Part shown: positions 1 to 64,000 of the stretch, piece after piece | How the letters are laid out: each line of letters starts with the position of its first letter | Position numbering within the stretch: position 1 is the first letter of the stretch | Translations under genes and position numbers: made by a program | Notes under the pieces: model-generated | Seen by the model: only the letters and a program-made list of their open reading frames with translations | The model's database searches: none | What the model was told of the DNA's origin: nothing | Source: an uncultured delta proteobacterium | GTDB taxonomy: Bacteria > Desulfobacterota > WTBG01 > CAIYCZ01 > CAIRTM01 | Assembly (NCBI GenBank): GCA_963804955.1 | Contig: CAWDSQ010000030.1 | Coordinates: forward strand, 128,001 to 192,000 | DNA: 64,000 bases | Direction: 5' to 3'

Positions 1-1144
1 CTTTTTCAATGATTCTTGCCGGAAAGTGTCAGGACAAATTCGGGCCAAGGATCACGGCTTTTCTGGGCGGGATTATGGTCGGCCTGGGGCTGCTGTGGAT
101 ATCGCAGTCATCGAGCTATATCAGCTGGGTGCTTGGTTTTGGCGTTCTTGCCGGCACCGGCATCGGTTTCGGTTATTCTTCTGCAACGCCGCCGGCGCTC
201 AAATGGTTCCCTTCGGCAAAAACAGGTCTGATCGCAGGGCTCGTTGTCGCAGGCTTTGGCCTGGCTCCTGTCTATATTGCACCCCTGTCTGAATATTTAA
301 TAAATGGATTTGGTATCAGCAAGGCGATGCTCGTCTATGCTGTTTCTTTTATTGTTATTGTGTGCGGACTTTCAACCTTTCTGGTGAATCCTCCGGCAGG
401 CTATGTTCCGGGCGGTGCTGCTGCACAGAAGAAGAAAGCCGCGGCTGCCAATGATGTGCCTCCTTCCAAAGTTATGAAAAGCCTTGATTTCTGGATGCTG
501 TGGGCAATTTATTTCATCGGCGCAGGCGCCGGATTGATGGTTATCGGCAGCGTCGCGGGCATGGCCAAGAAGAGCATGGGCTCAGCGGCTTTTGTTGCTG
601 TGGCGATTATGGCTATCGGCAATGCGGGCGGCCGCGTTCTGGCCGGCATGGCATCCGACAAGTTCGGCCGCAATGCCACGCTTGCCGGCGTTCTGATTTT
701 TCAGGCGCTCTTAATGATTGCTGCAATCCCCCTGGTCAGCTCACAGGAAACCAGCGCTCTGCTGATCGTGCTGCTTGCCACGTTTATCGGCTTTAATTAT
801 GGCGCAAACCTGTCCCTGTTCCCGTCCTTCGCCAAGGACCGCTGGGGCCTTAAATCCTTCGGCGTCAACTACGGCATATTGTTTACCGCCTGGGGCGTCG
901 GCGGCTTTGTCATGAGCCGGGTTCAGCAGACCCTGTACGCAACAACGGGCAGCTATACCTCGTCGCTGCTTATCGCAGCCACCATGCTCACCGCAGGTAT
1001 GGTGCTTGCGCTTATGCTGAAAGCGCCCGAAGACCGCAGCAGCTCCTCAGGTCTGCGCCCGAAGGCGCTGTGTTTCAGCCCGGCCTTGGATACACCATGG
1101 CTGACGGCGGTGAAAAGGTTAAAAAAGAAGAAGAGAAAAAGTAA
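1..1144 (+). CDS. OFA-family (oxalate/formate antiporter-like) MFS transporter, 5'-truncated by the window edge, frameshift near 1025-1060
   Basis: Multi-TM hydrophobic ORF with QDKFGPR, KWFP..GL..G.VVAGFG, GRVLAGMASDKFGR and NYGILFTAWG motifs. An alternative frame from about 1058 reads PEGAVFQPGLGYTMADGGEKVKKEEEKK* (TAA 1142-1144), the likely true C-terminus. Confidence 0.85.
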
Positions 1145-1187
1145 GGTTCGGAGCAGAGGTCACGGTAGCGAAATGCGGAGCGGCGGC

Positions 1188-1959
1188 ATGAAGAAAAAAA
1201 TCTGTCATATGATTCCTGAAGAGGAAAAACAGTGCGTCTGGATGACCAGCGGGCTCATCTCCTACAAGCTCTGCACCCGTGATTATCGCTGCGAAGAGTG
1301 TATTTTCGATCAGGTTATACGCAACGAGGCTGCAGTTGACGCCGTCGCCGGCCACGGCGACGGGCTGTCTGCTGCAGCCTCATTATTCAACTGCCGATTC
1401 CCTGCAGGAACATGCCGCTCTTTTCTATCACAGCGGCCACTGCTGGGCCAAGGTCGAGGATGCCGACCAGGTGCGCATCGGCATAGACGGCATCCTTGCC
1501 CAGATGGTCTCACCGGTCAGGACGGTGGTTCTTCCCCAGATTGGCGACGCCGTGGTGCAGGGTCAAAGCTTTGCCCATATTATTCAGGAAAAGCATATCG
1601 TTGAGCTGGTCTCTCCCCTGACCGGAACGATCCTGTCCGTCAACCAGGGCCTGAAAGCAGCACCTCATACCCTTGCCGCCGAGCCCTGGGGCAGGGGATG
1701 GCTCGTGACGATCAGGCCCGACAATCTGGAGCATGATTTGAAGGCGCTCATGTTCGGCAGAAAAGCCATGGAGTGGTATGAGAAAAAAGAGCATGAGTTT
1801 GCCACGGCGCGGGTTGGCATGCTCAGCCGGCATGAGCCGGAGCTCGGGCCCACTCTGCAGGACGGGGGGGAATTGCTCGCGAGCCTTGCCGATATGCTCA
1901 GCCCCGAGCAGTACGAGCGGATTATGGATGTTCTTTTCCGGCCTGAAGATGCTGCGTGA
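1188..1959 (+). CDS. GcvH-like (glycine cleavage H-fold) protein with Cys-rich N-terminal domain; frameshift near 1375
   Basis: GGAG then ATG at 1188: MKKKICH...CVWMTSGLISYKLCTRDYRCEECIFD, continuing in ORF 1279-1959 with FYHSGHCWAKVE..VRIGID, SPLTGTILSVN and EPWGRGWLV, typical of the H-protein fold. Confidence 0.8.
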
Positions 1960-2479
1960 CCCGCAGCTGCTCCCTGCAGCGGCCGCACATATCCACTGAT
2001 TTCTGATCAATATCCTCCACATATGTCGAATTGACCATAACGCAGCCCGGCTGCCTGCAGTGCAGCAGGCCGAAGGTATGCCCGAGCTCGTGAATCGACT
2101 CCTTCACCAGCCGCTCGGTCAGCACAGTCTGGTTTTCGGGCAGGCCGTAAAATTTGCTGTTCAGCCGGTGCAGGGAGACGGCCGCCGCAATGCCGTCGAG
2201 CTGCGCTTCGCCGAACACAAAGGTGAGAATCGGTATGAACAGATCGACATCGGCAACAGCCAGAACCCGGCTGGCGCCGGGCGGCGGAGCCGCGATGATT
2301 TGCAGCAGTATTTTTGAGGAGTTGTACTGCCGGCGGTTGGGGTCGAAGATGCCTGCAAGGTCAAAGGGCAAATCGACGCAGCGCGTGCGGCAGCCGAAGG
2401 CTGTGTGAATGCCCGCCTCAAGCGGTTTCAGCCAGAAGCGGGAGCCTGTCTGGATGGGAGCTATATAAATACAGGACAT
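1922..2479 (-). CDS. Archaemetzincin-family Zn metalloprotease
   Basis: HELGHTFGLLHC..PGCVM metzincin motif with Cys cluster; RRQYNS and DLF...LTFVFGEA motifs. Confidence 0.9.
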   Translation of the reverse strand: MSCIYIAPIQTGSRFWLKPLEAGIHTAFGCRTRCVDLPFDLAGIFDPNRRQYNSSKILLQIIAAPPPGASRVLAVADVDLFIPILTFVFGEAQLDGIAAAVSLHRLNSKFYGLPENQTVLTERLVKESIHELGHTFGLLHCRQPGCVMVNSTYVEDIDQKSVDMCGRCREQLRVTQHLQAGKEHP

Positions 2480-2501
2480 GCGCAGCAGGCCCGCCCACCG
2501 A

Positions 2502-3848
2502 TCATTTTTTCAGGTTGTATTTTTGTATCTTGTTGTACAGGGTCAGGCGGCTGATTTTTAAAATGCCTGCCGCCTGAGCAATATTGCCGCCGGTGCGGTC
2601 GAGTATTTTTTGTATATGGGTTTTTTCAATGTCCTCCATCGAGTCCTCATCGGTTGACCGCGCAGGCCCCAGTAAAAAAGGGAATGACAGGTCGGCCGGC
2701 TGAATCAGCGTGCCTTTGGCGCCGACCATGGCGCGCTCGATAACATTGCGCAGCTCGCGCACATTGCCCGGCCACTCATAGTGCGAGAGCATCTCCAGGG
2801 TTTCCGGGGTCAAATCCGTAACATTTTTATTCATGGACTCTGCGTATTTTTTGACAAAATACCGCGCCAGCAGGGGGATGTCGGCTTTTCTTTCGCGCAG
2901 CGGCGGCAGCACGATGGCAAAAACATTGAGCCGGTAATAGAGGTCCTCGCGGAAGGTGCCTTCGCGCACGGCGTTTTCCAGGTCTTTGTTGGTTGCGCAA
3001 ATGATGCGAAAATCCACATTCAGCAGCTTGTCGCCCCCGAGGCGCATGAACTGCCTTGTTTCTATGACGCGCAGCAGGTCCATCTGCATCTTCATGCCGA
3101 TATTGCCTATCTCATCAAGAAAAACGGTCCCCTTGTCAGCCATTTCCAGCTTGCCCCGGCGGCGGTACAGCGCGCCGGTAAAGGAGCCTTTCTCGTGGCC
3201 GAACAGCTCGCTCTCCAGCAGCCCTTCGGTGTAGGCGCCGCAGTTGATGGTGATGATGGGGAAATAGCGGCGGTTGCTGTTGCTGTGGATCGCCCGGGCG
3301 ATGAGCTCCTTGCCCGTTCCGCTGTCGCCCCGGATCATGACGGTGGAGTCTGTTTTGGCGACCGTTGCGACTTTATCCATGACCTTTTTCAGGGCCGGGC
3401 TGGAGCCCACTATTTCATCGTGGTAGGAGATTTCCTCGATCTGCCGCCGCAGCTGCATGTTTTCCGACAAAAGCCTGCGCTGCTCAACGGCATTCCTGAT
3501 CAGATGCCCCATTTCATCGGGGTCGACGGGCTTGACGATATAGTCGAAAGCGCCCTCCTTGAGCGCCTGAATGCTCGTCTCGACGGAGGCGAAGGCCGTA
3601 ATCATGATGGTGATGATGTTTTTGTCGATCTGCTTGATTCTTCGCTGCAGCTCCACGCCGTCGATGCCCGGCATTTTAATGTCCAGCAGCACGATGTCCC
3701 AGGCGCTGTCCTGGAGCTTCTGCAGAGCCGCGTTGGCGTCTTCGGCGGTATCGACCCGGTAGCCGTCGAACTTAAACCACTTGCTCAGCGCGTCGCGCAC
3801 GGACGTTTCATCATCAACAACCAGTATGCCAATATCTGAGGGATTCAT
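2502..3848 (-). CDS. Sigma54-dependent response regulator (NtrC/AtoC family)
   Basis: Receiver domain (LVVDDE, DIKMPG, KP), AAA+ domain (GDSGTGKE, ESELFGHEKGSFTGA, FREDLYYRL, WPGNVREL), C-terminal Fis HTH. Confidence 0.95.
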   Translation of the reverse strand: MNPSDIGILVVDDETSVRDALSKWFKFDGYRVDTAEDANAALQKLQDSAWDIVLLDIKMPGIDGVELQRRIKQIDKNIITIMITAFASVETSIQALKEGAFDYIVKPVDPDEMGHLIRNAVEQRRLLSENMQLRRQIEEISYHDEIVGSSPALKKVMDKVATVAKTDSTVMIRGDSGTGKELIARAIHSNSNRRYFPIITINCGAYTEGLLESELFGHEKGSFTGALYRRRGKLEMADKGTVFLDEIGNIGMKMQMDLLRVIETRQFMRLGGDKLLNVDFRIICATNKDLENAVREGTFREDLYYRLNVFAIVLPPLRERKADIPLLARYFVKKYAESMNKNVTDLTPETLEMLSHYEWPGNVRELRNVIERAMVGAKGTLIQPADLSFPFLLGPARSTDEDSMEDIEKTHIQKILDRTGGNIAQAAGILKISRLTLYNKIQKYNLKK

Positions 3849-3864
3849 GCGTTACAACTCCTGT

Positions 3865-5321
3865 CTAATGTTTTTCCATATACTGCTGGTTCTGGACCCG
3901 CGGCAGCTTGATCGTGAATTCAGTGCCCCTGCCCATGCTGGACTCGACGCTGATGGTTCCGCCGTGGCGCTGCACGATGCCGTAGACGGCAGAGAGGCCC
4001 AGCCCCAGGCTTTTGTTTGATTCCTTGGTGGAGAAAAAAGGATCGAATATATGGGGCAGAACATCCGCAGGGATGCCCGTGCCGAAATCGATGAGCTTGA
4101 TTTTTACGGCTGTTTTGTCCCGGTAATCGGTACGGATAATTATTTTGTTGTTCGGCGCGAGGCTTCGATGGCGTTGACGATCATGGACACAAGTATCTGC
4201 TGAATCGCTCCCGTATCGCACTGAATGAGATCGTCGCCCGTATCGAGCTCTGCAGCCAGCTCAAGGCTCTTCATTCTGGCGCTGTGGTCGATTACTTTTA
4301 TGCTCACGTCGATGATTTCATTGAGGTGCACCTCTTTGACCTCGCCCATGGTGCGCTTGGCGAACAGCAGCAGGTTTTTGACGATATCGCCGCACCGCTT
4401 GGCCTCATTGGCTATGAGCGTGAGGTTTTCCCGTGTTTCCGCAACCGTTTCGGGCTGCAGGGGCTCCTGCCCGAGGTATTTGGAGGAAAGCTTGGCATAG
4501 GAAAGAATGCCCGACAGGGGGTTGTTGATTTCATGGGCCACCATCGCCGACAGCCGTCCCGAGGGAGGCCATTTTTTCCGTCAGCGTCAGATTTTCCCTT
4601 GTTTTTTTGAGCTCTTCCTCGGCTGCGCGCTGCTGTTTGTGCGTTTTATAGCTGATGCTGATAATGCTGCTCAGCAGGAGCGATATGATCAGGAGAATGA
4701 CTACGGAGAATTTGATGATCTGGCTGGTTATCTCTGCAATTTCGGCTTTTATGTCTTCTATGTAGATGCCGGTGCCGATGATCCAGCCCCAGGGCATAGA
4801 ACCCTTTCACATAGGAAATTTTCGGCAGGATGAGATTCTGGTTATCATAGGATTGCCATTTGTACTGGATGAAGCCCGATCCCTGCGCCTTGACGACATT
4901 GACGAATTCGACGAAAACGCGTTTTCCGTCAGGGTCGGTGTAGTCTGAAAGATCTTTGCCGTTTAGGTCATTGCGGTAGGGATGAATGACCATGCGGGGG
5001 TGCATGTCATTGATCCAGAAATAGTCCTTGACTGCCTGGCCGTAATGGAGGTTTTTAATCTGGTCGATGGCCTGGCGCTGCGCTTCGGCGCGCGTGAGCA
5101 GGCCCTGGCGCTCGTCATTTTCAAGCTTCGCCAGAATATTCCATGCCGAGGTGGTGAGCTCCTGTATCATTTCCCGCTTGCGCTCCAGGCTGGTTTTTTC
5201 GATGGTCGGGATGATAAAGGCGAAAATAACGCGAAATAAACAGAATGAAGGCCAGTATCGTGGGAACGACAATGCGCCACAAAAACGACTTCCAGGGAAA
5301 TGAGATATGCGGAGATATCAT
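3865..5321 (-). CDS. Membrane sensor histidine kinase with single Cache domain (several frameshifts)
   Basis: Fragments: TM + YFWINDMHPRMVIHPY...DPDGKRVF (Cache), PWGWIIGTGIYIED + TM, EKMASLG..VAHEINNPL (H-box), DFGTGI / FDPFFSTK / GLGLS (HATPase). ATG at 5321. Confidence 0.88.
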
Positions 5322-5488
5322 AGCTGTGCACCACTCGCTTGATTTATTCAGCACATAGTCGGTATGTGCGCCGATTGCCGGCAGCCTGTGGGCCTTCACA
5401 TTTGAAATTAACTGTTTTAGTAACCCTTTTCTTAATGCCACTATATGAAAATCAGGGGCATACGTTAATTGAAAAAGGAAAATCCCAG

Positions 5489-5552
5489 CGTCATTCCGGC
5501 TTGTCCGGAATCCTTCCGCTGCGGTGGAAAAGATCCGGACAGCCGGAATGAC
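5489..5552. repeat. Palindromic intergenic element (GTCATTCCGG...CCGGAATGAC)
   Basis: gtcattccggcttgtccgga pairs with tccggacagccggaatgac. Confidence 0.7.
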
Positions 5553-5581
5553 AGTCTGATGTTACGTACGGGGATTGTATC

Positions 5582-6366
5582 TCATACAAAATCAAATGTG
5601 AAGGCCCTGTCAGACAGCTCCCGCGGTCCATCCGGCCGAATGATTTTTAATTTCGCCAGCAGCTTTTCTATAAACGGCGTTTTTTCCCACTCAAGCCTGT
5701 GCTTGATAATGGTCAGCTGGAAATCCGCGTCCAGAAGCCCGAAGCCTTTCCATGCACCCTCCAGGCCATAGTAGGCCGTATGGCTGTCGCTGCAGGAAAA
5801 CCATTTGTGATGATGGCCGAACAGCCACAGCTTCGGCTTGAAATGCGCAGCCAGCTCCTGGCTGCGGGGAAAACCGGTGGCGCCGAAATGGTCCAGGCCG
5901 GGCGTGCTGGGCACGCCGATACCGGTCGGGCAGTCATGGGTCAAAATAATATCGACCTGCTGCCCGGGCAAAGGCCAGGCAGGCATTAATCTGCTGATCG
6001 GTTATGATCGCCCCCTGTTCGGTCAGCATGGAGTCCATATAGGCAGCTCCCCCAAGGGCCAGAAAACGGTAGCCCTCTATGCAGTGAACTGTGCCGCGGG
6101 GCAGATAGGTGAAAAAGGCCTGATACTTTTTGGTCAGCTTCTCAAGAGCATTGAAATCCTCATGGTTGCCGTCGATACAATACAGGGGCCGCATAAAGCG
6201 CTGCCCTTTTTTTATGAAAAAGTCGTGCAAATGGGATTTGTAGAGGCCGAAGTCCCCCAGGTGAATGATGCAGGAGATCTTCATGGCCGAGCACGTTTTC
6301 GGCATAGGCAAGCTGCTGGTTGATGGTGCCGTAGTAGCAATGGGTATCGCAGGTTACCAGAATCAC
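5582..6366 (-). CDS. Calcineurin-like metallophosphoesterase (frameshifted)
   Basis: Motifs DTH, HLGDFG, DGNHED, THDCP, FGHHH across three consecutive fragments; the GTG start overlaps the TGA of the upstream gene (GTGA, 6363-6366). Confidence 0.85.
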
Positions 6367-9307
6367 TGGACACCTCCGATCTGGCCGGTGAAATCATAGC
6401 TCAGCTTTGCCTGGAAATTTTTTATCTGGGAGAAAATTTCCTTGAGCAGCTTTTGCTCGATAGAGGTCAGGTTTTTCGGGGTCACATAATTGTCGGGCTT
6501 TGCGTTTCCCGGCCGCTATTGCCGCAGCCTGAACCTGCAGCCGTATCTGCATGAGATAGCTGTATGCCTGCACCATTTCCTGGTAATTCAGCAGATGTCA
6601 GCACGCGCGCGCTCATGCAGCCCCAGCAGCCGCTCCAGCGTGTTGGTGGCGGGAACGCCGTGCTTGAGGGCGTAGATGCGGGCATAGTCGACAATGGGCA
6701 TCATGGCGCTTTTAATGTCAAAGGCCTTGCGGTGCTCGTCCACGGATTCGACGACAAATTTTCCGAACAGCCCGATCGGCGGGCTGAGCGGCAGAACATT
6801 GCGGGCCAGCAGCTGAAAAAATCTCGGGTTGTCGGCAACCATGGCAGCAAGAAAATCCCGCAGCTCTCCCGCGAGGCCGTCGTCTCCGAAGGCGCAGCGA
6901 AAGTCGAAAAATATTTTTGTTTTCAGGAGGTCTTCAGCCGAAGCCGCATGAATCCACTGGCTGAAATACCGCTTCCATACGGTAAGGGGCTGGCACCACT
7001 GGGGATTTTGCGCCATGTTGTTGCCCTCGCAGTAGTGGTACCCGGCCTGGTTCAGCCATCTGCAGACCATGGCGCCCAGTTTGAGGAAGTATGCCTGTAC
7101 AACCGATGACTCCAGGTCGGCGGCGGTGTCCTCAAAAATAATCGCATTGTCCTGGTCGGTCATGAGGGTCTGTTCCTGCCGGCCCTCGCTGCCGAATACC
7201 AGAAAAGCAAACCGCACCGGGGGCGGGCCCAGTTCCCGGATGGCAAATTCCAGGAGCTTTTGCAGAATCGTGTCGATCACGATGGTGGTCAGATGGTTTA
7301 TGCTTTGAGGCTTTGCGCCGCTCTTGATGAGGGTTGTTATGAGATAGGGGAGAACCTCATTATGCCTGATCACTTCGTCGGGTGATGTGTCATTGCGTAT
7401 CTCCCAGAGCAGCACCGCTGGCGAATACTTCTGAATGGCGGCTATATCCTTGCTGTTGATTAAGCCGATGATGGCGCCATGGGTATCGGTGACGAAAAGA
7501 TGGGCAATGCCCTTATTCTGCATAAGCCACCAGGACTCAAATACCGATGCATTGCCCGGCAGTGAAATAACGGGAGACGACATGATCTCGGCTACCGGGC
7601 GGTCCTCATGCTCGTGCAGGAGCATCACGGCCTTTCTCAGATCATGGTCGGTGATGACGCCGCAGTCCCTTCCCTCTGCATCGCGCACCAGCAGGACCTC
7701 GTTGTGCTGCTGCTCCATCATGCGCACCGCTTCCCCGATCGGCATGCCGGGATGGCATAGTGCCGGCTGGCGACAGGGCAGGCCGCCAAGGGGCTGATTA
7801 TAAAACAGCAGCACCGACTGCGTTTCGGAAAGGAGTTTTTCCCTTTCCTCCTCTCTCATATGCAGCTCAGTAATATCTTCCATGATGCCGTCACAGTATC
7901 GCGGCGACGCCGTCTTCGTCTTCGACCATGACGCCCCAGATGGAAGCGGTAAATACGGAGCCGTCTTTTTTCTTGAGCCTGACGATCTCCCTTTTCAGGT
8001 CTTCGGCAGATGCTTTCGGCTCAAGGGTTTTACGGTCGTCGGGGTTGCAGTACAGGCTTATGACCGGGGTGAGCGAGCAGCTCTTCCTTGCTTGCGTAGC
8101 CCAGCAGTTTCACCAGCGCTGGATTTGCTTCGATAAATTTCGGGTTCGGGCCGATGGTCCGTCGGAAAATACCCACGTTGAGATTGTTGGCAAGTGTTCT
8201 GAATTTTTCTTCGCTGCGGCCCAGGGCATCCTCTGCCTGCTTGCGTTTGGTAATATCGGTTACAACGGCCATGAAGCCGGTTTTGCCGCCGATTTCTATC
8301 GGGGATGTCGACAGAATAACATCTTTGGTTCCGCCTGATTTTGTTTTGAGCTGTGCTTCAAATGTTGCGGGAACCGATTTGCCGGCAAGCAGCTCATCCA
8401 GGAACCGGCTGCTCTGCTGGTCGTTTGATTCAGCCAGAACCGTGCGCACCGGCATGCCTGCGAAACTCGCTTTTATCGTATTCCAGCATGGCCGCTATTG
8501 TCTGATTGGCGTGCATGTAGGTTCCTTCAAGGGCCATGAGCATGCCTTCGCCTGCCGATTCGACAAGGGTGCGGTATTTTTCTTCGGAATCGCGCAGGGC
8601 CTGCTCCGCCAGCTGCTGCTGCTTGAGCGTGGCGTAGCTTTGCCTGATGATGCTCGCCAGCAGCAGCGAGATTATCAGCAGGATGAAAAAGGAAATTTCA
8701 AAAAGGTTGCGTGTTAGTTCGCTGATTTCAGCCTGGACGTCGTCGATGTAAATGCCGGTTCCGATGACCCAGCCCCAGGGCTGGAAACCTTTGACATAGG
8801 AGAGTTTCGGCAGAATGCGGTCCTCTTTATCCTTCCACTGCCACATGTACTGCATATAGCCGGCGCCCTGCCGCTTCACCAGGTCGACAAAATCCACAAA
8901 AACCCGCTTGCCTTCAGGGTCGGTGTAATCGGAAAGGTCCTTGCCATTGAGGTCGGTCCGGTACGGGTGGATAACCATGCGCGGGTGCATGTCGTTTATC
9001 CAGAAATAATCCTTCATCTCCTGGCCGTAGTGCAGGTTCTTAATCTGCTCGATGGCCTGGCGTTTGGGCCTGCGGCCGCGTGAGCAGGCCCTGCTGCTTC
9101 ATCATGCTCGAGCTTCGCGAGAATGTTCCAGGCCGAGTTGGTCAGCTCGCGGATCATTTCCCGCTTCCGGTCCATGCTGCTTTTTTCAATGGCGGGGATA
9201 ATAATGGAAAAGAAGGCGATGACAAACAGCGCTATGGTGACAGCCGTCGGGAAAACGAACCGTGCCGCAAATGACTTCCACTGGGTTGATATGTGCGGGG
9301 CAAACAT
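6363..9307 (-). CDS. Multidomain membrane protein: TM-Cache-TM, PAS repeats, CBS pair, GlnD-like nucleotidyltransferase (DUF294 / DUF294_C); frameshifted
   Basis: Consecutive fragments 9014-9307, 8430-9017 (Cache, SEEKYRTLVE), 8030-8455 (PAS, DITKRKQAE), 6588-7883 (CBS GVITDHDL/IMSSPV; FGSEGRQEQTLMTDQDNA; NPQWCQPL..W; IFFDFR; FDIK...MPIVD). C-terminus LKEIFSQIKNFQAKLSYDF ends at 6363. Confidence 0.8.
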
Positions 9308-9318
9308 CGCGTAAACCT

Positions 9319-9500
9319 CTAACCGGCTGTTGGAAAACGCCCATCTGCTGCGTTGCGCTCATCGTGCTTCACTGCGGCGTACAAAAAGTACGCCTCATTT
9401 CGCATGATTGCCTGCAAGCAGGTGTCACAGACAGCGCGCGCCTTGCATCTGAGCATTTTTGAACAGCCTTCTCCTGGTGACTTTTTCAACACCCTGCTAA
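9319..9500. mobile_element. MITE-like element, copy 1
   Basis: Termini taaccggctgttggaaaa / tttttcaacaccctgcta are imperfect inverted repeats; body is similar to 30551-30844. Confidence 0.7.
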
Positions 9501-9692
9501 TCCTCTGCTGAGCCCATACTGCTGCTGCCGTGTGCAAGACAGAATACACGGGGCACCGCATTCCTGTCAAGAAGCACAGGCAAACAATTCGTCCCCGGCT
9601 GACGCGGCCGGCTCGTTAAGAAAACGGGGGAGAACACCCCATTTGCTGTTCTCCCCCGTCACCGTATGCATCAGCGCAGCCTTCCTGTCCGT

Positions 9693-11597
9693 TCAGGCGG
9701 CGGCTTTTTTCTGCGAAAACAGCGATACGACAATAAGCGTTATATAGCCCAGGGGTATTGAAATGATGCCCGGGTTGTCAAGCGGTATCGGCGCTGAGGC
9801 TTTGGGCAGGCCGTACAGATCAACATAGGTGCTGGGCGACAGCAGAATGATCCCGAGCGCCGTGACCATGCCGACCACGATGGATGCCGCGATGCCCTTG
9901 GAGGTCGTCTTTTTCCAGAACAGCAGCATGGTGATGGCCGGCAGGTTTGCCGAGGCGGCAACCGCAAAGGCAAGGCCGACCAGAAATGAAACGTTCATGC
10001 CTTTGCATAAAATGCCCAGAATAATGGCGATGACGCCAACGACAACAGCGGCGATTTTGCCTGCCTTCACCTGCCCCTTGTCCGTCATCTCTATGCCAAG
10101 AAATCCAGTCATCAGATCATGGGCCACCGCGCCGGAGGCGGCAACGATGAGCCTGAAACCGTTCCCAGAACCGTTGCAAAAGCAATGGCGCAGATGCAGG
10201 AGAAGATGGTGATGCCGAAGTATTTCGCCAGCAGCGGCGCCGACATATTGCTGCTTTCCATGTCAAGAACACCCGTCATCATGGCGCCAAGGCCCATGAA
10301 CAGGGTCAGAACATAGAAAAAGCCGATTGAGCCGATGGCCACGATGGTTGACTTGCGGGCATCCTTGGGGCTCGAGACCGTGTAGTAGCGGATGAGAATA
10401 TGGGGCAGGGCCGAGGTGCCGAAGAACAGGGCGATCATGAGCGAAATGAAATTCAGGCGCGACATGAAGTCAGCTCCCTCGTCGACCTTGAACTTCAGGC
10501 CCGGCCGCATGATGTCTGGAGCCTGCCGTGGGGTTCTGCCGCCAGATGGTGACCTTGTCGCCGCCGTCCTTGACAACTGCTTTGGCAAAGCGGACCACTT
10601 CGGACCGCTCGATGGTGGCCAAAAATTCAAAGGGCCCGAGAGCGCCGGTTTTCTGGACCTCTTTGCCGTCGACGATGATTTTGCTGGCATGGCCGACCTG
10701 GTAGAACTTCCTGGCATCCTTGGGCTCGCCGTTATACAGGGTTTTGCCGTCGGCGGTTTTTGTCATGGAAAGGGCTTCCTTGAGTACCGGTCCGCCGTCT
10801 TTGGCGCTCACATGCCACCAGGTGGCAATGCCGTTCTGTGTGAGTTTTGCAAAGAGGGCTTTGCCGTCCTTGAAGGTGCCGGCGACGGTATATGCCGGGT
10901 CTGCAACCGCGGTAACGGCGTCATTTGCCACAGTGGCGTTTATGGTTTTAAACTTGTGATAGTTTGCATCCGGGGGGGTGTTAATGCCGTTGACGAAAAT
11001 ACTGATGGTGAGAATGGTTGAAAAAACAATCAGCAGGCCGCCCTTGATGAACTGCACATAGGTGGTTGATGTCATGCCCGCGGTTGCAACTATAAAGATA
11101 ACGATGGCGCCGACAAGGATAACCCCCATGTAGTGGGGAAGCCCCAGCAGCGGGGTTACCAGGTCGCCTGCGCCGACCATCTGGGGAATCAGGTAGCATA
11201 CGGAAACAACCAGCGTGCTGATGGCTGCCGTGAGCATGATTCCCCTGGACCCGAACTTGTAGTTGAGCGCATCGGTGAAGGTGTATTTGCCGAAGCGCTT
11301 AAGCGGTTCGGCCACAACAAACAGGGCAACGACCCAGCCGGCAAGGTAGCCGATTGAATACAGAAAGCCGTCATAGCCGTCAAAGGCGATCATGCCGCAG
11401 ATGCCGAGAAATGACGCGGCTGAAAGATAGTCGCCGGCAAAGGCTATGCCGTTAACGCCCCAGTGAATATTGCCGCCGGCGGCATAATAGCCCTTGGAGG
11501 ACTGTGTTTTTTTTGCAAAGTATGAAGAAAGCCCGAGCACGCCGAGTACAAAAGCTATAAATATGCCAATTGCAAATGGTGATGCTGCATAAATCAT
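9693..11597 (-). CDS. actP: Cation/acetate symporter ActP (SSS family), frameshifted, with a large soluble loop
   Basis: NGIAFAGDYLSAASFLG, TTYVQFIKG, GTSALPHILIRYYTV, AIAFATVLGTVSG and LAFAVAASANLP motifs. Confidence 0.9.
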
Positions 11598-11612
11598 TGT
11601 TCGTCTCCCCTT

Positions 11613-11882
11613 TTATTTGTTTAATTCATATTCTTTTTTGGTGCACATGTGGTTGTAGATAACACCCATTATGATGGCTAAAAGAATCAGGCCGAAACCG
11701 TACACGCAGGCAAGATTCAGCCCCGCCATGACGATAATGCCCATGGTTTTGGGGCTCATTACATTGATGACGATAAAGCCGGCATAAACCAGCACATAAA
11801 ATATAAATAAATATATCCCGAGCCGCGCCTTATACTCGGAAGCCCTGTCCTCACCCCATTGTGTTGCTGGTCCATGTCCCAT
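11613..11882 (-). CDS. DUF485/YjcH-type small membrane protein, partner of ActP
   Basis: 89 aa, two TM helices, directly upstream of actP. Confidence 0.85.
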   Translation of the reverse strand: MGHGPATQWGEDRASEYKARLGIYLFIFYVLVYAGFIVINVMSPKTMGIIVMAGLNLACVYGFGLILLAIIMGVIYNHMCTKKEYELNK

Positions 11883-12408
11883 TTTTTTTCTCCTTGTTAA
11901 GTGAATAGGTAAAGAAAATGAACAAACTGACTGTCTCTATATTTCACAATTTAAACACTGTCAAGTGGAAAAATGAAAATACGTAAAAAAAATATACATA
12001 CACATGTTCTCTTTGTGAACAAAATTCTAAAAAAATATTTGCCGGACTGCCGTTACTTTTAGTATGCCGTAGGGGGATATGCTGTTTAAGGGGCACCGTT
12101 TATGCCGAAAGACGGTTTTTAAATAGTATTTAAGTTATTTAAGATTTTTAGTTGATGTGTTTCAATGGCGGGAGCGGATAAGAAGGCTGGAGAAACTAAT
12201 CGGTTTTTGTGTATACTTATTGATCAAATCTTGGATTATTGTGTTCACAATGTATGCATTGATGTTTTAGGGACATTTTTTACCTTAGGCCTCGTTTTTC
12301 TGTACATCTCGAGCCCTTCAGCACTTCGCTCAGGGCAGGCTTCCGGGAGCAGATCTTTGTTTTTGGAGTAGATTGATGCGCGCGGCGAACCTTCAGACTC
12401 AGTTGCTC

Positions 12409-12627
12409 TCACCTCCCCTTAATCCCTCCCATCAAAGGCTGTGTCATAATTAAAATAAATGTCATTCTGAGGAGCCGCAGGCGACGAAGAATCTCGTTGC
12501 TTGATGATTATATGAGAAAGGGCGAATGGCCATTCGCCCCTACGCAACGCCAGAGATCCTTCGTTTCACTCAGGATGACCGCACTATTTAATTGCTACAC
12601 AGTCTCTTGCGGGGGGAGGTGGGGCTC
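12409..12627. repeat. Nested palindromic intergenic repeat cluster
   Basis: aggctgtgtcataatt...aattgctacacagtct encloses gtcattctgagg...ctcaggatgac, which encloses gggcgaatggccattcgcccctac. Confidence 0.7.
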
Positions 12628-12718
12628 CAGGCGGCTTGCGGTGTATCGGGTGTTGCCAAAACCCTTGCCCGGCTGCGCTGCGCGTGGTAGTATACCTGTT
12701 TTACCGGAGCAGCTATAC

Positions 12719-14356
12719 ATGATTCATATTACCAATATCAGCAAGCAGCATGGCTCGCAGATTCTTTTCAAGAACGCGAGCCTTCAGATTCTGCCCGGCA
12801 CGCGCACGGGCCTGGTGGGGCCCAATGGCGCCGGCAAGACCACGGTTTTTCGCCTCATTACCGGCCAGGAAGAGGCTGACTCGGGCGATATATCAGGTCC
12901 CGAAGCGCACGAAAATCGGCTATTTCTCCCAGGATGTGGGCGATATGGCAGGCCGGTCCGCCCTTGGCGAGGTCATGTCGGCCGTAGGGGATGTGATGAG
13001 CCTGGGGGAGGAGATACGCGCGGATGGAGCAGGCCATGGCCCTGCCCATGGCTGATGAGGAGATGGCAGAGCTTCTGGAGCGCTACGGCAATGCCGTGGA
13101 GCAGTTCGAGCACAGCGGCGGCTATGATCTTGAGTCGCGCGCCCAGACCGTGCTCACCGGCCTTGGCATCGGCCCGGATGATTATGACCGGCCCGTTGAA
13201 TCGTTCAGCGGCGGCTGGAAAATGCGCATCGAGCTGGCGAAAATACTCACCATCAACCCCGATGTGCTGCTGCTTGACGAGCCCACCAACCATCTTGACA
13301 TGGAGTCGATCAGTCTGGCTTGAAGACTGGATTGTCACGCAGTTCAAGGGCGCGCTGCTCATGACCTGCCATGATCACGATTTCATGAACCGCATCGTGT
13401 CGCGCATTATCGAGGTTGCCAACCAGAGCCTCACCACGTATTCGGGCAATTACGACTTTTACCTGCGCGAGCGCGAGATACGGCGCGAGCAGCTGCTGGC
13501 CAGCTACCGCCGGCAGCAGGAAATGCTTGCCAAGGAAGAGGACTTCATCGCGCGCTTTGCCGCCCGGGCCTCCCATGCCTCGCAGGTGCAGTCGCGGGTG
13601 AAGAAAATAGATAAGATCGAGCGCATCGAGCTGCCGCCCGAGCAGCGCGTCGTATCATTCGAGTTTGCCGAGCCGCCGCGCTCGGGCGATGATGTGGCCC
13701 GCATCGTGAATCTCGGCAAGGTGTGGCAGCATGACGACGGCACGGAGAAATCGGTCTTCGGCGGCGTGTCGGGCATCATCCGGCGGCAGGACAAGATCGC
13801 CGTGGTGGGCGTCAACGGCGCGGGCAAGTCGACCTTTCTGAAAGTGCTGGCCGGCCAGACCGAGCCGACAACCGGCAGCCTCACCATCGGCGCAAACGTC
13901 ATCCCCGGCTATTTCAGCCAGCATGCCATGGATCTGCTCGATCCCGACAAAACCGTGTATGAGACTGTGCAGGATGCCATCCCCATGGCAAATATCGGCG
14001 TGGTCAGAAATCTCTGCGCAGCCTTTCTGTTTCAGGGCGATGCTGTTGAGAAGCGCATAAAGCTGCTGTCGGGCGGCGAGAAGAGCAGGGTGCTGCTGGC
14101 AACGCTGCTTGCCCGGCCCTTAAATCTGCTGATTCTGGATGAGCCCACCAATCATCTTGATTTTCAGTCGCGCCAGATACTGCTGCAGGCGCTTGCCAAA
14201 TTCACCGGCACCGTGGTGCTGGTGAGCCACGACCGGTATTTCCTTCGCTCCCTCGTGGGCCGCGTGTTTGAAATCGACCACGGCGAGATGATCATCTACG
14301 AAGGCAGCTACGAATACTATGTCAGCAAAACCCAGCGCAATGTCCAGGCCGCCTGA
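12719..14356 (+). CDS. ABC-F family ATPase (frameshifted)
   Basis: Two ABC cassettes (GPNGAGKTT, FSGGWKMR, LLLDEPTNHLD; GVNGAGKST, LSGGEKSR, LDEPTNHLD), no TM segments; ATG at 12719. Confidence 0.93.
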   Translation: MIHITNISKQHGSQILFKNASLQILPGTRTGLVGPNGAGKTTVFRLITGQEEADSGDISGPEAHENRLFLPGCGRYGRPVRPWRGHVGRRGCDEPGGGDTRGWSRPWPCPWLMRRWQSFWSATAMPWSSSSTAAAMILSRAPRPCSPALASARMIMTGPLNRSAAAGKCASSWRKYSPSTPMCCCLTSPPTILTWSRSVWLEDWIVTQFKGALLMTCHDHDFMNRIVSRIIEVANQSLTTYSGNYDFYLREREIRREQLLASYRRQQEMLAKEEDFIARFAARASHASQVQSRVKKIDKIERIELPPEQRVVSFEFAEPPRSGDDVARIVNLGKVWQHDDGTEKSVFGGVSGIIRRQDKIAVVGVNGAGKSTFLKVLAGQTEPTTGSLTIGANVIPGYFSQHAMDLLDPDKTVYETVQDAIPMANIGVVRNLCAAFLFQGDAVEKRIKLLSGGEKSRVLLATLLARPLNLLILDEPTNHLDFQSRQILLQALAKFTGTVVLVSHDRYFLRSLVGRVFEIDHGEMIIYEGSYEYYVSKTQRNVQAA

Positions 14357-14847
14357 GGTTTTTCACCGCCCGCTTCGCTCGAGACGCAGAGAACACAGAG
14401 AAAAAAATTTTGTTCTTTCAAAGGCAGAAGCCTTTTATTTTTCGCTTTTCTCAGCGAAAAACAAAAAAGAACGTTTTTCTCTGCGCCCTCAGCGACTCTG
14501 CGGTGCATCGTTTTTCGCTTTTCCTACAGCCTAACAGGCTATAGCCTATCAGCCTTCCTTCTCCCCTCCCGCCTACAGTCTAATAGCCTATAACCTTAAT
14601 TTAACCATTGACACATAGAATTATTTTTAATATGTCTATTTAATATTAAATATCCTTCGCTTCTTTAAACTTACAGCAGGCTAAAAAAAAGCGGATTACT
14701 ATTTTTTGCTTTAACGTTTATACGAAAGGCGCAACATTTTTATGTAAGCAGGCGGCTATTTTCTATCAGCTTGCCACTATACCGGCTTTATTGATTGAAT
14801 CTGCATAAAACTGATCGGTACGTATAAAAACTAGGTGAGGCGGGTAC

Positions 14848-15213
14848 ATGAAGAAGGATGCCAGGAAATCAACACGCATATCGACCAATCTGAAGCTTAT
14901 ATCCCGTAATTCCGGCAATTGCATAGATTCTCACCTAATGAATATGAGCAGTGGGGGTGCTTTTATTCAAACCAGTCACCTCCTGCCAATCGATGCTGAA
15001 TTTTCTTTAAATCTTCAACTGCCCGGCGATCCTGAAATTATGGCCATTGACGGACGTGTCGTCTGGACGAAGTCTGTTTCCAACTCTTCTCCTGCCGGCA
15101 TGGGCATACAGTTCACGAATATTCAGCCCCATCATGAAAAGAAACTGGCTGCTTTTGTTGAGCAGAATCGTAATCCGGACAGCAGCGCTGAGCCGGTCAA
15201 ATTATATTTGTAA
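14848..15213 (+). CDS. Stand-alone PilZ domain protein
   Basis: RKSTR (RxxxR) and NMSSGG (D/NxSxxG) motifs; GRVVW, GMGIQF. Confidence 0.9.
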   Translation: MKKDARKSTRISTNLKLISRNSGNCIDSHLMNMSSGGAFIQTSHLLPIDAEFSLNLQLPGDPEIMAIDGRVVWTKSVSNSSPAGMGIQFTNIQPHHEKKLAAFVEQNRNPDSSAEPVKLYL

Positions 15214-15259
15214 GAAGAAGGCCGGAGACTAAACGGGGGGCAGGGGGATTCGAAACAAC

Positions 15260-15478
15260 CGGTTCCGGTTGAACAGGTTAAGAATAAAATGTGCCTCATC
15301 CGCGGACATAAGGTCATGCTCGACAAGAGATCCTGCACTTCTCTCCGCTGTAGATACAAAAGTCCTAAAACAGGCGGTTAAACGAAACAGCAGCCGCTTC
15401 CCTCAAGATTTCATGTTTCAGCTAACCCGGAAAGAAAAAAATGAGCTGGTCACAAACTGTGACCGGTTCAGAATTTAG
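15260..15478 (+). pseudogene. ORF6N-domain remnant 1
   Basis: [22 protein letters not shown], frameshift, then [25 protein letters not shown]...LVTNCDRF; no C-terminal half. Confidence 0.75.
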
Positions 15479-15595
15479 TTTTTTTTATTCTGACTACTGA
15501 ATTCTGGCTTCTGTTATTTTACGGCCAAAGTTGGTAGGGTGTGCATTGCGCACCGGATTGCTGACTTCTGAATTTCTTTTATCTCCTCGCCCTCG

Positions 15596-15782
15596 AGGCT
15601 GTGTTGCAAGTAACTTTGCTGTCATCTCGACCCCTTCGGCTTCGCTCAGGGCAGGCTCCGGGAGAGATCTTTGTAGCAAGTAAAATCAAGGGCCTAAGAT
15701 TGATGCGCGGTGGCGCAACCTGCGGACTCACCGCCTGCGGCGGACCCGAAATGACATTAATAAATCAATTGCGACACAGCCT
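15596..15782. repeat. MITE-like palindromic element enclosing a GTCATCTCG...CGAAATGAC element
   Basis: Terminal IR aggctgtgttgcaa / ttgcgacacagcct; the inner part resembles 12304-12400. Confidence 0.65.
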
Positions 15783-15881
15783 CTATGCGGGTGGTTGTTG
15801 ACTTTCAATTTTCATCGAAGGCGACCTCTTTCTTCACTTGAAAAATTTCATTGACAATGGTTAACCTTTAGGTTAATTAAA

Positions 15882-16268
15882 ATGATAGACAGAGAATTGA
15901 TCGATAGTGGCGAGCGATTTGCTTTATATGCAGTCGTTGAAAATCGGAAGTGCCATGTCAAAAAGTTCATTTCCGAACTCGCAGATAAAGACAAAAAAAA
16001 GATCGTACGGCTTTTCCAATACACGGTAGAAAATGGTCCTCTGCGCAATGAAGAGAAATTCAAGAAACTTGAAACACGCGAATCAGTAACGCTATTCGAA
16101 TTCAAGGCCGGACAGGTGCGCATTCTGTGCTCCTTTGATGGGCGGTCTATTATCGTTCTTACTCACGGATTTATAAAGCAGCAGCAGAAAACACCCCACA
16201 CCGAGATAGACAGAGCATTCAGGCTTCTACAGCTCTACAATAAAAGGTTTCACAATGAAAACACGTGA
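15882..16268 (+). CDS. Type II toxin, RelE/ParE (Gp49-like) family
   Basis: FKKLE..LFEFK..QVRILCSFDG..IIVLTHGFIKQQQKTP..EI.RA pattern; overlaps the downstream HTH gene. Confidence 0.85.
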   Translation: MIDRELIDSGERFALYAVVENRKCHVKKFISELADKDKKKIVRLFQYTVENGPLRNEEKFKKLETRESVTLFEFKAGQVRILCSFDGRSIIVLTHGFIKQQQKTPHTEIDRAFRLLQLYNKRFHNENT

Positions 16269-16617
16269 TCGCGCCGACTGGTATAAAACGCTTCTTGATA
16301 CATACAAAAACGACCCCGAGTACATCGCCGAGGGGAAAATTCTTGATATCACCGAAAAAATCGTGGCCCGCATGGAAGAGCTGTGCATCAACCGTGCAGA
16401 GCTTGCCGCACGGCTCAATGTTTCTAAGGCATACATAACTAAACTGCTGCGCGGCGATGTCAATTTTACGCTGAAATCGCTGATCACCCTGGCCGCCGCC
16501 CTGGAGGCTGATATCGCCATTGATTTTATATCCCTTGGCGGTAGCCGGCGCATGCAAAAACACTCCGGCATGCATGCCGCCGAGAAAGTTGCGCCGTATC
16601 GGGCCCGGCGGTCATAA
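16255..16617 (+). CDS. XRE/HTH antitoxin
   Basis: RAELAARLNVSKAYITKLLRGDVNFTLKSL HTH. Confidence 0.85.
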   Translation: MKTRDRADWYKTLLDTYKNDPEYIAEGKILDITEKIVARMEELCINRAELAARLNVSKAYITKLLRGDVNFTLKSLITLAAALEADIAIDFISLGGSRRMQKHSGMHAAEKVAPYRARRS

Positions 16618-16809
16618 TGGCCCCGATTAATCACGGCTTCCATCTACCGGTTTCTGATCTTTCTCCCTCTCCGCCATTTTTGTATGGGGGAGAGGGTCGG
16701 GGTAGGTGGCTGGATGTTTTTGTACTCCACGGCTCCAACTGCTGCAATGAAAGCTTTTTTTTCTGACCTCAGTTCCTTGGCCTCTGTCCTTTGCTCTTCG
16801 CTCTCTGAA

Positions 16810-17250
16810 CTCCAAACTCCAAGGCTGGCTTCTGCCTACCGACTACTGTTTTTCCGTTCGCCTTTTGTCCGCTCCCGCGGTTTTGGATCTTGAATCCAGA
16901 ATTTTGAATCTTGAATCATTACCCCAGAACTCCCAACTCCGAACTCCGAACTCCAAACTCCAAGGCTGGCTTCTGAATACCGACTACTGTTTTTCCGTTC
17001 GCCTTCTGTCCGCTCCGCAGTTTTGGATCTTGAATCCAGAATTTTGAATCTTGAATCATTACCCCAGAACTCCCAACTCCGAACTCCGAACTCCGAACTC
17101 ACGACCCCGAACTCCAAACTCCAAGGCTGGCTTCTGAATACCGACTACTGTTTTTCCGTTCGCCTTCTGTCCGCTCCGCGGTTTTGGATCTTGAATCCAG
17201 AATTTTGAATCTTGAATTATTACCCCAGAACTCCGAACTCATGACTCTAA
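16810..17250. repeat. Three tandem composite repeat units built from 7-mers
   Basis: Units start at 16810, 16951 and 17112 (ctccaaactccaaggctggcttctg...ttttggatcttgaatccagaattttgaatcttgaat...) and differ mainly in the number of gaactcc-type heptamers. Confidence 0.9.
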
Positions 17251-17447
17251 ACTGTAGAGCGCGAGCATCGCGCTCTTACTGGCTTCTGAATTATTTTTTA
17301 TATAATTATTATTTTATTTGACATAGAAATCATTTTTTAATAGGTTTATAAAAATTAAGCTTCTTTTTGCCTTTAAAAACACCAGCACGCAAAAAGAATG
17401 TAGCAGCAAAGTTTCGGAAGTCATTGCATTAAAAAGGGGCGGGGATC

Positions 17448-17682
17448 ATGGGGGCATTCAAAGCAGCCTGTTCCGGTTGAACTTATCGTAAATAAAATTT
17501 ACCTCATCCGCGGGCACAAGGTCATGCTCGATAAGGATCTGTCTGAACTGTATGGTGTTTCGACCAGCGTCCTGAACAAAGCGGTCAGTCGTAACCTGGA
17601 CCGCTTCCCCTCAGATTTTATGTTGCAGCTCACCAGAGAAGAATTCTCAAACTTGAAGTGCCATTTTGGAACATCAAGTTGA
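17448..17682 (+). pseudogene. ORF6N-domain remnant 2
   Basis: [70 protein letters not shown]; stops 5 bp before the left IR of the Y1 element. Confidence 0.8.
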
Positions 17683-17708
17683 GAGAAAAAGGGGACGGTT
17701 CTATTTTA

Positions 17709-17737
17709 TTGACGGCGAGGGTCGGTTTTGCTAGTAT
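17709..17737 (+). promoter_or_regulatory. Candidate sigma70 promoter for the transposase
   Basis: TTGACG-17 nt-TAGTAT just inside the left IR. Confidence 0.5.
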
Positions 17738-17772
17738 AGATAGGAATGTGAAAGTTTAAGTAAGGGTAGGGT

Positions 17773-18471
17773 ATGCCGCGAGCAGCACGAATAGCGCCGA
17801 AAGAATATATCTATCATGTCATGACCCGGGGCAATAACCGGCAGGCAGTGTTCGAGGATGATGACGACTATACCCGGTACCTTGAAATTATGCAGCAGTA
17901 CCGGCAGAAATACACATTCAAGCTGTACCACTATGTGCTCATGAGTAACCATGTTCACCTGGTGCTGCAGCCATCGGAGCGTGGCGGAGCCCTTTCAGAA
18001 ATAATGAAGGGCATCAATCTCACGTATGCCTATCACTATAAAAAGAAGTATAAGCATACAGGGCATTTCTGGCAGGACAGGTATAAAAGCATCATCGTAT
18101 CACGGGATGAATATCTGGTGGCCTGCGGTGCCTATGTTGAACTGAATCCGGTGCGGGCACGCATGGTAAAAGACCCGAAAGAGTACCGCTGGAGCAGTTA
18201 TACCCGGTATGCTTATGGGAAAGAGAACGCGCTGCTTGATAGGCAGCTTTCGTACCTGCAGTTGGGGCAAAAGACAGCAGAGTGTCAGCAGAAGTACCGG
18301 CAGTTTGTGAAGGATCTGTTAAAAGAGAAGAAGGCGATGAAGGGGGAGATGGACCGGAGGCTTGCCTACGGTAACAGTGATTTTATTGTAATGCTGTCAA
18401 CGAAGCATACAATCAGCGGTGAGCTTCGAGCAAGAGGGCGCCCCAAAAAGCAGGTGGAAGATAATATATAG
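17773..18471 (+). CDS. REP-associated-type tyrosine transposase (RAYT / IS200-like Y1_Tnp)
   Basis: YHVMTRGNNRQAVF, YVLMSNHVHL (HUH), GHFWQDRYKS, YVELNPVRA, YRWSSY. Confidence 0.92.
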   Translation: MPRAARIAPKEYIYHVMTRGNNRQAVFEDDDDYTRYLEIMQQYRQKYTFKLYHYVLMSNHVHLVLQPSERGGALSEIMKGINLTYAYHYKKKYKHTGHFWQDRYKSIIVSRDEYLVACGAYVELNPVRARMVKDPKEYRWSSYTRYAYGKENALLDRQLSYLQLGQKTAECQQKYRQFVKDLLKEKKAMKGEMDRRLAYGNSDFIVMLSTKHTISGELRARGRPKKQVEDNI

Positions 18472-18499
18472 AACCGTCCCCTTTAAACCGTCCCCTTTA

Positions 18500-18526
18500 A
18501 ATATTGAGTTAACCCAGTACCATTAA
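18500..18526 (+). pseudogene. higB: C-terminal remnant of a HigB-type toxin
   Basis: AAT ATT GAG TTA ACC CAG TAC CAT TAA = NIELTQYH*, resembling the ..VEIVDYH* end of HigB, 11 bp before higA. Confidence 0.55.
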
Positions 18527-18537
18527 CGAGGTGCACC

Positions 18538-18855
18538 ATGTTACCAAAACACAGGCGGCCAACCCCTCCGGGGGAAATATTGAAATATGAGTTCCTGGAG
18601 CCGCTGGGCATGACCCAGCTGCAGCTTGCCACGGCTATCGGCATTACCAGAGTACGGGTAAACGAGATTGTGCTTGGAAAGAGATCAATTACTACCGATA
18701 CCGCCTTTCGCCTTGCGCAGTATTTTAATACAACTCCGGATTTCTGGCTGGGGCTTCAAATGGATGTGGATATGTGGGATACCCTTCAGCGCAATGCGGG
18801 CGAATATAAAAAAATTCCGCAGGTTAAAAAACAAGCCGCTTCTGCAGCCTGCTGA
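18538..18855 (+). CDS. higA: HigA-family antitoxin
   Basis: PTPPGEILKYEFLEPLGMTQ..LA..IG..RVRVNEIV.GKRSIT.DTA.RLA..F.TTPDFWL.LQ. Confidence 0.92.
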   Translation: MLPKHRRPTPPGEILKYEFLEPLGMTQLQLATAIGITRVRVNEIVLGKRSITTDTAFRLAQYFNTTPDFWLGLQMDVDMWDTLQRNAGEYKKIPQVKKQAASAAC

Positions 18856-18982
18856 AATACTTTTGGAGAATTCAAGCTGCACGTGGACGAATGAGGGGTA
18901 CTAAAGGACGTTGTTGACAAAGTACACAAATTAAGAAGCATAAAGAGTTATCGGTGCCCACGGCGCATCATACGATCTAAAT

Positions 18983-19477
18983 CTAAATCGGTGCGCATGG
19001 AAGTACCCAAGTGGTGCTGATTATTTCTTTTCCAACCCTGACCGATACTACCTCAATGTTCTTTTGCGTGATGAACGCCGCGGCTGCGTCTCTCACTCTT
19101 GCATCCGGCTTCTCTTCAGCCAGGGAAGTCAGATGGCTGTCAACGTCGGTATCCGTCGGCACGAGGGGAAAATCATATTTGGTTGCATAGTACATGGTTC
19201 CCTCGGGGAGTTCTTCCACTTTTTCTTCTTCCTTCGCTGCTCGTTGCCTGAGTAATTGTTCATTCTTTTCCGCGTAGGAACCCGCTATGGTCATGCGCAT
19301 TGCCTCGTCAAGAGCGGCGTACTCCTTGAGGGTGATAGTGGCGGGATTGAGCGCCTTCTGCCAGGCGGCCGGCTGAGACTTTGGCTTCTTCGCCGAGACC
19401 GGTTCGCCGGAATCGGATCCGCAGGCGATCAGTGAGAGAGATACCAGTATCATCCAAGCCACCCTGCCTGCTCGCAT
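18983..19477 (-). CDS. Hypothetical lipoprotein
   Basis: Signal peptide with LIAC lipobox. Confidence 0.6.
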   Translation of the reverse strand: MRAGRVAWMILVSLSLIACGSDSGEPVSAKKPKSQPAAWQKALNPATITLKEYAALDEAMRMTIAGSYAEKNEQLLRQRAAKEEEKVEELPEGTMYYATKYDFPLVPTDTDVDSHLTSLAEEKPDARVRDAAAAFITQKNIEVVSVRVGKEIISTTWVLPCAPI

Positions 19478-19634
19478 TGCGAAACATACTTTCCCCTTTT
19501 CTCATTTCATTTTCCTCCGGAAAAGCTTTTCTGAGCATGACTTCATGTGCACGCGGTTGCCTGCCAGACAGCATGGCCGACGTGCTTCTCTTGATATTTC
19601 TCTTCATCCTTGCGGATGTCGCGGGCCGGGTTTT

Positions 19635-20651
19635 CTACTCGGCTTCCAAATGTTTGTCCAAAAAGCTTCTGATGGTGTTCAGCACCAGATTGCGGATGGC
19701 GTCCGTCTCCATCAGGATCTCGTGACGGCTGCCGTAAAAAAACACCGGCGTGCAGTCCTGCGCCCTGTCGCAAAAAGAATCCTGGCCCTCCTGCCGCACA
19801 AACGTGTCTTCTTCAGCCTGCAGCAGCAGCACCGGTCTGCATTGCGGGCCGCCTCCCGCGGGCAAAGGCCCCCGTCTCCATCGAGCGCTTCACCCAGCTA
19901 TAGGTGGCGCCGCCCGATCGTATGACCGGGTTGTTCGGGATCAGGTCCTCCTCCCATGTTGACCAGCGCGCGTAGCTGTGCGTCGTGGTAGCGTCAAAAA
20001 AATAGGGATCATCCCTGGGGCCCTGCCCCAGGGCGTATTGGGCTCCCATGCCGAGGGTCGTGGCCAGGGAGGCAATGGCATAGGCGACGGAAGGAGGATA
20101 GCTGCCCGTGTTGATCTGCAGCATCGGGGAGTTCAGGATTGCTGCGTCTACGCTGCCCGGGTTTTTTTCAAGATAGCGCGCGGCTATGCAGCCTCCCATT
20201 GAATGGGCAAGAATGAACAGCTTCGCGTGGGGCTTTGCCATGACAACGGTGTCAATGAAGGTTTTCAGATCCTCAACATAGTCATCGAAAGTGTCGACGT
20301 ACACTTTCTGCGGGTCGTCATCGAGCAGGCGCTCCGAAAAACCAAAACCCCGGAAGTCCATCAAATAGCAGGAAAGCCCCGTATCCTGAAGATCATACAC
20401 AATCTCTGCATATTTTATGTACGACTCTGATTTGCCATGTAGAATTATCAGCGCTCCTGTTTCGTTATCCTGCTCGAACGCGGCATATTTGATCAGCAGG
20501 CCGTCTGTGCCTGCAAATTCGCCGAAAGTTCCGCCTTCATAAAATGGCCGGACCCTGGCGGCATACTGATTGGCATAATCGGCCTCGCTGATCGCATGGG
20601 CGCTGAAGGGCAGGATGATAAAAAAAGGATAAGTGCTGTACGTATCTTCAT
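19635..20651 (-). CDS. Secreted alpha/beta hydrolase (lysophospholipase L2-like), frameshifted
   Basis: HGKSE, DFRGFGFS, AHSMGG nucleophile elbow, LLLQAEEDTFV, GSRHEILME. Confidence 0.85.
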
Positions 20652-20997
20652 GATGCGTGGCTTCCTCGTATGGTGTTTTTTTGAGAGCCGCACTATAGCA
20701 ACCCGGCTGGAAAAAGACAAGCTCTAGATGTTCCGGATCAGGGCAGTCAGGGGACCGCCGGCTGAGATTGCCCGGCACACAGGAGTTTCCACCCCGGTAC
20801 TATCAAAGGCGGTAACTGTATGATAAGTAAAGCAACTCATGCAACAACGACCCCCTGCATGCATGTCATCGCCCGGAACTGTTTATGGTTGCCTTCGGAT
20901 GAAACAGGCTGGCGATGCATAATGTATATTGACAGAAGTATTTTATAAGAATACATATTTAAGTCATACATTATGCGAAATCTTTCAGGATCTTTTG

Positions 20998-22234
20998 ATG
21001 GCAACGCAGCACAGCACAATCGGGAAACAACGCGGCAAAGGCAAAGTTGTGCAGCCTGTGCGGCCTGTGTATGGTGAAGGAATGGCCTGCGCAGGAAAGC
21101 GCTCAGGGGTGCGTCTTTACCGTCGGCTGGCTCGGCGGGCAGGGATCCCGCCGTTTGGAAGGGAGCGCGCCAGGGACAGCTCCGATGAAATGATGTTCGG
21201 CATCAGCCGCGAGCGCTTTGTCGCCCGGATGAAACATCCGCTGCCAGGAACGCAGTTTACCGGCATCATAACCGGCATAGCCGAAAAGTCCTTTGAGTCG
21301 GGCCTGGTAGATGCCGTGGTCACGCTGCACCGAAGCAGGGAAGATTATTTTATGCCGGTGCCGGTGCTGGCGCAGTCAACAGACGAGATCCTTGCCGGCG
21401 GCGGCAGCAAGCCGGTGCTGGCGCAGACGCTGGTTGCACTTGAAAAAGCCTGCAAGCTGGGGCTGAAGCGCCTGCTGGTGATCGGCGCTTCCTGCCATGT
21501 TCACAACCTGCGCGAGTTTCAGCGCCGGTTTTCCTATATCCGTGATATGGACCTGTATACCGTGGGCATTCCCTGTACGGACAATGTTCACCCGAAAAAT
21601 TTCCGCTTTATCCTGAGCAGAATATCCCGCTCCCATGAAACCGTCCGCCATTATGAAATTCATGCAGGACTTCACCATCCATCTCCGCGCATGCCGACGG
21701 CAAGCCTTGAGCGCGTTCCGTTTTTCTGCCTGCCGCCCGAGATCTCAAGCCCGGAAATGCTCACCCCAGCTGCAGGAGCTGCTTTGATTACTGCAACAGC
21801 CTTGCCGATATAACGGTGGGGTATTGCGGCGCGCCGCTTGACACTGAGAAAATGTATCAGTGGGTGCTGGTGCGAACCGGAAAAGGGGAGCAGCTGCAGA
21901 GACTCATTGCCGATGAGCTTGAAAAATACCCCGAAAGCGCGGAGGGCGACCGGACCCCTTATGTGCACAAGTATGCGCAGAAATTTACGGGCAACGGCGG
22001 GCAGGGCAGGGCGGAGCAGGCAAGTCCCGCTGCGCGCATGTCGATTGAAGACGGCATGGACATGGCCGACTACCTGTATGCGGCCGGGCCCCGCGGCCTT
22101 GAGTTCGTGCGGTATGCGGTCGAGACGCACCTTATCCGCAATTCTCTGTGAAGGAGAATTATCAGCAGCAGCTCGCGACGCTTGTGCCGCAGCATGTGTA
22201 TCGCATACTTGAAGCATACGGGCTGCAGCCCTAG
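20998..22234 (+). CDS. FrhB/FdhB-family Fe-S flavoprotein (BciB/HCAR-like), frameshifted
   Basis: N-terminal LCSLCGLC (alternative frame), GTQFTGIITGIA...VDAVV, KRLLVIGASCHV, GIPCTDN, CFDYCNSLADITVGY. Confidence 0.75.
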
Positions 22235-22333
22235 CAGGGCGGTCACCTGTTATGTACAGTGCCTCAACAGGTATGCTGAAAGGAGAGCCTGCTAATTTTT
22301 AATTTTCCCTGTTAATGTGTTCAAGGTGGGACT

Positions 22334-22864
22334 ATGAAACAAATTTTTTTGCCGCAGTGGCAGTCGTTCTGTTTTTTGCTTTCGTTCAGTATGCGCGAGC
22401 TCCAGAGCCTCGCATAAATGTAAAATCTCTTCAAGGGTTAACGGGATTAGCGGTAGTAGTGGGGGGATTGTCTGAAGACGCGAAAAAAATAAAAATTACG
22501 ACGGGATATTCAGGAAATTGCTGAACAGAAATTAAGGATGGCCGGGATAAAAGTGCTAACCAGGGAAGAACGCTTACGCACTCCCGGTATGCCGTATCTC
22601 TATCTGCGTATCAGCATAAAGGTTACCGATGACGGCTTTGTGTATGGAAGCACAAAAATTCAGGTTGAAGAGGAGGCGTGTCTGTCAAGGAAAGCAATGT
22701 GCAGCACATTACTTGCACGCGATACGGCTCAATTTTCTCCGTACAGCTCAGATAGAGCGCAGCAATTCTTAAAAGACTCCATAACGGAGGATATGGATGT
22801 TTTCCTCAAGGACTTCTTTACCGTAAGCCCCAGGAACAATACCTGTGCAACCGACGCTCAATAG
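22334..22864 (+). CDS. Hypothetical exported protein (frameshifted)
   Basis: Signal-like N-terminus, SLQGLTGLAVVV, AGIKVLTREE..TPGMPYLYL. Confidence 0.5.
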
Positions 22865-22981
22865 ATAAGGGAGAGTCGGGGTCAGCCACAGGGATTAATC
22901 CGTTGATGCGGGACGGAAGTTCATGGCGTAGCGAACAGGTGTTTTTAAAAAAGTGATATAAATACACGAACGCGAGGGCCG

Positions 22982-23071
22982 TATAAAGAAATCCTTATAC
23001 TGATTGCCTTTTTAGCAGGCTGGTTTATCCTTCAGGCCTATGTGTTGCCTAAATTCGGCTTTAAGACCTGA
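22982..23071 (+). CDS. Small single-TM protein ending at UGA (possible selenocysteine readthrough)
   Basis: (M)KEILILIAFLAGWFILQAYVLPKFGFKT-UGA after a GAGGG RBS-like site; the ATG appears to lack one base. Hairpin follows the UGA. Confidence 0.45.
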   Translation, partial: YKEILILIAFLAGWFILQAYVLPKFGFKT

Positions 23072-23222
23072 CTGATGCCTCAAAACCGCAGGCGGCGGAA
23101 CATCAGGTTAAAGACGAATCCAGGCCGGGCAGAAATAAAACAGTGGCCTAAAGAGAAGGGCCTCTTTAGCCTGTCCCCTTGTAGCCTATGAAAAAGCTTT
23201 GGCCGAGGGGCCTGCCAATTTT

Positions 23223-25411
23223 TTAAATCCCCCCGGGTGCAGGCTCTTCAATGTCACGGTATACAATGTCTTCATAGCAGGTGCCGGGCAGTTCAATCGC
23301 GTCAGTTTCGGTCATGTTGTCGAGTCAGATTGACGGTGACCGCACGGTCGCTGAGCGCGTATATATAGTCTCCCATGAACATGCTGCGGCGTATATCCTG
23401 GTTGCTCCAGTAGCAGGCCGTGGCGCTGTTGTAATAGTTTGAATGGTCAACAGTTCCATGGATGGTAAAGCCCGCGGCAGGATCGACCTTGATGAGCATA
23501 AGTTTGCTTATGTAGCTGTAGCTCCAGTTGCCCGAGCCGTCCCATGAGGAACTGGAAGCGCTCAGGGGCACGGCAAGCAGCTGTTCCGGCTCCCAGTACT
23601 GGAAGGCCTTGTGCTCGTAGGCAGCCTCGCTGTGACCCCCAGGTGGAAGCTGGTCATTATCGCTCTGATTCAGCAAAGCAGCGTCAGGTTGTCGATCATG
23701 AGGGGGTTGCCGAAATCCGAGACATCAAAAAGCGACACCATAATGGACCCGTCGAGGCCGTTTTCGTCCCCGCCATAACCGATTGTCGAGCAGGCGGTCT
23801 TCAGAAATCGGGTGAATATAGGTGGAGACGCCGGGCACCTGGATTTCGCCGATGACCGCGGGCGCTGACGGGTTGCTGAGGTCAATTGTCCACAGGGGGT
23901 CCGTATTGCGGAAGGTGACCAGATATCCTTTCGCGCCGATAAACCGCGCCGCCCAGATGCGCTCGCCCTCGAGCAATACCGCCAAGGTGGCCTGTGATGC
24001 TGAGGCTGCCATTGTCGGCAGGGTGAGCACGTAGACATGATTTGCAGGTCAGCCGGAGTCTGGCTCCACCAGCGGCCCCATGCATTCGTGGTGGCGGCAA
24101 CGCGCACAGCCCCTTCATACTCGGAAAGGCAGAACTGGCTGCCGACATGCCTGTCGTACTCTTCCGCTGCCCGCATACAGAGAGGTTCCGTTATCAAGAA
24201 TAAATTTATGAATGTTGGTTGCTTCTTTAAACGCACTGTTGGCTCGTATACCACCATGACGCATTGGACGGCTCGGCAAGCAGCAGGGTGTCGTCACTGG
24301 CATAGACCGTTGACCAGTTGCTGACAATATGCTGGTCATCAGGCTGCATGTTCTCGGCAAGCAGGTCAAGGCTCAGGATGGAGGTAGAGCCGCGGCTGAT
24401 CCCGTCTTCTGCGATGCTGAAATTGCCGCAGGACTCTGCCGCACTGTCATGCTCGAGCAGCGTTGAGCCCGCAAGCTCATACCAGCGCGGCACGAGGTCT
24501 TGAAGCGTCAGCCTGTTTATTACCGCTTCATTTTCAGCAATGGCCCTCGCGGCGGCCTGGTTCCAGATAAGCCTGCGCAGGGCTGGGCTGTTGATGGAGT
24601 AATACATGTCCGGCAGGTCGGGCCAGTAGACAAGTCCCGGCACATCCATCCAGGCATAGGAGGCCATGTGCACGAAGCTTGCAATCAGGCGCGCCGTCTG
24701 GTATGCGCCCTCCACATAAAATTCCCTGCTCACCTGCGGTGCATCGGCCCCCTGCAGGTCCAGAACGGTGATTTTTGTCAGGACGGATGCGCGATACAGC
24801 CTGCTGCTGTCGTTTGCCGCGGGCCCCGGCGCCGTTTCGATAAAGGGGCGCAGGGGATGCGTTGCAGGAAGTGCGTACGGATACAGCGATGAAAAAACAA
24901 TCGCGCAATCAGCCCTTCCGCCGGGGGATTCTTTGTGAATAAGCATCTCCAGGGCAGAGCCCTCAATCCGCGTTGCAGTCCCCCCGTCGATACTGCCGAA
25001 TGCCGGAATGGGAAGCATTATGAAAGTATTATTGTCCAGCACAAAGAGAGAGTGCCCGTCGGTTTTGGTGAAATCGGCTTCATCGACACCCGCCTCCTGA
25101 TTGTTGGTGCCAGAGTAGTCAACTCCTTCCGCAGGGCCTTTGCCGCCATCGAAGGCGCTGTCGCTTCGCGGCCCGCCCGGCGGCATGCCGCCGGTTTCAG
25201 GAGAGTAGAGCATGGCATCCGTATAGGAAAGGAGGCTGGCGCGCATCTCCTGCCGGAGATTGTCTTTGAGCCTGCGCTCAAGATCGCTGCAGGCGGTAAA
25301 GCTGACCAGATCGGGTGTTGTGCGCTGATGCATTTTTTTACACCCGGCAGCATAACAGCAAAGGGCCGCCAGCACAGAACACCACAGGATTGTCATGCCT
25401 GATCGAGACAT
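23223..25411 (-). CDS. Beta-propeller domain lipoprotein (Beta_propel type), multiple frameshifts
   Basis: AAGC lipobox; YSGTNNQEAGVDEADFTKTDG; ERIWAARF.G..GYLVTFRNTDPLW.IDLS.P; PGVSTYIHP; HKAF. Confidence 0.8.
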
Positions 25412-25718
25412 TGCAGGTCCTTTTTTTATTGATCGTTTCGCATGAAGCATATGGTCTGTCCTTAAACTAAAATATAGCATATTTTGCGAGGTTTTATCCC
25501 GGAATTGAGAGCGGGAGAAAGTAAAAGACAGTACTGTGGACGTACCGCTGAAAGGAGAGCATGCCGCTCGAGTCATACAAGGGGACGTCCATAAATAAAT
25601 TACTTCTGAGCAATAGATCTTTCACCCACATTAACCCACATTAACCTTGACACACACCACCCTTCATTTTATATTCTGCCCTTCCTAAAAAACTCTTACC
25701 GATTGGGCGAATGTACTC

Positions 25719-26884
25719 ATGCCGGAAATCAGCAATCGCACAGCAGCATTTACTGAATCAGTTATCCGGCACATGACCCGCGTTGCCAACCGGACAGGCG
25801 CGGTCAACCTTTCGCAGGGATTTCCCGATTTTGATCCGCCTGCCGAGCTTATCGAGGCTTTGCAGCGGGTCGCCGTGTCGGGGCCCCATCAGTATGCCGT
25901 TACCTGGGCGCTCCCGCTTTCCGGCAGGCCCTTGCAAAAAAACAGCAGCGGTTCATGAGATTCCGATTGATCCCGAGACAAATATCACGGTTACCTGCGG
26001 CAGCACTGAGGCAATGATGGCCAGCATGATGGCAGTGACCAATCCGGGTGATCAGGTCATTATATTTTCACCGTTTTACGAAAACTATGCGGCAGACGCA
26101 ATTCTTACCGGCGCGCAGCCGCTGCACGTGCCGCTGCGGCCGCCCGATTTCACCTTTGACCCGGCTGAGCTTCGCCGGGCCTTTGAAAAGCGGCCCAAAG
26201 CCCTTATCCTCTGCAACCCCGGCAACCCGACCGGCAAGGTGTTCACCCGGGAGGAGCTGCTGTGCATCGCCCGTCTTGCCGAAGAGTTTGATGCCTTTGT
26301 CATTACCGACGAGGTCTATGAGCATATTGTCTATGCCCCGCACGTACATACCTATTTCGCAGCGCTGCCCGGCATGTTCGAGCGGACCATTTCGTGCAGC
26401 TCGCTTTCTAAAACATATTCCATTACCGGCTGGCGCCTGGGCTCTATCATCGCAGCGCCGAACATCATCGACGCAACGCGGAAAGTCCACGATTTTTTAA
26501 CCGTTGGCGCTGCCGCCCCTTTGCAGGAAGCAGCGGTTACCGCGCTTAACTTTCCCGATTCCTATTACAGCGGCCTGACCGCAGCCTATACTGCAAAACG
26601 ATCCCTGTTTCTCGATGCGCTTGACCAGGCAGGCCTTTCCTACATTGCCCCGGCGGGCGTATTATGTCATGGTTGACGTGTCGGAATTCGGCGTTGAAAA
26701 TGACGCCGCATTCTGCGAGTGGCTCGCCAGTGAAATCGGCATTGCGGCGGTGCCCGGATCGAGCTTTTTCAGGGAGCCGGTACACAGGTACATCAGATTT
26801 CATTTTGCGAAAAAAGAAGACACCCTGGCTGAAGCCGGAAGGCGGCTTCTGAAGCTGCGCAGTTGCGTTCTGCCTTACCGGTGA
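25719..26884 (+). CDS. PLP-dependent class I/II aminotransferase (YbdL-like), frameshifted
   Basis: AVNLSQGFPDF, NPGNPTGKVF, TDEVYEH, SLSKTYSITGWRLG, AAVPGSSFF, IRFHFAK. Confidence 0.92.
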
Positions 26885-27494
26885 ACGGCCGAGGAAAAGA
26901 AAGGGGGCAACAGCGCCCTTCCCTGATCAACCCATGATTTTCAAGGCCTTCTTTTTCGAGCTCCAGTTCAGCAATCCTTGTACCGGCAGCAGACTTCCGT
27001 CTCGTGCCTGCTGCCTTTTTTCTTCCTCAATGCCGACTCCTGCCTTCTAACTTCTGCCTTCTGTCTTATGGTTGTTCGCCGTACCAGGAATAGATCCCCC
27101 TGGGCCTCAAGCTCTCTTTGACCCGCAATGCAATCCGGGACATAGCACACTGTGAGATGTGTCCAAAAATCAAGCGCCACTGTTTGCAGAGCTGCAGGCT
27201 GCACATCTTTTGGCACAAACTGGGCCGACACTGTGTGTGTCATGGCGCATGTACAGCTTTGTTTATTTGTTTTTCCATTGAGCGGAAATGGTTATTGCCT
27301 GAAAATGTTTGTGTTTTATTTTGACCCGAAATTTTCTCTGCTTGGCATGTTGTGTGAATGTTTCTTATTACGAAAAGGCGGGTTTGCAGCATGCCAACGC
27401 AGTAACAAAGATACGGCATGATAAAAACCAGGCGGAAACAAAAAAACTTCAACCTGTTGTATCGGGAGAACCCGGTCATCAGAAAGGTGCGTTC

Positions 27495-29329
27495 ATGAAA
27501 AGACTTTCAGCTTCCTTGTTTCTGCTCATACTGTGTGTGGCAGCCCTGGCATTCCCGGGTTGCAAAGTTGGGCCCACATATCCGATCTCGCCTGATGTGA
27601 AAACAACACGCGAGCGAACAGTGCGGCCTGTCGCACTGCCTGGCGACACAACTCCCCTGACCATAGATCAGGTGGAACACTACGGGCCAAACGGCTACAG
27701 TAAGTGGGGGTTTGGGGATCCGGTCGATTACGGCCCCCTTTCACCGGACAATTCCGATGTGGGCACCTACACCGCAGGTGAAACGCTTTTAACTTTCTTC
27801 ACCATGAGCGACATTCATATCGTTGACAAGGAATCCCCGGTCCAGGCGATCTTCGGGGCCATGAGCACGAATCCGGCTGAGCCCCCTCCGGGCTTTGGAA
27901 ACACCAACACCTCGGCCTATTCACCGGTCATCCTCTCGACCACCCATGTCCTTGACGCGGCGGTCCAGACGATCAACGCCCTCCACAAGGGCCCGTCCCC
28001 CTTTGATTTCGGCATATCCCTGGGCGATGATGCAAACAGCAATCAGTATAATGAGCTCAGGTGGTTTATCGATATCATGGACGGGAAGACGATCACGCCA
28101 AGCTCGGGAGCGCATTTGGGGGCAGACTCCGTTGATTATCAAAAGCCCTATCGGGCGGCCGGGCTTGACCTGTCGATTCCCTGGTACCAGACCATGGGCA
28201 ATCATGACCAGTACTGGTGCGGCACCCTCATCATGGACGATTATGCCCGAAGGGTCCTCGTGGGCGACACCGTTATTAACATGGCCCTGGCGGGCGCAAC
28301 TGCGTTTCCTTCATTTGAGGGCAGCGGCTACTATATGGGCGTCATTGACGGCGCTACGGTGTACGGGAGCATCCTGGGCTATGGCGATGCCGCGACCATG
28401 GCGCCGCCCGCCATAGCAGCCGACGTTCAGCGCCATGCCCTTGCTACCATGAAGTCCAACTCGCTGAACTGGATGAAAGAGTTTTTCAAGACCACGTCAC
28501 AGCCGCGGGGGCACGGATTCACGCAGGCCAGCCTCGATAACGACTTCGCCTCCTACTCTTTCGAGCCCAGGGCAAACCTGCCCCTCAAGGTCATCGTGCT
28601 TGATGACACGTGCAAGGAGAACCCGTACGCCGCGGACAGCTCCTACGCACGGGCCTGCCTGGACCAGCCGCGATACGACTGGCTGGTAAATGAACTGAAC
28701 AAGGGCCAGGCCGACGGCAAGCTCATGATCATAGCGGCGCATATCCCCGTAGGGCCTCAGGCGAATGTCCTGATAATCCTGCCGCGGCCCCGGCTGATAA
28801 TCAGAAGATCCTCCCGCTGTTCCTCTCCACCGTTCATCTTGGCCCGGCTCCTCCTAATGAGCCGCTCACCCCCTATAATGTCGTAACCGATGAGATGCTG
28901 CTTGATACGCTCCACAACTATCCGAACCTGATCCTGTGGATCTCGGGGCATCGTCACATCAACACCGTCACCCCGCAGCCTGCGCCTGACCCCAAAGGTC
29001 CGGAATGCGGTTTCTGGGAAGTCGAAACTTCATCACTGCGAGACTTCCCCCAGCAGTTCCGGACCTTTAAAATTGTGCGCAACAGCAACGATACGATTTC
29101 AATCTTCGTGACCGACGTAGACCCTGCGGTTCAGGACGATCCGGCGGCCCGGCCCGGCTCACCTGCGGCAAAGTCACGCGGGTATGCCATCGGCGCAAAC
29201 AGGATAGCAGCAGGCGAGCCCGGCGCATTCACCGATACTACCGCTCATGTCTACAATGCCGAGCTGGTGAAGCACTTGAGCACTGAAATGCAGGCGATAA
29301 TCGCCAATTATGGAGCGAACACGGAATAG
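27495..29329 (+). CDS. Exported metallophosphoesterase (TIGR03768-like lipoprotein), frameshifted
   Basis: FPGC lipobox; SDIHIVDKESP, LDAAVQTINALH, LGDDAN, GNHD, AAHIP, WISGHRH, FWEVETSSLRDFPQQFR. Confidence 0.8.
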
Positions 29330-29516
29330 GCGATACCGTTCAGGACACCGGCAGCCGATTTTGAAAAATTTTTATGTGTCAAGGTGTTTTCTGTGGTGAC
29401 TGGGGGGATGAGTACATAACCTTACTGTCGTCCGGCTGATGGCTTCATCCCAAGGCGTTTTGCTTCTGCAGAAGAACGCAGGAAATGCCGGCTGGCACAA
29501 GCTCTTCAGGCTGGTC

Positions 29517-30542
29517 TTATTGCGCGGCGCCTGGCAGCCCGCAGTAGCCTGAAAGCTCAACATAGGCAGAGCCTGCAGCAGGGGAGCCGTTGATGGAGCC
29601 GGCAGCTCTGCAGAGGCCTTCCCAGTAATCGGGCGTCATGGCGCTGTAGAATATCTGGCTGTCAAAAAGGGGCAGGACGGTAAATTCCGCATTCAGGTCA
29701 GGGATGGAAAGCGTCCAGTCAAGCGGGAAGCTGCAGGCGCCGGCAGCATCCTCGTAGGTGCGGTGCGCCTGCATGTGGAAGACCGTGCCATAGGTAACTT
29801 CGCCGGAGGCGGAGCGGTAGGTCCAGTTGGATCTGACCGTGCGGCCAAAGATGTTGCGGAAGTGAAACAGCATGAGCGCGCCGCCGTCGTCGAGGCGCAG
29901 CGAAAACCAGTCCCAGCTGATCCCGAAGACGGTGAAATTGCCCCACTGATGGTCCATCCAGGTGCGGCCTGCAATGATATGATACTCTCGCCCCCTGAAG
30001 GTAATACTGCCCGTGGTGCTCAGATCGGTGAATGAATAATAAAAGGAGGTCAGCCCGTCGCCCATGGCAATGGCGCCGTCGCGGCCATGCAGCAGCACGC
30101 CGCTGCGGGGCGCGAGCTCAAGATCAAGGCTTGCATTGTCTGAGCTTGCGTGTATGAACATGGTCCGGTTGTCGGAAAAATCGAAGGAGAAATCCGTGAT
30201 GCTGATTGCGGGGATGCCTTCGGCTATGCCGTCAACCGGCGGCCGCGTCAGGGTTTCTTTGTACGCATAGTCCTGCGTCTCCGGGTCGCTGACTGCCACA
30301 TGGCCAAGGTAGCCGAACTCCTTTTTACTTAAAACCCGGTTCTTGAAAATCGTGCATTCAAAACCGAGGGCCCTGCCGCTGCCGTCGGAGGCCAGGCCGG
30401 TGAAGTACCACCACTCATGGCTGCTGTCAAAATGCGGGCCGTGGTCTGCGGGAAACTGCAGCTTGCGGCCATCCCTGCAGCCGGCCCCTGCAAGGAGCAT
30501 GATGGCGATACAGGCATACAGTGCTGTGAGGGTTCTGCTCAT
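29517..30542 (-). CDS. Lipocalin-like / CrtC-AttH-type hydratase family lipoprotein
   Basis: FPADHGPH..EWWYFTG, SFYYS, WMDHQWG, WDWFSLRLDDG, YWEG, YVELSGY; ATG at 30542. Confidence 0.85.
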   Translation of the reverse strand: MSRTLTALYACIAIMLLAGAGCRDGRKLQFPADHGPHFDSSHEWWYFTGLASDGSGRALGFECTIFKNRVLSKKEFGYLGHVAVSDPETQDYAYKETLTRPPVDGIAEGIPAISITDFSFDFSDNRTMFIHASSDNASLDLELAPRSGVLLHGRDGAIAMGDGLTSFYYSFTDLSTTGSITFRGREYHIIAGRTWMDHQWGNFTVFGISWDWFSLRLDDGGALMLFHFRNIFGRTVRSNWTYRSASGEVTYGTVFHMQAHRTYEDAAGACSFPLDWTLSIPDLNAEFTVLPLFDSQIFYSAMTPDYWEGLCRAAGSINGSPAAGSAYVELSGYCGLPGAAQ

Positions 30543-30550
30543 ACTAGCTC

Positions 30551-30844
30551 TTAGCAGGCTGTTGAAAAACGCCCATCTGCTGCGCCTGCGCTCACCATGC
30601 TTCACTGCGGCGTACAAAAAGCAGGTCTCATTGTCTGCCTCCACAACCTTTGGCTGTGGAGGCAGAAGGCAACATGGCACTTTGTGCCCGTGTCTTCCCT
30701 TTCAGTGGAAGACACGCCACCCGCCCTGCGGGTGGTTGTTGACTACGCATGATTGCCTGCGCGCAGGTGTCAGAGACAACGCACGCCTTGCATCCGGGCA
30801 TTTTTAAACAGCCTTCCCCTATTGGTTTTTTTCAACACCCTGCT
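30551..30844. mobile_element. MITE-like element, copy 2, with internal hairpin-rich insertion
   Basis: Termini tagcaggctgttgaaaaa / tttttcaacaccctgct; colinear with 9319-9500 except for an insert at about 30621-30745. Confidence 0.7.
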
Positions 30845-31062
30845 GGACGGTAATGAGAAAGTGGGTGCGCGGTGCGGCTTCCGGCTGCCCGGCCATATTC
30901 AGCCGCACCTCATGTTCCTTTATCGGGGAGTATAGCATACTCCCTTTCAATTATTGAGCATATCGACCGCTTGTATTGTGACGGAGTTGCCGAATGAGTT
31001 TCATTAAGCTGGCTGGCGCTGACACTTCGGAGAGGGCGCATGCATTGAAAAATGCTTCTGCA

Positions 31063-32143
31063 CTATGCCAGCGCCTCAGCGTGTTTCTGAACTGCTGCAG
31101 CTGCTGAAAATCCAAAGCGGTGATGAGCGGTTGTGCATGTTGCCAGTTGGCAGGCGCGCTTGCCTGCCCTGAAAGAATGATGTGTGAGATGAAGCCCAGG
31201 CAAGGGCGGTATCTTTTTACGATTATTCGCCGCTTTTTCGTTGTCGGCAAAAGTCCGGGGCAGCTTCCATCGGCGGTGCAGCCAGCCGAACCACTGCTCG
31301 GGATAGCGGCGCACCATGTCCTCGATAAAGGCATTATACTGGCGGGTATTGGCAATGATATCCTGTTCAGTATCGCCTGTCCTGATCAGGGGAAACGGCT
31401 CACAGAGAATCGTGCGGTTATGTCTGAACCCGGGCTCTTTGATCGTATAGGCCGGCACAACGGCACAGCCTGTTTTCAGGGCAAAAGCGGCAGGGGTGGA
31501 GTAGGTCGAAGCTGTTTTTCCGAAAAACGGCACCGGGAGGCCGTTGCGGCCGGCGTTCTGGTCAAAGAGCAGGGTTACCATGCCGCCCTTTTTCAGGCGC
31601 TGATACAGCTGGCGCAGGCCGTTTTTGCTTGAGATGAGCTCTATTCTGCCTTGGCCGCGGGTGCGGACAATATAGGCATCGACATACGGGTTTTTCAGAG
31701 GCTTGTACAGTGAAGCAGCATTCTCGACATGCTGAGCGAAGGCCGATGAGGCATGCTCCCACATACCCATATGCGGCCCGAGAATTATTACCCCCTTTTT
31801 TTTTGCGAGGGCTTTTTTAAGATGTTCCAGACCTTCAACGGAAACATTTTTGAGCAGGTCAGCCGGTGAGCTGATAACCGACTCGACAAAACCTTCGCCG
31901 AGCATGCGAAAGAGCTTTTTGATAAGATCCTGCCGCTGCGCGCGAGAAAGACTGTCGCCGAAAACGATCTGCAGGTTTTCATGGGCGAGGCGAACGCGCG
32001 CCCTGAAAAATTTTTCCGCAAGCGCCCCGGCATTTCTTTCCAAGGCTTATGGCAACTCTGGCAGGCAGCGCCCGCAACATTGAATCGAACAGGATCAACC
32101 CTGCATATTCAAGCCTGTAGCGAATAGATGATCGTGGTGTCAT
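31063..32143 (-). CDS. Lipid A / lysophospholipid acyltransferase (LpxL/HtrB family), frameshifted; 3' end uncertain
   Basis: H.G.WE (PHMGMWE), FDQN, VPFFG, YPEQWFGWLHRRWK; N-terminal RYRLEY. Confidence 0.88.
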
Positions 32144-32857
32144 GGGTCAGTCAGGTAAGGAGTTCATGTCGTTCGGAATAGTGCACTCAGGGCTGTCTGC
32201 GCCTCGATGCGCGGTGTCCCCGGCGCCCAGCCATGAGCCCCCGCGGCGCGCGTTTTTATGCCATTGTGTTGAGAAATGCCGAGGCGCTCAGAGTCAATCG
32301 TCTTTTCGCAGGCCGTTTCCCAGCACGTGTAGAGGCCGGAGATCCACTGTTTTTAAGGAACTCATGCATGAAGCGCGGTATTTGTTTAAGAAACAGCTTT
32401 GTCTGAAAATCAGGCAGCAGCGGGTCGCCCGTAGCGCTCACCACACTGCTGCGCATAGAGCCAATGCCGGGATGCACGATGCCCCGCTGGTGCATCTGGC
32501 GCACAGACTGTTCAAGCTTGAGAAAAAGTCTGAGCCCGGGCTGACAAAAACCCGCCCCGGGACAGGACGAATATAGGACGGGGGCGATTATGTGTCAAGG
32601 CTAATATGGGCACTGCAGTCCGGCGCTCGGAGAGGTCGCATGGCGCACGCCATCCAGCATGAAGCAGTTTGCCGGCGGGGCTATTTCATTCTTGACACTC
32701 AAACACCCGCATCTTATAGTCTCAGCGGTCGGAAAAGGGCGCCTGTCAATGGCATTGTTTTCATAGGCGCATCCCCTGATTCCACCATGAGCAGTCTGAG
32801 AGAATTTTCTCAGCTGTGCCTCTTGTCGCAACCACACCACTAAATAAAGGGAGCTGC

Positions 32858-33500
32858 TATCGGGCAAAGACGGCATCGATTGGGAACAGCTGTATCAGGT
32901 CAAGTTTACACCCTGGGATGTTAAAAGGCCCGACAGCCATCTGGCGGAGATGGTTCAAACTACCCTGTCAGGCCATGCCGTGCTCTTGAACTGGGCTGCG
33001 GCACCGGAACCAATGCAATCTGGCTTGCACGGCAGGGTTTTGCCGTTACGGCAATCGACCTGTCGGAAACCGCTCTGGATCAGGCGAGAGAAAAAAAGCA
33101 GGCGCTGATGCCTGCACGTTTATGCTGTCTGACTTTCTTGATGACCCGCTGCCGGGGACGGATTTCGGTTTTGTTTTAAGGACCTTTGGCTGCCTGCACG
33201 GATTTACACATCCTGAGCACAGGGAAATGCTCGCCTGCAGGGTTGCCCGGTGCCTGACCGATGACGGCTGCTGGCTGAATATCAGCTGCAGCCAGACAGG
33301 AGCCGCAGTTTGGCCCAAACCGGCTGTCTTGCCCGTGAGATTACCGCTGCTGTTGAACCGTATTTTGAAATACTTTCCCCTCACCGCTACAGTTCTTGAT
33401 AACTTGAGCCCTGAAGACCGCGAGGAGCTGGGCTTTCCCCCCGGATTGCCGCCCCGCGGCTTTCTGCTGTGCTTGATGCGCAAGCGCGCTCCGGAGGATG
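32858..33500 (+). CDS. Class I SAM-dependent methyltransferase (TPMT-like), heavily frameshifted or pseudogene
   Basis: DWEQLYQ...PWD..RPD, RALELGCGTGTNAIWLARQGFAVTAIDLS, FGCLH. Confidence 0.7.
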
Positions 33501-33688
33501 GGACAGACCAGGGATCGTCCATACATAAACCAGCAACGCAATGCAGCAGTGTAAAAATTACCTGACTGCTGAGCATGAAACACCTCCCATGCATGTGGGG
33601 GCTTTTTTTTACTCAAGACTATGCCCCCGCCCAAATACTCTATAATAAAATAGAAGCAGTACTGCTTTCCGGAGAAAGGGAGTTTATT

Positions 33689-35174
33689 ATGTGCATGTTC
33701 AGCAGGCAGTATGAAAAGGCGGTAGTGCTGACAGGGTTGCTTTGCTTTCTTTTTGCAGCCTTTGCCGGCGGCAGCTCCGCAGGGAGATGCTGATTCGGCA
33801 TGGAGTATGTGCGGCCGGGGCTCGCCACAACCCTTGCCGGTATCGGCGCGCCGGCGGTCGAGCGTTACCCCGGACGCCTACCGCTGGGGCACCATGCAGC
33901 GCTCGGCCCGTTCGCCGATTGATTTCAGCGTCACGGACCGCTATGTGCGCGAGTACCAGGCGGCAGGGGTTTACCGACCTTGTGTTTGCCCTTAAGTCGC
34001 ACAGCCCGTGGGCTTCAAAAAACGGCCTCGATAATCCGGGTCCGAAGCCTGAATATACGGATGCGTATGCCGCCTGGGTTGCCGCTGTGGTTGAGCGTTA
34101 TGACGGCGACGGCATTGATGATATGCCGGGGTTGCTGCTGCCGGTGCGCCACTACGCGATCGGCAGTGAGTTCTCCACCTATGAGCCCGAGCCGGTCGAT
34201 GACTATATCGCCATGCTCGAGACGGCCTACAGGGCCGCCCACGGTGCCTATGACGGGGTTATTGTCGCCCATGCGGCTTTTTTCGGCTGGCGCTATCTCA
34301 GCGGCGAGTTTGCGCGCGGCAATCCGCATCCCCTTGCCGATCATTATAAGATTCTTGACCGGCCCGATATTTTCGATGCCGTGAACTTTCACGCCCTCAT
34401 TGACCCCTACGAGATAGAAACCACGGTGGCATGGCTTGACAATGCCACGGCTGCCGGCGGGTACTCAAAGCCGATCTATCATTTCCGATACGCTGCCCAG
34501 TCCCATTATCGCCTGGGGCTGGGCCACGACCTGCACCGCGCCGCCGGACGCAGCGGGGGTGGTGCTTCCGCCGGCAGACGAGGCGGATCGGTGCCGTCTG
34601 GCGGCTTTAAGAAGCTGGTGGCGGGCGACAAGCACGGTGCGCTGGACGCAGGGCTTTGCGGCGCACGACATGGTGCAGCGCGTGGTGATAGCGGCCGACC
34701 AGGGCGTGTCGCTCATCGATACGGCCTTCGCCGAGGATCTTCCCCGGGTCTTTAAGGCGCGGTGGTTCAGGGCTGTCGCCGGCATAACGGCCTGGTCGGG
34801 CATGCTGAGAAAGGGGCTGTTCGGCCGCTTCGAGCGGCGGCCGAATTTTTATGCGCAGAAACAGCTTGTGGGGCATCTGAAGGGCTACGATGCCATAACG
34901 CGGGTTGCCTTTGCCGACGACCGGGTGCGGGTCTACATCATTGAAAAGGCCGCGGGCCGCACGTGGGTCTGCTGGCTTGATCCGCAGAAGCTTATCCTGC
35001 CGGGCGATACGGTGCCGCAGGCCGAGATTGCCGTAAAAACCGGAACGGTATCGGCGGCAATCGAGTCCGTCTATAGTCGGCTTCGGCCATACAGCGCCCG
35101 ACATCACCGCCGCGCAGACCGACAACGGTACCGCTGCGCTGACAGTTACTCCCTCGCCGGTCTATGTTTACTGA
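33689..35174 (+). CDS. Hypothetical exported protein, glycoside-hydrolase-like (frameshifted)
   Basis: Signal peptide; AVVERYDGDGIDDMPGL, FDAVNFH; C-terminal LTVTPSPVYV. Confidence 0.5.
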
Positions 35175-35223
35175 CCCCGATGACGAGGAAGGCGGGGCTG
35201 GGCCACTGCGTCATAAACTGCGC

Positions 35224-35661
35224 TTAATCCTCTACCGGCTCAACAAACTCAAGCAGCACGCCGCCGGTGTCCTGCGGGTTGAAATAGGCGACGCGGCTTC
35301 GCTTCATGTCCAGTATGCCGTCTTTGGTGACATGCCCCAGGCGCACGCCTTTTTGGGCCATCAGCTCAACGGCTTTATTAAGGTCGGTGACGATGAAGGC
35401 TATATGGTTGATGCCGGCGGGCGGGTTGCCGATGAAGGTTTTGAAATTGTCCGATATGGGCTGAATGAGCTCGAACTCCATGCCGCCGACCGGCACGAAG
35501 GTAAAGCGGGTTTCGGCATCCGCCACATCCCAGGGCGGCACGACCCGCACGTCCTGTTCATCGATGTCATACAGCTTCTGGTACAGCTCGGTTGCAGCTT
35601 TCACATCATCAACAATGACGCCAACGTGGCGAACCTTTACGATCAGATCAGATATTTTCAT
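35224..35661 (-). CDS. VOC family protein (methylmalonyl-CoA epimerase-like)
   Basis: HVGVIV, ELIQP, GINHIAF, P..TGGVLLEFVE. Confidence 0.85.
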   Translation of the reverse strand: MKISDLIVKVRHVGVIVDDVKAATELYQKLYDIDEQDVRVVPPWDVADAETRFTFVPVGGMEFELIQPISDNFKTFIGNPPAGINHIAFIVTDLNKAVELMAQKGVRLGHVTKDGILDMKRSRVAYFNPQDTGGVLLEFVEPVED

Positions 35662-35786
35662 GCCGGCCCTTTCAATAAAATTATTTTGATACTATATAAT
35701 GCATAAGCTACCATATGCACAATGGTTGCGCAACCGGGGCCGGCAGCATCGCAGGCATATAATCAGCGTTGTGACGGGGGAGAAGT

Positions 35787-37162
35787 ATGAAACAGCTTTT
35801 GTTTTTTGCGATGGTTTTTTTTGCAGCAGCGGCCTCTGCTGCTGGTGCAGGGCAGGTGCCGGATACCGGCCAGACGAAGTGCTACGGCATGACGGGTGAG
35901 ATTGCCTGCCCGGAGCCGGGCGAGCCGTTTTACGGGCAGGATGCCCAGCACCACACCGCGCAGCGCTCCTTTACCAGGCTTGACAGCCAGGGCGCTGAGC
36001 TGCCTGACACTGCTTCATCCTGGAGCATGGTGCGCGACACGGTAACCGGTCTTGTCTGGGAGCTCAAGGACAGCAAAAACGGCACAGCCGACTATGACAA
36101 CCCCCATGATGCCGATAACCGGTATACCTGGTATGACGACAATGCTTCGCGCAATGGCGGTGATGCAGGCATGCCGGGCGACGCAACGGACACGGGCGAT
36201 TTTATTGAGGCTTTGAACAGCCGGTCTTTCGGCGGCTATACCGACTGGCGGCTGCCCACGGCCAAAGAACTTGTCTGGCTGCTGACCGGGGGGCCGGCGG
36301 CCCGCCCTATATCAGTTCGCTGTATTTTCCGGCCGCAGCGGAAGAATACTGGACCGCCACGACCGACCCGAGCGGCAGCAGCCGCTGCGCCACCGTGACG
36401 CTCAAAATCGGGATGATGAATTATCCGGAAAAGGCGGGCTCCTATGCAGCCATGGCCGTGCGCGGATCGTCCGCCGCAGCAGTTCCGTGATAACGGCGAC
36501 GGCACGGTGAGCGATCTCACAACCGGGCTCATGTGGCAGCAGGACAGCGTGCAGGGCATATCCTGGAAAGACGGTCTTGCCTACTGCAGTGATCTGCAAT
36601 TGGGCGGCTACAGCGACTGGCGCCTGCCGGATGTCAACGAGCTCATTTCTCTTGTCGATTATTCGCAATCATCGCCGTCCATCGACGAGAGCTACTTTAC
36701 CAATACCTCTACGCATTACTGGTCTTCAACCACCTATCCTTCAGATCCGCGCAAAGCATATCATGTGTGCTTTCTGCGGGGCCGGGCTGAGGTGTATGGC
36801 AAGTCTGATCAGGGTGCAGCCAGCCATCTGCGGGCTGTGCGCGGTATTGTTTCCGACAACAGTTCAACCACAACAACTGTTCCCGGCGCCGCTGCCCTGT
36901 TGAGCAACTCTATGGTGAGCATGCCCCTCAAACCCGGCTGCTGCGCAGGTTCCGCGATGAGGTGCTGGCTTCATCAGAGGCAGGCAGGATGCTCATAGAT
37001 TTCTATTACCGCATGAGTCCACTGCTGAACCGGTATATTTCCAGTCAATCCTGTAAAACGGCTGTGCGGGCTGCCTGCGACTCCATAATTGCGGTGCTGG
37101 CAAAACCCGTTTTCTGCTTTGAGAAACCAGCTCAGCTCAGCAATAAAAACCTGAACAGATAA
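35787..37162 (+). CDS. DUF1566 (Lcl-type) domain protein with CFI-box-CTERM-like tail, frameshifted
   Basis: PDTGQTKCY, YGQDAQ, D.VTGLVWE, GGYTDWRLPT..EL (two copies); tail CPVEQLYGE...LLRRFRDEVL....GRMLIDFYYRMSP. Confidence 0.85.
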
Positions 37163-37685
37163 CCTGCTGCGCAGATGGGATGAAACAGCATTGTCTGAGA
37201 TAGTATCGATGCTTTCAGGTGTACCTGTTGAAAAAAACTTGCATTTTTGTATGAAGGTACATGTGCGTGAATATTTTTTTGTCAAAATCTGTAATTATTT
37301 GAAAAAGCTTTATTTTTTTAATGCTCACAATTTGAGCAAAGAGAACAAACCCTCTGTTTTTAAGCCATCCCTGTAATGTTCCAGCTTGTTTTCAACAGGT
37401 TTTATACATTATTTGTGGATTGCAGCACAGAGAGCATATATAGTGATGCTGCGCGGGGAATGTCCATTATATTGTATCGCATGGTATTTTTTTTAGAAAA
37501 ATTATCATCTCTGGCCGTGCTTCCCCGAAGAAGGCACCGGCAGAACTTCGTGTTTTTTGATGAGGCCTTTTCAGGGCGCAAGCAAGCCACCCGCTCTGCG
37601 GCTGATTGTTGACCGGAATTCTGTTGTGAAAGCCCTGCCTGGCAGGTGGGGTGTGCTGCTATAAAAAAACAATGAATAAAAATTC

Positions 37686-37733
37686 TTGACTGTCAGAGCA
37701 TATTAATCTATAACAACTATAGATTTGTAGATT
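37686..37733 (+). promoter_or_regulatory. Sigma70 promoter overlapped by a palindromic operator
   Basis: TTGACT (37686)-17 nt-TATAAC (37709); AATCTATA-N5-TATAGATT at 37705-37725. Confidence 0.7.
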
Positions 37734-37757
37734 AAACTTGTAAGCGCAGGCTGAAAT

Positions 37758-38670
37758 ATGAAGATTGCCGATTCTCTGACCGATCTTGTGGGCCGCACGC
37801 CTCTTGTATGGCTGCGGCGATTGTCAGATGCACGGCTTGCGGCAAAACTTGAGGCTTGCAATCCGGGCGGCAGCGTTAAAGACCGCATAGGCCTTGCCAT
37901 GATAGAGGCTGCCGAGGCAAGCGGTGAGCTTAAGCCCGGCATGACCATTATCGAGCCAACCAGCGGCAATACGGGCATTGCCCTTGCCTGGGTGGCGGCC
38001 ATTAAGGGCTACCGGCTCATACTGACCATGCCCGAGGAGATGACGAGCGAGCGCCGCATGCTGCTGCAGGCTCTGGGAGCGCATGTTATATTAACCGATG
38101 CCGAAGCCGGCATGAAAGGATCAATTGTAAAGGCGCGCGAGCTTGCCGGAAAAATAGGCACTGCTTTTATCCCGATGCAGTTTGAAAACAGCGCGAATCC
38201 TGAAGCGCATCGCCTGACAGCCCGGGAAATATGGGATGATACTGACGGGCAGGTCGATATTGTGGTGGCGGGAGTGGGTACGGGCGGAACGATTACCGGC
38301 ATCGGCCGGGAGCTGAAACAGCGCAAGCCGTCGGTGCGTATCGTGGCCGTAGAGCCTGCCGGTTCAGCCGTGCTTTCCGGCTGCCCCGCCGGCAAGCACC
38401 TGATACAGGGCATTGGGGCCGGGTTTCTGCCGCCGGTACTTGATCACGTCGGTTATCGATGAAATTGTGCAGATTGCCGATGCCGGCGCTTTTGCCATGA
38501 CCAAGAGGCTGCTGCGCAGCGAAGGCATTATCTGCGGCATATCATCGGGTGCGGCAGTTCTTGCGGCGATTCAGGTCGCAGCGCGCGATGAAAACAGGGA
38601 GAAGCTTATCGTGGTGATTCTCCCGGATACCGGCGAGCGATATTTAAGCACGGTCATGTTTGATACGTAA
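37758..38670 (+). CDS. cysK: Cysteine synthase A (frameshifted)
   Basis: [57 protein letters not shown]. Confidence 0.95.
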
Positions 38671-38684
38671 GCAACGGATAGACT

Positions 38685-40348
38685 ATGGCTTTTGAAACAA
38701 CCCGGACAATCAAGACGGATCTGCTCATTATCGGCGGCGGCACGGCAGGCTGTATGGCCGCCATCATGGCCAAACGCCGCGAGCCGAAGCTGTCGGTGAC
38801 CATACTGGAAAAGGCGCATATCAGCCGCTCCGGCTGCCTTGCCATGGGGCTCAATGCGGTCAATGCCCATCTGACGGAAGGCACGCCGCATGATTATCTG
38901 GAGTATGTGCGCCGCGACAATTACGGCATTGTGCGGGATGATCTCGTTCTGTCCATCGGCGAGCGGCTGAACCGCATGACCGGGCTTCTGGAAGAGATCG
39001 GCGTTCCGCTGCCGCGCGATGCTGCGGGCAACTATATCGCCCGGTCCAGGCGCTCTATCGTCATGCTGGGCGAGCATCTCAAACCGCTGCTTGCCCGCGC
39101 CGTGCTCAAGCATGGCGTGCAGGTTGAAAACCGCACGCCGGTGTACCGGCTGCTGCAAACAGGTGACGGCCGCGTATGCGGGGCGGCAGGATTCAATCTG
39201 CGCACCGGAGAAATGGTTGCGGCCCATGCCCGGGCCGTGCTCATCGCAACCGGTGGCGCAAGCGGCATTTACCGGCCCTCCAATCCGGGCCTTGCCCGCA
39301 CCAAAACCTGGTACTGCCCCTACAATGCAGGATCGGGCCTTGCCATGGGCCTGCGCGCAGGGGCTGAGATGACATCGTTTGAAATGCGCTTTGTGGCCCT
39401 GCGGACCAAAGACGTTATTGCGCCAACGGGTACGCTGGTGCTGGGGGCGCGCATGCCGCAGTGCAATGCCCGCGGCGAGCCCTATATCCGGCAGAAGGAG
39501 CAGATGCTGGGCCGCAGCCTCACAACCTGCGAGCGGTTGCAGTTCACCATCGACGAGCACCGCAAGGGCACGGGGCCCTGCTATGTGGATGTGAGCAGCC
39601 TGTCTGCCGATGAATACCGGGACCTTGTGGAAAGCTATCTCAATATGTCGCCATCGATTGCCCTTGATCTGCTGCAGGACACGGGCCGTCCAAAGACCCG
39701 TATTGAAATATGCGGCTCCGAGCCCTATGTGAACGGCGGTCATGGCATGGCAGGGTTCTGGATAGATGCCGACCGCAGGACAACACTGCCGGGACTGTAT
39801 GCCGCAGGTGATGCCGCGGGCGGCGCTCCGAAGAAATATATAACCGGCTGCTTTGCCGAGGCGGAGATGGCGGTCGAGCATATCATCGGCTCGCTTACAT
39901 GGCGAAGCTGCCTGCGCGGCCGCTGCCGCTGAACAGGCGGTGTGCGAGATACGGTCCTTCTTTGCTGCGCGAAAACAGGCTGACCTTTGACGAGGTTGAG
40001 GCGCGGCTGCAGAAAATCATGGAGGAGTATGCCGGCGGGAGCACGGAAAATTATGAAACCAGCCGGAGCAAACTGCTGCTGGCGCGGCAGTATCTCGGCG
40101 TGCTCGCGGGCCATGCTGCCGAGGCGACTGCCGCTGACGGCCACGGGCTGATGCGCGTGCATGACACGCTGGACCGCATACTGCTTGCCCGCGTGCTCGT
40201 TGAGCATCTGCTGGCGCGGCGCGAAACGCGCTGGCCCTGCTACCAGACGCGCCTGGATTTTCCCCTGCGCAATGATTTTGAATACGGCCTGTTCGTGAAT
40301 TCAACATGGAAGGACGGCGCTGATCAGGGTTTTTGGCAGGAGCCTTGA
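38685..40348 (+). CDS. aprA: Adenylylsulfate reductase alpha-like flavoprotein (frameshift near 39920)
   Basis: IIGGGTAG, EKAHISRSGCLAMGLNAVN, TWYCPYNAGSG, EMTSFEMRF, GSEPY..GGH..AG.W, RRETRWP.YQ.R.DFP. Confidence 0.85.
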
Positions 40349-40384
40349 TCCTCCGCATGAACCTGTGGCTTGTGAGGAGACGCT

Positions 40385-40747
40385 ATGACGGTGCTGATCG
40401 ACAGGAAGCTGTGCAACGGCTGCCCGGGCAGGCTGGAAGGCTGCTGCGAGGAAGTGTGCCCGGGCGATCTGTTCTACCGCGACGCCGGCCAGGCCTGCCT
40501 GCGGGAAGCCGGTGACTGCTGGGACTGTTGTTCCTGCGTCAAGGCCTGTCCGCGGGAGGCTCTTTCCGTTGAGCTGCCGTTTCAGATATCCGAGGCGCGC
40601 CTGCGGCTGAGCGCCCGGCAGCGGGGCGGTCATATTCAATGGAAAATGCACAACCATGAGGGCGAGACTGTTGCCGAGTTTGAAATACAGAATCGCCGGG
40701 TAGTCTTGCCCGGGCAGGAGACCGTTGTAGACAATGGCCATGATTAA
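40385..40747 (+). CDS. aprB: AprB-like 2[4Fe-4S] ferredoxin subunit
   Basis: CNGC...CEEVCPGDL and DCWDCCSCVKACP. Confidence 0.8.
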   Translation: MTVLIDRKLCNGCPGRLEGCCEEVCPGDLFYRDAGQACLREAGDCWDCCSCVKACPREALSVELPFQISEARLRLSARQRGGHIQWKMHNHEGETVAEFEIQNRRVVLPGQETVVDNGHD

Positions 40748-40783
40748 ATAGCCTGCCGGACGGTTTTTTGGCCCTCCGGACTG

Positions 40784-42185
40784 ATGAAAGGAACTCTGCA
40801 TATGCACATACAGCCGGTTTTTCCGTGCACAGCGCTGCCCGGCAACCCTGCCGAAGCGCGGCTTCTCGGCCTGTACCCGCAGCGCCAGGAGGGTCTGTGG
40901 CTGCAGCGGGTAAAGGTGCCGGGAGGCGCCCTTGAGCCAAAGCAGTGGCTTGCCCTTGCCGGCTGCTGCGACCGCTATACTCCCGGTACGCCGCTGCTGC
41001 TCACCACCCGGCAGGACATAGAATTTCACAATGTGCTGCCCGCTGGCGTGCCGCAGCTGCAGCAGGCTTTGAGCGAGGCCGGCTTTACCGGCCTTGGCGC
41101 CTGCGGCGATACGCTGCGCAATATCACCCTCTGCCCCGGCAATGGCCTGAGCAATGAGTCTGTGGGCTTGAGCGCTGTGGCAGAGGCCGTGCGTCAGGCT
41201 CTTATGGATTTTTCAGCCATATTCAGCCTGCCCAGGAAATTCAAAATAAGCTTTTCAGCCTGCCCCAAAGCCTGCGGCCAGCCCTTTATCAATGATCTTG
41301 CTTTTGTGGTGCAGCGCAGAAACGGGCGTGTATGCTTTCAGGTTATCGGCGCAGGGTCGCTTGGCCCAAGGCCTGCCGCAGGCATCGTGCTGCAGGAGGA
41401 GCTGGCCCTTGAGGATGCTCCTGCCTTTGCCCGTGCAGCACTTGCCCTTTTCAATGAGTACGGCGACCGCGAGCACCGGGGCAAGGCCAGGCTGCGGCAT
41501 GTGCGGCAGCGTCTTGGCGACGAGCGCGTTTCTGGAATTGCTCCGGCATTTTTTTCTCCAGCTGCGCGGAGGAGAGGCTGCGGGGCCTGCCACGGCTCCG
41601 CCGGCATTAGGCCTGCGTCGCGGCGCGCTGCTGGCATTCCCCTGCGGCCTTGTGACTGCGGCCCAGGCGCGAGCCATCGCCGAAAGCGGTTTTACTTCGC
41701 GGATACAGAATCACCACCGCGTGGCCCTCTATGCCCGTGACCCGGATGATGTGCGACGGGCTCTGGAGGCTGACCCCGTGCTGGGCACTCTTGCCGGAGG
41801 CCATAACATAGCTTCATGCCCGGGCACGACCTGGTGCAAGCATGCTCTTATCAATACCCATGCTGTCGAGCGGCTGCTGCGGGAAAGGCTGCCGGAGGAT
41901 TTCGACAGTGCCATACGCATTTCGGGCTGCTCCCAACGGCTGCGCCCATTCGGGGGTCGCTGAGATCGGTCTTATAGGACGTGTTCGCAAAGATGCCGGC
42001 GGCAACCGCATCGAGGGCGTGCAGGTGCTTGCCGGCGGCGGCATGGGCCGGACGCCGGAGCTTGCCCATGAGCTGGAGCCTTTTGTTCCGACCGGCGAGG
42101 TCCGGGACAGGTTCTGAAAATTATCAATGCCCGGCAGCAGCACAACCAATCGGCATGGAGCACCGGTAGCACGCCATGAGCGTAA
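40784..42185 (+). CDS. Nitrite/sulfite reductase (siroheme, ferredoxin-type), frameshifted; end approximate
   Basis: GLYPQRQEG...RVKVPGG, TTRQDI, LPRKFKISFS.C, R.KARL, SCPGTTWC and GC.NGC siroheme/[4Fe-4S] motifs. Confidence 0.85.
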
Positions 42186-42197
42186 CAAGGAGCAGGC

Positions 42198-43081
42198 ATG
42201 AATCATCTTGATCAACTGGAGAGTTTGAGCGTTCACATACTGCGGGAGGCCTACGCGAGCTTCAAGAATCTGGGGATGCTGTGGTCGATCGGCAAGGACA
42301 GCACGGTGCTTCTGTGGCTGGCGCGCAAGGCTTTTACGGTCATGTGCCGTTTCCGCTGGTGCATATCGATACGCATTTCAAGATACCCGAAATGATCGAG
42401 TACCGGGACCGGCTGGCCATGGAGTGGGGCCTTGAAATGGTGTACGGCATGAACGAAGAGGCCCTGAGGGACAAGCAGACCTTCCCGGACGGCACGGTTG
42501 ACCGGATCGCCTGCTGTCAGGAACTTAAAGACCATAGCGCTGACGAATACGCTGAGCGGGAAATGGCCGCGGTATGTGTTAAACCATAAGACCGGCGCCT
42601 ACGAAGTGTATAAAAACACGGAGCCGTATACAGGGCGTGATTGTCGGCGTGCGGGCCGATGAAGAGGGCTCTCGGTCCAAGGAGCGGTATTTCTCGCCCC
42701 GGGATCAGGGAAAATCTCTGGGATCTGGGGGATCAGCCGCCGGAGTTCTGGAACCAGTTCAAGACGGATTTTCCGCCGGGCACGCATTTGCGGATACATC
42801 CGCTGCTGGACTGGACAGAGCTGAACATCTGGGAATATATTGAGCGGGAAAATATCCCGACGGTGTCGCTGTACTACAATCAGGGCGACGGGAAGCGGTA
42901 CCGCTCGCTGGGGTGCTATCCGTGCACGACGCCCATAGAGTCGCAATCGCGCACGGTGCAGGAGATCATTGAGGAGCTGAAAAGCGGGGGTCTGAAGAAC
43001 ATAGCCGAGCGGTCCGGCAGGGCGCAGGACAAGGATGACGGCGGTGGGCTGGAGACGCTGCGGCGCGACGGGTATATGTAA
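42198..43081 (+). CDS. cysD: Sulfate adenylyltransferase subunit 2 (frameshifted)
   Basis: [56 protein letters not shown]. Confidence 0.93.
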
Positions 43082-43083
43082 AA

Positions 43084-43250
43084 GATTCTAAGATTCAAGA
43101 TTCAAGATTCAAGATTTAAAGTTCAAGGTTGAAGGGCGAGATTTAAACCGTAGGGGCGCAGAGGTTAGGAGTCAGGGGTTCAGAGTTAGGAGTAAAAAAA
43201 TTCAAGATTCAAGATTCAAAACTTAAAACTTAAAACTTAAATCTTAAAAC
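43084..43250. repeat. Heptamer tandem repeats (aagattc)n and (aaaactt)n
   Basis: Directly visible between cysD and cysN. Confidence 0.85.
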
Positions 43251-43292
43251 CAACATTCAGGATTTAATGACCTTGCTGGAAGAGGATACGAT

Positions 43293-43673
43293 ATGACAGA
43301 GCAGCTTGAAAAGCAGAAAATGAATATTGTGATAGCCGGTCATGTGGATCATGGCAAGAGCACGGTGATCGGGCGGCTTTTGGCGGATACGGGCTCTCTG
43401 CCGGAGGGCAAGCTTGCGCAGGTGCAGGAGAACTGCCGGCGCAATTCAAAGCCCTTCGAGTATGCCTTTCTGATAGATGCTTTGAAGGACGAGCAGTCCC
43501 AGGGCATCACGATTGATACGGCCCGGGTGTTTTTCAAAACAGGGAAGCGCAATTACATTATTCTTGATGCTCCGGGGCATATAGAGTTTTTGAAGAACAT
43601 GGTTACGGGCGCATCGCGGGCAGAGGCGGCGCTGCTGGTGATCGATGCGGAGGAAGGCGTGCGGGAACTATAA
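43293..43673 (+). pseudogene. cysN: Sulfate adenylyltransferase subunit 1, truncated after 126 aa
   Basis: [23 protein letters not shown] present; the sequence then switches abruptly to an AT-rich promoter region with no continuation seen. Confidence 0.85.
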
Positions 43674-43717
43674 TATCTATTAAATCGCTAGAGCAACTAG
43701 ATTAAAGGTAATCAAAA

Positions 43718-45180
<1,463 letters not shown>

Positions 45181-45281
45181 AGAAACTCCCTGCTCTCCGA
45201 TAGCGGAGGACAGGTTTGAAACCTGTGACTGCGATAGCAGCAAAGCAAAGCAGAAAGAAGCATTGCAGGCACAGCAAGAGC

Positions 45282-46416
45282 GTGGAAAAGAAATCGGGAT
45301 TGTACAGACACAGTTTGCCACTGTTGCCGATGAGCTTGTGCTTGAAAGCGGCGAGAGGCTCGGGCCGGTGACGCTTGCCTATGAAACCTATGGCGAGCTG
45401 AATGCCGAGCAGGTCAAATGCCGTGCTCATCTGTCATGCGCTGTCAGGGGATGCCCATGTTGCAGGCTATCACAAGGGTGAGAAAAAACCCGGGTGGTGG
45501 GATGACATGGTCGGGCCGGGCAGGGCATTTGATACGGACAAGTATTATGTCATCTGCTCAAATGTTCTGGGCGGCTGCAAGGGCTCGACCGGGCCGGGCT
45601 TCGTGAATCCGAAGACCGGACAGCCCTATGGTCTAACATTCCCCCTGATCACCATCGGCGATATGGTGAAAGCCCAGCAGCTGCTCATACAGCAGCTGGG
45701 CATAGATAAGCTGTGCTCGGTTGCCGGCGGGTCCATGGGCGGGATGCAGGCCCTTGAATGGCTCAGAAGCGCGCCCGGCAAACTGGAGAGCGCAATTCTT
45801 GTGGCAACGGCTGCCATGCATTCGCCGCAGCAGATTGCTTTCAACGAGGTGGGCAGGCAGGCTATTATGGCTGACTCTCACTGGCAGGACGGCAACTATT
45901 ACGGCAGGGACGCGCGCCCTCGAAAGGTCTGGCTGTGGCGCGATGGTAGGCCATATCACCTATATGAGCGAAGCATCGATGCTTGATAAGTTCGGCAGGC
46001 AGCAGAAGAATGAAAAGCAGCCCTTTAAGTTTACCGCCGACTTTGAAGTCGAGGGCTATCTGCAAAATAAGGGCGACAGCTTTGTGAAGCGCTTTGATGC
46101 AAACTCCTATCTGTATATTACCAAGGCCATGGATTTTTTTGACCTGACCGAAGAGAAGCCCCTGCATGAAGTGTTTACGGGGCTTGACGCCAAGCTGCTG
46201 GTCATAGCCTTCAGATCGGACTGGCTGTACCCGGTCTGGCAGTCGCAGGAGATTGTAAAAGCGTGCAAAATCGCCGGTGTGAATGCAACGTACTGCGAAA
46301 TAGATTCAACCTACGGCCATGATGCTTTTCTGCTTGAGACCCGAGCAGGAGGCGCATCTTGTCTCGCATTTTTTAAAAAGGGTTTCAAACGGATACGATG
46401 TGACGGATGCCTATGA
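45282..46416 (+). CDS. metX: Homoserine O-acetyltransferase (frameshifted; start approximate)
   Basis: [56 protein letters not shown]. Confidence 0.93.
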
Positions 46417-47022
46417 AATATGATTCAGTGCCGCTTGATCATAGAATAATTCTTAGGCCTGGTGCAGCAGGGGGCATCCGTGCTCGATCTCGGGTGCGGC
46501 ACGGGTGAGCTTCTGTATCTGCTTGCCAGAGAAAAAAAGGCGCGGTGCCAGGGCATTGAAATAGACGATCAGGCGATTTATGACTGCGTTGCCCGGGGCC
46601 TGTGCGTTTTCCATGGCGATATTGACACCGGCCTTGCCGACTATGGCGACAAATCATTTGATTATGTCATTTTGAATCAGAGCCTGCAGCAGGTTCGAAA
46701 GATTGAAGCGGTTCTCAAAGACTCGCTGCGCGTCGGGAAAAAAGTCATTATCGGTTTTCCGAATTTCGCCTGCTACAAATCCCGGGCGCAGATATTTTTT
46801 CAGGGCAGAACGCCGGTGACGCCGTCGCTGCCCTATGAATGGTATGACACGCCGAATCTGCATTTTTTGAGCATGTATGATTTTATCGGCTACTGCGGCA
46901 GGAAGGGCATAATAATCGAAGAGGAATTCTTTTTAACTAATAAAATAACATTAAAGTTTCTGCCGAATCTGTTTGCGCAGATCGGCCTTTTTTTGATTTC
47001 AAAAAACGGGCTTTGTGATTAA
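46413..47022 (+). CDS. metW: Methionine biosynthesis protein MetW
   Basis: VLDLGCGTG, FDYVIL.Q.LQ, FPNFA, LPYEWYDTPNLH; ATGA overlap with metX. Confidence 0.92.
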
Positions 47023-47080
47023 TGCCGGTAAAGGCTTTTTGGTAGAGCCGGCCTGAAAAAAAATGACACGGGTAAATGTA

Positions 47081-47128
47081 TTGACAATTAGATCAATTAA
47101 CCCTACATTATCTATAGATTACTAGATT
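47081..47128 (+). promoter_or_regulatory. Sigma70 promoter with operator-like motif before the Rrf2 gene
   Basis: TTGACA (47081)-17 nt-TACATT (47104); ctatagatt-NN-tagatt as in the cysK promoter. Confidence 0.65.
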
Positions 47129-47141
47129 GAAGGGTTTTCCT

Positions 47142-47584
47142 ATGAAACTTGTCAACAAAAGGTCGTTATGGTACGCGTGCAATGTTAGACATTGCTTTGA
47201 ACAAAGAAAAGGGTCCGTGCGTGATGAAGGATATATCGGCGCGGCAGGATATATCGCCGAAATATCTCGACCATATCCTGTCTGCTCTGCGCAGAGCCGG
47301 ACTTATTAAAAATATTCGCGGTAAGGGAGGCGGCTATATTCTTGCCCGGCCTGCCTCGGCAATTACACTCAAGGATATTATTGAAGCGGTGGAAGGCTCT
47401 CTTAGCTCCGGTTGAATGCGTTGACAATCCTGCTCTGTGCGACCGCAGCGCATCTTGTCCTACCATCGAGGTGTGGCGCAATGTGCGCGATGCCGTGGAG
47501 GGCGTGCTTGCCGCCACAACGCTTGAAAGCCTCGTGGAGCTGCAGAAGAAAAAAGAGCCATCGGCGCTGCAGTATGTAATTTAG
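47142..47584 (+). CDS. Rrf2-family regulator (CymR/IscR-like, three Cys), frameshifted
   Basis: STKGRYG.RAM, IS.RQ.IS.KYL, RG.GGGY.LA, IIEAVEG, PVECV....CDR...C. Confidence 0.92.
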
Positions 47585-47806
47585 AAGAGGTGGAAGTCAG
47601 AAGCCAGAAGGTCAGAAGAGACATATAGGATTCGAGAACTTTATTTGTTTTTTTAGACAATCAGATATGAAATGGTTTAGTTGTTTTTTTGCTTCTGAAT
47701 TCTGACTACTGAATTCTGGATTCTATTTTAACAGTACCCACATAACCATGTTCGCGGTTAAAGCCGCGCCTGAAGCAACTTTTACGCAACTGGGAGGATG
47801 GAAAGT

Positions 47807-48770
47807 ATGTCCCGAATATATATCGATAATGCTCAGTCAATCGGCAATACGCCCCTTGTCCGGCTGAACCGGATTGCCGAGGGTGTGAAGGCCGCTGCCG
47901 TGCTCGGGAAGGTTGAAGGCCGCAACCCGGCTTATTCGGTGAAATGCCGTATCGGTGCGGCCATGATCTGGGATGCCGAAGAGAAAGGCTTTCTGAAGCC
48001 CGGGGTTGAAATCGTCGAGCCCACGAGCGGCAATACGGGCATTGCCCTGGCATATGTGGCGGCAGCCCGGGGCTATAAGCTTACACTGACCATGCCGGAA
48101 ACCATGAGCCTCGAGCGCCGCCGGGTGCTTAGCCGCCTTCGGGGCGAATATTGTGCTGACCCCGGGCTCCGAGGGCATGAGCGGATCGATACGCCGGGCC
48201 GAAGAAATGGCAGCTTCCGACCCGAAGAGATACTTTCTGCCGCAGCAGTTCAAAAATCCGGCCAATCCCGCTATTCATGAAAAAACCACAGGGCCTGAAA
48301 TCTGGAATGATACGGACGGGGCAGTGGATGTGGTCGTGTCCGGCGTGGGCACCGGCGGCACCATAACCGGCATATCCCGCTTTATCAAAAACACGAAGGG
48401 CAAAAAGATTATCTCAGTTGCTGTCGAGCCTGCGGAGAGCCCGGTCATTAGCCAGAAGCTTGCCGGCCAGCCCCTCAAGCCCGCGCCCCATAAGATTCAA
48501 GGCATCGGCGCAGGCTTTATTCCCGACATACTCGATCTGTCTCTTGTTGACCGGGTGGAGAGGGTGGACAGTGCTGAAGCAATCGCAGTGTCGCGGCGGC
48601 TTGCCCTGGATGAAGGCATGCTGAGCGGCATATCAAGCGGCGCGGCAGTGGCTGCGGCCCTGCGCCTTGCGCGGCTGGATGAGTTTGCGGGCAAGACATT
48701 TGTGGTCATTCTGCCCGATGCAGGCGAGCGCTATCTTTCAACGGTTTTATTCGAGGGCATCGGCGCCTGA
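47807..48770 (+). CDS. cysK: Cysteine synthase A, second copy (frameshifted)
   Basis: [44 protein letters not shown]. Confidence 0.95.
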
Positions 48771-48798
48771 TGCTTTATAAAAAACAACTGCTGCAAAA

Positions 48799-48860
48799 TC
48801 CGTTCGCCCTGAGCTTGTCGAAGCGCACCATGTATGGTTCGACCGGCTCACCACGAACGG
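48799..48860. repeat. Palindromic intergenic element (ccgttcg...cgaacgg)
   Basis: ccgttcgccctgagcttgtcgaa pairs imperfectly with ttcgaccggctcaccacgaacgg. Confidence 0.65.
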
Positions 48861-48980
48861 CTGATGAATAGCACTGAATTTTACATGCTCTAAAGGCATC
48901 TAGAGCGAAGGCCCGTGCCGGCGGCAGTTGGGCAGCCGGAAGCGGGCAACGGATAATGTCACAGATAAGTGGAGTGCTCT

Positions 48981-50189
48981 ATGTCAAAGACAATTCAGGA
49001 AATCAACGAAAAGATCAAAAAGGGCTCAGCCGTTGTGGTGACAGCCGAGGAGATCATCGACATTGTGCATAAAAAAGGCGCTAAAAAGGCGGCCGCCGAA
49101 GTCGATGTCGTGACAACGGGCACCTTCGGCCCCATGTGTTCATCAGGGGCCTACTTTAACCTGGGCCATACCAAGCCGCGAATAAAGATCGGCGGCGGCA
49201 CCTGCACCTTAAACGATGTGCCCTGCTATACCGGGCTTGCCGCGGTTGACGTCATTCTGGGCGCCACCGCCATGCCTGACTATGATCAGCGCAATGCATC
49301 CTATCCGGGCTCGTTCAAATACGGCGGCGCTCATGTGATCGAGGATCTTGTGGCAGGCAAAGCGGTGAAGCTTTCGGCAACGGCCTATGGCACCGACTGC
49401 TATCCGAGCAAAAGCGTCGAGACGATGGTCTACCTTGCCGACATGAACGAAGCCGTGCTTTTCGACCCGCGCAATTGCTATCAGAACTACAATGTGGCGG
49501 TTAACTGCTCGGATAAGGTTATCTATACCTACATGGGGCGCCTGCTGCCGCGCATCGGCAATGCCAACTACTGCAGCGCGGGCCAGCTTTCTCCGCTGCT
49601 CAACGATCCGCTGTACAAAACCATCGGCATCGGCACGCGCATATTTCTCGGCGGCGGCCAGGGCTATGTTTCCTGGCAGGGAACGCAGCACAACCCCACT
49701 GTCAAGCGCAGCGACAATGGCGTGCCGCGCATGGGCTCGGGCACGCTTGCCGTTATGGGCGATCTCAAGCAGATGAGCCCCGAGTGGCTGCGCGGCGCGA
49801 GCATGACAGGCTACGGCGTCACGCTCACCGTGGGCATCGGCGTGCCCATACCGATTCTCAATGAGGAAATCGTCCAGTATACCGCCGTGCGCGACGAGGA
49901 GATTTTTGCGCAGGTCATCGACTACAGCAAAAACTATCCCGAGGTGATACCGGGCAGTGTTGCCGAGGTGAACTATGCGCAGCTCAAGACCGGCTCCATC
50001 ACCCTTGAGGGCAGGCAGGTCCCGACGGGCGGCCTTTCAAGCTATGTGTGCGCTCAAAAAATAGCCGCAACGCTCAAGCAGTGGATTGCCGATAAGAAGT
50101 TTTATCTGAGCGAGCCTGCAGCGCTGCTGCCGTCGGTCGACTCCGGCGTCAGCGTCAAGCTCATGGCCGACCGGCCCGTAAAGAAATAA
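48981..50189 (+). CDS. Homocysteine biosynthesis protein (DUF39; L-aspartate semialdehyde sulfurtransferase, MA1821-like), no CBS domains
   Basis: KTIQEINEKI..G.AVVVTAEE, VDVVTTGTFGPMCSSG, YGGAHVIEDL, GTDCYP, PRNCYQNY, AGQLSPLLNDP. Confidence 0.9.
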   Translation: MSKTIQEINEKIKKGSAVVVTAEEIIDIVHKKGAKKAAAEVDVVTTGTFGPMCSSGAYFNLGHTKPRIKIGGGTCTLNDVPCYTGLAAVDVILGATAMPDYDQRNASYPGSFKYGGAHVIEDLVAGKAVKLSATAYGTDCYPSKSVETMVYLADMNEAVLFDPRNCYQNYNVAVNCSDKVIYTYMGRLLPRIGNANYCSAGQLSPLLNDPLYKTIGIGTRIFLGGGQGYVSWQGTQHNPTVKRSDNGVPRMGSGTLAVMGDLKQMSPEWLRGASMTGYGVTLTVGIGVPIPILNEEIVQYTAVRDEEIFAQVIDYSKNYPEVIPGSVAEVNYAQLKTGSITLEGRQVPTGGLSSYVCAQKIAATLKQWIADKKFYLSEPAALLPSVDSGVSVKLMADRPVKK

Positions 50190-50216
50190 CCCTGTTTTTA
50201 ACCGGAGGAATCCGTT

Positions 50217-50624
50217 ATGCCGAAAAAAAGAGTAGTACTCACATTTCCGCCCACGCTGGTGAGCCAGCCCGTTACCTATCACCTGGTGAAGGATTATGAC
50301 CTTATGGTCAATATCCTGCGCGGCGTCGTGACCCCCAATGAAGAAAGCGGCCTTGTGGTTGAGCTGTCGGGGGCCAAGCATGCCCTTGAAGAGGGCATGA
50401 AGTATCTGAGCGATACCGGCATTCATGTGCAGCCCCTGGGGCAGGATATCAAGTGGCATGCAGACAAGTGCACGCACTGCACGGCCTGCATCCCGGCATG
50501 CCCCACGCAGGCCCTTGCCGTTGACCGCGAGAGCATGGAAGTGTCCTTTGAGAAGGATAAATGCATTGCCTGCGAGCTGTGTATTCAGATATGCCCCTAC
50601 AGGGCTGTTGAGATACAGTTTTAA
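50217..50624 (+). CDS. NIL-domain ferredoxin (MA1822-like partner)
   Basis: N-terminal NIL-like domain plus CTHCTAC...CP and CIACELC...CP. Confidence 0.88.
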   Translation: MPKKRVVLTFPPTLVSQPVTYHLVKDYDLMVNILRGVVTPNEESGLVVELSGAKHALEEGMKYLSDTGIHVQPLGQDIKWHADKCTHCTACIPACPTQALAVDRESMEVSFEKDKCIACELCIQICPYRAVEIQF

Positions 50625-50717
50625 GCAGCGGGCGGGGTTTATCCCCGCCCATTGCATGATCAAGCGGTGCGCACAGCGCACCCTGTCATTTTTTATGTAC
50701 CGGAGGCATAATCCCCC

Positions 50718-51628
50718 ATGTCCGACCAGCAGCTGATTGAAAAAATTGAGGCCTTGAAGGCCGATCGCAATGCCATCATTCTTGCCCATAACTATCAGCG
50801 CGATGAGGTTCAGGACCTTGCCGATTATACGGGCGATTCTCTTGGACTCAGCATACGCGCCGCCCAAACCGATGCCGATGTGATCGTTTTCTGCGGCGTG
50901 CACTTCATGGCCGAAACCGCCTCTATTCTTTGCCCGGAAAAAACCGTGCTTATGCCCGACCCTGATGCGGGCTGCCCCATGGCAGACATGATAACAGCCC
51001 TGCAGCTGCGCGATCTGAAGGCGCAGCATCCCGGCGCCGTCGTGGTCACCTATGTCAATTCATCGGCTGAGGTCAAGGCTGAGACCGATGTGTGCTGCAC
51101 ATCGTCAAACGCGGTGAAGGTCGTGCAGTCGCTCAAAGACGCGCAAGAGATTATTTTCGTGCCCGACCAGTATCTCGGCTCATTTGTCGCAAAGCAGACC
51201 GGCCGCGAGATGATACTGTGGCAGGGCTACTGCCCCACGCATATGCGCATTACCCCTGAACACATACAGCGCCAGAAGGCCGCCCATCCCGCAGCAGAGG
51301 TGCTCGTGCATCCCGAATGCACGCAGCCCGTGGTGGCTTGCGCCGATTATGCCCTTTCTACCGAAGGCATCTGCCGCAGGGCCCATGAGTCACAGCGGCT
51401 GAGTTTATCATCGGCACGGAACTTGGCGTCATGTACCGCCTGAAGAAAGAAAACCCGGGCAAGACCTTTTACCCGGCAACGGATTTTGCCCTTTGCCCCA
51501 ATATGAAGAAGACCACGCTTGAAAAGATTCTCTGGTGCCTTGAAGGCATGAAGTACGAGGTGCGCGTGCCCGAGGATATTCGCGTGCGCGCCCGCCGTGC
51601 AGTTGACCGCATGGTTGCCATTGTGTAA
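50718..51628 (+). CDS. nadA: Quinolinate synthase (frameshift near 51410)
   Basis: [42 protein letters not shown]. Confidence 0.95.
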
Positions 51629-51760
51629 AAAAATTAAAAAATTGAATATTTTATTTTTTTCCTCTTGCGCCCTCCTTAATGTTTGTTATATATAACTATA
51701 CAATTTCTGAAATTTAAACGCTGAGGTTTGAAAAACTGACTGTACATTGATCCACGGAAG

Positions 51761-52891
51761 GTGAATAACCGCGTGAAGCCGCAGTCGGAAACCCAACCGA
51801 TCCATTATAGATACTTTATCAACATGGGGCCGCAGCACCCGAGCACCCACGGCGTGCTGCGCCTGGTGGTGGGGCTCTACGGCGAGTATGTGCTGAGCCT
51901 TGAGCCGGTCATCGGCTACGGGCACCGCATGCAGGAGCTTATGGCCGAGCGGCGCCCCTGGCCCGCATTTCTTCCCAATACCGCCCGCATGGATTATGCC
52001 TGCGGCCTGCCGCATCAGCACTGCTATCTGCTGGCTATCGAGAAAATGCTGGGCATTGCCGTTGCGGAACGCGCCGAATATCTCCGCGTCATCACCACCG
52101 AAATCAACCGCATCGTCAGCCATCTCCTGTGGCTGGGGGCAAATCTGCTTGACCTTGGCGCTTTCACACCGATTCTGTACTGCTTTGACGACCGCGAAAA
52201 TTTTCTCGATATTCTTGAAGATGTAACCGGCTCGCGCCTCACGCACTGCTGGTACCGGGCAGGCGGCGTACTCAATGACGTGCCCGCTGATTTTGCCGAC
52301 CGGCTGCGCGCCGTTGTCAAACGCATGTACGGCCGCTTTGATATATACAAGAATCTCGTCACCGATAATATTATCTTTCAGAAACGCACCAAAGATATCG
52401 GCATCATCACGCCCGACATGGCGCGGCGCTATGGCGCCACGGGGCCGGTGCTGCGCGGCAGCGGCATTGCCTATGATATCCGCAAGAGCCAGCCGTATTC
52501 GATTTACCCGCAGCTTGATTTTGACGTGCCTGTGGGCGAGAAGGGCGACTGCTTTGACCGCTATATCGTGCATATTGAGGAGATGCGCCAGAGCCTGCGC
52601 ATAATCGAGCAGTGCCTGGACCGCCTTCCCGAAGGCGAGATCAGGACGAAGCTGCCAAAGAAGATGGTACTGCCTCCCGGCGACTGCACATTTTCCGTGG
52701 AAGGCGCCCGGGGCGAGGTGACCTATTATCTTGTGGGCGACGGCACCGACATACCGTACCGGCTTAAAGTGCGCGCACCGTGTTTCTCAAACCTGAGCCT
52801 GCTGCCCGAGCTGTGTCAGGACATGCTGCTTGCCGACATGATTGCCACCATGGGAAGCCTTGATCTGGTGATACCGGAGGTGGACAGGTAG
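51761..52891 (+). CDS. nuoD: NADH-quinone oxidoreductase subunit D-like
   Basis: NMGPQHPSTHGVLR, RMDY, GPVLRGSG, EGARGE; C-terminal EVDR with no Ni-binding CxxC. Confidence 0.92.
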   Translation: MNNRVKPQSETQPIHYRYFINMGPQHPSTHGVLRLVVGLYGEYVLSLEPVIGYGHRMQELMAERRPWPAFLPNTARMDYACGLPHQHCYLLAIEKMLGIAVAERAEYLRVITTEINRIVSHLLWLGANLLDLGAFTPILYCFDDRENFLDILEDVTGSRLTHCWYRAGGVLNDVPADFADRLRAVVKRMYGRFDIYKNLVTDNIIFQKRTKDIGIITPDMARRYGATGPVLRGSGIAYDIRKSQPYSIYPQLDFDVPVGEKGDCFDRYIVHIEEMRQSLRIIEQCLDRLPEGEIRTKLPKKMVLPPGDCTFSVEGARGEVTYYLVGDGTDIPYRLKVRAPCFSNLSLLPELCQDMLLADMIATMGSLDLVIPEVDR

Positions 52892-53116
52892 GATTGTTGT
52901 TGGTTTGATTGGTTCAATTGGTTTTGCTGGTTGTATGTGTTGTTTTGAATTGAAGTCAGTGGGGTAGGCTGGTGGGTGAAACCACTCTATTGGTGAGAAT
53001 GAATTACATTTGGTGGATTGCACCCACCCTGACATAATTAATAATGAAACACATTGAACCAATCAATTTAACCAATTCAGCTAATTCAACTAATTCAACC
53101 AATCAAACATATTTAA
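52892..53116. repeat. Inverted arrays of about 9-nt repeats around a degenerate REP-like doublet
   Basis: Left arm gattggttcaattgg..., right arm aaccaattcagctaattcaactaattcaaccaatc; centre ggtgggtgaaaccac...gtggattgcacccacc. Confidence 0.65.
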
Positions 53117-54104
53117 ATGGATTTATTAAACAACATACCGCCCCATCTTTTCCGCATGATCATAGCCGTGGCCGTGGTGATCGGGTTTGTGTTTGCCAAT
53201 GCCACGGTCATGGGCTATCTCGAGCGCAAGCTTGCCGGCCGCTTTCAGCGCAGGCTCGGGCCCATGGAGGTGGGGTGGCACGGCATACTGCAGATGCCTG
53301 TCGACGGCATCAAGCTCATAGCCAAACAGCTTATCGTGCCCGACAATGTGGCAGGCGTGCTTTTTTATGCCGCCCCGATCATAGCGCTGGCGCCCGTGGC
53401 CCTGCCGTTTCTTGTTATTCCCTTTGCCCCCGGCCTTCAGGTGATCGACCTTGATGTGGGCGTCATATTCCTTCTTACCATGATTTCCTTTAACACAGTT
53501 GCCGTTTTTCTTGCGGGATGGAGTTCCAATAACAACTATGCCATGATCGGAGCCATGCGCGCGGTGGCGCAGAATATTTCCTATGAAATTCCGATACTGC
53601 TGTCCGTGCTGGCCATTGCTCTCATGACCAATACGTTCAGCATGAAGGCAATCATTGAAGCGCAGAAGAGCATCTGGTTTATTATTGTTCAGCCCGCGGC
53701 TTTTATCATGATGTTTATCTGCGCTATCGCCGAGACAAACCGGGCGCCCTTTGATCTGGCCGAGGGGGAAAGCGAACTGACCGCCGGCTTTCATACCGAG
53801 TACAGCGGCATTGCCTTCAGCACTGTTCATGATTGCCGAATATACCTATATGTTTGTGAACTGCTGCCTGGTAACAGCACTTTTTCTCGGCGGGTGGAAG
53901 GGCATACCGCTCCCCTTTGGCGAGTACAGCTCCTGCATCTGGTTTTTTGCCAAGGTGTATTTCCTGATGTTTGTCATTGTCTGGTGCCGCTGGACATATC
54001 CCCGCGTGCGTTTTGATCAGCTTATGAATTTTTCCTGGAAGTATCTTATACCGCTGTCACTGGTAAATCTTCTCGTAACAGCCATACTGGTGAAGCTGCT
54101 GTGA
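53117..54104 (+). CDS. nuoH: NADH-quinone oxidoreductase subunit H (one frameshift near 53820)
   Basis: [53 protein letters not shown]. Confidence 0.95.
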
Positions 54105-54568
54105 AAAAGTACTTTAGCGAACTGCTAACCGGGGCACAAAGCCTTATTGCCGGCTTTGCCGTGACGCTCAAGGCGCTGCTGTCGCCCGTGGTAACGGTTC
54201 AGTACCCGCGTGAAAAGCTTCCCGTGGGGAAAGGCTACAGGGGCCACCCGCACCTGGTAATGGATGAAACAGGCCGGCCAAAATGCATCGCCTGCGGCAG
54301 CTGCATGCGCCTGTGCCCGTCGCAGTGCTTTACGGTGCAGGGTGAGAAAAAGGAAGGGGATAAACGAAAATACCCGACGGTGTTTCAGGTGGATTTTACC
54401 CGATGCAGCCTGTGCGGCACCTGCAGCGAGGTATGCCCGGTGGCGGCAATTGAATATTCTGATGTATACGGAATTGCGGGATTTACCCGTGAGGAGTTTG
54501 TGTATGATTTGCTGGCTGATGTGCCCGGCCTTGTAGAGACAGGTTTCAAACCTGTCTCTGCGGATTAA
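54101..54568 (+). CDS. nuoI: NADH-quinone oxidoreductase subunit I
   Basis: [27 protein letters not shown]. Confidence 0.93.
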
Positions 54569-54595
54569 AAACACCGAGTAGGCGATATAAATATA

Positions 54596-55123
54596 ATGCA
54601 TTTTTATCAAATAATTTCTGAGATCATTTTCTGGCTGCTGGTGCTTATCACCATGGGCGGCGGTTTTGTTGCCATCGGCGCGCGCATGCTCATCTATTCG
54701 CTGCTGGGCCTCTCAATAACATTCCTTGGCGTTGCGGGCCTGTATATCTATCTCGGGAGCTTATTTGTTTCCCTGCTGCAGGTGCTTATTTACGGCGGAG
54801 CCATCTGCATAGTTCTGGTGTTTGGTATCATGGTCGGTTACACGCCGCGCCAGATTGTTGAAACGCGCATCAGGAGCGAGAACCTGCTGCTGGCCGTTCC
54901 GACCTGCGGGCTGGGCGTAGCTCTTTTATTTTTTGCCATCCGGCGCACAGGCTGGTTCCCGGCGGCGCAGCGTCTTACTGATTATTCTATTGAACGGGTA
55001 GGGCATACCCTTTTGTATGATTTTTGTCTCGGCTTTGAGCTTATCTCGCTGCTGCTGCTTGTGGGGATGATCGGCGCAATTATTGTCTCCAACAGTCAGG
55101 AGGATGAATCCGATGGGGAGTGA
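54596..55123 (+). CDS. nuoJ: NADH-quinone oxidoreductase subunit J
   Basis: LQVLIYGGAI, FELISLLLLV.MIGAI. Confidence 0.9.
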   Translation: MHFYQIISEIIFWLLVLITMGGGFVAIGARMLIYSLLGLSITFLGVAGLYIYLGSLFVSLLQVLIYGGAICIVLVFGIMVGYTPRQIVETRIRSENLLLAVPTCGLGVALLFFAIRRTGWFPAAQRLTDYSIERVGHTLLYDFCLGFELISLLLLVGMIGAIIVSNSQEDESDGE

Positions 55124-55427
55124 GAGCCTGAATACCTATCTGCTTGTTGCAGGCTTTCTGCTGGTGGCCGGCATCTACGGCATGGTTCAGAAGCGCTCGT
55201 TTATAGGCATGCTGATATCAATAGAGCTGATTTTGAACGGAGCGGGCCTCAATGTCATGGCCCTGAACCGTTTTCTTGCGCCCGACCCTGCCGTGGGGCA
55301 GGTGATAACTCTTTTTATTATGGGCATCGCCGCTACCGAAGCGGCTATCGGCGTTAGCTTTATACTTGCGGTCTATAAGAAATTCAGGACCATCGATCCC
55401 AGCAGAATATTTACGATGAAACGGTAA
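55113..55427 (+). CDS. nuoK: NADH-quinone oxidoreductase subunit K
   Basis: MLISIELILNGA.LN, IAATEAAIG. Confidence 0.92.
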   Translation: MGSESLNTYLLVAGFLLVAGIYGMVQKRSFIGMLISIELILNGAGLNVMALNRFLAPDPAVGQVITLFIMGIAATEAAIGVSFILAVYKKFRTIDPSRIFTMKR

Positions 55428-55428
55428 T

Positions 55429-56913
55429 ATGACGAACAGCTACCTACTGCTGCTGCCACCTGCGCTCCCGGCGATCGCGGCGATTATTGTGCTTATGCTC
55501 CGAAAGCGCCCCGCGATCAGGGACTGCGTTCCGGTCATCGGCGCTGTGCTTACGTTCTGCTCGGTGCTGCAGCTTGCCCCTGCTGTGCTGGCAGGCCAGG
55601 TGTGCCGCGCAAGCCTGTTTACCCTGCTGCCGGGGATAACGGTAGCACTGCGCATCGACGGCATGGGCCTGCTGTTTGCCGGCACAGCTTCGTTTCTCTG
55701 GATAGCAGCGAGCCTGTACTGCATCGGCTATATGCGCATACTGCGCGAACATGCCCAGACGCGTTTCTACGTGTGCTACGCTGCTGCCGTCGGCGGGGCC
55801 ATGGGTGTTGCCTTCTCCGAAAATCTTTTCACCCTCTATTTTTTTTACGAGATCGTCTCCATCTTCACCTATCCGCTGGTGGCACACCACCAGGACGGCA
55901 AGGCCTATGACGGAGCGCGCAAATACCTCACCTATCTCATGTTCGCCTCCAAGGCGCTGCTGCTGCCTGCCATGGCGATTATCTATATCACGTGCGGCAC
56001 GCTCGACTTCAACATGGCCGACATTCACCGGGGTGTTTTTCCTGCGGGCGCCAACCCTGCTGTCATACAGGCCTGCTACTTCATGATGCTGTTCGGTTTT
56101 GCAAAAGCAGCCATCATCCCCCTGCACAGCTGGCTGCCGGCGGCCATGGTTGCGCCCACGCCCGTGAGCGCCCTTCTGCATGCTGTTGTTGTGGTGAAGG
56201 TCGGGGTGTTTTCAGTCTGCCGCATGATGCTGTCGCTGTTCGGGACCGAGCGCCTTGCATCACTTGATCTTGGTACCGCCACAGCCTGGATTGCGGCCTT
56301 TACGATACTGACAGCATCGATCATCGCCATGACCAAGACAGATCTCAAGGCCCGGCTTGCCTACTCAACCGTCAGCCAGCTTTCCTATATCGTGCTGGGC
56401 GTTGCCATGCTCGTGCCCAACGGGGTAACGGGAGGGCTCATTCATATCGCCAACCACGCATTTTCCAAGATAAGCCTCTTTTTTTGCGCCGGGGCGATCA
56501 TTTGCGCAACCAGCAAAACCGACATTCGCGATATGGGGGGCTTAGCGCGTCAGATGCCTGCAACATTGGCGGTCTTTGCCCTGGCAGCGCTCTCCATGAT
56601 CGGCGTTCCGCCGGTCGGCGGTTTTGTGAGCAAGTGGTACCTGGCTGTGGGTGCTTTGGATATAAAGAGCACCGGGCTGCTGGCCGTGATACTGGTGAGC
56701 AGCATTCTGAACGCTTATTATTTCGGCGAGGTGGTGCTGCGCGGATTTTTCGGCAACCCGCCCGAAGGTACTGCTTTGGCTGAAGGCTCTCTTGAATCAA
56801 CAACTCTCATGAGGCTTATGATTTATCCCACGGCGGTCGCAGCGGCCCTGTCCGTCGCGTGGGGCATGTACCCTGATTTGTTTTTGAAAATCATCAGCCT
56901 GAAGCTCGGTTGA
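55429..56913 (+). CDS. MrpD/NuoL-like antiporter subunit
   Basis: KAAIIPLHSWLP.AMVAPTPVSALLHA, LKARLAYSTVSQLSY, NHAFSKI.LFF.AG. Confidence 0.9.
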   Translation: MTNSYLLLLPPALPAIAAIIVLMLRKRPAIRDCVPVIGAVLTFCSVLQLAPAVLAGQVCRASLFTLLPGITVALRIDGMGLLFAGTASFLWIAASLYCIGYMRILREHAQTRFYVCYAAAVGGAMGVAFSENLFTLYFFYEIVSIFTYPLVAHHQDGKAYDGARKYLTYLMFASKALLLPAMAIIYITCGTLDFNMADIHRGVFPAGANPAVIQACYFMMLFGFAKAAIIPLHSWLPAAMVAPTPVSALLHAVVVVKVGVFSVCRMMLSLFGTERLASLDLGTATAWIAAFTILTASIIAMTKTDLKARLAYSTVSQLSYIVLGVAMLVPNGVTGGLIHIANHAFSKISLFFCAGAIICATSKTDIRDMGGLARQMPATLAVFALAALSMIGVPPVGGFVSKWYLAVGALDIKSTGLLAVILVSSILNAYYFGEVVLRGFFGNPPEGTALAEGSLESTTLMRLMIYPTAVAAALSVAWGMYPDLFLKIISLKLG

Positions 56914-56973
56914 TTGATGCAGCCGGGGCAGGGCGCACCGGCTTCGCGGATACATAGTAGTAGAGAAGGACAT

Positions 56974-57222
56974 ATGCTCATAAAGATTCTCGCATTTCTG
57001 AACAGCCGGACCGGCGCGCTTCGCGTGCTGTTTTTTGCCGTTCTGGCGGCATGCTCCATTGCCGATATCTTTGTGCCCCGGCATGAGGCGCACTTTTTCG
57101 GCGACAGCGTGCCGGTCTTCTGGACGGTGTTCGGCCTGGGCTGCTGCCTTGCCATGTCGTTTATCTGCAAGTGGATTTCAAAACATATGATAGCGCGATC
57201 CGAGGACTATTATGACGGCTAA
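56974..57222 (+). CDS. Small two-TM protein within the complex-I-like operon
   Basis: Two hydrophobic segments, HF.GD..P.FW..FG, C-terminal R.EDYY; overlaps the next gene. Confidence 0.75.
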   Translation: MLIKILAFLNSRTGALRVLFFAVLAACSIADIFVPRHEAHFFGDSVPVFWTVFGLGCCLAMSFICKWISKHMIARSEDYYDG

Positions 57223-58978
57223 TCTGCTGCTCCAGCACCCGTCTTTTTTGTTTATACTGGCTGCCGTGCTCATGCCGCTGTTTAGCCGCATGCGGATTCA
57301 GAAGGTTGCGCTTCTGGCTGTTCCGCTCATTGCATTTTACCAGATTAATACGCTGCCGTCTTCTGCCGGCGCCTGCCAGTATCTCGGGCTGCAGCTGAGT
57401 TTTATCAGGGCTGATCAACTGACCTATATCTTCCTGAATGTTTTCACCATAATGGCATTCATCGGTGCAGTGTACAGCCTGCATGTCAAGGACTGGGCGC
57501 AGCACACGGCATCCTTCCTCTATGTGGCAGGATCTCTGGGCGTGACGCTCAGCGGTGATTACGTGACGCTGTTTATTTTCTGGGAGCTCATGGCCCTGGC
57601 CTCTACGTTTCTCATCTGGCTTCGGTGCTCGCAGCAGTCCCGCGGGGCCGGATTGCGGTACCTGCTGGTGCATATCGCGGGCGGCCTTGCGCTGCTGGCA
57701 GGCATTGTGCTCAAGTACAGCGCCACCGGGGATTTAAGCTTCGTGCAGGTGCCTGTGAACAGCGCCGGCATAGCCGACTATTTCATCATGGCGGGTTTCA
57801 TGCTCAATGCCGCTGTGCCGCCCCTGCATGCATGGCTGGCTGATGCCTATCCTGAAGCAACCGTTTGCGGCGCGGTTTTTATGTGCGCATTTACGACAAA
57901 GACGGCGGTGTATGTTTTATGCCGTGCTTTTCCGGGCTTTGAAGTGCTTGCGGTTATGGGCGCCATTATGGCCGTCTACGGCGTCTGCTTCGCCATTATC
58001 GAAAACGACGCGCGCCGCATACTCTCCTATCATATCATCAGCCAGGTAGGCTACATGGTCTGCGGCATCGGTATCGGCACCGACATGGCGGTAAACGGCG
58101 CCTGCGCTCATGCCTATGCCCATATTTTATATAAAGCCCTGCTTTTTATGGGCGTTGGGTGCGTACTGGAGATGACGGGCAGGCAGAAGCTTTCAGAACT
58201 TGGCGGTCTGTGGCGCAGGATGCCCCTGGCAATGATCTTTACTGTTATCGGTGGTATTTCCATTTCCGGCTTTCCTTTCACCAGCGGCTTTGTGAGTAAA
58301 TCCATGGTTATTTTCGGCGCTGGCGAAGCCCATCGGATAGGACTCCTTGTCATGCTTATGCTGGCCTCAGTGGGAACATTTCTTTCCGTCGGCATCAAAC
58401 TCCCGTATTTTATCTGGTTCGGCAAGGACAGTGGCGTTCCGGCCAGGGACGCGCCCTGGAATATGCAGGCGGGCATGGCAATAGCCGCTTTTTTCTGCTT
58501 TTTTATAGGCTGCTATCCCGAGTTTCTCTATCGTATGCTGCCGCGGCCCGGCGAGTATGAGCCCTATACTGCATACCATTTGTCTGAAACACTTCAGGTT
58601 CTTGGTTATACGGCTCTCGGATTCTATCTGCTGCGCAAGTTCCTTACTCCTCACGCCAACATGAATCTTGATATTGACTGGTTCTATCGCAAGGGCGCGC
58701 AGGCTGTGATGCGGCTGGCCCGCGGGCCGATAGCTGCTGTTGACGGCTGGGTCGGCGAGCTGTACCGAACGGCGGGGATGCGTTCCGCTATGGCCACTGC
58801 GCGCGGGGTTACGGGTTTTGACATGCATGTCATCGACTGCCTTATCGACGGCTTTGCCGGCAAGGTGGTTGTGCTGGGCGAGCATTTTCGAAATCTCCAG
58901 ACAGGCAAGGTGCAGCATTATATCGCCGCCGCAGTCATTTTTATTTTTCTGCTGCTGATATGCGTCGTGCTTATATAG
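57212..58978 (+). CDS. Second MrpD/NuoL-like antiporter subunit
   Basis: NAAVPPLHAWL.DAYP, AFTTKTAVY, RRILSYHIISQVGYM, HILYKALLFM; NuoL-like tail QTGKVQHY. Confidence 0.9.
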   Translation: MTANLLLQHPSFLFILAAVLMPLFSRMRIQKVALLAVPLIAFYQINTLPSSAGACQYLGLQLSFIRADQLTYIFLNVFTIMAFIGAVYSLHVKDWAQHTASFLYVAGSLGVTLSGDYVTLFIFWELMALASTFLIWLRCSQQSRGAGLRYLLVHIAGGLALLAGIVLKYSATGDLSFVQVPVNSAGIADYFIMAGFMLNAAVPPLHAWLADAYPEATVCGAVFMCAFTTKTAVYVLCRAFPGFEVLAVMGAIMAVYGVCFAIIENDARRILSYHIISQVGYMVCGIGIGTDMAVNGACAHAYAHILYKALLFMGVGCVLEMTGRQKLSELGGLWRRMPLAMIFTVIGGISISGFPFTSGFVSKSMVIFGAGEAHRIGLLVMLMLASVGTFLSVGIKLPYFIWFGKDSGVPARDAPWNMQAGMAIAAFFCFFIGCYPEFLYRMLPRPGEYEPYTAYHLSETLQVLGYTALGFYLLRKFLTPHANMNLDIDWFYRKGAQAVMRLARGPIAAVDGWVGELYRTAGMRSAMATARGVTGFDMHVIDCLIDGFAGKVVVLGEHFRNLQTGKVQHYIAAAVIFIFLLLICVVLI

Positions 58979-58987
58979 AAAAGGATT

Positions 58988-60508
58988 ATGGAACAGTATC
59001 TGCTTTTTAATCACAGCGATTTTCCTGTGCTCAGCACACTGATCCTGCTGCCGCTTGCGGGGGCCATTGTGTGCCTGTTTATCCGCAATGAAACCTTCCT
59101 GAAGCTCTGGGGACTGGCCGTAACGACAACCACCATGGCGCTGTCGCTGCCGCTGTATTTTCTTTTCGATCAGACCAGCGACAAATACCAGTTTGCCGAG
59201 CTGGGGCAGTGGATACCGGCGCTGAAGCTCGACTATGTGGTGGGCGTGGACGGTATCAGCCTGCCGCTTGTTCTGCTCACCACCTGCCTCATGCCCCTGT
59301 GCATTCTGTGCTCGTGGAGCCAGATCAAGGACCGGCTTGCGGAATTCATTTTCGTGCTGCTCATCATGGAATCCTCCATGCTGGGCGTGTTCATAAGCCT
59401 GAACACCGTGCTTTTTTATATTTTCTGGGAAGGCATGCTGATTCCCATGTACCTTCTGATAGCCGTGTGGGGCGGGCCGCGCAGGGATTATGCATCCATC
59501 AAGTTTTTCCTGTACACATTCGTGGGCAGCGTTTTTCTGCTCATCGCCCTGATCGTTCTGTATGTGCGCAGCGGGTCGTTCTTTATTCCCGATTTTATGC
59601 GCCTTAATTATCCCTTTGATATACAGATGATAATTTTTGTCTGCTGCGCCATCACGTTCGCCATCAAGATGCCCATGTATCCTTTTCATACATGGCTGCC
59701 GGCTGCGCATGTTGAGGCCCCCACGGCGGGCAGCGTAATACTTGCAAGCGTGCTTTTAAAAATGGGCGGCTACGGCTTTCTGCGTTTTTGCCTGCCGATA
59801 GCGCCCGCAGCAAGCGTGTACTGCGCTCCGGTCATTATCGTTATGTCGCTTGCTGCAATCGTTATCGGCGGCTATCTGGCGCTCGGGCAGAGCGACGTGA
59901 AGAAGCTCATCGCCTATTCAAGTGTTGCACACATGGGGTTTGTGACGCTGGGCATATTCCTTTTCAATATGCAGGGCGTCAAGGGCGCCATTCTGCAGAT
60001 GGTCAACCATGGCATCACGACCGGCGCGCTTTTTATCTGCATCGGCATCATCTATGAGCGCACGCACAGCCGCGAGCTTGCAGTGAACAAGGCCCTTGGC
60101 ATGCTGATGCCCGCGTACGTGACATTTCTTGGTATTTTTTCGCTCTCCTCGTTCGGCTTTCCCGGCACGAACGGTTTTGTTGGCGAGTTCATGGTGCTGG
60201 CGGCGGCTTTTTCAAAATATGTCCTTGTCGGCGCGATTGCCGTTCCTGGCGCGGTGCTGGCCGCAGCCTATATGCTGCGGATGCTGCAGAAAATGGTCTG
60301 GGCGGATTCTGACGGACATCATCATGCTGAGCCTCAGGGGAGTGAAGGCCATCATGCGCTTTCAGATATCAACCTCCGCGAGTGGTTCATTGTTGCTGTG
60401 CTTGCGGTATTTGTTTTCTGGCTGGGGTTCAAACCAGGGCTGGTTCTTGATATTATGGATCAAAGCGTGCGGCATCTTCTGGTGCAGGTTGTCGGTGTTG
60501 CGCTATGA
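58988..60508 (+). CDS. nuoM: NADH-quinone oxidoreductase subunit M
   Basis: FYIFWE.MLIPMY, KFFLYT, PFHTWLP.AHVEAPTAGSV.LA, KKLIAYSSVAHMG. Confidence 0.95.
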   Translation: MEQYLLFNHSDFPVLSTLILLPLAGAIVCLFIRNETFLKLWGLAVTTTTMALSLPLYFLFDQTSDKYQFAELGQWIPALKLDYVVGVDGISLPLVLLTTCLMPLCILCSWSQIKDRLAEFIFVLLIMESSMLGVFISLNTVLFYIFWEGMLIPMYLLIAVWGGPRRDYASIKFFLYTFVGSVFLLIALIVLYVRSGSFFIPDFMRLNYPFDIQMIIFVCCAITFAIKMPMYPFHTWLPAAHVEAPTAGSVILASVLLKMGGYGFLRFCLPIAPAASVYCAPVIIVMSLAAIVIGGYLALGQSDVKKLIAYSSVAHMGFVTLGIFLFNMQGVKGAILQMVNHGITTGALFICIGIIYERTHSRELAVNKALGMLMPAYVTFLGIFSLSSFGFPGTNGFVGEFMVLAAAFSKYVLVGAIAVPGAVLAAAYMLRMLQKMVWADSDGHHHAEPQGSEGHHALSDINLREWFIVAVLAVFVFWLGFKPGLVLDIMDQSVRHLLVQVVGVAL

Positions 60509-60652
60509 CCTGCCGCATGAGCACCTTTTTTTGCAGCGCGCAGCACGAGGGCAGGCATCAGGCAGCCAGTGAAGGCCTGCGCAAGGGGTCCTGCTGTGCC
60601 AAGTATGATTGCTTGATACAGTGAAGAGCCTTAACAGCTACATTGGAGAGAT

Positions 60653-62074
60653 ATGGACTTTTTTTTGCTGCTTCCTGAAATAGCCCTTGCGGCACTGATC
60701 CTCGTGTTCTTTGCCGCAACGCTTGCCAAAACCCGGCAGGGTGTGCTCGAGGGCTGTGCTGTTGCGGGCGCTCTGTGCGTCTTTGCTGCGGCATGGTACA
60801 CCTACGGACGCAGCGGGCTTTTTTTTCATGATGTGTATAAGGTCGACACGTTCTCTCAGACGTTTAAGCTGATCATAGCGCTCGGGCTTGTACTGATCCT
60901 GTGGATGGGCGCCGGACTGCGGGGCATTACCCGGCATCTGCGGCCCGAGTATTACCTGTTTTTGAGCCTGAGCTGTTTCGGCCTGTTCGTCATGACCAGC
61001 GCCGTTGAGCTTATTACCATCATCATCGGCCTGGAGATATCATCTTATTCCCTGTACGTTCTCATCCCTTTGCGCCGTCAGCCGCACCAGCGCGAGCCCC
61101 TGGAGGCCAGCATCAAATATATCTTTTTCGGGGGCGCCGCAACCGGCATCGCCCTGTACGGCATGAGCTATCTTGTCGGCCTGGGACATTCAACCTATCT
61201 TGCGGAGCTTGCCAGGGTTATGCCGGGGCTTCTTGCCACGCAGCCGCTTGCCGTCATAGGGTTCGTGATGCTGCTCTGTACACTGTTTTACAAGCTGGCT
61301 CTTTTCCCCATGCATTTCTGGATGCCCGACGTCTTTGTGGGCGCCGCCCATGAAACCACGTGTTTCGTGTCAACACTGCCCAAAATCGCAGCCATTGCCC
61401 TTATTACGCGACTGATGTCTATGGCCGGCCCCGGCTCGCCGCAGCTGGAGCTGATTTTATCTATCATAGCGGTGCTGTCCATGTTTATGGGCAACTTTTC
61501 CGCTCTCAGCCAGCATGATTTCAAGCGCCTGCTCGCCTATTCCAGCATTGCCCATGCCGGTTACATGCTGGTTGGTATTATTACCCTTAATCAGCTCGGC
61601 ATAGCCTCGGCAATATATTATGTCTTCGGCTATCTTCTCATGAATGTCGCCTGTTTTGTCGTGCTCTACAATTTGACACCGGGGGGCGAAAATATTTCGG
61701 TAGATGAGCTGCGCGGCCTCTACAGGCGCTCCCCCCTGCTTGCCGCTCTGCTTGCCGCAGGCGCAATCGGCCTGTCAGGCATACCTCCCACGATTGGCTT
61801 TACGGGCAAGTTCATGATTTTTGCCGCCGCGGTTAAGGGAAAATACTTCTGGCTCGTAGGACTTGCACTAGTCAATGTCTGCATATCGGCATTTTACTAT
61901 TTGCGCCTCGTGCGGGCCGCCTACCGCAGCGTTGAAGAGCCGGAGGGGAAAATCAACCTCACTTTTTCCGCTGCAGCGCTGGGCATTCTGATCGTGGCAG
62001 GCATTGTTCTGGCAGGTGTTTTCCCGCAGGATTTTTTCAGGCTTACCCTGAAAGCCGTGCTGTCGGTGCTTTAA
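60653..62074 (+). CDS. nuoN: NADH-quinone oxidoreductase subunit N
   Basis: EASIKY, P.HFW.PDV..GA, KRLLAYSSIAHAGY, GIPPT.GF.GK, FYYLR. Confidence 0.95.
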   Translation: MDFFLLLPEIALAALILVFFAATLAKTRQGVLEGCAVAGALCVFAAAWYTYGRSGLFFHDVYKVDTFSQTFKLIIALGLVLILWMGAGLRGITRHLRPEYYLFLSLSCFGLFVMTSAVELITIIIGLEISSYSLYVLIPLRRQPHQREPLEASIKYIFFGGAATGIALYGMSYLVGLGHSTYLAELARVMPGLLATQPLAVIGFVMLLCTLFYKLALFPMHFWMPDVFVGAAHETTCFVSTLPKIAAIALITRLMSMAGPGSPQLELILSIIAVLSMFMGNFSALSQHDFKRLLAYSSIAHAGYMLVGIITLNQLGIASAIYYVFGYLLMNVACFVVLYNLTPGGENISVDELRGLYRRSPLLAALLAAGAIGLSGIPPTIGFTGKFMIFAAAVKGKYFWLVGLALVNVCISAFYYLRLVRAAYRSVEEPEGKINLTFSAAALGILIVAGIVLAGVFPQDFFRLTLKAVLSVL

Positions 62075-62136
62075 GCATAGCTTTCTGACAGGCAAGCCGC
62101 TGCCGCGGACACAGTCTCATGACGCCGGCCGTTTTT

Positions 62137-63435
62137 TTACTCAATGAGCTTCATCTTGGCCCGTATTTCCCTGCGCGCAGTTATATTCATGGCCAGAAAT
62201 AGGGCCAGATGATGCAGGCTGCTGCAATTGGTCTTGAAATCCAGGGCCCTGCGCAGTATTGCCGATGCGTTATTGAATGCCATCCTTGCCCGTATGCAAC
62301 CCTGCTTAAGCTGCTGCGGTGCCATCTGCCGGGGTATGAAACTGACCTCGCCGTAGTTGTATTTTTCATGCAGCCACCACGCATCGTCTAAAAGCCGGCC
62401 TTCGGCTTTCAGCCGATCGTAGAGCCCTGTGCCGGGCATGGGGTTCAGGGTGTTGAAGTTTGCCAGGATGAACTTGTGCTTTAAGGCGAACTCGAGAGTT
62501 TGATCGAAGACATCCTCGGTGTCGAAATCATACCCCAGGACAAAGGAGCCATAAATCATGATGCCATGGTCTCTGATTCTTTTGATGAAGGCAGGATAAT
62601 CCGTATCCGACCGGTGCGATCCCTTGTGCATCTGCTCAAGATTGCCCACTCGCAGAGATTCAAATCCAATTATGAAAAGAATGCAGCCGCTTTTTGCCAT
62701 GAGCGAAAGCATTTCGGGGTCGCGGGCAACATCGATGCTGATCTGGCAGCCCCACCATAGTTTCAGCGGAATGAGCGCGTGAAAGAGTTTTTTTGCCTGC
62801 GCCTTGTTTGACAGGATGTTATCGTCGACAATGAACATGGTGCGGCGCCCCCCGCGCTTTATATCGTCAATAACGGATTCCACGGGTCTGACGCTGTGGT
62901 GGCGCCGGTTGAATACGTTTACCGTGCAGAATTCGCAGTCATAGATGCACCCCCTGGTGAATTCCACCGGAAAGATCGGGTTGTAGCGCTTGTTTTCAAA
63001 CAGCCCCATGTCATAGCGGGCATGCAGGATGGCCTCATGACCCTGTTTTTCGTATACGCGCGCAAGGCTTCGTCGCATTGCATCCCGAACGACATTTTCC
63101 CACAGTCCCTCTGCAGGCCCTTTCACCACCGCATCGGCATGTTCAAGCGCTTCCCCCGGGATCAGGGTGGGGTGATATCCTCCCATGACTACCGGGATGC
63201 CGCGGCTCCTCAAGCTGTCGGCTATTTCATAGCTTCTTCTGGCGGAAAAGGTATGGACGGATATGGCCGCCAGGTCGGTATCCAAATCAGAAGGGATTTT
63301 TTCGATGCACTCATCATAGAGCTCTTTTTCCACACCCGGCGGCGTATATCCCGAGAGCGCTGCAATCCCCAAAGGCGGCAGCGCATCGGCGGAGCGGCCT
63401 GCGGTCATGTTGGGTTTAATAAACGTTATCTTCAT
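62137..63435 (-). CDS. B12-binding-domain radical SAM protein
   Basis: PPLG, VVMGGYHPT, TRGCIYDCEFC (CxxxCxxC), DDNI, GFES, P.PGT.LY; ATG at 63435. Confidence 0.92.
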   Translation of the reverse strand: MKITFIKPNMTAGRSADALPPLGIAALSGYTPPGVEKELYDECIEKIPSDLDTDLAAISVHTFSARRSYEIADSLRSRGIPVVMGGYHPTLIPGEALEHADAVVKGPAEGLWENVVRDAMRRSLARVYEKQGHEAILHARYDMGLFENKRYNPIFPVEFTRGCIYDCEFCTVNVFNRRHHSVRPVESVIDDIKRGGRRTMFIVDDNILSNKAQAKKLFHALIPLKLWWGCQISIDVARDPEMLSLMAKSGCILFIIGFESLRVGNLEQMHKGSHRSDTDYPAFIKRIRDHGIMIYGSFVLGYDFDTEDVFDQTLEFALKHKFILANFNTLNPMPGTGLYDRLKAEGRLLDDAWWLHEKYNYGEVSFIPRQMAPQQLKQGCIRARMAFNNASAILRRALDFKTNCSSLHHLALFLAMNITARREIRAKMKLIE

Positions 63436-63511
63436 GTTCGACGCCTGCCGGATAGCTCGCGGCGCCTGCGCCGGCAGCAGACCAGCAGGGGGGCCGGAAA
63501 CGGGATTGCGC

Positions 63512-64000
63512 TCATGCGGGAAGCTCCTGTAAAAGCTGGTCGTAAAAATGCTGAACAAAAGGCAGCGCTGAGGCCGTTGTGCCGGTGCTCAGAGTGAGTT
63601 CGTTTCTGTAGGACGTGCATAACACCATCATCAGGGGTGGGTACTGCACTGCCGACAGGCCCCAGGCGCGCACGGGAGGCCTGTCAAACGTCAGGGCTCC
63701 ATCCGGGAAAACGCCCCGGTTGCTGAAGATGTTGGGGTATTTGCCTGAGTCGATCTTCTTGCGCATGAGGGAGAAAAGCACCCTGGTCTGCAGGTTGAAT
63801 GGCGCATATTTCCAGAGGGGTATAAAGCATAGCTGATTGAAGCCATGCCAGTCGCGCTTGCGCCGGCTGGTTGCCGCATGCACGCGCTCAAGGGTATCGT
63901 CAAAGGCGGCTCCAAGCGTTGTTGCCAGACAGGCTGAGTCCAGGCCGATCAGGTTTGTCACGGCAGTGCCGGTATCTTCGGGCAGATAGCTCGACTTCAG
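63512..64000 (-). CDS. C-terminal part of a condensation/acyltransferase-like protein (runs off the window)
   Basis: FSNRG and STYRNELTLS-like C-terminal pattern; incomplete. Confidence 0.4.
   Translation of the reverse strand: MKSSYLPEDTGTAVTNLIGLDSACLATTLGAAFDDTLERVHAATSRRKRDWHGFNQLCFIPLWKYAPFNLQTRVLFSLMRKKIDSGKYPNIFSNRGVFPDGALTFDRPPVRAWGLSAVQYPPLMMVLCTSYRNELTLSTGTTASALPFVQHFYDQLLQELPA

Follow-up and report, generated by a model that had tools for sequence, protein, structure and literature searches.

Among the systems closest to the locus described here, GlnD carries HD and ACT domains. GlnE has two nucleotidyltransferase (NT) domains, and G-X11-D-X-D is the motif of SidM and the GS-ATases, as described in PMC12409994. 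Also close are the soluble COG2905 proteins, with the architecture cNMP-CBS-CBS-DUF294-DUF294_C (P. putida PP_0354, with its partner PP_0353, and P. fluorescens Pflu5625). Nucleotidylation-based regulation by DUF294/COG2905 proteins has been predicted since 1999, as cited in PMC5715377, and a 2026 preprint calls their role unclear (bioRxiv 10.64898/2026.09.07.749794). In the window analyzed here, a stretch of 64,000 nucleotides from an uncultured delta proteobacterium, we found a variant that has the same CBS, DUF294, and DUF294_C module and motif and that shares with the soluble proteins the link to an ActP-type transporter and the single hydrolase partner, but in which TM-sCache_2-TM-PAS-PAS replaces the cNMP input, so that the enzyme is a transmembrane receptor. 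Its intact orthologue P0001 lacks an N-terminal cNMP-binding domain and carries sCache_2, PAS, and a pair of hydrophobic segments in its place. In the literature searched, which covered open main texts, we found neither the Cache-fused form nor the chemistry of DUF294 described. We regard carboxylate-gated reversible NMPylation of the transporter complex as the best reading of this locus and give it slightly better than an even chance.

A Pfam scan found all of the parts named in the first-pass annotation in their places on the minus strand (DUF485, SSF in pieces, sCache_2, PAS, CBS, DUF294, DUF294_C, and Metallophos), with receptor and phosphoesterase following yjcH-actP on the same strand. 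The yjcH-like gene (11613..11882) encodes a small membrane subunit of 89 aa (DUF485; PF04341, E 3.7e-08) and equals in length, with no indel, its copy in the intact locus L002. The adjoining gene (9693..11597) encodes a sodium:solute symporter of about 633 aa, matched by SSF in three pieces, with two single-base frameshifts relative to L002 near 10517 and 10155. Its identification as actP stands for an ActP-like transporter but not for the formal ActP equivalog: by the curated NCBIfam cut-offs, the orthologue is ActP/MctC-like (MctC, 436.7/670 bits; ActP, 397/750 bits), and it falls below the ActP equivalog TIGR02711 (317.8 bits versus a cut-off of 1099.25), with the MctC and ActP models still the best. 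The receptor gene (6363..9307) ends in a TGA (6365-6363) that shares bases with the GTG start (6366-6364) of a calcineurin-like metallophosphoesterase of about 252 aa (5582..6366), which is the GTGA overlap noted earlier.

The Cache-PAS-CBS-DUF294 pieces at 9307..6363 had been taken for a single frameshifted gene of about 980 aa, and intact single-ORF orthologues bear this out: P0001, of 978 aa, spans residues 1-978 across the frames of the window, and separate Cache and DUF294 genes, the outcome set beforehand as speaking against a single gene, were not seen in the orthologues. Single Cache-PAS-CBS-DUF294 proteins, mostly of 960-1025 aa, make up 83 of the best 120 longer homologues, the remaining 37 being soluble cNMP-CBS-DUF294 proteins. 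With L002 (91% DNA identity to the window) as the reference for indels, the receptor has eight single-base insertions (9099, 9062, 8462, 8073, 7906, 6607, 6596, and 6507) and the phosphoesterase gene has two (6281 and 5959). Contigs from four independent runs lack one base at, or 1-2 nt away from, at least 8 of these 10 sites, including at least six of the eight in the receptor (8462 and 8073 do not appear in the matches listed). The sequencing runs listed as carrying this DNA include none of RNA, a result with no bearing on expression. The actP gene and other nearby genes are frameshifted as well, and assembly error is therefore the likely cause of the breaks; the receptor is likely a real gene that is broken here by read errors only. 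That it is instead a decaying pseudogene, or that the neighborhood is incidental, has in our view next to no chance. The 10 frameshifts of receptor and phosphoesterase would suit decay, but the extra bases are missing from the independent contigs, intact orthologues exist, a co-binned strain copy on contig C29 is mostly broken at other places, and the gene neighborhood is kept across more than 10 phylum labels. A paralogue, the other reading of this C29 copy, was rejected because C29 runs collinear with C30 over its whole length (86-97% identity) and represents a co-binned strain.

The catalytic part of the receptor is a DUF294 plus DUF294_C module (approximately 6375..7350), preceded by a CBS pair (approximately 7440..7787; PF00571, E 9e-20, two stretches). 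Both transferase families score above the Pfam cut-off (153.8 and 76.8 bits for the window piece; 151 and 152 bits for P0001), and the GS...DxD motif, reported earlier as intact, is present as FGSEGRQEQTLMTDQD at 7149..7196 (read 7196..7149), in which we recognize G-X11-D-X-D. Residues G704..D716-Q-D718 are invariant in 69/69 sequences, and the motif occurs in 149 of 151 aligned domains. The predicted structure of the module (pLDDT 93.0, pTM 0.91) matches the NT domain plus GlnE-type helical bundle of GlnE and DrrA over 299-309 aligned residues at an rmsd of 2.9-3.7, with the N-terminal part of GlnE first (1V4A; Z 27.4, rmsd 2.9, 309 aligned), then its C-terminal part (3K7D; Z 25.9) and DrrA (6YX5; Z 24.1); Foldseek ranks the matches in the same order. 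The inner module is thus predicted to fold like protein-AMPylating enzymes. PDB sequence searches with the transferase gave no match. Since the top fold match is the removing domain of GlnE, fold alone does not give the direction of the reaction.

Apart from this predicted fold over some 300 residues and the shared G-X11-D-X-D motif, the receptor differs from GlnE, GlnD, and DrrA/SidM in having a single transferase domain, 12-13% identity, a membrane anchor with an outside sensor, and a partner whose fold differs from that of their erasers. Pfam and NCBIfam scans of P0001 found neither the HD and ACT domains of GlnD nor the two NT domains of GlnE, and among the genes that recur around receptor loci we saw none for PII or GS. 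The candidate writer and eraser are encoded together, as also are SidM and SidD, whose adjacency is described in PMC12409994.

Other NT folds bear on what is modified. The transferase might act like the aminoglycoside transferases and nucleotidylate a small metabolite, with the partner releasing it again; ANT(4') and AAD(9) are indeed the next matches that combine an NT domain with a helical bundle, but their fit is much poorer (Z 7.9 and 6.9, rmsd >6, TM 0.33), and a receptor architecture would suit a signaling output better than bulk chemistry, which makes this very unlikely. It might also produce a diffusible nucleotide (a cyclic or linear dinucleotide or Np(n)N) that the partner degrades and a CBS or cNMP domain reads. 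Every partner fold found has members that are small-nucleotide phosphodiesterases, and a small substrate would ease the free exchange of erasers. Against this, the three full-length fold matches (Z 24-27) are all protein-directed transferases, no other entry among the matches listed exceeds Z 11.2, and the neighborhoods share no recurring gene for a separate effector. The predicted fold favors protein NMPylation over a nucleotide signal, and we consider the latter distinctly unlikely. CD-NTases (cGAS/DncV-like) are absent from the 50 fold matches listed, although a relationship may still exist outside this list.

The sensor side of the receptor consists of two predicted TM helices (residues ~22-40, 9188..9244, and ~202-220, 8646..8702; orthologue mapped, with Kyte-Doolittle peaks of 2.72 and 2.82 in P0001) flanking an sCache_2 domain (8715..9190; PDB 5G4Y, E 3.5e-37, and 4K08, E 4.8e-35), followed by two cytoplasmic PAS domains (approximately 7903..8590; Pfam PAS, profile matches, and TIGR00229 in two stretches). 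Compared with the sCache_2 carboxylate sensors PscD, McpP, and Adeh_3718, the receptor keeps all seven ligand contacts of PscD (Tyr90, Trp92, His103, Phe126, Tyr143, Trp145, and Lys156; PMC5062169) as Y100, W102, H113, F136, Y153, W155, and K167. All are retained in the window copy, whose pocket reads YWHF.YWK, and in 57 of 59 transferase-fused Cache domains. The outer Cache domain is accordingly predicted, from these residues, to bind acetate-like short carboxylates. PscD Met129 corresponds to Phe139 in the receptor, and this change makes the preference for ligand size uncertain. The model of the histidine kinase MctS matches residues 37-240 (E 5e-28, below its cut-off); unlike in MctS and the three sensors, the output here is a nucleotidyltransferase rather than a kinase or chemotaxis domain.

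The calcineurin-like partner keeps its metal motifs in the frames of the window, and D-x-H, GD, GNHE, H147, and GHxH are 95-100% conserved in 23 orthologues. Its best PDB match is Dbr1 (E 3.9e-05, residues 61-199 only), and ESM Atlas returned only generic Metallophos clusters. A neighbor that is not conserved would have spoken against coupling of the two genes, and this was not borne out, as the phosphoesterase lies directly downstream of the receptor gene in 12 of 13 relatives' loci, the 13th stopping at a contig edge. The COG2905 partner is DEDDh/RNase T-like and occurs within 6 kb of soluble relatives in 15/28 and 16/25 cases; no gene in G000 matches the DEDDh profile, and the calcineurin-like gene is found instead, with PHP, HD-GYP, or TIM barrel partners in relatives. 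Exactly one adjacent or fused hydrolase accompanies 40 of the 46 receptor genes with both flanks, two are never found, and none was found for the other six (L062, L063, L116, L124, L130, and L135). Calcineurin folds account for 20 of these 40 partners, PHP for 11, HD-GYP for 5, TIM barrel for 3, and DEDDh for 1; the HD-GYP and TIM barrel partners, which come from one and two clades, respectively, were labeled post hoc. The four hydrolase profile families (HD-GYP and TIM barrel lie outside them) had 0 matches in 564,934 background bases, and among metagenome loci outside profile building, 13 of 17 receptor genes with both flanks have one adjacent or fused hydrolase. The partners' catalytic motifs are intact. 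In a quick tree without an outgroup, for which we took every sensor-type row whose domain was of sufficient length and 12 of the 72 soluble rows, the partner switches at least 17 times over eight labels. The earlier claim that a phosphoesterase takes the place of the exonuclease-like partner is strengthened because five unrelated folds fill this slot, one at a time. A single transferase-calcineurin fusion among 593 candidates (P0122) was excluded, as its sequence looks frameshifted.

The identity of these partners also bears on whether the pair might act on RNA, by tailing and trimming the mRNA of the transporter. The DEDDh, RNase AM-like PHP, and Dbr1-like partners have nuclease folds, and effects on mRNA or expression are suggested in PMC9927547, as speculation on the exonuclease-like partner, and in 10.1101/072470. 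HD-GYP and CbiR-like partners are ill-suited to RNA processing, CCA and poly(A) polymerases are not among the top fold matches listed, and P0001 has no RNA-binding domain in a Pfam scan; we think this highly improbable. That five hydrolase folds are exchanged in this slot is an argument for a partner that cleaves a phosphoester bond and against one that degrades mRNA. HD-GYP partners keep the GYP motif, PHP partners are nearest to 3',5'-nucleoside bisphosphate phosphatase and RNase RNM, and TIM barrel partners are nearest to CbiR; that these folds include enzymes of nucleotide signals or RNA (HD-GYP, RNase AM-like PHP, and Dbr1-like) counts against NMPylation. RNase Z, a nuclease, is described as a deAMPylase in PMC12663964.

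For carboxylate-gated NMPylation, we propose a one-component membrane receptor that would sense short carboxylates outside the cell. Acetate, propionate, or pyruvate would bind the Cache domain, the signal would pass via TM2, helical linkers, and the PAS domains, the CBS pair may read ATP/AMP, and a nucleotide, probably AMP, would be transferred onto a hydroxyl side chain of a protein, most likely the neighboring ActP-like importer or its small subunit, from which the coupled phosphoesterase is predicted to remove it by hydrolysis. In the direction we prefer, modification would close the importer at high acid supply, and the eraser would open it again; the direction of switching is the weakest step of the model. 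That a transmembrane receptor AMPylase of this kind exists, in which an acetate-like acid outside the cell directly gates a GlnE-fold enzyme that modifies and switches a symporter and whose eraser was drawn from unrelated phosphodiesterase folds on at least five occasions, is a tentative synthesis with a little less than an even chance. Overall, the interpretation in the first-pass annotation is supported, with an enzymatic activity, a target (ActP or YjcH), and a ligand gating that we infer. With this variant, C2-C3 carboxylates become the predicted ligand for a DUF294/COG2905 protein, the ActP-like importer its candidate target, and the phosphoesterase its candidate eraser. If true, the model would define a class of receptors whose output is nucleotidylation, place SSS transporters under posttranslational control, and add several new de-NMPylase families. 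It would also mean that the genes called "DNA polymerase III epsilon/RNase T-like" that lie next to actP in Pseudomonas and relatives encode protein de-NMPylases.

The same chemistry might act on another target, such as acetyl-CoA synthetase, a regulator, or the receptor itself, with the transporter only coregulated; this we consider unlikely. The acs gene lies near many soluble cNMP-type homologues but rarely near the receptor type, for which actP is found within 6 kb in 25/32 (GTDB) and 15/29 loci; its absence from that distance in 7 of the 32 GTDB loci counts against the transporter as the target. So does the lack of a universal acceptor Tyr among cytoplasmic-loop residues of the transporter: Y37 is 96% and 78% conserved in two transporter groups, and Y404/Y405 are not conserved in the second. 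In Pseudomonas, loss of pp_0353 (DEDDh) impairs growth on pyruvate, as does loss of actP-I, while loss of pp_0354 (transferase) does not, according to PMC9927547, and carboxylate-gated NMPylation fits these data on the DEDDh partner and actP. Growth on propionate is reduced by deletion of PP_0353 or PP_0354 but not of actP-I, according to the preprint (bioRxiv 10.64898/2026.09.07.749794), which suggests that there is another target too. Price et al. list a "COG2905 (RNAse T domain protein)" as cofit with the transporter subunit, a label that leaves the gene meant ambiguous (10.1101/072470); should it refer to the transferase, modification would be activating. In favor of the transporter as the target, the DUF294 transferase and the ActP-like transporter have identical profiles in 30 relatives, being present in the same 13 genomes, on different contigs in some, and both missing from the other 17. 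The phosphoesterase is present with them in those same 13 genomes, with one further broken copy, so that the co-occurrence of receptor, Metallophos, and actP proposed earlier is found. A set of 41 relatives of a Bacteroidales genome contains 11 DUF294 genes; each of the 11 lies beside a hydrolase gene and shares its genome with a transporter.

On the minus strand of the window, yjcH (11882-11613; Pfam DUF485) and an SSS transporter gene (11597-9693; SSF) are followed by a long, broken receptor gene (9307-6363; sCache_2, PAS, CBS, DUF294, and DUF294_C) and a phosphoesterase gene (6366-5582; Metallophos). The first-pass annotation had taken the broken pieces for a single receptor gene, and this reading holds: with the 431-aa C-terminal piece as the query for longer homologues, 83 of the best 120 among 1619 matches are single Cache-PAS-CBS-DUF294 proteins (37 are soluble cNMP-CBS-DUF294 forms), and an intact 978-aa orthologue, P0001, aligns over residues 1-978, spread across the window's reading frames. 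Compared with an intact reference locus (L002), the window carries extra single bases, 8 in the receptor and 2 in the phosphoesterase gene; among the matches listed, contigs from four independent runs lack the base at or beside 8 of these 10 places. The orthologue span and these contigs therefore indicate one ORF, and from the sequence comparison assembly errors are the most likely cause of the breaks; that the gene is a pseudogene, or its neighborhood incidental, is scarcely credible. Three-frame translation shows both the stretch FGSEGRQEQTLMTDQD and the GTGA overlap of receptor stop and phosphoesterase start, as originally described, and one independent contig bridges this junction (X1 record 1, 5790-6713). 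A second copy on contig C29 of the source genome was ruled out as a paralogue, C29 being a contig of a co-binned strain: the full 35 kb (L076) aligns collinearly to C30, with 86-97% identity. Further contig pairs are collinear in the same way, so the bin contains strain haplotigs. Between actP and the receptor lies a 150-bp repeat with inverted ends (9320-9475) that resembles a MITE or an element of REP type; BLAST gives 23 matches to it in the genome, and its depth in other runs is very high.

On either side of the receptor's Cache domain is a hydrophobic segment (residues about 22-40 and 202-220); the domain's closest solved relatives are PscD (5G4Y, E 3.5e-37) and Adeh_3718 (4K08). PscD is described as contacting propionate through seven residues, with acetate, glycolate, propionate, and pyruvate as ligands (PMC5062169). 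All seven are kept in the window and in 57/59 transferase-fused Cache domains, and the receptor is predicted to bind carboxylates. Behind the phosphoesterase follow a frameshifted sCache_2 histidine kinase (5321..3865, minus) and a sigma-54 response regulator (3848..2502, minus); the kinase Cache is 72% identical to that of the receptor and keeps 7/7 contacts, and the kinase recurs in this place in several relatives. The shared pocket and recurring neighbor suggest that transcriptional and post-translational outputs may both respond to one ligand. These pocket residues are also found in a second Cache-PAS-PAS histidine kinase (L077:6352-8526, minus, contig C26), which has downstream of it a sigma-54 regulator and a member of the acetyl-CoA hydrolase/transferase cluster.

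In the output domain, GSxGRxEQxxxxDxD occurs in 149/151 aligned domains and fits the G-X11-D-X-D motif that PMC12409994 reports in SidM and GS-ATase. A sequence search found no solved relatives of the transferase. Its structural model (pLDDT 93.0, pTM 0.91) matches GlnE 1V4A (Z 27.4, rmsd 2.9, 309 aligned), GlnE 3K7D (Z 25.9), and DrrA 6YX5 (Z 24.1), and the Foldseek ranking agrees. GlnE and DrrA, the three full-length matches, all modify protein hydroxyl groups. Remaining matches are partial, at Z 11.2 or less, with ANT(4') at 7.9; formation of a small-molecule adduct appears very unlikely. The modeled fold is compatible with protein NMPylation and does not prove function or direction, the top match (1V4A) being the removing domain of GlnE. 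By domain content the receptor belongs to the DUF294 family; it is not an orthologue of GlnD or GlnE, although its predicted chemistry would resemble that of GlnE and SidM/SidD. Unlike classical COG2905 proteins it has neither a cNMP domain nor a DEDDh partner, and the system is a variant within a family itself uncharacterized.

Of the receptor genes in the fetched loci, 25/32 from GTDB and 15/29 from metagenomes have an actP-like gene no more than 6 kb away. DUF294 is found in 13/30 relatives of the source genome and the transporter in the same 13, on a separate contig in four (G002, G010, G015, and G016). The phosphoesterase is present in those 13 and, as a broken copy, also in G014, and its proposed conservation as a neighbor is borne out: it sits directly downstream of the receptor in 12/13 loci (the 13th stops at a contig edge), several of which are the same sequences as fetched GTDB loci, from related genomes that do not count as independent. 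In a second set, 41 relatives of a Bacteroidales genome, DUF294 occurs in 11, all with the transporter; their partners are one calcineurin subfamily (8), another on the opposite strand (2), and DEDDh with a soluble form (1). Exceptions are G051, with the transporter and no DUF294, and G064, with the phosphoesterase at a contig end.

The hydrolase slot was surveyed in 75 GTDB and 76 metagenome loci, each set drawn from the 80 best among about 610 confirmed matches, by six-frame scans with profiles built from the GTDB set (plus proteins P0109 and P0113 for PHP). These hold 65 receptor-type genes in 64 loci. Leaving out 19 with a short flank, the 46 genes with both flanks divide into those with adjacent calcineurin-like (20), PHP (11, fused or just upstream), GAF-HD-GYP (5), TIM-barrel (3), or DEDDh (1) partners and 6 with no adjacent hydrolase; none has two kinds, and the 6 without a partner count against the reading favored below. 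Partners accompany 52/65 genes with short flanks counted, 13/17 in the hold-out metagenome set, and 31 of 42 groups at 70% identity (6 without, 5 truncated). Away from the transferase, four profile families gave 0 matches in 564,934 bases, a control outside which the HD-GYP and TIM labels, added later from Pfam, fall. Metal motifs are intact in the calcineurin, PHP, and DEDDh partners and in the HD-GYP protein; the TIM-barrels keep conserved His, Glu, and Asp and are closest to MJ1311 and the phosphodiesterase CbiR. The 8 partner labels need 17 changes on a quick, unrooted tree, versus 48.7 when shuffled, so partners track clades yet have been repeatedly exchanged. For soluble cNMP-type relatives, 15/28 and 16/25 loci carry DEDDh no more than 6 kb away.

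Our results lead us to favor, with somewhat better than even confidence, carboxylate-gated NMPylation of the importer complex: binding of a carboxylate outside would be relayed by TM2 and the PAS domains, with an energy input added by the CBS pair; the GlnE-fold domain would NMPylate the importer complex, a mark that the coupled phosphoesterase would take off. The transporter offers no conspicuous acceptor residue, which counts against this reading; that the pair modifies another protein is unlikely, given the transporter's co-occurrence. The partner folds are suited to small nucleotides as well, which also counts against importer NMPylation and favors a diffusible nucleotide product, itself a rather improbable outcome beside the protein-modifying fold relatives.

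Accounts of soluble homologues bear on this. In P. putida, loss of pp_0353 (RNase T-like) hampers growth on pyruvate, loss of pp_0354 (cNMP-CBS-transferase) does not, and actP-I deletion likewise impairs it; the authors speculate on mRNA decay for pp_0353 (PMC9927547). By analogy, this pattern would be expected if an inhibitory writer were opposed by an eraser freeing the importer; that the pair tails and trims RNA seems highly improbable. RNase Z is an example of a nuclease able to strip AMP from proteins (PMC12663964). A 2026 preprint repeats the pyruvate pattern and proposes protein modification for PP_0354, while propionate growth is cut by PP_0353 or PP_0354 deletion and not by actP-I deletion (bioRxiv 10.64898/2026.09.07.749794). 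Price et al. report an ambiguously named COG2905 gene cofit with a transporter subunit (10.1101/072470). Neither the Cache-fused form nor the chemistry of DUF294 is described in the literature searched.

Several minor observations were made. The soluble Desulfobacterales form has a DEDDh partner (L006:3252-5441 and relatives) of about 720 aa, some 530 N-terminal residues of which have no Pfam match. DUF294 genes that differ in input type lie side by side, two or three together, in loci L116, L124, and L050, and genome G033 has four; in two Cache forms the CBS pairs are weak and the branches long. Locus L027, labeled cyanobacterium, is nearly identical to Desulfocapsaceae locus L022 and is probably a binning contaminant. 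In the window, repeated intergenic elements occur at 5485-5560 (14 genome matches; folds into a long hairpin) and 12300-12510 (21 genome matches), and a glycine-cleavage-H-like protein (1279-1959, plus) and an M54 archaemetzincin-like peptidase (1922-2479, minus), both labeled by Pfam, adjoin the sigma-54 regulator.
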